DNA of 64,000 bases, from assembly GCF_009914755.1 (NCBI RefSeq), contig NC_060930.1; one strand, 5' to 3'. This DNA comes from the human T2T-CHM13v2.0 reference genome, Homo sapiens. Positions within the stretch are counted from its first letter, which is position 1, and each line of letters starts with the position of its first letter. The position numbers and the translations under genes are program-made. The notes beneath the pieces are model-generated. The model was not told where the DNA came from. It saw nothing but the letters and a program-made list of their open reading frames with translations, and did not search any database. Shown one piece after another: positions 1-64,000 of the stretch.

Positions 1-3000
1 TTGTACTGCATTTCCTCCTAATATGTCATTTGTGTCGTCTATGATTTTGTCTTATCTTCTAGTGTATTCCCCCATGTGTCCTATGGTTAAGTCCCAGGAT
101 ATCACATACATTCACATTTCTTGATCACAGTTATTTGCCAGTGCAGAAAAATGTTCTATACACATGCAGTCCAGCTGAATTATTATCTCCTTCTTGAAGT
201 CATTTTTATAGCCCCTAGTTGAAATGAATGATTAAATATTCCTCCCATAGTGCCCATTAAGCACTTTTTATAGCATATGGCATTTATGTTGTTCAGCTTT
301 GTAGTATAACAAATTGCTTCTATGTCTGTCTGACCACCCTTCTCCCAATCCTAAAAACTGCTTTAGGATAACTACATTGTTTCATTCCTTTTTGAATTAC
401 AACCAGCTTTGTTCCTCAAAAGGGTGATTCCTGAGATTGGCAGTTTTATACATCCATGCATACAAACACACACAATTTCAAGAGCACTTACATTTAGCAG
501 GTGTCCAGAATACGAAATGGTAGGCCATGAACTCTAGAGGGCTTGAAAAGCCTTCAAAGATCACCTCATCGGAAGAGGCTACCCATGATAAAGTATTTTA
601 AAGCAAGCAACCTCCCTTGATAATCTCATTGCTTATGAGAAAATAGTAGATATTAAATTATAGAAGACATGGGATATTTAAATATGCTTTAATGGTTTGT
701 GGCCTATTTATTATTATATAGAGTGTATACATAGCCATTCACTACCAATAAAAAGCATTTATTTTTCCATATATTTGAGGCAAATGAAAAGAAAATATAA
801 TCAACATATTCCAAATTATTTAAACTAATTTGCTATTCATTTATCAGTTCAAAAGCATTTACATAGTTTTGAGAACTTTTTTCTTTTAAATATTTTATTC
901 AGTTCTTGAAAGATTATTTTACATATATTGCCTAACAAAATATGTGCTTCTCACTAATTATATCTGTTAATTCTTTTGTTTTAGTTCACTATTAATTCCT
1001 ATCTTGGTCTCTTTATTTTTAATACAGATGCTATGTGTGTAACTTTAAGCCATTGCATTCCTTATTCTAGAAATTGCCCTTACATTCTCACATGGCCTGA
1101 TTTTATATAAAATTGAGGTCATGTATTCTTCATATCAAATTGGTTCTTTTTTAATGCAAGATATTTCAAATAAAAGTTTCCTTAATGTGAATGTTTCTTA
1201 AACTCAAATAAAACTTAAATATAGAATATTTCTTGTGTTAATGAAAATCTTTCCAATATGTAAAAATGAAATTTCTTTCAAAAACAAGAAAGAAACTAAG
1301 CCAATTGAGAGGTAAAAAAATGAAAACTATAGATGAAGAAAATGGATGTTAATAGCATAAATTATTTCATTGGCATTACCATATATTGTAAAATTTGACC
1401 TAACAAAATCTCATAGATTTTTATTCATTAAATAAAATAATATCTTAATTGTTTGAAGTTATTTTAGTTCAGTTTGGGTATGATACTATATTTTTGGTTT
1501 TATTCTGGCCAATGTACCCTTAACTTGGAAAATTACATTTAATTACATAATTTGCTAGTTTGACCTATTTCTTTTATATCTTAAAAGCATAAGCAGATAC
1601 AAGCAATTCAGTACTTCTGATCATTGTATAATTTACATTATGGTCAGCATTGCATAATGAAAATCACTTATTCGTTGCAAATGATGGTAGTTCCTTATGC
1701 AATCAAAGATGGAGGTAAACATTTAGAATGTGAATTATTTCTGAAAATGACAAACACATACACATACACACATACACACAACTCAAGGACATTTCTCCCC
1801 TAGGGGTGGTTGTCATATACTTCAGTAATGCAGATTAAATTTCTAGTAGCTAGTTGGATAGAGCTTTTCCTATCAGGGAAGCTAAAATTCATTAAAAACT
1901 AATTAGAAATGTATGGGAGGTTAATTTTCCATGTTAAGCCTTATGAAAGTGAGATAAGTAATTCATAAAGTATCAAAGGATTGCTCTGACCAGAACCAAA
2001 GAAAATGACATTACCAAGTATTGTTTCCTGATAAATCACAGAAGCTATGAAAACAAGACAAGGCAAAAACTCAGGTTCAACTCATCTTGCTTTTTGTCAG
2101 AGGAAAACAACAAACGTAATGTCTACACAATTCTATTAAATGGTGGTTCCTGGCAAAGAATCTGTGAAGTAGCAGCTGTCCACACAGGTGGACTGCCTCC
2201 ATTTTAGTATTCTAGCTAGAGAAAATCATGCCATTTGCCAGAATACATTTACCCTCAGCAAAACGTCACTGGGTATGAATTCTAGCTAGATTCAATGTCC
2301 AATTACTGAGCCCACCACAGGACACTATAATAGCAGCATGTCCAGTTCTCTGAATAAATTTGTCAGCTGCATTCAACATGCAATTTAGATATGTGGCATA
2401 TAGTGGAAACCAAAAGGAAATATTCAAATACTATAATTTTTCCTTTTGCTAAACTTATAATTTCTAAAATACATTGGTATCATTTTTAATGTTGTCTTCC
2501 AGTTAAATGGCTTGGGTTATTTCCATGCTGGAAAAATTAAGTTGATTCTGTTGACATCCTTTCCTGCTGCCTCCTCCAGCGGATGTTCTCACTCCTCCCT
2601 GGTGATCCTAAGAAACAGGACAGCTGCTGACGGTAGTAAACAGCAGTACAATTCCTGCAGTCCCAATTCGGATCACATACCCTGTTAAGGCAGGAACTCC
2701 CCACCTCCAAGTCTCCAGGTGAAGGGCAACAAGGAGAGAGGGAGAAATAATAGATAGTATGTAGACAGTGCCCTAAATATTTTCAAACAAGCACACTTGG
2801 ATTTACATATTTATATAAATGACCTAAACTTCTTTATTTGTCCCTTTCTTTTGACTCACCTAGGTTTTCAGTTGGTAACTCCTTGCAGGCAGTCTCAGGC
2901 GTGACTAGTTAATTCCATGGTGCTACTTTGAACCTAAATTAGGCTTCTACAGTTACTACATATTTCTTTGTATGTGTCAGTGTAGCACAGGTTGTGCTTT

Positions 3001-4599
3001 GGTGTCCTCTGCAGGCTTGTTCAGTGTCGATGTGGTGCTTGCTTGGTTGACTTCAGTGAGTGCACAGAGTATTATGCTGCTACGTTCCAAAATATGCAGG
3101 CGCCAGACATGTATTTTCTCTTTTATTATATAGGCTGTAGGTGATGTTACATAAACCTGTTTTCTCATGCCCCGTTTCTTTAGATTCTGCTTTTTTGTTG
3201 TTGTTGTTTCAAACTTGTTTGTCCTCTGATCAAGTCTAAGGTTTTTAAACAGGACAATGCAAATATGTTTTACTATTAGGTTTTCTACTCATCATTACAC
3301 TGTGTTCAAAAATGGTAATTGAAAATGGAAAATGGAAAATTGTTATGAGACCAATTAGATAATGTGCATGTCAAGTTCAAGTTTAACTGAGAAGTGTTGT
3401 ATGTGACCATTATATTGTCTAGTATTTTCTATAAGAATGGCAGATTTTTATTCATATCAATCATATAATGATTTAAACCATATTATTACATTTAAAATCT
3501 ACCTTAAGGTAAAATGAAAGTTTCGTGTAGTGAATATATACAAATATTCAGATATCAAAGAGATTTACAATGTCCCTGAATGGTAAAACTGAATAATTGT
3601 ACAAATATTGTTTCTTTCCAAGGTATTTTATAGTTTTAATGCAGTATTTTAAAGGTCATCTTTTTCCACTCTTTTCTCCACCATCTCATCTTCTGTCTTG
3701 TTCAATCCCTTCTCTTTTCCCCCTTCTTTTTCTCCCTAACTTTCTCTTCTTTTCTCCTCATTCTCTCTCTCAGTTTTCTGATCCCCTTTTTAAGAGCTTT
3801 GTAATCTGGAGTTAAATGAAAATGTTAACAGGTGAAAATAACTTATATATTTTGTTAAAATAAGTGAGTAACGATGAGCAATTTGATTGACTAAGAGCTA
3901 AATCTTACTGTGAACTCACAGTAATTAAATTAGCAATTTACAGATAAAGCATCAAAATAAGACAAAATAGACATAAGTCCAACCATGAATATATATATAT
4001 ATAGAGAGAGAGAGTGATAGAGGTGACCAAATAAATTAGTGAAACAAAGAATTGTTGAATAAATAGGACTAGTAAATTAATTATTTGAAAAGGTAAAAGA
4101 AAGTAAATTAAAACAATAAAATAAGTCATAAACATATTTGCTTAAATTATAAATGTCATACGATACTTAAGGTCAAGTAGCAAGGTCCTCATAAAAATAA
4201 CTGATAAGTGGAACCTAAATAAAATTGTCAAAAAATTAGACTCATAATCATAAAAAGTAAAATAAGAATTATAGTAATAACAATAGCACCTATCATTTGC
4301 TGAAATTCTACATTCTCTCAAAAAACCTGCTAAGTGAATTATTTATAATAGCACACGTAACCATCTATTAATCACATTACTCTGTAAACTTCAAGGGAGG
4401 GACATAGGGTTTAAAGATTTAAAGTAATTTATTAAACTCAGAGTCAGAATTTAAAACTTAGCCTGACTCCATACATTCATTTAAAACATTCCTTGTTTGT
4501 GGTCATTTAGGTTGTTTTAATTAATTAATACTATAACAACTAGTTGATCTTTCTGATACTCACAAACATACACATACATGTGTTCATTTAGGAGATAAA

Positions 4600-4891
4600 T
4601 TTTTCTTTTTTGAGATGGAGTCTGGCTCTGTCACCCAGGCTGGAGTGCAATGGCACGATCTTGGCTCATTGCAACCTCTGCCTCACAGGTCAAGCGATTC
4701 TCCTGCCTCAGCTTCTCGAGTACATGGGATTACAGGCGCCCACCATAATGCCTAGCTAATTTTTATATTTTTGTAGAGATGAGGTTTCACCATGTTGGCC
4801 AAGCTGGTCTTGAACTCCTGACCTCAGGTGATCCGCCCGCCTTGGCCTCCCAAAGTGCTGGGGTTACAGGCATCAGCCACTGTGCCTGGCC
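4600..4891 (-). mobile_element. AluS (Sx/Sz-like) SINE
   Basis: T-rich tail, then tgagatggagtct...gacctcaggtgatccgccc...tgtgcctggcc, a full dimeric Alu in reverse complement. Confidence 0.95.
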
Positions 4892-5099
4892 ACTTCTTTT
4901 AACTGTTATACTTTAATCATTGAAAAAGACATGCTACTCCTATTTTATTCATTTAATGTCACCTTGGTAGGCATTCATATTGCTTATTGATTTTTCCCCT
5001 ATTACAAATAAGTTAACATGAAATTTTAATATACCTATGTTTTGCTCATATTAAAGGCTGGTAGAATTACTGAATGATAAGGGATGCACATTTTAAATG

Positions 5100-5650
5100 T
5101 TAACTAGATGTTATCAGAAGTGATGGCGGGTATTTCTATCTTGTTTCTGAATTTAAAGGTAATGCATCTGAAGATTGACCATTAAGGATAATCACACTTT
5201 ATATTTTTTTGTTTTAGAAGAGTTGCTATTTTTCTTTACTTGAAGAAATTTTCTTTTTTTATGTAATATTTTTAGACATGAGGCCGGTGCGGTGGCGGTG
5301 GTGGTGGCTCACACCTGTAATCCCAGGACTTTGGGAGGCCGAGGCAGGCTGATTGCTTGAGCCCAGGAGCTCAAGGCCAGCCTGGGCAACATGGTGAAAC
5401 ACTGCCTCTACCAAAACTACAAAAATTAACCTGGTGTGTTGGAGTGTGTCTGTAGTCCCAGCTACTCAGGAGGCTGAGACAGGAGGATCACTTGAGCCTG
5501 AGAGCCAGAGGTTGCAGTGAGCTGAAATGCACCACTGCACTCCAGCCTGGGTGACAAGTTGGGACCCTGCCTCAAATACATACATAAATAAATAAAATTT
5601 TTAGACATGAAATAGGCATTGGACTTTATCAAATTTTTGTCCACAATTAC
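5100..5650 (-). mobile_element. Ancient L1M ORF2 fragment, interrupted by an Alu
   Basis: Degenerate match to antisense L1 RT-region sequence (tatcttgtttctgaatttaaaggtaatgc...ccattaaggataat; ttggactttatcaaat). Confidence 0.5.
5282..5596 (+). mobile_element. AluJ SINE
   Basis: Dimeric Alu with J-type gcttgagcccaggag; TSD atttttagacatga at 5268-5281 and 5597-5610; GGT expansion in the 5' end. Confidence 0.95.
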
Positions 5651-5654
5651 TCTC

Positions 5655-6165
5655 TCATGCGATCTCGACCATCAGTATTTAATGTTCTTGCCAAGATCTG
5701 GTTCTATTAAATGAGATTCCAGGACAAGTACAGACAGGAAATGCCAGAGTTTTGGAGAATATGAAGATACTGTTAGAAAAAAGAAATAAAGAATATGATG
5801 ATTGATACCATTGATACACAGGATACCAAACTGACCATGACTACTATAAAAAATGAAGATGAAAAGAATAAAGAAGTATGTATGATCTTCTCAAGGAAAT
5901 CAAAGGAACTTAGAACTGAAGCATCAAAATCCACTCAGCAAAAGACTGAAAGTGACCACTTTGGCTCAGGTGAACAGGAGATATCAGACTGCTCGAGCAG
6001 ACTCTGAAAGTGAGCATGAAGTTTGAAAACCAGAATCATAAATAAAGACCGGATTATCAAGAGGAACCACAAAAGCAGCACCAGTAAAAGAAAATATAAT
6101 AATACACCATGTCTCAATGAAGATGAGAGTTTCACAGGAAGTGTGAAGATAGAGATGGAAGCCTT
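5655..6165 (+). pseudogene. Possible decayed retrocopy fragment of an unidentified gene
   Basis: Purine-rich, codon-like sequence between L1M pieces; from 5791 the frame reads EYDD*YH*YTGYQTDHDYYKK*R*KE, with TGA stops explicable as CGA (Arg) CpG decay; parent not recognised; no poly(A) or TSD seen. Confidence 0.35.
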
Positions 6166-6239
6166 TTAAAATTGTCCTTTAAAATTATATTCTTTTTTAT
6201 TTAATAGTTATCCTCATGTCAAAAATTTCTCAAATAATT

Positions 6240-7038
6240 TAATTTTCATCAGGATTGTGATTAGATTTGAATTCATTGATTAACTTAAATCAATTAATAT
6301 CTTGAAATGTTTCAACATGGTGCGTGGCCTCGTTTATTTATGTCTTCTTTTATGTCCTTCAATGGAAATGATAGAAATGTGTAACTTCATTAACAAAGTG
6401 TTTCATATTTTGGTAAAGTTTATTTTGGAATATCTTAGGAAATGTTACTCTTTAATTTGCCTGCTAAAATTTTGATTTGGTAACTGCTGATATAATGTAA
6501 TGTTACTGAATTTAGCATGTTGGCCTTCAATCCAGCAACTTCTTGCCTCTTAATAATTCTCAGAGTTTGTCTATAGATTCTCAGGGTTCATGTGAAGACC
6601 ATAAATGTCTGTTTCCTGAATAATGTTTTAATTTTGAGTGTGCTTTATGACTTTTATGTTCTTTCTTTATTTTTACTATCTTTTTGCCCTCATTGGACCT
6701 CTTTATAATGTTGAATAGCAAAATCAATAGCAAATATTAATGTATTCAATTATGAAATGTTTATAAAATTATACCAATTATGGATGATGTTTATTTCAGG
6801 TCTGTCTGTTTTGTGAAGCAGAAAACAATGTTTAATTTTAAGGAAGTTACTTTCTACCCCTAATTTTTAAAATATTTTGTAGTCATGCATAGGCATTAAA
6901 GATCATCAAAGACATTTTATCCGCCTATTAACACCGATCGCATTTTCTGTTCTTTATGTGATGAAATTACATTGGTAGATTTTTCTAAATTTAGATCATC
7001 ATTGCAAAAACCTTTCTTGTCCTGTATATATTCTTATA

Positions 7039-7091
<53 letters not shown>

Positions 7092-7860
7092 GGAGCAGAG
7101 GGTTAATTATGCTTCTTAGTTCATAGTGTGCTATAATTATTGATCCCTGCAAGGGTCTTGTCTTATTATATTCATCTTTATTTATAAGTTTGAAAAGCTT
7201 ATAATTTTATTCCCATGTGATACTATGCCTAGTCCTAAGATCAAAGTTATACTAATATCATAAAATTGGACAGTTTTGCCTCTTTTCCTATAGTATGAAA
7301 TAGTGTGTATAAGATGAAGAATATCTATTTCATGAAATTATGAAAAATCCCTACAAAAGCTCCCGGACTAGGTAACTGTTTTTATTCTTGGTCAATTTTG
7401 GTAAGTTATGTATTTCTATATATTTACATGTGTCTGAAAAAAATGTTTTATTTATTCAGTTTTTTGAAATTTTTTGGTATACCTTAATAATAGCTTGTCT
7501 ATTCTAAAATCACAAATTTATATGCCATTATATTCATTTCACATTTTTCGTATCATGCGTGGATGTATTTAATTTTTATATGGTCTTGCCAGATTTCTTT
7601 TAGGTCTTTTCCAAAAAGCAGTAAATTATTTTGGTTGGCCACCTCAATTGTGGTTTTTGTTGATAATTTCTGTTTCATTTATTTATGTATTTCTCTTAAT
7701 TGTTACTTTTTCTTAAACTTCTTGTGTTAATTCTGTTTTTCTTTTTTAGCTTATTTCATTGAATGCTCAGATTATTTATTTTCAATGTTGCATGTTTTCT
7801 ACTAAATGATTTTTATTTTTTGGTTAAACATTTCACTGTAGGTACTATACTAGTTCCTTC
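6240..7860 (-). mobile_element. Ancient L1M/L1ME-type ORF2 fragment
   Basis: T-rich, colinear degenerate antisense L1 ORF2 motifs (ataatgttgaatag; gtgatgaaattacattggtagattttt; ttgaatgctcagattatttattttcaat). Confidence 0.6.
7041..7089. repeat. (CA)n microsatellite
   Basis: About 24 uninterrupted CA units. Confidence 0.98.
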
Positions 7861-8807
7861 ATACATAGTATGAACTTTTTCAAGGACCATACGTATATTG
7901 ACCACTGTTTTACAGAGGTTATGTCGGTTTATACACTCAATAGTTCTATTTATGAAAGTGAATGACTTTTACTACCACTTTATTTTTAGATCTTGAATTG
8001 CAGATCTTATGAACAATTTTAATTTAGTGGATAAAAATGGCATATTATTTTTGCTTTAATGTGATTGCTAAGACTTCCTAGATGAGGCTATTTTGAATAT
8101 AATTTTATATTTACTTGATTTATGTTTTCTTGATTGTTTTAATAAAACATTTCCTTAAAAACTATTGTAAACATGTATACTAAATGATTCCAATTAGTTG
8201 TAATCTTACAACTTTTTTACTTCTTGTCCCACTCTTCATGAGAATTTACTAGTCAAACTTGAATAAACTTCAAAAGCTATAGCCATGAAAAATCATCTTT
8301 ATAAAAAAGTTGCAGCTTATTTATGCTGCAAATATATAGTATCTGTATATGATTAAAAACACAACTAGTTATGTAGAGATTAAATCACAATGAAATTTGT
8401 TTATGAGACAATAATTCATTTGTAACATACTGGTTTTTCATCCATGGTTCTCAAAAAAAATTGTTATTACACTCTTTTTTGGAATTGCATATACATTTTG
8501 ACTAGTCATGGTCGTATTTTCTCATGTCAGATTAAGTAAATTTTCTCTATATTTTTTATATACTTTATAACTCCAGACTTCCATTAAAATAAGCGTTCTT
8601 TTAAAGTGCTTTCATTTTAACTCCTTAATTGTATATTTCTAGAGGTATAAATCATTTGTATAAGTATCTTTATATTATTGATATAGAAATAGAGTAGGCC
8701 AAATCAATTTTTTAAGTTTTGTGAATTAGAATGTTCTTCCAAAGCAGGAATCTGCAAGTTAAGAAATTCCAGGGATTAAGAGCTACACAATTTTTTCTTT
8801 TAAAATA

Positions 8808-11215
8808 ATACTGGCAAGCCGAATCCAGCAGCACATCAAAAAGCTTATCCACCATGATCAAGTCAGCTTTATCTCTGGGATGCAAGGCTGGTTCAACATA
8901 TGCAAATCATTAAACATAATCCGTAACATAAACAGAACCAATGACAAAAACTACATGATTATCTTATTAGATGGAGAAAATGTCTTTGATATAATTCAAC
9001 ACCCCTTCATGCTAAAAACTCTTAATAAACTAGGTATTGATGGAACGTATCTCAAAATAATAAGAGCTATTTATGACACACCCGTAGCCAATATCATATT
9101 GAATGGGCAAAAGCTGGAAGCATTCCCTTTGAAAACTGGCACAAGACAAAGATGCCATCTCTCACCACTCCTGTTCAACATAGTATTGGAAGTTCCGACC
9201 AGGGCAATCAGGCAAGAGAAAGAAATAAAGGGTCTTCAAATAGGAAGAGAGGAAGTCAAATTGTCTCTGTTTGCAATGACATGATTCTATGTTTGTAAAA
9301 CCCCATCGTCTCAGCCCCAAGTCTCCTTAAGCTGATAAGCAACTTCAGCAAAGTCTCAGGATACGAAATCAGTGTGCAAAAATCACAAGCATCCCTATAC
9401 ACCAATGTTAGATAAACAGAGAGCCAAATCATAAGTGAACTCCCATTCAAATTGCTAAAAAGAGAATAAAATGCCTAGGAATAAAACTTACAAGGGATGT
9501 GAAGGACCTCTTCAATAAGAACTACAAACCACTGCTCAAGGAAATAAGAGAAGACACAAACAAATGGAAAAAACATTCTATTCTCATGCATAGGAAGAAT
9601 CAATGTTGTGAAAGTGGCCATACTGCCCAAAGTAATTTATAGATTCAATGATATCCCCATCAAGCTACCACTGACTTTCTTCACAGGATTAGAAAAGTCT
9701 ACTTTAAATTTCATATGGAACCAGAAAAGAGCCCATATAGCCAAGACAATCCTAGACAAAAAGAACAAATCTGGAGGCATCACGCAACCTGACTTCAAAC
9801 TATACTATAAGACAACAGTAACCAAAACAGCATGGTACTGTTACCAAAACAGATATCTAGACCAAGGGAACAGAACAGAGGCCTCAGAAAAACACCACAC
9901 ACCTACAACCATCTGATCTTTGACAAACCTGACAAAAACAAACAATGGGGGAAAGGAATCCCTACTTAATAATTGGTGTTGGGATAACAGGCTAGCCATA
10001 TGCAGAAAACTGAAACTGGACCCCTTCCTTACACCTTACACAAAAATTAACTCAAGATGGATTAAAGATGTAAATGCAAGACCTAAAATCATAAAAACCC
10101 TAGAAGAAAACCTAGGCAATATCATTCAGGACATAGGCATGGGCAAAGGCTTCACGACTAAAACACCAAAAGCAATGGCAACAAAAGCCAAAATTGACAA
10201 ATGGGATCTAATTAAACTAAAGAGCTTCTGGACAGCAAAACAAACTATCATCAGGGTGAACAGGAAACCTACAGAATGGGAGAAAGTTTTTGCAATCTAT
10301 CCATCTGACAAAGGGCTAATGTCCAGAATCTACAAGGAACTTAAACAAATTTACAAGAAAAAAAAAAACTCATCAAAAAGTGGGCAAAGGATATGAACAG
10401 ACACTTCTCAAAAGAAGACATTTATGCAGCCAACAAACATACGAAAAAAAAGCTCATCAACACTGGTCATTAGAGAAATGCAAATCAAAGCCACAATGAG
10501 ATACCATCCCATGCCAGTTAGAATGGTGATCATTAAAAAGTCAGGAAACAAGAGATGCTGGAGAGGATGTGGAGAAATAGGAATGCTTTTACACTGTTGG
10601 TGGGAATGTAAATTAGTTTAACCATTGTGGAAGACAGTGTGGTGATTCCTCAAGGATCTAGAACCAGAAATACCATTTGAACCAGCAGTCCCATCACTGG
10701 GTATGCACCCAAAGGATGATAAATCATTCTACTATAAAGACATATGCACATGTGTGTTTATTGCAGCACTATTCACAATAGCAAAGAGTTGGAACCAACC
10801 CAAATGCCCATCAATGATAGACTGGATAAATAAAATATGGCACATATACACCATAGAATACTATGCAGCCATAAAAAAGATGAGTTCATGTCCTTTGTGG
10901 GGACATGGATGAAGCTGGAAACCATCATTCTCAGTAGACTAACACAGGAACAGAAAACCAAACACCGCTTGTTCTCACTCATAAGTCGGAGTTGAACAAT
11001 GAGAACACATGGACACAGGGAGGGGAACATTACACACTGGAGCCTGTTGGAGGTTGGGGGGTTAGGGGAGGGATAACATTAGGAGAAATACCTAATGTAG
11101 GTGATGGGTTGATGGGTGCAGCAAAGCACCATGCCACGTGTATACCTATGTAAGAAGTCTGCACCTTCTGCACACATATCCCAAAACTTAAAGTACACAC
11201 ACACAAAATAAATAA
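8808..11215 (+). mobile_element. 5'-truncated L1PA7/8-like LINE-1 (ORF2 RT/C-terminus and 3'UTR, frameshifted)
   Basis: ORFs 8880-10912 translate to ORF2p pieces (MQGWFNI..., KLYYK..., HCWWECKLV); 3'UTR aatgtaggtgatgggttgatgggtgcagcaa; inserted at a tttt/aaaa site with a possible short aaaataa TSD. Confidence 0.95.
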
Positions 11216-12892
11216 GTCTTTATTCTGATTAAAAATTTGAGATTCTTTAAGTTAAAAGTTTTAATCTTTTTTATTTCTTCCTAAACGAAGTTCTGAGAGA
11301 AAAATTGAAATTATTTTTATTAACTTTTTTCAAAAAATAATAGATATCAATCAGGTAAGAACTCATATCTAAACTCTATCTCCTCTTAGTCAAAATGGGA
11401 TAAGTTGAGGATTTAACACTGATGAATTTTCCAAATTGTTCATGACTTCCTGTTGAAATTAACTGAAGCTCAATTATTTAAAACATGGCATGGCATATTG
11501 TTATGCTTCCAATATTTTGAATTACTCTGGCTATCTTCATTTTCAACTGACAACCACTGTCTTTTATTATCTTAATAGAAAGAGAAAAAGAAATCTGTGT
11601 ACTTTGTTTTCTGGTGTTTTATACACAAACCTCAGTAATTGGATTCTGATACTCCATTCTCAGTTTTATCCCAGGGCTCTTATTGATTATTTGGCCAGTG
11701 AGATAGGCACTCTGGAAGGAATACATTAAGGGAACAACAACACAGTCTGATAAGTGGTTGCCAAAATCACTGGTGTTGCAATTTTGGTAATGTACATCTC
11801 TGTCTTGAGATATAAGGTTGGGAATATGCAGACCCTCTTCTCGTCACTTTGCACATTATTTGTTGCCTTTCTGCATCTCATTAGCATCTGAAACCTAATG
11901 TGTGCCAAAAACACAAAGGCAACTAAAACTTTTGATAGAACAATTGGGAGACATGTCTGTTTTTTGTTTGATCCACACTACTGACACCATATCCACCAGC
12001 AATCTAGATGAAATAATTAATTTTCTCTTCATTCAGAGATTCTGTTACTCAAATGGGTTGGTGATTATTTTCAAGGAATACTTATACTCTGTTCTTTCTA
12101 TCATTCAGACCTCTTCATTGTGTCCTAAAAGTAAGAGGTAAGGGTTTGTCCTCAGTTTTAAGAATATAGCATAGTATTATTTTTAGATCTTATTTTATTC
12201 TAACTAGAAGAGTAATTATAAATAAGAGGAAACTGAAATTCTAGAAAGTTGAGGTTTGAGGTGGGGCTAATGCTGGATCCCATAGATTGTGATCCCTGAG
12301 AATTGGCACAGATAGTGGCTTCATGAGGAGAATTGAGTCCCACAGTCAGACACACCTGACTGCACATCCTTAATCTTTTGTTTTGTGACATTAGGGAATT
12401 CCTCATTTATTCAGAAAATATTTATGAGTTCCTTATTAGGCACTAAAAGTTAGTATCTCTGAGCTGCCTCTTAGCATTATTATCAATTTGGAAAAGTGGT
12501 ATTGTGTAATGTGACTGGCACATGGCTGGCTGTTGGTAAATGCAATTTCTTTCTCTTAGTTCATGAATCCTATGTGAAGGTTCTCTCACCGAAATCAAAT
12601 GATGAGTGCATCCATTAGTGGCTCATATTGCATTATGTTAATATTTAATTTTAAATTTTTGCTATGTAAACTTTTATTTTCATTATGGAATGTTTCAAAT
12701 TCCATGACAAATTTGGGGACTACAAAAACAAAATTATTGAATGCACAGTGTTTTCTTCTTTTTTTTCATAAGAAGTTGAAAAGGGAACAATAATAAAAAT
12801 TGAAGACCCAATGTGTGCACATAATTAAAGTTGACTCACCATTTATCAAACATCTATAAAGTGTTACAGACCATGCTATGTGTGCTAGGGAA

Positions 12893-12945
12893 TATATACA
12901 CACACACACACACACACACATATATGTATACACACACATACATAT
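12893..12945. repeat. (CA)n/(TA)n compound microsatellite
   Basis: Direct inspection. Confidence 0.9.
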
Positions 12946-13029
12946 GTTTGCTCATATATAGAATTACCTTCTAATTGAAGAGATTTAAATGACATGTTAG
13001 CTGATCCCCTTTTAAAGACAATAGTCATA

Positions 13030-13980
13030 TTCATTCATTTAATGAATATTTATTACCTACTGTGAGTCATACACACATTGTTCTAAATACTGACAATACA
13101 GCAGTAATGAAACAAAGTCCCAGTGCTCAGTGAGATTACATTCTAAAAAGGAGAGAGAAATAGGAAGCAAGCAAACAAGCAAGTTAGCAATATCATGTAA
13201 TTTCAAATGTCATGAAGAAAAATATAGCAGCATTAAGGAGAAACAGAATGACATGTCCTGGGGGTGTTAGGTTAGATAGTGTGGGTAGGGAAGGGGTTTT
13301 CTGATCATCTTCTGTCTGACCTGCAAGGGGAAGGAAAGGTTGCAGAACAGAGAAAATATATAGAACTTGAGGGGAAATCGGTGGTTTTCCAGGTTCAATT
13401 GCAATCAGCCCGCACAGCATTTTGAGTGTTTGATAAGCAATGTGACCTTCTCTGGAAGTGGGAAGGCATTAACACCTCTACAGCTCTGCTTGTCACTTGC
13501 TTCTATTTATTAGAAGAGGACTACTTTGAGGAGAAGTTGTACTTTAACAATGGAATATTGCTTTACCAGCACTTAGTAGGAGGAATTGGAATGCAAAGAA
13601 CCTAAACCAGGTAATCAGTTAGGAAGCTATGGCAATATCCTAGGGAAAGAGTAGTGAGATTGAAATGGAGAAGACTGCTGTGAAGTATTGCAGATGCAAA
13701 ACTGAAAAGGCCTAGCAATTGATTGGGTGCACAAGGAAAGGTAGGTGATAGGGATAAAGAATGGGAGGGCTAGAGGTGAAACTTAGAACCTGGGTAAGTG
13801 AAGGGATGGTGAAGCCATTTAGGGAAATACAGAAGATGGATGGATAAGTAGATTTCAGAAATGGAGTCAGGTAATTTCAGATTTGAATTTTTGAGGTATT
13901 CATAGGACTCTGCTTGAGATGTTGTATGAGTCTCCTGAAACTGCGGATTGGGTTTTGGAAGGCTCTGTGAAATTCCAGTT
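13030..13980 (-). mobile_element. L2 fragment(s)
   Basis: cattcatttaatgaatatttatt...tactg...cagcagtaatgaaacaaagtcccagtgctc, the antisense L2 3' end, followed by purine-rich L2 body; boundaries approximate. Confidence 0.55.
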
Positions 13981-14243
13981 GCAGATTTGGAAGCAAATAT
14001 GTTCAGCTTTAAAAAAGCATCTGAGACTTATGCCTTAAAAAAGAACAAACTTGCCAGTAATGAAATACCATACCAGTAATCAATTCTGAGAAAAGTCTTA
14101 TTTTGCCAGTACTCTAATGAGAAAAGTCAAGACATTTGAAACAGATTCAAGCTAAAGTATCATAAACATCTCGACACAAATTACTAATATTAATTACAAA
14201 CACTACAGAAATAGCCTTTATACCTTGTAAAAACAAACAAACA

Positions 14244-14631
<388 letters not shown>

Positions 14632-14984
14632 CTACAAACATTGCCTGTCTTATTTTTTCTCAGCCACAACTTATAGGTTCAATATTACTTTTTCATTTAA
14701 CAAAGAAGTTGGGGTTTAAAGAAACTAGGCAATTTTCTAATGTTGCCCAATTTGTAAGTGGCAGAGCCAGGACACAAATCCAGCTCTTCTCACTGCTGTT
14801 TAACAGAATGAATGCAGATTCTTTCTTCTACCCTGTACTATGTGCGCAAAATTTATACAGTCCTAAAGAGCCCCAACTATCTGAATGAAGAGACATCAGT
14901 AAAACTAGTAAGAACTTGTAATGATACTCAGTTCATAAACCTTGAGAGAACCCATTATTAGTGCGTAGTGAGATAATTTGTGTT

Positions 14985-15280
14985 CATTCATGCATTCATT
15001 AATTCAACATTTATTAAACATCTACTAAGTGTTGGCCACTGTACTAACACTAGAGATTTAAAAATGTGATTAAGATAGAAATTTATGCTCTCTCCATTTG
15101 TCTGATGTTCAATGAAAGACACAAACAACTAAACAGGTAGTTACAAATACTGTGTAATAAGTTGTTGTGGAAAGTACATTGTGCTATGAGAACTCAGGAA
15201 TAAGACATAGTCCAGATTTGGAGGATCAGGAAAGACCTCCATGGGAAGAGATGTATAAGCTAAGACTAGAAATGGGACCT
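14985..15280 (-). mobile_element. L2 3' fragment
   Basis: cattcatgcattcattaattcaacatttattaaacatctactaagtgttggccactgtactaacactagaga. Confidence 0.6.
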
Positions 15281-15320
15281 GGAAATAAAACTTGGGCTCA
15301 TTACGGTAGCAACAAGACCT

Positions 15321-15422
15321 GGAGACTTAGATGTAAGATAGAAGAAGAAAGGCTCCTTGAGAAGCTTAAGGAGACTTAGATGTAAGATAGAGGGAAAAAG
15401 AAAGCCTCCTGGAGAAGCTTAA
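15321..15422. repeat. Two-copy tandem duplication (49/53 bp)
   Basis: ggagacttagatgtaagataga...gagaagcttaa at 15321-15369 and 15370-15422. Confidence 0.9.
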
Positions 15423-18400
15423 GGAGGGGCATGGGATGCATAATGGGCAAGGTGGGGCTGTCCATGTATTAACTAAGAGGAGAGCTGGAAAAGACGATGA
15501 AGGGCCTTGACATCTAAATTACACACAAACATGTAAAATTACATGCAATGTATTTTCTTTGCAAAGAAGACAGAGTGATGTCTAATATATTTCAGATTTC
15601 TGTCATAAAAGCATTTTAAAAGTTCATAAAACTTAGTATTTAAAATGTTATTTTTTTTTTAGAAAATTACCTTGTGTGAACTTAGGTATTCCTGAATAAA
15701 TGAGGCTTTCCTGTGATTCCTCATATTATCAAGTCTTTGGTTCTAAGAAAGGAACAAAGGTAGTGTAGGAAGCAGGAAAAAATTGGATTAAATAATTTTA
15801 ATAATCTATTTTATGCAACCTAATGTCTTTTTAGGCAGATAATACTGAATCTTCCACTATGCCTATTTTTTTTTTTTTTTTTGGTGGGGGGAATATGAAA
15901 TTCCTAAAGTTTTCACGGTATTTTCTAATAATGGTCTTCTTGGAGTTGTTCCAGGAATATATGTGTTTAGCTTTAATAACCCCCAAATGAAACTAGGTTA
16001 AATTCCCCTCAGTTTTGCTTTTGTAATTACACATATTTTCAGGTACTTTTTATTACAGGAAACCTATTATGGATAGTAGGTATTAGCATGCTGCCTTTTT
16101 ATATTTATTGCTTTTTTCTTTCTTTTTTCTTTATTTAGTGATCTTTCTGTTCAGAAGAAGGTAATGCTTCAGTTACTTATTTGTTTCTAAAAAACATCCA
16201 AAAGATTTGAAATAGAATAGGAGGCCTGGGAATCCATTCCATTTGGCTTCCAAAATATGTTATTATAAAACACTAATTTTCATGTGAATGGAGTTTAAAA
16301 CAGTAAGATTCTATCAATAAGTCTATCACAGAAATAAACACATTTCTAGCAAAAAAAAATACTCAGGATTCAACAGATGTATTTCAGCCACTATGCAGAA
16401 TACTGCTCTATAAATATGCTTTCGTCCTGCAAGGTTTTGGAAGGAGGAGTTCTGGAAGACAACATTTTATTGAGGCAAAAGGCATTCTAGTTGTTTAAAA
16501 GATTAACCTAGGCAGGGCATAAAGAAAGGTGAATGGCTCCTGCCTGTGGCCTTAGAGTGAAGATAAGAAGAACCTTTCTTGTGAGGATTAAATAAGTTCC
16601 ATCAAACCCTTACTTCCATAGCTCTGACAAGCTGCTTGTTAAAAAAAAAAAAAAAAAAAAAAAGTCTTTTAATGTTAGTTTTCTTGTGACTACCCACTTC
16701 AACTCCAGTCTGCATTTCCCAGTGGCTCCTGGCATGGGAGGAGTCAATGGGAGTCAAGATGAAAAAGGACCCAGGCAGGAAAAGTTAACATGAGTGAACA
16801 CTACCGGCTAGCTAAGGAACAGCAAATGTGGCTGCCCCGTGCACCAAGGGCCATGTGTGATCCCCAGGCTGCTGTGGGTCACTAGACGTGGTTATAGAGA
16901 GTGAGAACTGGACAGTGTCTTTTTTCAGGGAGAAGACAAGATTAAGGCAGGAATGTCAATTTCTCTGTGCAAGACTTCCAGATAGCAGCTGGCCAGAAAA
17001 TGTTTTCATGCCATACTTCCAAAGAGGGGCCCAAATCTCATGCTTGTCCTTTATATCCAAGGTTAAATGAGTTAATACTTATAAAGCACTCAGAATGGTG
17101 ACTGGCCTAGGGTAGGAACCCTGCAACTGATTCAAAAGTTTCTTCTCTGAGATTTCAAAACAACAGGTAAGAATAGCAAGACTCCATTTTGTGTTTTACG
17201 TCTCCTTTTATCTGACCCAGTCACAGGCTTCTTTGCTTCAGTCAACACAAATTATGACCTAGCCATGAGAAATTTCCCCTCTTCTCCTCCTTAATTCATT
17301 TTGAATCCAGGCAGCCTGGCTGCCAAAAGTATTTTTCTTTTTCTTTGTCTTTTTTGGTTCTTTCTTTTTTAGAAAAACATCCAACTGATTTACTATAAAG
17401 CCATTGTATTCATATAGCATTAATTAAATACTACATTGTGTTTTTGTTGCTTTTAGAGGTATCACAAATAAGAATTTGGGGAGTCGATGTAGAATTGTGC
17501 TGTGTCATTTCAGCATCCATTAAGGTGACTGAGAATTTTCCTTACATGCTTTTAGTGCGTAGAATGAATATTCTGTCATGATCCAGAGACTGTGACAAAC
17601 ATAGGCTCTGTTTCTGCAACAGCTTCTGCTTATCCTACTTCCCTAATATATTGGCCATTTCACTGCTTAATAGCACTCAATTTTTAGCTAGGTATGAAAA
17701 TTAATGAGGTAAGGGACTGAGAATTGCCACTTTATTTCTGGTCAGAGACTCTAATAAGAGCCTTAGTTCAAAAAGTCATGATATTAAAAGAAATCCTTGC
17801 AAATTTAATTCAGACATAGACGTAGACAACTGTGGTGGGGTTACATATGATGATTCTCAGAAATAGAATAAAGTTTCATATGCCTTGTGGCTGAGGAATA
17901 GACTAGGAACCTGAAGTCTGTGGCATGAATGGGGTATGACCCCTCTGGTTTTCCTTCAGTCCTTTTATTCCATAATTTGAATGCATAATTTCACATGTAT
18001 TTATTCAGAAATATGTGCACCCAGACTACTTTCTGCTAAATGCAGACTCCCACTCTTAAACATTGGTGAGAGAAGCCTGCTAACTGACATTTGCAATTTC
18101 AGGATGGCACCGTGTGGGAGAGAGAACTGCCAATCATTTCTGCCAACATCACTCTCAGAGGGAGTCTAAACGGAGCTAGCATGGTCCAATTAAAAGAAGC
18201 AATTATGAATAATGGAAAGTAAACAAATCTAAGAAAAATGATATTGCAGATTATAGTGGGTATTCACAATGAAAAGCTGTAGTCTGTGTCACCTTTGTTT
18301 CTAAAGCTATTAATCTTCTTTAATTTTCTTGAAGATTTTTACATGAAATAATCAAAAAGGAATCCTTAAACCTCATTTCATAACTAAGCAAAATTCACCT

Positions 18401-20730
18401 TAGTAGAATAATTTAAAAGCTCTTTACAGATCTTTAATTAGGTCAAATTTTTACGTGGTCTTTGGGTTAGGAAAAATGTATAAACTATTATACTATGACC
18501 CATTTAGCTGCTTGATTATAGAAAATATTGTAAAACAGCCCTTTTAAAAAACTGATTTAATATACAATGTGCAAGATTTGCTTCTGTGGTATAATACAAT
18601 CCAACTTTCATAATTTGAAGTTTGATAAGCTGCATCTTGATGCCTTCCCCTGTGTGCAAGGAATATAGAACCCCGCACTGTAATAGCATGTAAGTGTGTG
18701 TTCTTGTCTCTGAAAGCACAGTGATATAACCTTTTGCCATTGCCAACAAGCATCATGTTAAATTAATTGACCTTGGTTCACTTGCACTATGATGCAATTA
18801 GCAATTATCTTCAGACGTCAACATTTTGGTTACATATCCTAAATAGAAAAAGATGCCTGACCCAAAATTCTGCTAGGAATGTAGAAATATATTTTTTTTG
18901 GCAAATTATTTTTCCTGCTGTGAATATCTCTATACTTTGGTTATGCAAGATAAATTTGTATTAGAGAGCCAAAGTAAAAACCCATATTAACGACCAGTAA
19001 TAACCAGAATGATCAGGGATAAAAGGCACAGGTGTAAGGGAAAAATATCTTTGGACACATAGAAAGTTATAGTGAATGGCTAAAATAAATATGCCCTTCT
19101 TTAGTACTAAAAAAAATTGCTAATGGGACCAAAGGGATTAGGAAGCAATCAATTGATCTCTCTGGGATCTAAAAAAAAAAAAAAAAAAAACGACTACTAA
19201 ACATGAGCAGATATGCTAATATATATCTGTGGAAAATATTTTAAATGATCTCTCAAAGGTGTTTTAAGCTGACTCCCAACTGAGAAGAGATGAAGGTCCA
19301 GAGAATTCATGCATAGACATGTACACAGGGTCTGCCACAAAAATACCGATTTGATAGCTGATGGCAAGTTTTGTTTCAGCTGATGTTTGAAACATGCTGG
19401 AAAATGCAATCTTGCTAAGCAAGGAAAGCAAAACCATCCCGATCTAGTAAGCTAGAACATCCTTTAAGCAATGAACCAACAAAGCCTGTGGATGCCAATG
19501 TAGCATTAAGTTTCAGTATGTAAAAGACTACAAATGTTGACTCTACTTATTCTTGTCTATGGAACTGGCCTTTTAGCCAGTCACAGACATCACATCAGGC
19601 ATCCTGAAGTAGATGCTATTTCATTAGCATCACTTTCTGCCAGCAAATGACATTGTCTTGGAGCAGAGCCAGACTACAGGCATGAGCAATGTGTTAGAGA
19701 TTCTGGACTGGATTTCTCCAGGGAATGGGTAAGGTTATCTAGTCTAGTACATGGTGAAGGCTGCTATAAGTGACAAGTGGAAAAGCTTCATATACCTTAT
19801 GTTGTTGGAAAAACTAGATCTTTAAAATCTCTTTATATCAATTCTTTATAGCTTGTTCATGTACATGTACACATTATCTCTTAATTCTACCAGCAATGTA
19901 TTGTCATGCCCACTTTCCAAATGCAAAAGTTAAGACAATTCCTCGCTATGAAACACAGGTATATTTAGAATACTAAACAAATGCAGATAGTGACTATAAC
20001 CACAAACTTGAACACACTCTATGTTTTGTAGATGTGTTTTCAACTCTTCCAGTGTCATGTAGCACAGACTTGTTAGTCATCGGCATAATTTTAATTCAGG
20101 CAGTTCCAATTGTTTGCTTTTTTCTGAACTTTGCAGAGCACTTGTGATGAGTTTTTACAAAACACCTACACTACATTTCTCACTGAGCCAACCTGCGTGT
20201 TTGTCAGTTTTTCCCATTGCAGAAAATACCAGAACTATATACTTATATATCCAAAATACTACCTCTCTCCAGTCCCCATTTTCCCCCATTCTGATGCAGG
20301 ATTGCCATCTGGTGGAGCACAGAAGGCACTTCTGGTTTGGACTTAACCCAAACAGTATGATCATTGTTTCTCAGTTAGGCTTCCAAGGATCAGTGTAGCA
20401 AATGGGAACCCTGTTTCTGGTCACAAATGAAGATGAGCCAACCGTGAAAAAATAAGCCAATGGTAATGCAGCAAACAGTCACTGGGAGCTGCAGCGATTT
20501 TAGTGGGTGATAACTTGGCAAGAAGAAATCACCTACTCTCAGCTAAAGAAGAGATCACCCACTTTATTAACAATGATTTTTTAAAATTATATACACGTAC
20601 ATATTACGTGTGTGTGTATACACACACACACTCACACATATATACATAACAGAGGCATGATACTGCCCATATATGGCTGCCTGGGCAACATTAAGTCTCC
20701 AGACATTTTGTATTGTATATATGTATATAT

Positions 20731-20732
<2 letters not shown>

Positions 20733-20765
<33 letters not shown>
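20733..20765. repeat. (TG)n microsatellite
   Basis: Direct inspection. Confidence 0.97.
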
Positions 20766-20767
<2 letters not shown>

Positions 20768-22190
20768 CAGAGAAGGTAAATAAAATCACAATTAAAACAA
20801 AGTGGCCTTAGAAAGCTATAGCAGATGTAGCAGAGTTATCTTTCCCCCCTCATTCTCCCCACAAACATGCCCCTTCCCTAGAGTCCTGAAGAGAAGCACA
20901 CAGTTTCCATATGATGCTGCCTGGGCAACATGGGGTCACTGAAGATCTGGAAGCCCTGTTACAGACAGAGATTATGTAACCATTGCAGAAGACTTACACT
21001 GACATACCATAAACCACTACTGCAGGGAGGATTTAACAACGTTTGGCATATCAAATCATCAGTGGAAAGAAGGCAGGTCTTAGTAGTATGTCTGCCTCCG
21101 ACTTTCTAGCTTTCAGAAAGAATGGAGCTTTTCATATGCCAAGCACTGTGCCAAATTAATCTAGGCTAATCACAGACATTAAACATTAGGTGTTATTTTT
21201 TAAATCTGAGGCTTAGAGAGAGGCTAAGAATTTTCTGAGAGTCACACAGCATTTATTCATGCTACAGATGATGTGCTCCTGACAATGTTTTACATACAAT
21301 GGAGGAAATGAGAGAGAAAGAGAGTGTACTGACTTCTTTATTTCCCTACTTCTTATTCTAGCTATTCCTGTGTGATGGGAAGAATGTTTCAGCAGGAAAT
21401 AAAACCACAGAAGAAACACTTTTTTTATCCTACAGAGAAGTTTCCCTAAGAGTGTATTTTTCTTTGAAAATAATGACTTTCAGCTTGAAGAATTCCATTT
21501 AATCAGAGAAAAGTATACATATATTTGTTCCCATCTAAAGAAAGTGAAAACTGGTTGTTTTACATTGCATAGCCCCTTTTCACTGTTAGATCTTAGAATA
21601 AGAAATCATCCTGAGTAACTGCAGGGATATTCATACTCCGAGTGGAATCCCCTTTAATAGATTTAGAAGTTCATTCCCTAACAGCTGCATCATTGAGAAT
21701 GAAACTGCTATTTGTCCCACTATTTTCTTCTTTGTCTAGTCTCAGACAAGCTATACATGTAACCCAAGAGGAGATATAATGGGACGGTGACCAGTGCCTC
21801 ATGGTTAATTCATAGATACGTTGTTTGTTATTTTGAAAACTGATCTGTGGAGGATTTGGTAACTAGTTGTCTTTGTATGTTCATCAGAGATGACTAAACC
21901 TTCAAGCAGAAGTGTTTAGGTTATTTGAAACTCATGGCCAAATGAGGAAAGGATTAGAAAAGAAGATAGAGCATCTCCCAAAGGAAGTCAGGAGGAAAAT
22001 ATTACAATCAATCCAATGCATACCGCTTGAGAGTACATGTTTGTGGAGTGATTAAGAAATGGATGAGCACCTTATTTATATAGCCATGTAAGAACTCCAT
22101 TTTCAGTTTCACGTAGACAGTCCTTACGAGGCTATAAACTTTGTACTTCAACTTCTTAATAGATTATTTCTGGTGTGCTAAGCACAAGGG

Positions 22191-22382
22191 TTTTTTTTAA
22201 CTTTTTATTTTGAAATAATTTTAGATTATCCAGAAGTTGTAAAAATAGTACAGAGTTCCCTTGTATTCTTCACCCAGTTTCCCCCAATGGTAACTAACCT
22301 TACATAACCAGAATATATTATCAAAACAAGGAAATTGTCAGTGGTACACATCTATTAACTACAGACTTTATTTGGATTTCAC
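22191..22382 (-). mobile_element. Old L1 (L1MC/L1MD-like) 3' end
   Basis: tttttattttgaaataattttagatt...agaagttgtaaaaatagtacagagttccc...cacccagtttcccccaatggtaac. Confidence 0.7.
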
Positions 22383-23169
22383 AATTATGTAGCTTCTTAA
22401 AAAATGTTATTTAAAATGTCTTAATCACTGTCTTGATTAATTATTTTATTCTGTTTTAGATAGCTGCTTTATATCTCAAGTCAGAACTAAAAATATTACT
22501 TGAAAATTGGATGTCTTAAGCGAAGCTTTTATGTTTCATTTTGTTTTGTTTTATCCTCAAGTTGATAATATAACCTGCAACTGCATGAATTCGTGTACAG
22601 TTTAATGTGATTGCTCATCTGCAAAATTAAAACTTGAAGCAAAGTCTAGGTTGGCTGTCTTCCAAGTAGTTTCTTGTCTTCAGCGAAATCATAATTTTCA
22701 CCATTTATATCAGGATCTTCTGACTTATGAGGTCATAAAATTTCTGCTATGCCAAACGCAGTTTTCTCTTGGACTTTGTGTTTCCCTTTAATCTGCCATG
22801 TAAATTACAGGCATGGTGTCATTGGAAGACCTTGTTATCTTTTAGCACATTGCTACTTTAGACCAGTGAAGCTAACTTGTTCCTTCACAATTAAAAATAT
22901 GAAGAACAAAAAAAGTATTTGTGTAATAATTTATAGTTTCAAAATGCTTTTATCTGCAGGATGCTCCTTGATCTTACACAACCCTTTGAAAAAGAGAAAG
23001 CTAATAATTTTGTCCCTACTTAAACTTTGTGGGCTCCTAAGAGTAAAGGTCTCATTCATTCATTTAAAAAACTGGATTCAGCTGGGAAGATATATTCATA
23101 CCAGATAAATCAATAGAGGAAATTTAATATGGATAATTTAATATGATGATTACAATTAGATAAAATAGC

Positions 23170-23420
23170 TCAAAAAAACAGGCAGGGGAGGGTGAGGCAA
23201 ACTTAAGGTTAACCACCAACAGAAGCTGCCTACCTGCTTAGAGCTGGAGGGACAAAGAGAAAAGTGGGGCTCCTGGATCCCAAGAAGCTGAGGTACCTTG
23301 TTAGATGAGCGCCTCCCACTCACCCAACCTAGCTGGAAGCCTAAAAGCCAGGGAGCCAAGAAAACATAGCTTCAGTGTACCACCATAGGGTATTACAAGC
23401 GAAAGAAGGGAAGTGTAGGT
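23170..23420. mobile_element. Possible old ERVL LTR (LTR33-like) fragment
   Basis: acccaacctagctggaagcctaaaagccagggagcc resembles LTR33-family sequence (from recall); GC-richer island. Confidence 0.3.
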
Positions 23421-23468
23421 AATAAACCTCAGTTCAAATGTGCCAATCATGTTGTGCCAGGTATACTC

Positions 23469-24397
23469 TTTTTTTTATTTTATTTTTATTATACTTTAAG
23501 TTTTAGGGTACATGTGCACAATGTGCAGGTTTGTTACATATGTATACATGTGCCATGTTGGTGTGCTGCACCCATTAACTCGTCATTTAGCATTAGGTAT
23601 ATCTCCTAATGCTATCCCTCCCCCCTCCCCCCACCCCACAACAGTCCCTGGTGTGTGATGTTCCCCTTCCTGTGTCCATGTGTTCTCTTTGTTCAATTCC
23701 CACCTATGAGTGAGAACATGTGGTGTTTGGTTTTTTTGTCCTTGTGATAGTTTGCTGAGAATGATGGTTTCCAGCGTCATCTATGTCCCTACAAAGGACA
23801 TGAACTCATCATTTTTTATGGCTGCATAGTATTCCATGGTGTATATGTGCCACATTTTCTTAATCCAGTCTATCATTGTTGGACATTTGAGTTGGTTCCA
23901 AGTCTTTGCTATTGTGAATAGTGCCGCAATAAACATACATGTGCATGTGTCTTTATAGCTGCATGATTTATAATCCTTTGTGTATATACCCAGAAATGGG
24001 ATGGCTGGGTCAAATGATATTTCTAGTTCTAGATCCCTGAGGAATCGCCACACTGACTTCCACAATGGTTGAACTAGTTTACAGTCCCACCAACAGTGCA
24101 GAAGTGTTCCTATTTCTCCACATCCTCTCCAGCACCTGTTGTTTCCTGTCTTTTTAATGATCTCCACTCTAACTGGTGTGAGATGGTATTTCATTGTGGT
24201 TTTGATTTGCATTTCTCTGATGGCCAGTGATGATGAGCATTTTTTCATGTGTTTTTTGGCTGCATAAATGTCTTCTTTTGAGAAGTGTCTGTTCATATCC
24301 TTCGCCCACTTTTTGATGGGGTTGTTTGTTTTTTTTCTTGTAAATTTGTTTGAGTTCATTGTAGATTCTGGATATTAGCCCTTTGTCAGATGAGTAA
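23469..24397 (-). mobile_element. 5'-truncated L1PA3/4-like LINE-1
   Basis: ORF 23781-24359 is the ORF2p C-terminus; T-rich tail at 23469; TSD gtatactc at 23461-23468 and 24398-24405. Confidence 0.97.
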
Positions 24398-24559
24398 GTA
24401 TACTCATTTTTATAGACATACCAAGTGATAACATATGAAATGAGATGAAATGAACGTTAACTCCGCTGTGGAAAAATTGTCATTTTTAAAGAGGTGACCA
24501 TCATGTAAACAACAACCACTGCCATTATTGCCGCTGCTAATGCTTAGATTTACTACCAG

Positions 24560-24790
24560 CTAATATTTATGGAGTAATAATTATAATGGCAGGAACTGTA
24601 ATACATTGTTTAAATATAGTTTATTATTTAACCCTCTGAGTCCGGTTTGTTACTCCTATTTTACAGATGATAAAATTGAGACTTTTAAAACTTAAGTATA
24701 GTGCCCACGGTGACAAGGTTGAACAGCCAAGATTCTGATATAGACCATCTGTCTCTAAAACCATGCTCCTAACACTGCCCTATATTGCCT
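24560..24790 (-). mobile_element. MIR SINE
   Basis: agctaatatttatggag...cctattttacagatgataaaattgagact, the MIR core in antisense. Confidence 0.7.
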
Positions 24791-24843
24791 CCCTAAATAT
24801 ATATATATATATAACATACATATATATAATATATATATAATAT

Positions 24844-24903
24844 ACATATAATTAATTCTAAAACTTACATGTATATATGTAAGTTTTAGAATTAATTATA
24901 TGT
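24844..24903. repeat. 60-bp near-perfect palindrome
   Basis: Arms 24844-24870 and 24877-24903 are exact 27-bp reverse complements; spacer gtatat. Confidence 0.97.
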
Positions 24904-25807
24904 CTAGGCTATACTGCAGTAGCCAATTCCTTCCAGGGAAAGGGGAAACTATAGAAGAGACAACACTACCCTCAAGTTGAACTTGAAATATGAGACTCTC
25001 TCTAGGTAAACAAAAAGACAAGGGCATAAGGGCAGAATATCAGTATCAACACTGTATGTTATTTTCTAAGAGCTTGGGAAGCGTGGCTATCTAGCTGAAG
25101 GTAATTCAGATCTGTTGGAGGGATAGTATGGGAGGGGGAATTTTCATAAGAGAAAAGCCTAGGAAGACAATCAGAAGGCACATCATAGTCAAGAGATATA
25201 AATAATTCACACTCAAGAAAATGGGAAGCTGTTGATGATGGTGTGCTATGGAGAGTCCTAATCAGTTTTGTTTTTGAAATAATACCCAACCTGCAGAATT
25301 AGGTCACTATTATGACATGTTTGTAGAGTGCATGATCATTGTTTAGGAAACTGGATGAATGCCAGAAGGATGCCCTGAAAAAATGGATGGGAGTTTAAAT
25401 GTTACCTTCGTGTAGCAGATGTACCATCAGCTGCATCTGACCTCTTACTATTCTTTAACTTCTCAGTTACTGCAAATCAGTGTTCTTAATAAGAGACTGG
25501 AGATATTTGAGAGGAAGATTTTTCTATAAATGCTTGATTGGAGCCCTTTATTCATTTGGCTCAAAATTAAGACAATGATATCTGAATAAATGTAGTTCTA
25601 TAATTATATACTTTATTATAAAACTTTCACATATATTTTCACATATGATACTCAAATAACCTTATGAATTTAGTAGCATAGCTGTTTTTTGCTACAATTT
25701 GAATATGAGAAAAGAGAGCAGTAGAAAGGTGAAACTGTTGCCGTAAGTCTACTAAATGGCAGAGCCAAGACCTCAAGTGGGCCTCTTGTTCAAACCACTG
25801 TTACTTT

Positions 25808-25841
25808 TACACTTGATTTAGCCAAAAGGCTGAGAAGCGAT
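25808..25841 (-). pseudogene. 3'-truncated U2 snRNA retropseudogene (U2 nt 1-35)
   Basis: Reverse complement atcgcttctcagccttttggctaaatcaagtgta versus U2 ATCGCTTCTCGGCCTTTTGGCTAAGATCAAGTGTA (1 substitution, 1 deletion); TSD acca(c/g)tgttacttt at 25794-25807 and 25842-25855. Confidence 0.95.
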
Positions 25842-26878
25842 ACCAGTGTTACTTTTTTCTATGCTCACATATCACCTTGATCTGAGACAAATTATCTCTC
25901 ATTGTTTTGTCACAATTATGTGATATACTTTTATTTAAAGAATTAAACTGCTATATAATTCCTATTCAAATTTTCTATATGCTATTATATTTTCCTTGTA
26001 TATCTACATACTCTTTTATTACTTCACAGTATAAACTTTCTCATGTATATACTTTTTTTCACTAGCAATTGTCTACATCTCAAAAATTTCACCTGTCAAG
26101 TGTATAAATTTCCTCAGTAAATAAAAAGCTGCTGAATATTTTTATATGAGCTTTAAACTTAGCTTCACCTTGTTTCCATTATGCTGCAAGGTGCTTTAAA
26201 GGTAGAAATGCATTTCTGGTCTGCTCACAAACAGATGAAAAATTATTTTCCTGCCTTCTTTGATTTTACTTTCTCGTATGCACTCATTTGAGTTATATCT
26301 CATCTGTGTTAAAATGGAGGTAGCTGTATATCAGCAAAGTAGAAAGAATTCTTGATACTAAAGTAGTACATTTCCTTGCCTTGTTTTCTTTTCCTTCACA
26401 GAGTTTAGTAGTGTTCATTTTATTTATTTGAATGTCAGAGTTCTCAGATTACTGCCAAATATTGTGATTATAGCAGTTTAGGTGAATAAAAACAAGTAAT
26501 GGCTGAATTTAATTATGGATAATAACCATATGAGAAAGGGATGAAAGAACCCCTGAATCTCCTAGAGCTTCATCATCACTATTTATTTTGCAAAATAATT
26601 ATTTAGAATTAATGAGCTTATATCAGAATTGATGTATGACTGATTTTACTTTATTTTTTAAAATTTTATTATTATTTTACTTTAAGTTTTAGGGTATATG
26701 TGCACAACGTGCAGGTTTGTTACATATGTATGCATGGGCCATGTCGGTGTGCTGCACCCATTAACTCGTCATTTAGCATTAGATATATCTCCTAATGCTA
26801 TCCCTCCCCCCTCCCCCCACCCCACAACAGTCCCTGGTGTGTGATGTTCCCCTTCCTATGTCCATGTGTTCTCTTTGT

Positions 26879-30699
<3,821 letters not shown>

Positions 30700-30762
30700 T
30701 ATGATGTTAGCTGGTTATTTTGCTCGTTAGTTGATGCAGTTTCTTCCTAGCCTTGATGGTCT

Positions 30763-31673
30763 TTACAATTTGGCATGTTTTTGCAGTGGCTGGTACCAGT
30801 TGATCCTTTCCATGTTTAGTGCTTCCTTCAGGAGCTCTTTTAGGGCAGGCCTGGTGGTGACAAAATCTCTCAGCATTTGCTTGTCTGTAAAGTATTTTAT
30901 TTCTCCTTCACTTATGAAGCTTAGTTTGGCTAGATATGAAATTCTGGGTTGAAAATTCTTTTCTTTAAGAATGTTGAATATTGGTCCCCACACTCTTCTG
31001 GCTTGTAGAGTTTCTGCGGAGAGATCCGCTGTTAGTCTGATGAGCTTCCCTTTGTGGGTAATCCGACCTTTCTCTCTGGCTGCCCTTAACATTTTTTCCT
31101 TCATTTCAACTGGTGAATCTGACAATTATGTGTCTTTGAGTTGCTCTTCTCGATGAGTATCTTTGTGGCATTCTCTGTATTTTCTGAATCTGAATGTTGG
31201 CCTGCCTTGCTAGATTGGGGAAGTTCTCCTGGATAATATCCTGCAGAGTGTTTTCCAACTTGGTTCCATTCTCCCCATCACTTTCAGGTACACCAATCAG
31301 ACATAGATTTGGTCTTTTCACATAGTCCCATATTTCTTGGAGGCTTTGTTCATTTCTTTTTATTCTTGTTTCTCTAAACTTCTCTTCTCGCTGCATTTCA
31401 TTAATTTCGTCTTCCATTGCTGATACCCTTTCTTCCAGTTGATCGCATCGGCTATTGAGGCTTCTGCATTTGTCACGTAGCTCTTATGCCTTGGTTTTCA
31501 GCTCCATCAGGTCCTTTAAGGACTTCTCTGCATTGGTTATTCTAGTTATCTGGTCGTCTAATTTTTTTTCAAAGCTTTTAACTTCTTTGCCATTCATTCG
31601 AATTTCCTCCTGTAGCTCAGAGTAGTTTGATCATCTGAAGCCTTCTTCTCTCAACTTGTCAAAGTCATTTTCC
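30763..31673 (-). pseudogene. L1 ORF1 remnant (about aa 36 to end), disrupted
   Basis: ENDFDKLREEG...QEIWDYVKRPNL...LQKHAKL; premature TGA near 31632 and a frameshift near 31110. Confidence 0.95.
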
Positions 31674-31674
31674 T

Positions 31675-31717
31675 TATCACCAGGGTATCCTTGTTTCTGC
31701 CCAACAGAGACAAAATT
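31675..31717 (-). other. 43-nt locally templated insertion at the L1 inversion junction
   Basis: Exact reverse complement of non-L1 sequence at 34228-34270. Confidence 0.95.
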
Positions 31718-32417
31718 GCTAGCACAGCGTCCGAGATCAAACTGCAAGGCAGCAGGGAGGCTGGGGGAGGGGTGCCCGCCATTGTTGAGTTAGTTGTTTG
31801 TTTAGGTAAACAAAGTGGCCTAATCAAGGAGGCCTGCCTGCCTCTGTAGGCTCCACCTCTGGGGGCAGTTCACAGACAAACAAAAAGACAGCACTAACCT
31901 CTGCAGACTTAAATGTCCCTCTCTGACAGCTTTGAAGAGAGTGGTGGTTCTCCCAGCACGCAGCTTGAGATCTGAGAACGGGCAGACTGCCTCCTCAAGT
32001 GGGTCCCTGACCCCCGAGTAGCCTAACTGGGAGGCACCCCCGAGTAGGGGCAGACTGACACCTCACATGGCCAGGTACTCCTCTGAGACAAAACTTCCAG
32101 AGGAACGATCAGGCAGCAGCATCTGCGGTTCACCAATATCTGCTGTTCTGCAGCCACCACTGCAGATACCCAGGTAAACAGGGTCTGGAGTGGACCTCTA
32201 GCAAACTCCAACAGACCTGCAGCTGAGGATCCTGTCTGTTAGAAGGAAAACTAACAAACAGAAAGGACATCCACACCAAAAACCCATCTGTACGTCACCA
32301 TCATCAAAGACCAATGGTAGATAAAACCACAAAGATGGGAAAAAAACAGAGCAGAAAAACCGGAAACTCTAAAAATCAGAGTGCCTCTCCTCCTCCAAAG
32401 GAACGCAGCTCCTCACC
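31715..32417 (+). mobile_element. Inverted L1 segment: distal 5'UTR (antisense-promoter/ORF0-start region) and ORF1 codons 1-28
   Basis: attgctagcacagc...ccacaaagATGGGAAAAAAACAGAGC...TCCTCACCA; ORF1 ATG at 32335; ORF0 ATG on - strand at 31782-31780. Confidence 0.95.
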
Positions 32418-32451
32418 ATTTATGACTGATTTTTAAAATATCTTATATTGC

Positions 32452-32572
32452 CACTGTGCCTGTAATTTCAGCTACTTGGGAGACTGAGGAGAGGATCGCT
32501 TGAGGCCGGGAGTTTGAGACCATCCTGGGCAGCACAGTGAGACCACATCTCTTACAAAAAAAAAAAAAAAAG
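32452..32572 (+). mobile_element. FLAM-like Alu monomer
   Basis: gcctgtaatttcagctacttgggagactgagg...gagtttgagaccatcctgggc followed by an A tail; single monomer. Confidence 0.85.
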
Positions 32573-34288
32573 TCTTGTATCTTTAAGTGACAAATTACAT
32601 ACTTAAGTGACAAGTATCCTTAAAACAACTTATGTCTTTACCTTCTGAGTTTCCTTAGCAATATCTTTCTCTAACTTATCAGTAGGGTTTTATTCAGAAA
32701 AAAATGTTAAAATTATCAGTATAATCATTCTAAAGGTAATATTCATTTATGTCCTCTCACACCTGTGCCCATATGCACGTAATTACAGAGTGATTCATGA
32801 CCATGCAAGTGAATATTAGAAAATGTTGCTTTTAAAACAAGTATAAAAGTGTGTGTTCATACAATATAGGTATATGCTACATAAGTATAATAACTATATG
32901 CATTATAGAAGTGTGAAGAAAATTAGTGGAACGTTTATTTTATTGCTTTTTATTTTTGCTCTTTTTCTTGTTGTTTCTGTGGAACTTGACTGTTTAGGAA
33001 AATTCAATTTCCTCCTGGGAAAAAAAAATTCGGTGCTGGTTATTGCAGAGACACTGCAGATTGTCTTAATCGGCAAACTAGAACTTCACTTCTAACTGTG
33101 TAATTTTAACTTTCAATGGTTTGCTGACTTTGAAGGAGGAAACTATGCCTCATTTGCCATATATGTAAAAGTGTGACCACATCTTCACCCTCTAAAAAGA
33201 TCTTCTTGAAGATAAATTAAAATATAATCCACAAGAGATGTTGATGAGCAAGGTAAAGGTATTATTCAAATTATGTATTTGAAATTATATTATGTTTAAA
33301 TAAAGTAAATTAAAAATCAGTTCAATGTGACAATATAGAACATTTTGGCCAAGCCAAAAATATAATAATGGTTGTAGGCAAATCTAAGTTGTGGCTTGGC
33401 AAGCATGAAAAGACAAGTTCTAGGGATGAAATCAGAGTCCAAAATCTATGAAGGTTAATGCAGGATTGAACAAGTGGTCAGCCAGGGCAGTGTCAGTATA
33501 ACCTGTAGTTTATCCAGAGAAAAAATCTTTGTTAAGAAAAAAATTGGTAAAAAGATGGAGATTGCTTTCCTCTTTTTACCATCTCTATGTTTTAGAATCT
33601 TGACTAGAACAGTTAAAATACAGTGCTCCTACACCAGGTTTCTCTAAAGATTGTTTTACTCACAAATTTCAAAAGCTAACTGTATTTGTGAGAATGACTG
33701 ATGAATTCTGCAATTCATAAAGAAGTCTAGGTATAGACATCTTTAATGGTCAGGAATCCACTTGTGTCTTCCTCACTGAGGAACTAGCATGACACTAACC
33801 TAAAAGTAGAAAAGTCAAACCGAACAGTAGAGAAGTCATCTGGTTAAAGATTCTAACAAGCATTTAGCATTGCTCCTGTCCTATGAGCATTAATGCTTGG
33901 CCTTGTTTCAGGGCCATTATTGCTAAATAACAGTAGGTACTTAGTTTCTTGCTTAAGAGGCCTTTAAATTCTGAGTAAGGCCTTGGTTTTCCTTCTCTTA
34001 CAAGTGCTTGTGGCCCTATGACTCTGCAGGCTTCCCTGTCTCTGAGCTGAATTCCTTCATGTTGGTATTTGTGTTGTCCTGGAACATACTTCAGGAACAT
34101 ATTTCCTCCTTCAATCTACAATCTATTTACTCTGCACTATCAGCATTTCCTTTCACTGTCAAGAGATGTGGCATTTTCAATCCTATTTGTAAAAACCAGT
34201 TGTTTTAATATACGGAGTCTAAACTGTAATTTTGTCTCTGTTGGGCAGAAACAAGGATACCCTGGTGATACTTATTTTTTATCAACAG

Positions 34289-35690
<1,402 letters not shown>

Positions 35691-38600
35691 TTATGTATCC
35701 CTTAAAATTTGGAAATGATACAAAGCTATAGCCAGAGCAATCATGTAAATCCAAATATAATCCTTTATAGGGAGAGCCATGTGATGTTAAGCTCTTCTTA
35801 ATATTTTGAATATATATATATATAAAATACACACTTTACATATATGCATATATACATAATTCATACTAGTCTCTAAATGCAGAAAAATAAAATATAAGAA
35901 TTATTAAAGCTATGGAATCAATTTGAAATGCAAGCCAATTCATTTTGCTCTTCTGCGATCTGAGATGAAACTGGGGGAAGAAATTTATGCTGTGGTAATA
36001 ACTGTAACATATTGAGCTTATATTATATACCACTTTATATGCCTACCTAGTTAATATTCACAACAACCCTTTGCAGTATTATTGTTATTCCCACTTTACA
36101 TATAAAGGAATTAAGTAATTTACCCAAGATATGACAATTACCACCTTTACAATCTGGTACTCTATTTTAGTTGCTTTATTCCCTTTGTAGTTTCAAAGGA
36201 AATTAGAGTTACAGTATAATAGACAGAATCAGGGTTTTGAAATTAATCTTTTCTGAGAGATTGGTATGCAGAAAGGATTTTGGAAGTATTTGACTTATGT
36301 CACTTATATCCAGTCTGATCTTGTCCTGTATATGACTATTTACTGTGGTCAGTTTAAAAGTTTCAGTACCAGGCAAAGGTGGAGTCCTAAGATGGCAAAA
36401 CACTCTATTTCCTCCTGCAATCTGCATAGATAAATCAGAGTATTTTTGATGAATTTACTGGAGAAGTTCTATATAAATTTTTATAAATACTATTATTTTT
36501 AACCATAATTGTTTTTGCCAATTTTGAGATGATCTAAAATACACACTAATGCCATATATACACAGGAGAGCCCAAGTAATGAGGCTTTTAATTAAAACTT
36601 ACATTAAAGTGAAAGTGAGCACATACATAGCATTTAGGAATCCATGTCCCCAGCAGTCCATGTGGTCAGTGATATTAGCTATGTGCTGGCATTTCATGTA
36701 TATGTCACTGGAAACTTATCACTTTAATAATCACAAATCTTCAGTCTTGTAATTAGTGTCTGGCATTTCTAAAAAAAAAGAAGAAAAAATAGAAAATTAA
36801 AGTTATCTTTGATAAACTATAGGTAAATGAAATTATTCTAAAGAAAAACTGTATCTTGAAATAAAAGAAAATATGTATTATAGAAAAGCACAGAAATCTC
36901 AGACAAAAGTGATCTTTTCCTTTTAAATAAAGATTGATTACACATTCAGGAAGCTAAAGGTTACTATGAAAAACACAGGAACAATTGCAGATTTCTCCTT
37001 AACATAATCAGATGCAAGTGTACAGTGATAAAAATGCAAATCTTAAGGTGCTCTTAGCTGCTAGAGGTCAAATCAATGTTTTTCCTCAAATCAAAACATC
37101 AGAATTTTCCCTCAGTCAAGTTTTAATTTTTAAAAGTTGAATATTTATGGGGACTCTAAAAGCAGAAATTGTCAGAAGTCTTTGAAAAAAGGTTAAGCTA
37201 AGTAAGAAGTAAACACCGAATGTTCATGAATGGGATTGAAGGTCACCTTGAATTTAAAATGCAAAGCATCCTGAGGAGAAAGTTTGTACTTTTGTCAGAT
37301 TTTGAACAAAGGCCACAATTTCTTAATAATTATTTCCCTAGAACAGCATTTGTTTCATTTTAAAAAGTTTTTTAAAATCTGTCTATGAGCTTGACTGGCT
37401 TGCAGACTTCATACTTACTGTGTCTTAATGATTTTATATATAAATTCATGGAATCTTAGACTCGTAAAATTTCAGGTTCCAGCTTTGTGAATCTTTTCTG
37501 TTTTGCTGCAAAATAAATGATAACCCTGTGCTTAAGAATCATTGATGTGAAAGAACAAAAAAAGCTTTAGAACCAAGTATATTTTAGTTCAAATATTTCT
37601 CTGCAACTTGGTTTTTGAATTTCATCCTTTGCCTGTAACAAAGAAATTAGTACATCACAGAAATGTATTGAATTATATGAAAATAATATATATCTATAAA
37701 CCACCTGGCATCTAGATCGAGCTCTATATTGATCCAAAGTATTCCATTCTGTGTTTTACCACTTTATCAACATATTTTTTTATATACTGTACTGACTGGA
37801 ATCTGCCTAAATGTCATTTTTTCTCCAGTGGTTCTATTTTGAAGCCTTGTATTAATATATTATATGTCTAAACCCTCTTCTACCTAACAATTTCTCCATT
37901 CTTTCTGAATATTCTGGGGTTACAAGTATCCTCATTATCTTTGTCATTCTTTTGAGATATTCACATTTTATGCCAGAGTCTCTATAGTCATTCTGCCACC
38001 AGTCTTTCGAAGTGATTTCTGACAATTTACTATTTTGTCTCAAAACTTCAGTTAAAGCACTTTCTGAATACAGATCTTCTAGGAATATGTTTGCCCATCT
38101 TTGAGGTTCACTGCCTAGGTCTCTGTTATCTTGGTGACAGTGCTAAAATTATGACCCAAGTTCCGAAATCTGTGCAATGCAATGTTTGCTTCTAAAACTT
38201 CTGGTGCAATCAGTCCGGGAACTGTAACAACTTAGGCACAATTCTTTCTGGAAATGAAATAAAATAGAATGAGTTTGGCAGACCACAGGTTGAAACTTCT
38301 TAGGCGCCTATTGATAGGTAGCCTTTGTGGAGGAAAATGTCAGTATAGGAGAAAAAGACTAAAAGACTCAGGTATACTTGTCTCTGTGTTGTATATCCTA
38401 CTTTGCAAAATGAAAGGAAGAGAATCTCAGAGGTCCTGGTAAAGCTATTTGAAAATGCTTCCAGAGACATGAAGTGTATTTGTTTTCCTAATTTCCTAAG
38501 GATTAGTGGTGGTGGGAGAGGGCATTCTATGGTTAAAATGTCTACATTTCCTTATCACAAGGCATAGCTAGCAGCAAAAGTAAGCCATGACACGGAACTG

Positions 38601-39264
38601 AAGGAGCCATGATGAAAATTCCTTCTGTTTTTCATCCCTGTATTCATTCATTCTGCACCCATGCTTTAAGTACCTTGCGTGGGTCAATCACGCTGATAGT
38701 AGCTTCTGGTTCAGAGAAGAGGAGAACACGACTCCTGCCCCCTAGCAGTTCACTGCCCAGTGAGAGGAGACAAACAAATGATCTGTGGACAACAAACCAC
38801 ATGCAGAAATATTTAATTCTGTCTAGGACAGTAAGAGAAAGCTTTTTTGGAATTTGTTTTATTTGAGTCTCAGCAGGTAAAGAATGGAGACAGGATAAGG
38901 CATTTGAAGCCAAAAAAAAAAAAAGGTTGTACTTGAAGAAGGTAGAGAGAGAGATGCTGGCACACCTTGAAACCTGTCCGCCATCCAGCCCAGGTGGAGG
39001 GCAGGGCACTTAATCCTAGTAGCAGCATCTTTGGAAAGTAGGGAAGTCCAGAGTCATTTTTCCATCTTACAGAAGAGAGAGTGGAGGTTCAGAGTACTTA
39101 AGGGTTAGGCCTGGAAGCTCCTATTTAAGGAGCTAAATCACTGACCTTGAACTGAAGGCTTCCAGCTTCTGGTCTAGGGATTTAACCACCTCACCAAATG
39201 CTTCTTTTTTCTTTGGCTATGTAGAGACAAAAAGAGACAAGACGTCATCCCCTTCATTAAGTCC

Positions 39265-39313
39265 TCTCCTCAGATTTTTATTTTTCTTTTTTCTCCTCAG
39301 ATTTTTATTTTTC
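39265..39313. repeat. 27-bp tandem duplication
   Basis: tctcctcagatttttatttttc occurs twice. Confidence 0.85.
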
Positions 39314-39946
39314 AAAAGTCATGTGTGGTTTTACCTTTGTTGGACAGTAGATCTTAAGTAGGGAAACTAAAACCATATAATAATTCTTTTGCTTTATTAG
39401 TAAATCATGTTAAAGTATTTCAGTTTGACTCATTCTAACTAGTTACCAATGAATATAGCTGTGGGCATTTTCTATTCTTGTCATGCTTTCATTCCTCCAA
39501 CTTATACTTTTTTATTGTGACACTCCTATTGTTCAAATTTCTAATTTGAAGGAATTCATTACCAGATGAGTTTTAAAATGAAAGAATATCTTCCTGCTAT
39601 CCTCTCCTCAGCAATAAAATTATTTTTCAAATCAGAGGATAAAGGACTTAAGTAAAATTTAAAATAAACTTATGAAAACGGTTGGTTTATTGAAAAGCAA
39701 CTAGCCTATATGTAACATAGTTTATAGAAGTGTATTTTAATTCAGTTTGGCAAATATTCATGTATTCATAAGCCTTCTATGTGCCAAGTCTGTTCTGTAT
39801 CTTCATTTAAAGTATTAAGAGATGAATAAACACTGTGCCCTTCTTTAAGGAGTTATCAGGTTAGTAGGGGAGTCAAATATGTGAGCTAATGCAATGGAAT
39901 ACTAAATACAGAATGCAACAGTAGAAGCACATTTAAAACGTAAAGC

Positions 39947-40193
39947 TGTTTGGTTTTCTGTTCTTGTGATAGTTGGGGGTTGAACTATGAGAACACATGG
40001 ACACAGGGAGGGGAACATCACACAGTGGGGCCTGTCGGGGGGTGGGGGGCTAGACGAGGGATAGCATTAGGAGAAATACCTAATGTAGGTGACAGGTTGA
40101 TGGGTGCAGCAAACCACCATGGCACATGTATACCTATGTAACAAAACTGCACGTTCTGCACGTGTACCCCAGAACTTAAAGTATAGTAAGAAC
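39947..40193 (+). mobile_element. Very short 5'-inverted L1PA7/8-like insertion
   Basis: 28-nt inverted piece 39947-39974 (tgtttggttttctgttcttgtgatagtt), then sense 3'UTR; degenerate TSD aaaacgtaaagctg (39935-39948) / aaaacatagagatg (40194-40207). Confidence 0.88.
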
Positions 40194-40919
40194 AAAACAT
40201 AGAGATGACACTGAAGAGACAGTGACTCAGTCTGGAGAGTAAAGAAATGTTTTCTGAAGAAGGAAATGTCAAAGCTGTGACTGCAAAGGAGTTTTCCAGA
40301 AGAAGCAAGTTAGTGGGTTCAGGCTACTCACAGTAAAAATACATTGAGGGGGACATGCCGTGGATCTCCCAGAAAAGCTGAAGTCCTTCAACCATATTAT
40401 AGAAGCTTCACGAGTGAAAGGACAATGGGCAGAGGTAAGGTTGAGGACCCTGGCAAGGTTATGGGTGAAAAGACAGCAAACTGATTGCTTAGATTTCACC
40501 CTCTGGGCTACAGAAGACAGTGAAAGGTTTAAAGGAGGAGAGATATTTGAACAGACTTATATAATAGAAAACATAAATACCTTTTCGTTTAAAGAATAGA
40601 TTGGTGAATAGAGGGAGGGGAGGGAGTACACATTTAGATAAGGAAGACAAGATAGGAAATAAGTACAAAAAAAAGATAATAAAATATTAAAATACAGATC
40701 TGCATACACTCACAAGCATAAACAACATTACACTGTAACAGTGCCATAAGGAAGGGAAGAAAAAGTTATTTAGGAGGGAGAAACACTAAAAGTTATTGGC
40801 TCATTGGATTCGAGTAGTGAGAAACACAGAATCTTATATTTCTTCCCAGTTTCATAAAAAGTGGTACCACCTACCATAGCAGGGAATAAAGAAGACAGAA
40901 GTTTGGGGAGAAAGAGTTA

Positions 40920-42210
40920 TTCATTCATTCATCAAAAATGTTATTATTTACTATATTCCAATTTTTTTAAGTACTGTGTATACAAAACATAAAACAAGTT
41001 CTCTGTTCTTAGATACAAAAATGTTATTATTTACTATATTCCAATTTTTTTAAGTACTGTATCTACAAAACATAAAAAAAAGTTACCTGTCCTTAGGTAG
41101 TGTACATTCTATAAAGGAAATCAGATCAGATATAACAAGAACATATAATCTTAGGTGGTGTGAGGTGCTATGGAGAAAACTAAAGCACATGAGGAAATAG
41201 ATAAAGGCCATGGTTAAAAAAGATCCCTGTGAGAAGGTGATACTTAATTGAAGAAATAAATGATGCAGATGTTCATATGATGATCCGGAAGAAAAATGTT
41301 CTAAACAGAGAGAAAAATAACTATGCACACCATGAAATAGGAATAATCTTAGCATGCAGTAGAAAGGGCCAAAGTGTGAAAATAGGGTAGAGGAGTGATA
41401 GGAAATGAGTTTCAGAGAGGTAGGAAGTGACCTTGAAATTCCTGTTTTATGCCATTTGAGATGGAAACCCTGATAAGTTTCCTGACTATCAGAGTGACAA
41501 AGTCTGATTTATGTTTTTAAAAGATCATGCTGTCTGTTGAGTTTATAGAACCATGTGTAGTAGGTAAGAGTGTACCCAGAGAGACTTGAAAAACCACTGC
41601 AGCGGTTTATGAGGGATATCATGGTGTCTTGGACTAGGAAGATAGTGAGGAATTGAAGAGTGGTTAAATTCAGTATATATCTCACTATACAGATGTATAG
41701 ATTGATTAGTTTCAGTGTACAGAAAAAGAAGAGGCAAGGAGGATTAATAAATTTTGGGCCTGAGCAATTGAAGTATGGGAAGAGCAAAGTTCTGGAGGAA
41801 TATGGGGAAGAACAAATCAAAAAATTGTTTTTGGATATCTTATGCTTGTGATACATTTTGGACATTCACATAAAGATGTCTGTCAGATGTGTGTTTGACT
41901 GTCTTCCTCTGGAGTTATGAGAGAGTTCAGGCTGGAGCTATGAACCTGGGAATCATCAGCATATATTTAGATGAGATCTCCTAGACTAGAGGAAGACATA
42001 AGATGGAGAAGGAGCAGAGAGGTGTTGAGACTGAAGGTATACTACAAAAATATTCAGGACAAGGAGGGCACTAGCAAAGGAGAAGGGGAATAAACTGGAA
42101 GAGATTGCAGGGGAAATCCTATCTGTGAATTTCAGTGACATAAATGGTAATAGAAAGAGGGTCAACTATGTTAGTTGCTGCCTAAGGTCGTGTAGGCTAA
42201 GTATTGAGAT
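40920..42210 (-). mobile_element. L2 fragment
   Basis: Starts ttcattcattcatcaaaaatgtt; purine-rich L2 body (gagtgacaaagtctgatttatgtttttaaaagatcatgctg; aattttgggcctgagcaattg). Confidence 0.75.
40933..41099. repeat. 83-bp tandem duplication within L2
   Basis: caaaaatgttattatttactatattccaatttttttaagtactgt at 40933 and 41016. Confidence 0.95.
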
Positions 42211-42910
42211 TTTTCTGGGTTTTAAAAATTAACAGCATTCTGCCTCTGAATGAACTAGTTCACAAATTAGGAGTTAAGATGCATACCGATGAAATTGTTA
42301 TACAAAAATAAAAGCATTAATATTATGACTTAAGACAGGTACAAACAGCTGCTGTGGGAGCACAGAGAAGGAGAGAAGTCTATCTAAATGGGAGGAGGAA
42401 GGTAACAAAGAAAGCAGGTAGCCAACTTCAGAGCCAGGGTGCCCTTGAACAAGTAGCTTTGCTTGTACCTTATAAACTGTTTAATATAAAAACTTTATTC
42501 TAAGACATAAAAGAAAGAGATTGCATGATCATGAGATGATGTCCAAATTTAATTTCTCCAGCTCCATTGGCCTATGTTTGTAGGCTTAATTAATATGTAC
42601 AGCATTTATTTCACTGTTCAACCTGCTTGATGCTCATATATATAATGGAAAAACTTAGTCCTCCTCCTCTGTCCTGTGTTGTTTCTAGAAGTTTCAACAA
42701 CAAAGTTTCCTTGAATCTTCTGTTCTTAATAGAAATGTTTCTCTTTCCTACTTAGTGTCATCCTTTACTCTTAGAGGCTGTAAGTATCTCTTTCATTCAG
42801 TTTGGGATTACAGCCTCTTTTTCAACAGACTTGAAACCCAGAAAAAAGAGAGTCTCTATCCTGTCCTTTCCATTTTTTAGTTCCCCAACACTTCTTAAAT
42901 CCCATATCCA

Positions 42911-43318
<408 letters not shown>

Positions 43319-43687
43319 CTACTCGTCTCCAGTATGTTCCACTAGCTTGACAAGTATGTACAGACATGGCTGAACTGCAGAAATGGACAAAGCCTAGATT
43401 AAACTGACCTCTTTCCCACATAGACTGTGGGACTTATGAGACTTAGAGGAGATTGAAAGCACATAATATTGAAGCTGACCCCAAAAAATTGTATCATAGA
43501 ACCTTCTGCAACAAAAAAGAAATATTCTAACTCTCTTATTCTTCATTTGAGGAAACTGAAATAATATAATTTCAATGGATACACCCAAGGGCACAGAGCT
43601 CAATTTTGTAGAACTCAGACATAACCCAAGACTCTCAAATCCCAGGCTATTTCCTTTTCCAATAGAGTAAAATAAATGCACATATGC

Positions 43688-43720
<33 letters not shown>

Positions 43721-43727
43721 TGTGTGT
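43688..43727. repeat. (TG)n microsatellite
   Basis: Direct inspection. Confidence 0.95.
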
Positions 43728-44329
43728 ACCACAGTAACTGAATTTTGAATACAGTCTAATTCTTTCCATTGAGTAGGTGGATTAATTTTATTATACTCTT
43801 GGAAACAAGAGCAGGATTTGAGATGGGAAGCAAACACTATAACATGTTGGCAATATAAAATGTTATATTATAGATATAGAAAGAAAAGTACAATACTAGG
43901 CTAATTTATCTTTGTGTTTCCAGTGTAAAGTTTATTCACTGGTGTGATGTAGAAGCATTAGTTTTGACTACACCTGCTTAGAGAATAGGGAACTCAATAA
44001 ATATTGGTACAGAGTATAAACTCAATATTTAATTTCTGAATATTCATGAATCTTGTGAAGAATAGCATGGTATAACAAACTTCAAAGTGTATGTGTTTAC
44101 TGAAACAATTGGTCAGTTGAAATGCAAAACCAATTAAGCTAATCACTTGCTTAATGAATCCATTTAAACAGTTGAACTCATGGTCATGTGTAGATAAATT
44201 GTGTTAAGTTTTTAGAACTTCTTTATCTACACAATGCCATGGATTCATCATGGGAACCCAAGGAATTAGATTTTCCAGGTAAGTGGTTAGATAAATACAG
44301 TCTTCACCAATCCAATCTTGGTTTTGTAT

Positions 44330-46080
44330 TTTTGCCAGTTGTTTTTGTAAACATTCCAATTAATTCAATTCCTTTATTAAAGTTATTAACAACATTCTAT
44401 TTACAGAATGGATTTCAAACCTCTTCATATGGCATTTAAGGTCCTTGTCATCTACCTCGACTTATCTTTCCAATGTTGTCACTGGCCCCTGTCCCTCATT
44501 ATCTTTTCTAGCTATATGCTTTGTGTTTCTTGTTTTTAATATTATACTATATACCATATATTGAATAACTACCTCAAATTTCTATTGTCTGTATATATGA
44601 CACATTTTCTCATCCCTGGACCTTTCTTTAAGTTTATTTATCTTACTGGATTGCCCTTCTAATCCTTCTCTACTGGTTTGATGACTTCTTCAAAGACCCA
44701 GATCAAATGTCAACTAATGTAACAATCCAAGAGCTGGGCATGGGCTTCACAATTCATAATTTCTGTATTTACAGGACCCTCCAGGCTATCCACCTGTTCC
44801 TTTTCCTCTCCAGAGTTCCATATTTTTTGCATTCTCCAAAGGAGACAATTCAAATCTCACCATTTTTTTCAACCCTCCAATCCTACCACTGTTACCTATA
44901 ATTCAACAGGCTCACTGAAACCAGCCTGTTAACTGTATAATCTACTCAGTGGAATTGCTCAACCTCCAAATATATCCACGTCTTCACTCCAGCTTTCCTC
45001 TCCCACAAAGAAGTATCACCTTACAAATCTTCTACCCATGTTCTTTTCACATTCCCTTCCCAATCTAGACTTTTGCCATATGTTTCTCATACCTTTGACT
45101 CTTCTTTTTCACTATCCTCTTCTTGTCAGCCTACAATATACTTGGTTTTATAATTTCCATTTTACATAACATTTTCCAATATTCCTGCCTTTTCCTCAAA
45201 CCAATGCCATGTTGCTCATTGCTTGCTTTTTATTATCTAAACAAATCTGTGGGTTCGTCAGTTGATGCACATGCCCTTGCTTCATTTCTATTTACCTTCA
45301 GTTCAATACATTTAAGTGTTAACTTCCACTGCACTACGGAAATGGTTCTGAAGTCCAAATCGATTATTTTTCTTTGTCTGAATCAATGGTATTTTTATCT
45401 TCATTCTCATTATCTTCACTTTTATCCAACATTCAATACCATTGAACATTTGCTCTTTCATGAAATATTGCTCACACTTGATTTTAAGGATATGGATCAT
45501 CCAGTACCTTCTCCACTTTTTTGACTGATTGCCTGTTTCCTAGGAGCTCAAGGTCTAATTGGAGAATAGATCCAATCATTTCACTCTCTTTGTGAAGTAT
45601 TCTCAGTAGCTTCCCATTGCCTGTGATAAACTCCATGGCCCTTCACAGTCTTAATAGAATCCAACTTTTGCATAACTTTTGTAGTAACTACACCAGAAGG
45701 CCTTCAAAATGTCATGCACATTTATACCTTCGGGCCTTGGATTATGCTGTTGCCCTCTGTCTGTAATGCTTTTTTACACTTTTCATCTTGAGAAAGTCAT
45801 GCTTATCCTGCAAATTATCTCCCAAATGTCAATCTGCTGTGTCATTTGCTTTCCCTAATTGTGACATGGAGAATTAGTAACTGCTTCTTGTGTTGCCTTT
45901 GCACCTTGTATGTGTCCTATAAGTTTTCAGTAGTACATGCAATGCATTAGAAGTATTTTTTTTAAAAATTCTCTATTTCTTATTACACTACTTGTTCAGT
46001 TATGTTAGTCTATATTAATTAATCTTTACATTCACAGTTCTCAGCATATTATAAGTAATCACTAATTATTAATTCATTTG
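44330..46080 (+). mobile_element. Fragmented L2 sequence
   Basis: Pyrimidine-rich L2-like blocks (atggcatttaaggtcctt; tcttcaaagacccagatcaaatgtca; cagtagcttcccattgcc; gggccttggattatgctgttgccctctgtctgtaatgc); boundaries approximate. Confidence 0.5.
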
Positions 46081-46423
46081 ATAAGATTCTGTCCTCCATG
46101 AAAGTTCTTTGGTGAGAGAAATTCTGTAATATTTCTCTATCATGTGAACCTGCAAAATAATGAAAGAAATTGAATAAATAATTATTTTTGCAATTTAAAT
46201 GTTGAATTTGCACTTATGAGGAGAAAAATGTAGACTTTTCTTCTTGTGATTACTAAAACAAAATTAAATATTTAAATCAATATTTAAAATATTACAGTTC
46301 TTCAACATTTATTTTATATATCAGATCATTCAAATTCAATTAATGCTTGTTAGAGCTCCATTTTTTCATATTTCATGGTATCTCTGACTTTTCTTTGGTT
46401 TCCCACAGTATTTTTTTAATTGT

Positions 46424-46742
46424 ATTTTTATTTATTTATTTATTTTTTTGACAGGGCTTCACTCTGTTACCCGGGCTGGAGTGCAGTGGCATAATCATAG
46501 TTGACTGCATCCTCCAACTCCTGGGCTCAAACAATCCTCCCACCTCAGCCTCCGAAGTACTTGGGACAACAGACATGCACCATCATACCCGGCTATTTTA
46601 TTTTACTTTTTCATGGTAGAGACAAGGTCTCACTAGGCTGCCCAGGCTGGTATCTATCTAATTCCCGGCCTAAAGTGATCCGACTGTCTGCTTTGGCCTC
46701 CCAAATTATTGGGATTACAGGTGTGAGCCACTGTGCTCAGCC
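46424..46742 (-). mobile_element. AluJ SINE
   Basis: (TTTA)n tail; ctcctgggctcaaacaatcctcccacctcagcc; ends actgtgctcagcc. Confidence 0.92.
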
Positions 46743-48716
46743 ATTCTAATGTTATTTTAACATATTTAAACCACAGTTCTGAAAATAATGCCATCTTTAG
46801 ATGAATCTGTACTACAAAGACATTACAAAATATCATGTGAACATTTTATAAGTTCTTAATCTCCCCCAAATATTGATTACTCATCTGGTAGTCCATTACT
46901 CTTCTCAGTCTATTTTTACATTATTTACTTTATTGAGCTTCATCCTGCTTAGTGAATAAAATTGAATGGTTCAGTGAGCCCATTATGAGTCGAACTTTGT
47001 CTTATTTTACCTTAATCCATAAAAGAATCTCCTATCTCTCAAAGGAAATTCTGGTATTCTTCTGATCCACTTAAGGCTTTTGAGACCAGAGATGAAAGAT
47101 CCAATATCTACAGCTCTTGAACTGTCAGAGAGGGTGTGTGGAGCCTGCATTCACCAACCAGGTCATACTGTTCAGTTGGCAGGGATGATACTTTATATGG
47201 CACATAAGGCTTGCTAATATCCCAGAGCCTACCATAATGGCTGTATGTTATAGGTGTTTATAAATGAATGAACAATACCTATAGTATTTATATGTCACAC
47301 TTAAACTTATTCCATTATATTTCCTATGTAGTTTTAGGATTATAAGGGTGTTTGCAAATAAATGTTTAATATTTGATACAACACAATGTATTAAAAAGTT
47401 AAGATGCATGAATTTTTAACTCCCAAGAATTTATTTTTGTCTTAAAATATATATACAGTCATTATAGCATTGCCTGGAGGCATAACATACCATGTGATTG
47501 CACTTGTTAACTTTTAATCTGAATACTGTGGCTCACGTAGTCACAGCCAACATTCTCCCTTTGTAGTCAATAGGGATCTCACTCATTTACCAGATGTTTA
47601 GAAATAAACAACTATTGAATGTGTGAAATTCAGGCAAGAAGGTAAATGGTTTGATTAAGATGGTTTGATAATATTTTTAAAATACAAAGCAAACAAGATA
47701 AAAACAATAACCTCTAATAATTCCAGAATGTAGTAAGTCACTGAGATTTACTCTTCATGCTCCATTCCAGATAACTTTTATAACACTAAGCTGAAATCTT
47801 AACATATCTTACAATTTTGTATTCTGTGTATTCACATATTGCCAGACAGAATTGTCTCAGTTGTTAAAATATTTTAAATTCTTTTTAATGGTTATATAAT
47901 GGTCTAGAGATTTGACAGTCTAAAATTTACATAATACTCTGATTATTATTCACTTATTTATTGAAAAACATTTCTTGAGTTAATTATAAAGCTATAAATC
48001 AGCAAGCAATTGAATTAAAAAGAAAAAGTACTTATAATTCCCCTTCTCAGAGACAATAACTGTTAATATGTTGAAGCATCTCTTGAACATTTTAAATATC
48101 TAGCTATTTTTCTTTCTGATTTTTATATAAATATGTGAATATAAATATATATTAAGTAAATATTTTAATGTGACCCTATAACACATAATAAGAATATGTA
48201 TTTTACAATGAGAAATTTTATTAAAAGTATATATGACACTCTTCTTAAATATACAGTAGAGTTATCTGCATGGTATTACCTTTTTGGACTGTTGGAATAT
48301 ATACCATAATTTTAGAGTAGTTCCTATACTCAACTTTTAGAATATATTTACTTTGTTGCAGTTTTAGCAATGCTACCATAAGCATTCATATTGTTACACA
48401 GTTGCCTTGTCAGAAACCTCGGATAAATTCTTAAACATGTGTTAAAGGTATGCATATCTTTAAGGCTTTGATACGTATGGGCTGGATAACTTCAAGAAAA
48501 GGTTATGCAAAGTTATATTGCCAACAGCAATGATGTAACACAACTTAACTTTTAAAAATATTTTTGAAGTACTTATTTGCATGAATTACCGAATTTGTAA
48601 ACCGGTTACAAAATATCTTATTCAAGTAAAGCCCAATTTTAGTTATAGGGAATGTGAGATAATGGTTTTATTGAATATATTCCTTCTATATCACATTAAA
48701 ATGGATGTTAATTTTT

Positions 48717-49042
48717 CTTTTTCTTTTTTCTTTTTTCTTTTTTTTTTTTTTTTTTTTTGAGACAGAGTCTCGCTATCGCCCAGGTTGGAGTGCAGTGTGG
48801 CGCGATCTCAGCTCACTGCAGGCTCCGCCCCGCGGGGTTCACGCCATTCTCCTACCTCAGCCTCCCGAGTAGCTGGGACTACAGGCGCCCCCCACCTTGC
48901 CCGGGTAATTTTGTTTGTATTTTTAGTAGAGACGGGGTTTCACCGTGTTAGCCAGGATGGTCTCGATCTCCTGACCTCGTGATTTCCCCGCCTCGGCCTC
49001 CCAAAGTGCTGAGATTACAGGCGTGAGCCACCGCGCCTGGCC
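48717..49042 (-). mobile_element. AluY (AluYe-like) SINE
   Basis: AluY diagnostics (gttcacgccattctcc, gttagccaggatggtctcgatctcc), CpG-rich, long T tail; perfect TSD ggatgttaattttt at 48703-48716 and 49043-49056. Confidence 0.97.
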
Positions 49043-49622
49043 GGATGTTAATTTTTGTTAACACGACAGTGATGAGTGATATGTTTTCTGCTTGTCACTT
49101 GATCATAAATTCCAACATAAAAATAGAAGCAGTACGATAATGATACATAGGCAGTCTCATTCCAATTATCAGTAGCTTACAGATATACTTATTTCAAATT
49201 AAGCATTTGAAAATGTTTACATATATTATACTTAAGTGAGAACTAAAAAAACTGTGAAAAAATACTTTTCTTATTTTTTTCTAGGAGATACTATGCCACT
49301 TTATAAGTAGAACCACAGAGAATAGCTCAGTTGGTTAAATTTATCATCAGTTAGTTAATACTGTAGAGAATTTAATGAACTGGGAGATAAGAAAACATTT
49401 ATTACGTATTTAAATCCCATTTGGTTTTCCTAACTTAATTTTTTTCCCAGGGTGTCTCACTTCAGAGATGACTTTCCTAACTTTAATATCTTCTTACAAT
49501 AACTTTGTTATGCCTTTAAGAAAGGACTAAAATATTTGTAAAATTAGTTCAATAGGAATATTTCCAGGTCAAATGGATCCAATTTCCTCTTACTCCTGAA
49601 AAAATAAAGACAAATAAAATTA

Positions 49623-49711
49623 TTTTTATTTTACAATGGATAAATCTTCTTACACAATAGATTGTTCCTTTTTTTATTTTACAATAGATAAATGTTCCTA
49701 CACAATGGATT
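49623..49711. repeat. About 49-bp imperfect tandem duplication
   Basis: tttttattttacaat(g/a)gataaat(c/g)ttc(t/c)tacacaat(a/g)gatt occurs twice. Confidence 0.85.
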
Positions 49712-49838
49712 CTGATCTGGTATTTAGTGATGTCAAATGTATAATCAATAAGAGAAGTAATATCATCATCATGTTTTGGTAATATCATCCACCACCTTAT
49801 CAGCTGAATACAAAGTAGTGATTTTTCTTCTCCCTCAG

Positions 49839-49893
49839 ATACCGTCGGAACAGTTCTCGGACTCACAGGCTTGTTACCTCTTTACTCCAATAA
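49839..49893 (+). other. Candidate terminal coding exon (xYRRNSSRTHRLVTSLLQ*)
   Basis: Strong acceptor atttttcttctccctcag at 49838; three retained CpGs, all in Arg codons in this frame; unverified. Confidence 0.3.
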
Positions 49894-52800
49894 GAAGGGG
49901 GAAAAAAGCAAACCTCACTTTTCAAGACCTTTTTTTTTTTTTTGCTACCTCTAACTATACATTTACTATGTTTCAGTTATTTTCAAATCTAATCCATTTT
50001 CAATACACTACCAATTGTATATTTTTTCATAAAACTGATTTGTACATAAATAGTATGCTATGAATGGATAAAATGGAAACACCAAATTAAATTTCAGATA
50101 TAATCATTACACATTTCATACTATCTCTTAGAATGTTTTGAAAAATCCAAGAAATACTACACAAGATAACTCATAGCAAGTACATTCTGTATATATTCAA
50201 TGGTAGATATCATAAGGAAAGAAGAGGAGGAGAGAAAAGAGGAGGAAAAAAGGGGGAGAGAGTGAGTGGGAGAAAGAAAAATAAAGATTACTAAGTGAAT
50301 GAAGGCCTTTGCATAACCAGCTGTTATCAGAAAAGTATCTACCATGGTCAGAAGACCACCTGTAAAAGAGTAACACTGCGTGTTGTTAAAAGTAGATTTC
50401 TGCATATTGCCTCATATATACCAAGTCAGAGTCCTTTGGGATGGGGCTCAGGGATCTGTATTCTTCAGTAGCAACAAAGATGAATTTTGTGCCCCCTGAA
50501 ATTTAAAATATATTAAAGTGTAAAGTTATTTGAACATTCCAACCCCTGGCCTGATTTTTTTAATTGTGCTGGTTTAAAAAAATTTTTTTGCATTATGGAT
50601 TGTCATTAAAGATTATGAAGTATATACATTCTGAGAGCATTCTAAATAAATAAACGTTTCTAGAGCACACATTGGAAAGCAAAACCTGCAGAGGACGTAC
50701 TCACTCTGTTCTGTTCACTGCTGTTGAAAGGTGCATTTGTTTTTCTTACAGAGTATTTTTTTCAGAGATAATGTGATGAAGGTTCAAGTAATAAAATAAT
50801 TAAGGTGCATAGGTATAACCTTTCTGTAAATTACTGAAGCACACAAATTATTTTGAGAATTTGAATACCAAAAAGTTTGCATGCCAACATATTTACTATA
50901 AATCTATCGATGTTGGAATGTATTTTGCCCAGGCAAATATTGCAAGTACAATCTAAATAATAGACAATGGTGGCTGATTTGATTATTGTTAATAGTGGTT
51001 TTCCTAAAATTATAAAAAGCATGTATCTTGGGACATGCTTTCTTTATGTCTTCTGAGATTATAAACATGTTTCTCTACTTACATAGTTTAAATAAGATTT
51101 TTGTCTAGTGAAAAACTTAGCATAGGAAAAGCAAGACATGGGTTCACAATCCCCAAGGTCAAGTACTGATTTTGTATTTCCTTCATTTTAAAAAATTGCC
51201 AATATTGATGAAAAAATGATTAATTATTAATGAAAAAACACAGGTCCTGTGGATCTCTTTTTAACATGTGCATTTTAATTTGTGGTAAAAACATATTAGT
51301 CTCTGCCTTTTTTCTCTCCAATACGTAAAGCTGAATTACAACACAAGTATATTATGCAAATCAAGACAGTTCTTTCCAAGTCACTGAAAATTTAATGTCA
51401 GAAAATACATATTTTAGCATACATTATTTAGTGAAAAGTTCATTTTTACTTTTCTGCAAAAGTGCTCTAAGCTTTGGAGTAAGAGCATTTTGTGGGTTCC
51501 TGGTAATACCATATGTTTTAGAGGTTTTAACTTCCTCATGGGTATCCAAAGATGTTAATATTTGACTTTTCCTGACATTTCACTGATTTCATTTTCTTAC
51601 TGTTGCTGTTGTTGCTGCCTTTGTTATTATATATGAACATAAATGGGAAATTGCTCAGTTGATAAGTGATCAACAGCTACTTTACTCCTGGTATTGACCA
51701 GGAGTGGCTGCTTTGGGAAGCTGTGATTCCTTTGGGAAGTGAGATATGTCATAATCCTTAAAAATGGAATAAAGTCTATAATTTAAAGTATTCCACAAAT
51801 CCTTCTGGAAACAATCACCACCAACCCCAACCCAAATGAGAACCATTGCCCTGGACACTATCAACAATGGCCAGACCTTTGGTGAACTACCTATCCTGGA
51901 CAAGGCCTACCACAAAGTAGGTGCTTTTCAAAATATGGTTCAGTCGTTGTTGAGGCTGAGCGAACAGATGAAATAGTAGAAAACCACTGTGGTGAAACTT
52001 AGGAGGCTGGCTTCTAGTCAGCAATGTCAGTAACTTCTTTGAATCAGAGGAAGTCAACGGATCTTTCCAGGTCTTAGTTTTCTCCTTTGAGAAGTGGTTT
52101 GAGGTAGACGATTTTGAGTGTTCTTTATGGTTGCACAATGCATGAGATAAGAAAAATACAAAATACATGGTGGTGAGATAGACAACAATTAGGTCACAAT
52201 GAGGTTAAAAGTAAATAAAAATGAAAAAGCATAATTAGAAAAATAATATAAAAAAGTGAAATATGAAGCATGTTTGGGGTAGAAAGAAAATTATTAGAGC
52301 AAGAAAAATAGGAAAAATAATTATGAGTGTATCTTTAAAACACAAGGCAATGGACACTGGTAGAAGGATTTGGTCAAAATAAAAAGTAGCAGTATTATTT
52401 GCTAAACTTGCAAGTAATTAGGAAATACATTTTTAAATGATATAAAATGATATAAAGTGATATAAAAACTCATCTGCTTTATGAATTTGAAACATGCTTT
52501 TTGATTATTTAACATAAAGAACAACTATGTGGATTCATTGTTAAAAATTGTTTACCCTATGGTTTTATGAGGAGATATATATATATATAGTCTTCCAAAG
52601 TTGATTAAAAACATACAAACCCATTGTACTTCAGAGTCAATTGATTTTAATGCCTGAACATACCCACTATACACTACCTTGATATTGACTTAATATCTAT
52701 TTCTACTTCTATTTTTTAAGCCACAGTTTTTATCATTATGGTAATCATTTGAGATGACATTTTAATTCTTAGGCACTTGTTTTTTCTGTATAAATCCATT

Positions 52801-52916
52801 GAGATTTCTACATGCATATTCAAACAAACAAAAGTACCTAAGTTTATATATAACATAAGCAATATGATAACAAAAATAAGGTTTATATTTCATGTTATTT
52901 TATTTTTATTACTTAA

Positions 52917-53268
<352 letters not shown>

Positions 53269-54171
53269 GAGGTGGATGATTCTTAAAGCAAATACAGAAC
53301 ATCTGAATGGACATGTACTTTCTAGATGTCGTGGGAGAAGTGTCATATGATAGAGAGATATAGATAGATACATATACACTTATATACACACAATTAATAC
53401 ATTTTTAAATATATGAAAATGTGATCAAACCAGAAAATACCCTAAAGATTTAGTGAGGTAGAGAACACAGAGTTTTTAGTTGTAGTAGATGAAGACAAGA
53501 CTATAATGCCACATTAGAATTATTTAACCAGAACTTTTATGATTCTCAGAATTTGAACAGGGTCACAGAGGTGCAAAGAGAAAGGCATGAGTAAAAGCCT
53601 AAGTTTGTGGTATGTAATGTGTTCTTAGGAGACACTGAGTCGATGAGTAGATTAACCTGATTACTGCAGAGGCCTAATATAAGAAGTGTATATGTGGGTG
53701 TGACCCATTTATAAAGAGCTTGAAATGCCAGGCTAAGATAGTTTGAAATTTATCCTGTAGGTGGTAGAGAGGTGATGGATAATAGAAATATTTACATTAT
53801 TCATTGTGATTAAGGATAGTTTAATATATCTTTTTTTTTTATTTCTGAGTTAACATTTTTAAAGGAAACCCACTTTTGAATATGTGTATTTCAGGGAGCT
53901 TAAGTACTTTTTTACATTAGATAATTATATGACTTGCCAATTGTAACAGAAGAATTTAAGTGTTTTAATAATACTTTATAGATAATAGTAACACTCTCTT
54001 AGTTATGTATCCATTGTGCCTTGCTAATGTTACCATTTCCTGTGGGGATGACTGTACTAGACAGTGATATATATAAAATGTGAGGACTTATTCTCACAAC
54101 AGTTTGATTTATTAGGTGATTAACTGTGAATGTTGCTTCTACTAATGTACAAAGATTGCTACTGTAAGTTC

Positions 54172-54468
54172 TTTTTTTTTTCTTTTTCTTATACTTTAAA
54201 TTCTGGGGTACATGTGCAGAACGTGCAGGTTTGTTACATAGTTATACACGTGCCATGGTGGTTTGCTGCACCCATCAACCCGTCATCTACATTAGGTATT
54301 TCTCCTAATGCTATCCCTCCCCTAGCCCCCCAACCCCCCACAGGCCCCAGTGTGTGATGTTCCCCTCCCTGTGTCCATGTGTTCTCATTGTTAAACTCCC
54401 AGTTATGAGTGAGAACATGTGGTATTTGGTTTTCTGTCTTTGTGTTAGTTTGCTGAGAATGATGGTTT
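54172..54468 (-). mobile_element. L1PA7/8-like 3' fragment
   Basis: T tail, then atactttaaattctggggtacatgtgcagaacgtg...gctgagaatgatggttt. Confidence 0.93.
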
Positions 54469-54499
54469 GAACTTTAGGAATTTTAATGTTCTTTGAATC

Positions 54500-54853
54500 T
54501 GATATGGTTTGGCTGTGTCCCTTTTCAAATCTCAACGTGAAGTGTATCTCCCAGAATTCCCACGTGTTGTGGGAGGGACCCAGGGGGAGGTCATTGAATC
54601 ATGGGGGCCTGTCTTTCCCATGCTATTCTTGTGATAGTAAATAAGTCTCACGAGATCTAATGGGTTTATCAGCGGTTTCCACTTTTGCCTCTTCCTCATT
54701 CTCTCTTGTGGCTGCCATGTAAGAAGTGCCTTTGACCCTCTGCCATGATTGTGAGGCCTCCCCAGCCATTTGGAACTGTAAGTCAAATTAAACCTCCTTT
54801 GCTTCCCAGTCTCAGGTATGTCTTTATCAGTAGCATGAAAACGGACTGATACA
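54500..54853 (+). mobile_element. THE1 (THE1A-like) MaLR solo LTR
   Basis: TGatatggtttggctgtgtccc...ggactgataCA, 354 bp; 5-bp TSD gaatc at 54495-54499 and 54854-54858. Confidence 0.95.
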
Positions 54854-55069
54854 GAATCCTCAAGATCTCACACTATTTTTGTACTCACTGGGCTACATTG
54901 GGCTTGCAAGTGTTAGCTAAATACGTTAATAGTAACAGTAACAAACCAGCTTTAAAAAATAACATATTAGACCTAATATTACCTGTAGCAAGTATGTAGG
55001 CTCACATTAACTTAGAGCATGCAGGAACAGTGAAAGGAATTTGACTTATTATGAATAATGGAATGCTTT

Positions 55070-56650
<1,581 letters not shown>

Positions 56651-57102
56651 GGAATGCTTTGTTTCAAGGCAGTTAGTTTCCCAGTCCTTCGCGGCTCCTA
56701 CTCAGCTGCTTTCTTTGAGTGTTCAATGGGGAGTTTAAATAAGAATTTAAACTGCAGTTCTAAACCTTTTCCTTTGTTTATAGTACTCACAAACTAAATA
56801 CTGAATCTCAAAAGATGGCCTTATTTAGTTTTGAATTCTTATATAAGGTAATTACAGTATTGACGTGATTAGTCAGCAGGCTGAAGTTGTCAAAGTAAAC
56901 CAAAATTGTCTAACATTTATGAAAGAAGTCAAACAGTCTTTTGGTAAATTTATTGAGTTAGATTCTCTAGGAGGCCCTTATTATTAACATCCCAAAGGGA
57001 GAATTTATTATCTTAATATAATTTTTGATAATCCAGGTATACTTTTAGTAGTGAACATTCAACTTTCAAGATAACCAGAGTAATTTGATTTGACCATCAA
57101 AA

Positions 57103-57104
<2 letters not shown>

Positions 57105-57140
<36 letters not shown>
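57105..57140. repeat. (TG)n microsatellite
   Basis: Direct inspection. Confidence 0.97.
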
Positions 57141-57141
<1 letters not shown>

Positions 57142-58057
57142 ATGTAGATCTCATTTGATGTAATAGTTACACAAAAACTATTTCTGAATTTTGAAACTCA
57201 GCCAAAGCAAAAAATCATTGGCCTTCAATACATTTCACATACACAATTGCACGAAATAAATTTATATTAAAGATAAACAAAAATATTCAACATAATTTTA
57301 ATATTTGCATTGCTTTAGGATTCATTCAGGATATTTCAGCTTCTTTTTTTTATTTGTTGGGACATATGTATTTTTGATTTTACACTGGTTTTAATAAAAC
57401 TTTATATCTTAAATGAAAATCCTCAGTAGTATAGGCAGATATGGGGAAGGTATCTTACAACATACTTTCTTCTGTCTTTAGTTTTCAAAGGTCCCAAAGA
57501 AATCAAACAAGCATCCACTCCTGGAAGAAGAATGGAATTAAGTTAAAGATCAAATAAAATTAAATACAGTGGACAAAAACTTCTATTTGGAAGAATAAAA
57601 ATTAGTTGATATTATATGAAAGGGAAATAATATTATTTTGTTAATTTCAAATTTAAAAATAAATTACGTTTACTTTGAATAATTAATATAAGCACTGATC
57701 CGTATATGAGATACACTGAATCTGAAACCTACAAATATTTAGTTTGGAACAAGTAGCCAATGCTTATTGGAATAAAAATTATCATTATTTATTATCATGA
57801 AAATGATTAAGAATCTGTACTGAGTTATGACACTGTTAAATGTAGAGTTATTAGAAAATATAACAGTATTTATAACTAATTATATAAAATTGATTTGTAA
57901 TTAGCTCTACAGGGGTGCAAAAATAATTTCTGCAATATTAATGACAACTAGATTAAAGAGAAGAGCTTTTTTCTCCTTATTCTAATTAGTTTGGTAGTTT
58001 GATTTACAAGTTCTTATTTATGAAACAAATATAAATTTATCTTTCTCTAAATGCCTT

Positions 58058-58220
58058 TGGCTCCCAAGCTACCTTTTCTAATAGATGTTTGATTCCTTCT
58101 CTTTACTTTGCCTTAAAATTATTAATGTAGTCACACTGGCTCCCAAGCTACCTTTTCTAATACACTAGATGTTTGATTCCTTCTCTTTACTTTGCCTTAA
58201 AATTATTAATATAGTCACAC
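58058..58220. repeat. 79/84-bp tandem duplication
   Basis: tggctcccaagctaccttttctaata...tagtcacac at 58058-58136 and 58137-58220; differ by a 5-bp indel and 1 substitution. Confidence 0.97.
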
Positions 58221-58799
58221 AAAGGTTATAATTAATGAGAAAAAGAAAAAAAATAAGAAACAAGCAAATGAAAACCTGGATCCAATCCTAAGTAAATGGG
58301 CAAATCAGGAAATCTTTGTGCTTTTAAAATTCCTTTTAATGGATTCTATTCCATTTTGTCTCTCCAGACTTCTTGCTGGGAATCCACTAATCTAATATAA
58401 ATCTACTAGGTGCTATTCTCCCAACTATTACTTGGGAAATATGTAGAGAAAATGTCCTGTCATAAGCAGACTTGTTAAGCCAACCCCCAGGTTTAATCTT
58501 CACAACATTTGGTATTTTTTATAATATAAACTTGTATTTCATGCCCTTCTTCCCTGCTAGACCAAAATTCCTGAGTGTAGAAACATCTGTTATTGGCCTC
58601 TGTATTCCTCAGGGACTTACTCAGCACCAGCACCCTATGCCTGGCCATTGCTGGTATTTTATAAATACAAGTGTTTGTAGAATGAATGAGTAGAAGAAAA
58701 ACTCTGTATCCTGCTTGACATAAATACCAATAATCAAGGGCCTGTTTTATCAATTCTGAATTAATTAATAGTGAAAAGGTATTTATTATTCCCTTTTGT

Positions 58800-58801
<2 letters not shown>

Positions 58802-58846
<45 letters not shown>
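58802..58846. repeat. (AT)n microsatellite
   Basis: About 22 uninterrupted AT units. Confidence 0.97.
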
Positions 58847-58850
<4 letters not shown>

Positions 58851-60689
58851 CTGACTGTTTCTTTTAAAAGGCATGACTTTAAGGCATGAGTTTTATTACT
58901 TATGATATTCATTAGATATCTAGTTTTTTTTCACATCTAAGCACTCTTTACCACCTGGTACTCCTGTAAAGTATAAAAGCCTGTTTAATGGTTTAATGTA
59001 GTATGCCACTAGAATGCTAAAATAGTACTTTTCAGTGAAAGTGTTACAAGCACTCATGCATAGAACATATCTAGTGAAACCCCAGCAACAACCAAATGCC
59101 TCTGTAAAAGCAGTCTTGTAATAATCTGTAAGGTTGTTGTAAGATTTGGTAAAAATATCTATGATAGTACCAAGCACCCATGATAAGCCCTCAATAAATT
59201 ATAGCTATCATTGTATTTCTTACTGTTTTTCAAGCCAAATTGCATTTGTGAGTAGCATAGGGGCAACTAAAAACAGTGGTATTGTACATGTAGAAAACTT
59301 GTATGGTAGAATTTTGAGAAAAAATTAATGATCTCTTTTCACCATTTTTCTTGCCAGCTTCTTGCTCATTTCTGTAAAATAACTTGTGTTCATAGTTTAC
59401 ATATTTAGTGTTGTGATTTGCATCATTTTAGAAACACTTGATTGACGAAATTGAGAAGTACATCTGTAAGTTGTGGTGAAATGGGATAGAAGTGAAAGTG
59501 AGTTACTTTGTTTTTTGTGTTTTTTCAAGCCACCAAAGTTCAGTGAATAAAGTGGCTTTAGGTTCTTGTAGCTGGGACCAAATCCATCTCAGTTTGCTAT
59601 ATTAGCTGAGAAGCTCAAAGAACACAGGCTGGTAGAGCAGAAAGAATGTAAACCACATGCATGGTTCTATGTGCGCACCGCCTTCTCCACCTGTAGACTC
59701 TCCTTTAATTATGCGGGAAAACAAGCCATAGACTTGAGAGTTAGATACAGTTTATTTGCTTGAACTTTTAACGTCACTATACTTTCATAAGGATGCTCAT
59801 TGCCCACCTCCATTAATGAGGATTGAGGGATCCCAGAGCTGAAAGCATTTAGCACTATGCCTGGCACACAGCAGATCCTCAAGATCTGCTTTCCTTCCTT
59901 TCCCCTTCCCAACCCTCCATCCAGTCTGGTGTGATATATGAAAGCAATGTTGAAGAATGAAACAGCTTGGTGTGGTAAGAAATACTGAGAAGGAAATTTT
60001 CATTTAGATTTAGTGGTTTAACTAGCATGAATTTTTATTGGAAAGGGGGAAAAAAGGTGCTATTCTGGCTGTATCTTACTAGCAATATAATCTTGTGCCC
60101 TCAAAAGTTTTCTGAATCTCATTTTTTCTCCCACAAAAATGTGGTTTTAATTATTTATCACATGCAGCTCTAATTATGTACAGTTCCAAAATGAACTATC
60201 CAAGCTTCTTATCCTTAGATAGTCCCAAAGAAATGTTATTATATTTTGCCAATACAAAAATCTGAAATACAGAAAATTCAAGGACGAGAAAGCAACTCTA
60301 TTTTCTATTTAATCTTGTAGTCTTTCTCTCTTTCAAATTCAGAAAGAAAAGCAACTCCCTGAGGAAAGATCAATTTCAAAGGAATCTTCAGTATTTCTAT
60401 GAAAGATTGATAAGTACATGTTTCACTGTGTAAAACATTTGAACTGAAAGGAACAATGCACATGGCAGATGCTTCTTTAACTTGAAATTTTACAGCTGTC
60501 ATCTGTTGCAGCAACAATGGTTAAATGAATGGAATATTGTTTATTCCACGGAGAAAATTATCCAGCCTTTAGTATATAAATACACCTTTTATTTTTTCAC
60601 CTTTATATATGAAAGCAATGATATGCACCTATCCTCATTTATAACTAGTTGCTTGTTAGTTAGATGTATCCTCCATCACACTCACACAC

Positions 60690-61720
60690 CCCTTTAATAA
60701 TCTGGTTCTCACCCTTTTCACTCCATTGAAACTGCCCATTCTTATTGCAGCCACCATCTGACTGCCTGACCATTTCTCATCGCTCTCCTCCTCAATCTCT
60801 CTGCACTATTTGGTATGTTTTATGGCACCTTTCCACCATACACATGTTCTTGAACTCCTCTGTACTATCTTGCATTGCCCCTCCATTCTGTGTCTTCTTT
60901 ATTAGCCTGCCTTTCTTCTTTTGTCTGCAACTAGATTACATGCTCAGATGAGTGCTCTCTTTCAAACTCCCTTGATTCATTCATTCCCATAAATTGAGTA
61001 CGATTGATACCTCTAGGGACATGAATCTCAAATCTCTATATGTAGGACTGACATCTTACATATATATGCAGCTGCTGCGGAGTATTTCTTCCTGGAAGTA
61101 CCACTGCACACCTCAAAGTCCAAAGTTCCAAGGCAAAACTTACTATTTCCCCATGGAAATGTACTTCTTCTTTTATTCTCACCCTGTTGATAGATAATAG
61201 TTAAAATTGATAAAAATAGATAAGAAATAGATAAAATTGTATACAGATAAACAAAATAGATAAAAGAGTTAAATTAAAAAACAACCACTTTGTAAATCTT
61301 CTCTTTTATTTTGCTGTTCGTCTGCTTTGTGCTGTGGAAGTTTCATCCATGATTTTTTTAAAAGTTACATCTTATTTCCCCGAATATCATCAAATACTTT
61401 TATTTCCATTAGCCTGAGCTATTTTAAATAACCTTATCATTGGTTCCACATAATCTCTTTTTCTATCCCAATCTTGCCTATGTCTCTGCCCAAGTAGACT
61501 TACTAAATATTCGTACTGATTGTATTTTTTCCTCAAAGTAGCTTCCATTGCCTTCTGCATCGACCTGGTACCCAAGGCCCTCCACAGAAACACTCTGATC
61601 TACCTTCTACTGGGTACTCACCTCCATATTACCTGTATTTAGACCAATTAACTTGATTACATCTATACATATCTCACTGCACTTGCTCATGTTTTCTCTC
61701 TTTACAAAACTCTCCTTCCA
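60690..61720 (+). mobile_element. L2 fragments
   Basis: aatctggttctcacccttttcactccattgaaactgcc; aatctcaaatctctatatgtagg; cacacctcaaagtccaaagttccaa; boundaries approximate. Confidence 0.5.
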
Positions 61721-61824
61721 CTGTTATAATTTATTAAAATAATTTTCTTTCTCCCTCCCTCTCTCCAGCACTTTCTGCCTTTCTTTCTACCTTCATTACA
61801 CTAATTTTTCTTTTGTTAATTTAG

Positions 61825-62228
61825 TTTTTCTTTAATTTTTAAGAGTATATAGTAGACATATACGTATATGTATTTATGGGGAATATGCAATGTTTTGATA
61901 CAGATGGAGAATGTGTAACGGTCACACCAGGGTAAGTGAGATATCCATCACCTCAAGCATTTACCATTTCTTTGTATTAAGAACATTCAAATTGCACTCT
62001 TTTAGTTATTTTGAAATATACAATAAATTATTTTGACTATAGTCATCCTGTTGTGAATATCAAATACTAGCTCTTATTTATTCTATCTAAATATATTTTT
62101 GTAGCCATTAACCATCCCCGCTTCTCTCTCCCTCCACCGTCCTTCCCAGCCTCTGGTAACCATCATTCTACTCTCTATCTCAGTAAGTTCGTTTTAGTTT
62201 TTAGCTCCCACAAATGAGTAAGAGTATG
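61825..62228 (-). mobile_element. L1MA-type 3' end
   Basis: atccatcacctcaagcatttaccatttctttgtattaagaacattcaaatt...ccttcccagcctctggtaaccatcattctactctctatctc...tagctcccacaaatgagt. Confidence 0.85.
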
Positions 62229-63339
62229 CATGCATGTATATTTTTACTTGCTACTTGTCCGCTTATTTAACAAACTTTTTTAGAATCTTTTGTGTGCCTG
62301 GAATAGTTCTGGATACTGAGAATAGAATAGAATGTTATAACAAAACAAAGACCATGTCCTATTGTCCCTCTGGTCTAGACAAAGAGACAGATAATATTCA
62401 AAAAGTCATATACACTGTGTCAGTAACATGAAGTACAGAAAAGAGCACAAAGCCGTCCTTGACAGGTCTGGTCTGTTATTCAAGGCCCCCTTCAAATGTC
62501 ACCTTCCTTAGGAGTTTCTTACCAATCGTTTACCCAGGATGTAAATTTTGTACCTTAATAAAAATGAAACTTCAGAAAACAAGGATTTTTGCCAGTTTGT
62601 TTTCATATAAGCCAAATACCTTAATAACAGGACATAGAAAATACTTTATAAATATTAATCAAATAAACAACTTTGAAGCTCTTACTTCTTTGTTTTTACC
62701 ATGTCTTGCAGCAGTTATATTATTGCTTTTCATATTCTATGTTTATTTGCATAATTATTTTTATCATCACTTCAGTCTAAAAACAGCAAAAAGTCAGGGA
62801 TTTTACATAAGCGTAAATTACTTTACATAAGTACAATGTAGATTTTACTTTTTCTTCTATCCTTGCAATGCTTATTCCACTGTACACTACTCTCACTTAT
62901 CAAACAGAATAAGCAACATACATTCAAAGACATCCTAATTAATATACATATTGCTTAAGTGCTAATGTTAGTCAAAAGTTGTCTCTAATTGACACTGGTC
63001 TCATTTTGCCACTTGGTAACATATTTTGCAGTGGCATTCCTTAATGGCCTCACTTGTTTATTATTTGTTTCTATAAAAAAAAAATTTGAGTTTTGAGTGA
63101 AATGGATCATGCGTATAATTTGCCTCTTTTTTTTTTAGTCTTTCTTGCATAGTGTCATATAAATCTGAAGGGCTTGGAAAAGAATTTTTAATTTTAATAA
63201 ACTCATCTGGTAGCAAAGCTGCATTGTTCTATTTAAACTTTTGTGGTATTAATTAATTTATTTACACATTTCTTACATGTATTTTATTAAGAAATAAAAG
63301 GATTTAGTTCCATGATGCAACTGGAAATTTGCAAAACCA

Positions 63340-63600
63340 AATATAATACTACTTAAAATGTGTATTATACATAGTATGCGTTTGACACTGTTATTCAGAA
63401 GGATATTAATTCATTTAATATTTTACAAAATCCACGGAGGTAGGTACTATTATTATTTGTATTTACGTAAGAAGAACCTGAAGCATCCAGAGTTTATATA
63501 AATTGTCCTAAGTTATACAGCTAGTAGGTAAGAGTTGGTACAATCAAATTCAGTAAGCCTAGGCCCAAATTCAGTGCCCTCAAGACTGTTGCTCTACTGT
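63340..63600 (-). mobile_element. MIR SINE
   Basis: aattcatttaatattttacaaaatccacggaggtaggtactattattat...aattgtcctaagttatacagctagtaggt. Confidence 0.7.
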
Positions 63601-64000
63601 TCCTCCTAGATATGTATGTGCCTATGAAATGAGTAAAAAGAAAGCGGATGACATTCGGAAAATAAAGAGAAGAGAGACTAATCTCAAATATGTTCCTACA
63701 AATATAAAACAATTTAATATATAGCTTTTTATGTAGGCAATCCCATAACTCCAAAAGTGAAGAATAATAAAATTATTGAGAAGGCCTAAAAATAGGAAAT
63801 TAGGGTGAAAGGAAAATAACTATTTATAATTTGATGCATACAGGTCTAGATTTTATCAAAACACAGTGATCAAAAGCAGTCTGGTGAGAATCTATTTCTG
63901 TTTTGGCTACATCCTCCTTTTCTCATATTTTGTTCCACTTGAAATACCTATTATTTTATATATTTGAGATGCATTGTCATAGTAAGAGTAGCTTAAAAGC

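What the first reader, a model, noticed from the sequence alone, without database searches (positions are those of the whole stretch)
31675..31717. L1 inversion junction bridged by a perfect 43-nt copy of neighbouring unique DNA
Seen: between the minus-strand L1 body (ends 31673) and the inverted 5' piece lies tatcaccagggtatccttgtttctgcccaacagagacaaaatt. This is not L1 sequence and is the exact (43/43) reverse complement of 34228-34270, about 1.8 kb beyond the right TSD. Its last 3 nt (att) are shared with the L1 5'UTR, and about 20 nt of ORF1 (codons 29-35) are missing between the two L1 pieces. Known: twin priming normally joins the two cDNAs by microhomology or a few untemplated bases. Inference: in L1-mRNA sense the insert equals the + strand of its source. 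It therefore fits ORF2p switching onto a nascent + strand transcript of the locus it was inserting into, or a DNA-templated (Pol theta-like) patch from nearby chromatin.
Basis: partly seen in the sequence, partly recalled or inferred. Interest (0 to 1): 0.8.

Follow-up and report, generated by a model that had tools for sequence, protein, structure and literature searches.

The report
Flank-copied patch at L1 inversion junction
An old LINE-1 insertion whose front end was flipped during integration carries, at the flip point, a 43-base copy of host DNA lying 1.8 kb away; it is a clean germline example of a repair scar already described in cultured cells and tumours.

Summary
31675-31717 is the exact reverse complement (43/43) of 34228-34270. 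These are the only two copies in the 3.1-Gb genome, even with 3 mismatches allowed. The insert lies between the minus-strand L1 body (ends 31673) and the plus-strand 5' piece (31718-32418) of a twin-primed L1. That L1 is bounded by a 15/16 target-site duplication. Twenty nt of ORF1 are missing between the two pieces. The terminal ATT is genuine 3-nt microhomology with the L1 5'UTR, present in 25 of 29 fetched relatives. 31674 is an orphan T.

The L1's private non-CpG divergence is about 2%, so zero differences in 43 nt is unremarkable (P about 0.17).

I favour a DNA-templated patch (about 0.5). The 3' end of the internally primed cDNA folded back onto its own resected flank, primed on ATT, copied 40 nt, and was then joined to the primary cDNA.

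Locally templated insertions at L1 integration sites are already in print. This is a new member of a known kind, of modest interest.

The parts
26632..26647 (.). Left target-site duplication copy (ATGTATGACTGATTTT)
   Evidence: family D14: 15/16 identical to 32418-32433. Sequence read.
26648..26667 (-). Degenerate A-tail of the L1, seen as a T/A-rich stretch on the plus strand. The boundary with the L1 3' end is approximate.
   Evidence: Read. In one search the L1 self-reference was defined from 26650. The 3' end was not compared with relatives.
26668..31673 (-). L1 body (primary cDNA product), from the 3' end up to ORF1 codon 36. It is broken by stops and frameshifts.
   Evidence: RVT_1, Exo_endo_phos, Tnp_22 dsRBD/RBD/trimer on the minus strand in the expected order; 91-95% identity to 29 relatives over 30900-31673.
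31674..31674 (.). Orphan T, explained neither by L1 nor by the source
   Evidence: the relatives have C or T in L1 sense here, where the window has A; the source has G at the corresponding place.
31675..31717 (+). 43-nt templated insert, the exact reverse complement of 34228-34270
   Evidence: (I2)
31715..31717 (+). ATT: 3-nt microhomology shared by the insert and the L1 5'UTR
   Evidence: ATT precedes GCTAGCAC in 25 of 29 relatives
31718..32418 (+). Inverted L1 5' piece (internally primed cDNA product): 5'UTR from about 386 nt inside the element to ORF1 codon 28. It carries a private 30-nt deletion near 31823.
   Evidence: (about 90% identity to 39 scored L1 copies)
32418..32433 (.). Right target-site duplication copy (ATTTATGACTGATTTT). 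Its first A is shared with L1.
   Evidence: D14
34228..34270 (+). Source of the insert, in unique intronic DNA 1,794 nt beyond the right TSD

Best explanation
This is a single retrotransposition event of an L1PA-type element, resolved by twin priming. A 43-nt filler was copied from the host flank while the two cDNA ends were being joined. I hold this overall reading at about 0.9.

The specific mechanism I favour, at about 0.5, runs as follows.
1. After the second-strand cut, the minus-strand 3' overhang at the right TSD primed a second cDNA on ORF1 codon 28 of the L1 RNA. It copied 701 nt into the 5'UTR.
2. Meanwhile the plus-strand 5' end of that same (reciprocal) DNA end was resected by at least 1.85 kb. 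This exposed the minus strand as single-stranded DNA.
3. The 3' end of the second cDNA (...AAT-3') left the L1 RNA about 386 nt short of its 5' end. It folded back on its own strand and paired with ATT at 34228-34230.
4. It was extended by 40 nt on the minus-strand DNA template, up to 34270. The polymerase could be ORF2p itself, which copies DNA templates, or a repair polymerase such as Pol theta or Pol delta.
5. The end was then released and joined to the 3' end of the primary cDNA at 31673 without microhomology and with one extra base. That join was either end joining or non-templated addition followed by a template jump onto the cDNA 3' end.

Shown here: the anatomy, the uniqueness of the 43-mer, the microhomology and the age compatibility. 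Inferred: the resection, the order of events and the polymerase.
For: Anatomy and uniqueness.

Twin-priming hallmarks: TSD 15/16; a 19-20-nt gap in L1 coordinates in 29 of 29 relatives; L1 domains in the expected order.

Microhomology sits at the junction between the insert and the internally primed cDNA (ATT, 25 of 29 relatives). There is none at the other junction, which instead has an orphan T. That is the pattern expected if the internally primed cDNA annealed at an internal site and the final join was end-to-end.

The source lies on the reciprocal-end side and the copy is inverted, exactly as a fold-back in cis demands.

Precedents read in papers:
- 22 locally templated non-L1 inserts among 3,598 tumour L1 insertions, and template switching at twin-priming junctions by the internally primed cDNA in 20 cases against 3 for the primary cDNA (bioRxiv 10.1101/2024.08.27.596794; passages).
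[quoted passage not shown] - ORF2p core polymerises on DNA and RNA templates, adds non-templated bases and jumps templates (PMC10830420; passages).
- Yeast fold-back templated inverted duplications in which one end is extended and the other captured by end joining (PMC11724301; abstract).

Age: private non-CpG divergence of the L1 is 1.8-2.25%. That gives about 1.8 expected differences between the two CpG-free 43-mers, so P(0) is about 0.17 by my arithmetic. The insert can therefore be as old as the L1.
Against: Nothing in the sequence tells DNA from RNA as the template.

The mirror-image model fits the same two junctions: the primary cDNA adds one base, jumps to a plus-strand template, and anneals to the second cDNA through ATT.

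The patch is longer and its template much further away than is usual for Pol theta inserts. Those are generally under 25 bp and come from sequences flanking the break (PMC12426944; passages). The tumour preprint describes templates very close to the insertion site.

A 43-bp duplex had to be unwound again before the final join.

Resection to 1.85 kb is assumed, not shown.

The join to the primary cDNA lacks the microhomology that is usual at inversion junctions.
Confidence: 0.5

Rival explanations
1. RNA-templated patch. The primary cDNA reached the end of its usable L1 RNA at ORF1 codon 36 and added one non-templated base. ORF2p then switched to a nascent plus-strand ADGRB3 intron transcript tethered at the locus and copied 43 nt (34270 back to 34228). 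The new 3' end annealed through ATT to the 3' end of the internally primed cDNA.
For: - The strand logic is correct, and the host gene is on the plus strand (hub annotation).
- The L1 is antisense to the gene, so a copy of its RNA by the primary cDNA would be inverted, as observed.
- One extra base followed by a jump is typical ORF2p behaviour.
- A 3-nt microhomology at the final cDNA-cDNA annealing is the norm for twin priming.
- RT template switching to other RNAs during L1 integration is well documented.
Against: - It needs ADGRB3 to have been transcribed in the ancestral germline or early embryo. I found no statement on germline expression, and the gene's older name is brain-specific angiogenesis inhibitor 3.
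- Template jumping needs an acceptor 3' end at 34270, for which nothing in the sequence accounts.
- In the data read, the primary cDNA is the rarer switcher (3 against 20).
- There is no RNA hallmark: no splice junction, tail or small-RNA end.
- The side of the source is unexplained; this model predicts either side with equal chance.
Confidence: 0.2
2. SDSA-like copying from duplex DNA, the model attributed to Gilbert et al. 2005. The 3' end of the primary cDNA left the L1 RNA, invaded the nearby duplex on the reciprocal side, copied the plus strand for 43 nt, and then dissociated and annealed to the second cDNA.
For: This is the explanation the tumour preprint gives for its 22 templated insertions, citing Gilbert 2005. 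The template is in cis and close by. The ATT microhomology fits the final annealing.
Against: There is no microhomology, only an orphan base, where the invading end would have had to pair. Strand invasion without homology is unlikely. I could not read Gilbert 2005, so I know its cases only through the citing sentence.
Confidence: 0.1
3. Capture of a free single-stranded DNA fragment. A piece of the resected plus strand, cleaved off as a flap or oligonucleotide, was trapped between the two cDNA ends.
For: [quoted passage not shown] The source lies on the strand and the side that would be resected.
Against: Simple ligation predicts no microhomology, yet 3 nt are shared at one junction (chance about 1 in 64 per junction). 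The source is retained intact, so the gap would have had to be refilled anyway.
Confidence: 0.08
4. The insert is not part of the integration event: a later break repaired at exactly the inversion junction, gene conversion, or an assembly artefact.
For: Zero differences in 43 nt while the TSD pair shows 1/16. I could not inspect reads or other assemblies.
Against: P(0 differences) is about 0.17 at the L1's own age, so no younger origin is needed. The insert sits exactly between the two cDNA termini and shares microhomology with one of them. 43 nt is far shorter than the reads of a telomere-to-telomere assembly, and both copies lie in unique context.
Confidence: 0.04

Closest known systems
Twin priming (5'-inverted L1 insertion; Ostertag & Kazazian 2001, seen here only as a citation, with descriptions)
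   Same: Two L1 segments in opposite orientation. A 20-nt gap in L1 coordinates. TSDs of 16 nt. The inverted piece abuts the TSD where the second strand primed.
   Different: The two cDNAs are not joined directly through microhomology. A 43-nt non-L1 segment plus one orphan base lies between them.
Templated insertions of local genomic DNA during L1 integration. These comprise 22 of 3,598 tumour insertions (bioRxiv 10.1101/2024.08.27.596794), 3 cases in an L1-expression model (PMC11702581), and Gilbert et al. 2005, which was cited but not read.
   Same: Non-L1 DNA copied from near the integration site and built into the insertion. The source is retained, so a short duplication results.
   Different: Here the patch sits at the twin-priming inversion junction. 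It comes from 1.8 kb away, and the event is an old, fixed germline insertion rather than a somatic or cell-culture one. The supplementary figures that give distances and orientations for the published cases were not open to me.
'Twin priming and 5'/3' switching' (same preprint) and the GREM/SEMA3C insertions of PMC11702581
   Same: An extra segment at the inversion junction, produced when one of the two growing cDNAs changes template before the ends are joined.
   Different: In those cases the second template is another part of the same RNA or another cDNA product, not host flank.
Polymerase-theta-mediated end joining with templated insertions (review PMC12426944)
   Same: Priming on minimal base pairing, abortive synthesis on flanking DNA, re-use of the extended end, and an inverted copy when the end folds back.
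   Different: Typical inserts are under 25 bp and come from sequence next to the break. Here the insert is 43 nt (40 new) and comes from 1.8 kb away, and the 3' end is a cDNA. Dependence on Pol theta cannot be tested here.
Fold-back templated inverted duplications at yeast double-strand breaks (PMC11724301, abstract)
   Same: An inverted copy of the break's own flank. One end is extended after microhomology pairing and the other is captured by end joining. This is the same asymmetry of junctions seen here.
   Different: Those are 5-34 bp, use microhomologies adjacent to the break, depend on Pol delta, occur in yeast and involve no retrotransposon.
U6/L1 and other RNA/L1 chimeras (PMC13174262)
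   Same: A second template is added to an L1 insertion within one TSD-bounded event. Template switching or twin priming is invoked.
   Different: The partners are abundant small RNAs, rRNA, Alu or spliced mRNAs from elsewhere, placed at the 5' end. Here the partner is 43 nt of unique intronic sequence from the integration locus, placed internally.

Membership tests
Twin-primed (5'-inverted) L1 insertion | Two L1 segments in opposite orientation whose L1 coordinates abut (small deletion or duplication) | tested here: met
   Body on the minus strand to 31673; 5' piece on the plus strand at 31718-32418. The gap is 20 nt in 27 of 29 relatives and 19 nt in 2 of 29.
Twin-primed (5'-inverted) L1 insertion | Target-site duplication flanking the whole structure | tested here: met
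   26632-26647 against 32418-32433, 15/16 (D14)
Twin-primed (5'-inverted) L1 insertion | Endonuclease-type target (T-run followed by A) at the first-strand nick | tested here: met
   The reconstructed empty site reads ...GACTGATTTT|TAAAATATC on the primed (plus) strand (read). That the consensus is TTTT/AA comes from passages.
Twin-primed (5'-inverted) L1 insertion | Poly(A) tail at the 3' end | tested here: inconclusive
   Only a 20-nt degenerate T/A-rich stretch (26648-26667) lies between the TSD and the L1 3' end.
L1-associated templated insertion of local genomic DNA | Non-L1 sequence inside the TSD-bounded insertion, identical to retained nearby genomic DNA | tested here: met
   43/43, with the source 1,794 nt from the TSD. 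Only 2 copies in the genome even at up to 3 mismatches.
L1-associated templated insertion of local genomic DNA | Made in the same event as the L1 insertion | not testable with these tools
   This needs primate orthologues. It is compatible: expected differences are about 1.8, so P(0) is about 0.17 from the 1.8-2.25% private non-CpG divergence.
Polymerase-theta end joining (templated insertion) | Microhomology at the priming junction | tested here: met
   ATT is shared with the L1 5'UTR in 25 of 29 relatives.
Polymerase-theta end joining (templated insertion) | Short insert (generally under 25 bp) templated from sequence flanking the break | tested here: not met
   43 nt, with the template 1.8 kb from the break. 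The norm is taken from PMC12426944.
Polymerase-theta end joining (templated insertion) | Dependence on POLQ | not testable with these tools
   Requires genetics in a retrotransposition assay.
RT template-switch chimera with a cellular RNA | The partner sequence corresponds to a transcript in the orientation that the cDNA would copy | tested here: inconclusive
   The orientation fits the plus-strand ADGRB3 pre-mRNA if the primary cDNA switched. Expression in the germline is not established.
RT template-switch chimera with a cellular RNA | An RNA hallmark in the partner (defined RNA end, splice junction, tail) | tested here: not met
   The segment is 43 nt of continuous unique intronic DNA with no such mark.

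The most novel reading that the evidence does not exclude
The patch is a cDNA copy of nascent ADGRB3 intron RNA. ORF2p, finishing the primary cDNA, jumped onto a host transcript still tethered 1.8 kb downstream of the break. The junction would then be a fossil showing that L1 integrated into a gene being transcribed in the ancestral germline. It would also show that nascent host RNA can serve as filler template. That would make strand-biased fillers a readable record of transcription at ancient integration sites.
Probability: 0.2. Interest if true: 0.6.

Novelty: new member of a known kind. Interest (0 to 1): 0.35.

Why it matters
The locus gives a base-perfect germline example of how the two DNA ends of an L1 integration intermediate are handled before ligation. 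One end shows microhomology-primed copying of host DNA, and the other shows a microhomology-free join. This is the same asymmetry seen in fold-back repair in yeast and in L1-induced foldbacks in cultured cells.

If the fold-back reading is right, it records kilobase-scale 5' resection of the reciprocal end during a heritable L1 insertion. That would link the ordinary twin-priming outcome to the rarer hairpin and foldback rearrangements that destabilise chromosomes.

A single case cannot settle DNA against RNA as template. It does define the test: a survey of such fillers for side, orientation and host-gene strand.

Tried and rejected
(1) A repeat or L1 origin for the 43-mer. Rejected: two copies genome-wide at up to 3 mismatches, the context is unique, and blastn of 33700-34800 against the L1 found only short chance-level hits.

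(2) An extension of the homology beyond 43 nt. A lenient blastn stretched the match to 58 of 68 columns with 2 gaps. That is 15 of 25 in the extra part, which I treat as chance. The ungapped flanks differ at the first base on both sides.

(3) A 15/16 match between the insert (31680-31695) and the L1 body (30201-30216, ORF2 antisense; D15/I10) as a guide for template choice. Among 3,000 random 43-mers of the window, 10.9% score as high, but that figure includes other L1 fragments. Among the 2,752 with score 16 or less (presumed non-L1), 79 (2.9%) do. This is weak and post hoc, so I only note it.

(4) Perfect identity as a sign of a younger event. Rejected by the divergence estimate.

(5) A later simple inversion of 31718-34227 bounded by the 43-nt inverted repeats. 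Undoing it does not restore a contiguous L1 and would separate the TSDs. Rejected by reasoning.

(6) Hypermutation near the junction. The lower identity of 31718-31820 to relatives is due to CpG-rich sequence and a private 30-nt deletion, not to a cluster of changes in the window copy.

(7) A survey of neighbouring DNA for other filler-bearing twin-primed L1s. The only in-window comparator is the second twin-primed L1.

(9) Gilbert et al. 2005 was not held.

(10) Germline expression of ADGRB3: nothing useful found.

Full report
**The observation**

The window sequence at 31675-31717 is the exact reverse complement of 34228-34270 (43/43; pair I2, arms 2,510 nt apart). The bases next to the match differ on both sides, so 43 nt is the full extent. 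None of 100 dinucleotide shuffles gave two matches.

In the whole 3.1-Gb assembly the 43-mer occurs once on each strand. The reversed-pattern control gave none. Allowing three mismatches changes nothing. A 401-nt stretch around the source matches only itself and the insert. The 43-mer therefore belongs to no repeat family and to no L1 consensus. The copy embedded between L1 sequences must be the derived one.

**The element**

The minus strand from about 26668 to 31673 carries the following domains, in the order of an L1 read right to left, split by stops and frameshifts:
- ORF1 trimerisation, RBD and dsRBD domains
- an Exo_endo_phos endonuclease domain
- an RVT_1 reverse-transcriptase domain

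31718-32418 on the plus strand is L1 5'UTR followed by the first 28 codons of ORF1. It matches other genomic L1 copies at about 90% over its full length: 39 non-self matches scored out of 4,806 candidates.

I fetched 29 of these relatives (L004-L032) and used them in place of any remembered consensus. They show four things:
- The stretch missing between the two pieces is 20 nt in 27 of 29 and 19 nt in 2 of 29 (sequence seen in the 15 of 29 printed).
- The three bases before the point homologous to 31718 are ATT in 25 of 29. The other four differ at one or two of the three bases.
- The relatives continue about 386 nt further upstream, so the inverted piece is 5'-truncated by that much.
- Base 31674 (T) fits neither the relatives nor the source.

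The whole structure is bounded by a 16-nt direct repeat, 26632-26647 against 32418-32433, matching 15/16 (D14). The reconstructed empty site has a T-run followed by A's at the position of the first-strand nick. This is the anatomy of twin priming as described in the passages I read.

A second twin-primed L1 in the same window serves as a normal comparator. It comprises 55067-56138 on the minus strand and 56136-56653 on the plus strand. It has a 3-nt overlap at its inversion junction, no filler, and a GAATGCTTT duplication.

**Age**

Using pairwise distances only (three-point branch estimates over 30 sequences), the private branch of the window's L1 is as follows:
- All sites: 2.3% for 31824-32418 and 3.6% for 30900-31673.
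- Non-CpG columns: 1.8% and 2.25%.

The 43-mer has no CpG. Two copies diverging at about 2% each would show about 1.8 differences, so P(0) is about 0.17 by my arithmetic. The perfect identity is thus compatible with the insert being as old as the L1. The one mismatch in the 16-nt duplication fits too. From recall, about 2-3.6% divergence corresponds to an ape-age L1PA subfamily. I could not name the subfamily with these tools.

**Strand logic**

The primary cDNA is the plus strand, growing rightwards to 31673. The internally primed cDNA is the minus strand, growing leftwards from the right TSD to 31718. Two routes are then possible:
- If the primary cDNA was extended across the insert, its template had the sequence of the plus strand at 34228-34270.
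- If the internally primed cDNA was extended, its template was the minus strand there.

The hub annotation places the window in an intron of ADGRB3, a plus-strand gene. A minus-strand template, in contrast, is available as DNA. Resection of the plus-strand 5' end of the reciprocal DNA end exposes exactly that strand, on the same molecule that carries the internally primed cDNA.

**Mechanism**

I favour fold-back copying by the internally primed cDNA, for five reasons:
- The 3-nt microhomology lies at the junction between this cDNA and the insert, which is where an internal annealing event needs it. The other junction has no microhomology and one extra base, as in an end-to-end join or a non-templated addition followed by a jump onto the 3' end of the primary cDNA.
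- The source lies on the reciprocal-end side and the copy is inverted, as a fold-back in cis must give. The RNA model predicts the side only by chance.
- In the long-read tumour study, switching at twin-priming junctions involved the internally primed cDNA in 20 cases and the primary cDNA in 3. In the L1-expression study, the one dissected case was also assigned to the secondary RT.
- ORF2p copies DNA as well as RNA templates, adds non-templated bases and jumps templates. No extra enzyme is strictly needed, although a repair polymerase is equally possible.

Several points count against this reading:
- The sequence carries no mark that distinguishes a DNA from an RNA template.
- The mirror model fits both junctions.
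- The patch is longer and more distant than typical Pol theta inserts, and than the templates summarised in the tumour preprint.
- Resection is inferred, not shown.

My estimates are:
- about 0.5 for the fold-back on DNA
- 0.2 for nascent RNA
- 0.1 for invasion of duplex DNA by the primary cDNA
- 0.08 for capture of a cleaved single-stranded fragment
- about 0.04 for a later event or artefact

The remainder is unassigned.

**Comparison with what is known**

Non-L1 DNA copied from near the integration site into an L1 insertion has been reported in three places:
- 22 of 3,598 somatic insertions in ten tumours. The authors cite Gilbert et al. 2005 for an SDSA-like model and remark that such events may be under-counted.
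- 3 insertions in an inducible L1 model.
- Extra cDNA segments at the internal junction of twin-primed insertions, also described.

My four literature searches on this question turned up no case of a filler at a twin-priming inversion junction copied from flank more than a kilobase away in a fixed germline element. That absence is weak evidence. I could not read Gilbert 2005.

Catalogues of L1 chimeras with RNAs concern other partners and the 5' end. The large comparative study of inverted L1 junctions reports microhomology lengths and does not mention fillers in the passages I saw.

**Verdict**

The mechanism belongs to a known class, templated insertion during resolution of an L1 integration intermediate, and this locus is a particularly clean and unusually long-range member of it. 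It is worth keeping as a seed for a survey, but it is not a new kind of event.

Noticed in passing
window 55067-56653: A second twin-primed L1. The minus-strand 3' piece is 55067-56138 and the plus-strand inverted piece is 56136-56653. There is a 3-nt overlap at the junction, no filler, a gap of about 900 nt in L1 coordinates between the pieces, and a flanking GAATGCTTT duplication with a clean T-run tail.
   Followed up: partly
window 31680-31695 / 34250-34265 versus 30201-30216: The insert and its source share a 15/16 match with the ORF2 region of the same L1 (same sense as the L1 RNA on the source's plus strand). Among presumed non-L1 43-mers of the window, 79 of 2,752 (2.9%) score as high. 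It might have helped tether the L1 RNA or cDNA to that spot, or it may be chance.
   Followed up: partly
window about 31821-31824: The inverted 5'UTR piece lacks 30 nt that are present in all 7 relatives aligned. All 29 blast alignments break at this point. Three bases (TAA) stand in their place.
   Followed up: partly
window 34275-34281: A T6/A endonuclease-like site on the plus strand lies 5-11 nt beyond the right boundary of the source. Such sites are common in this AT-rich DNA, and no link to the event is shown.
   Followed up: no
window 32457-32570 and 35149-35314: A SINE fragment (Alu-like, from recall) lies just right of the TSD, with an inverted partner about 2.6 kb further on. The arms are 72-87% complementary (I1, I3, I5). 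They bracket the source and could pair if the flank were single-stranded. Their age relative to the L1 is unknown.
   Followed up: no
window 26648-26667: The L1's A-tail is short and degenerate (T/A-rich with an internal AAAA on the plus strand), unlike the clean tail of the second twin-primed L1 at 55066-55078.
   Followed up: no
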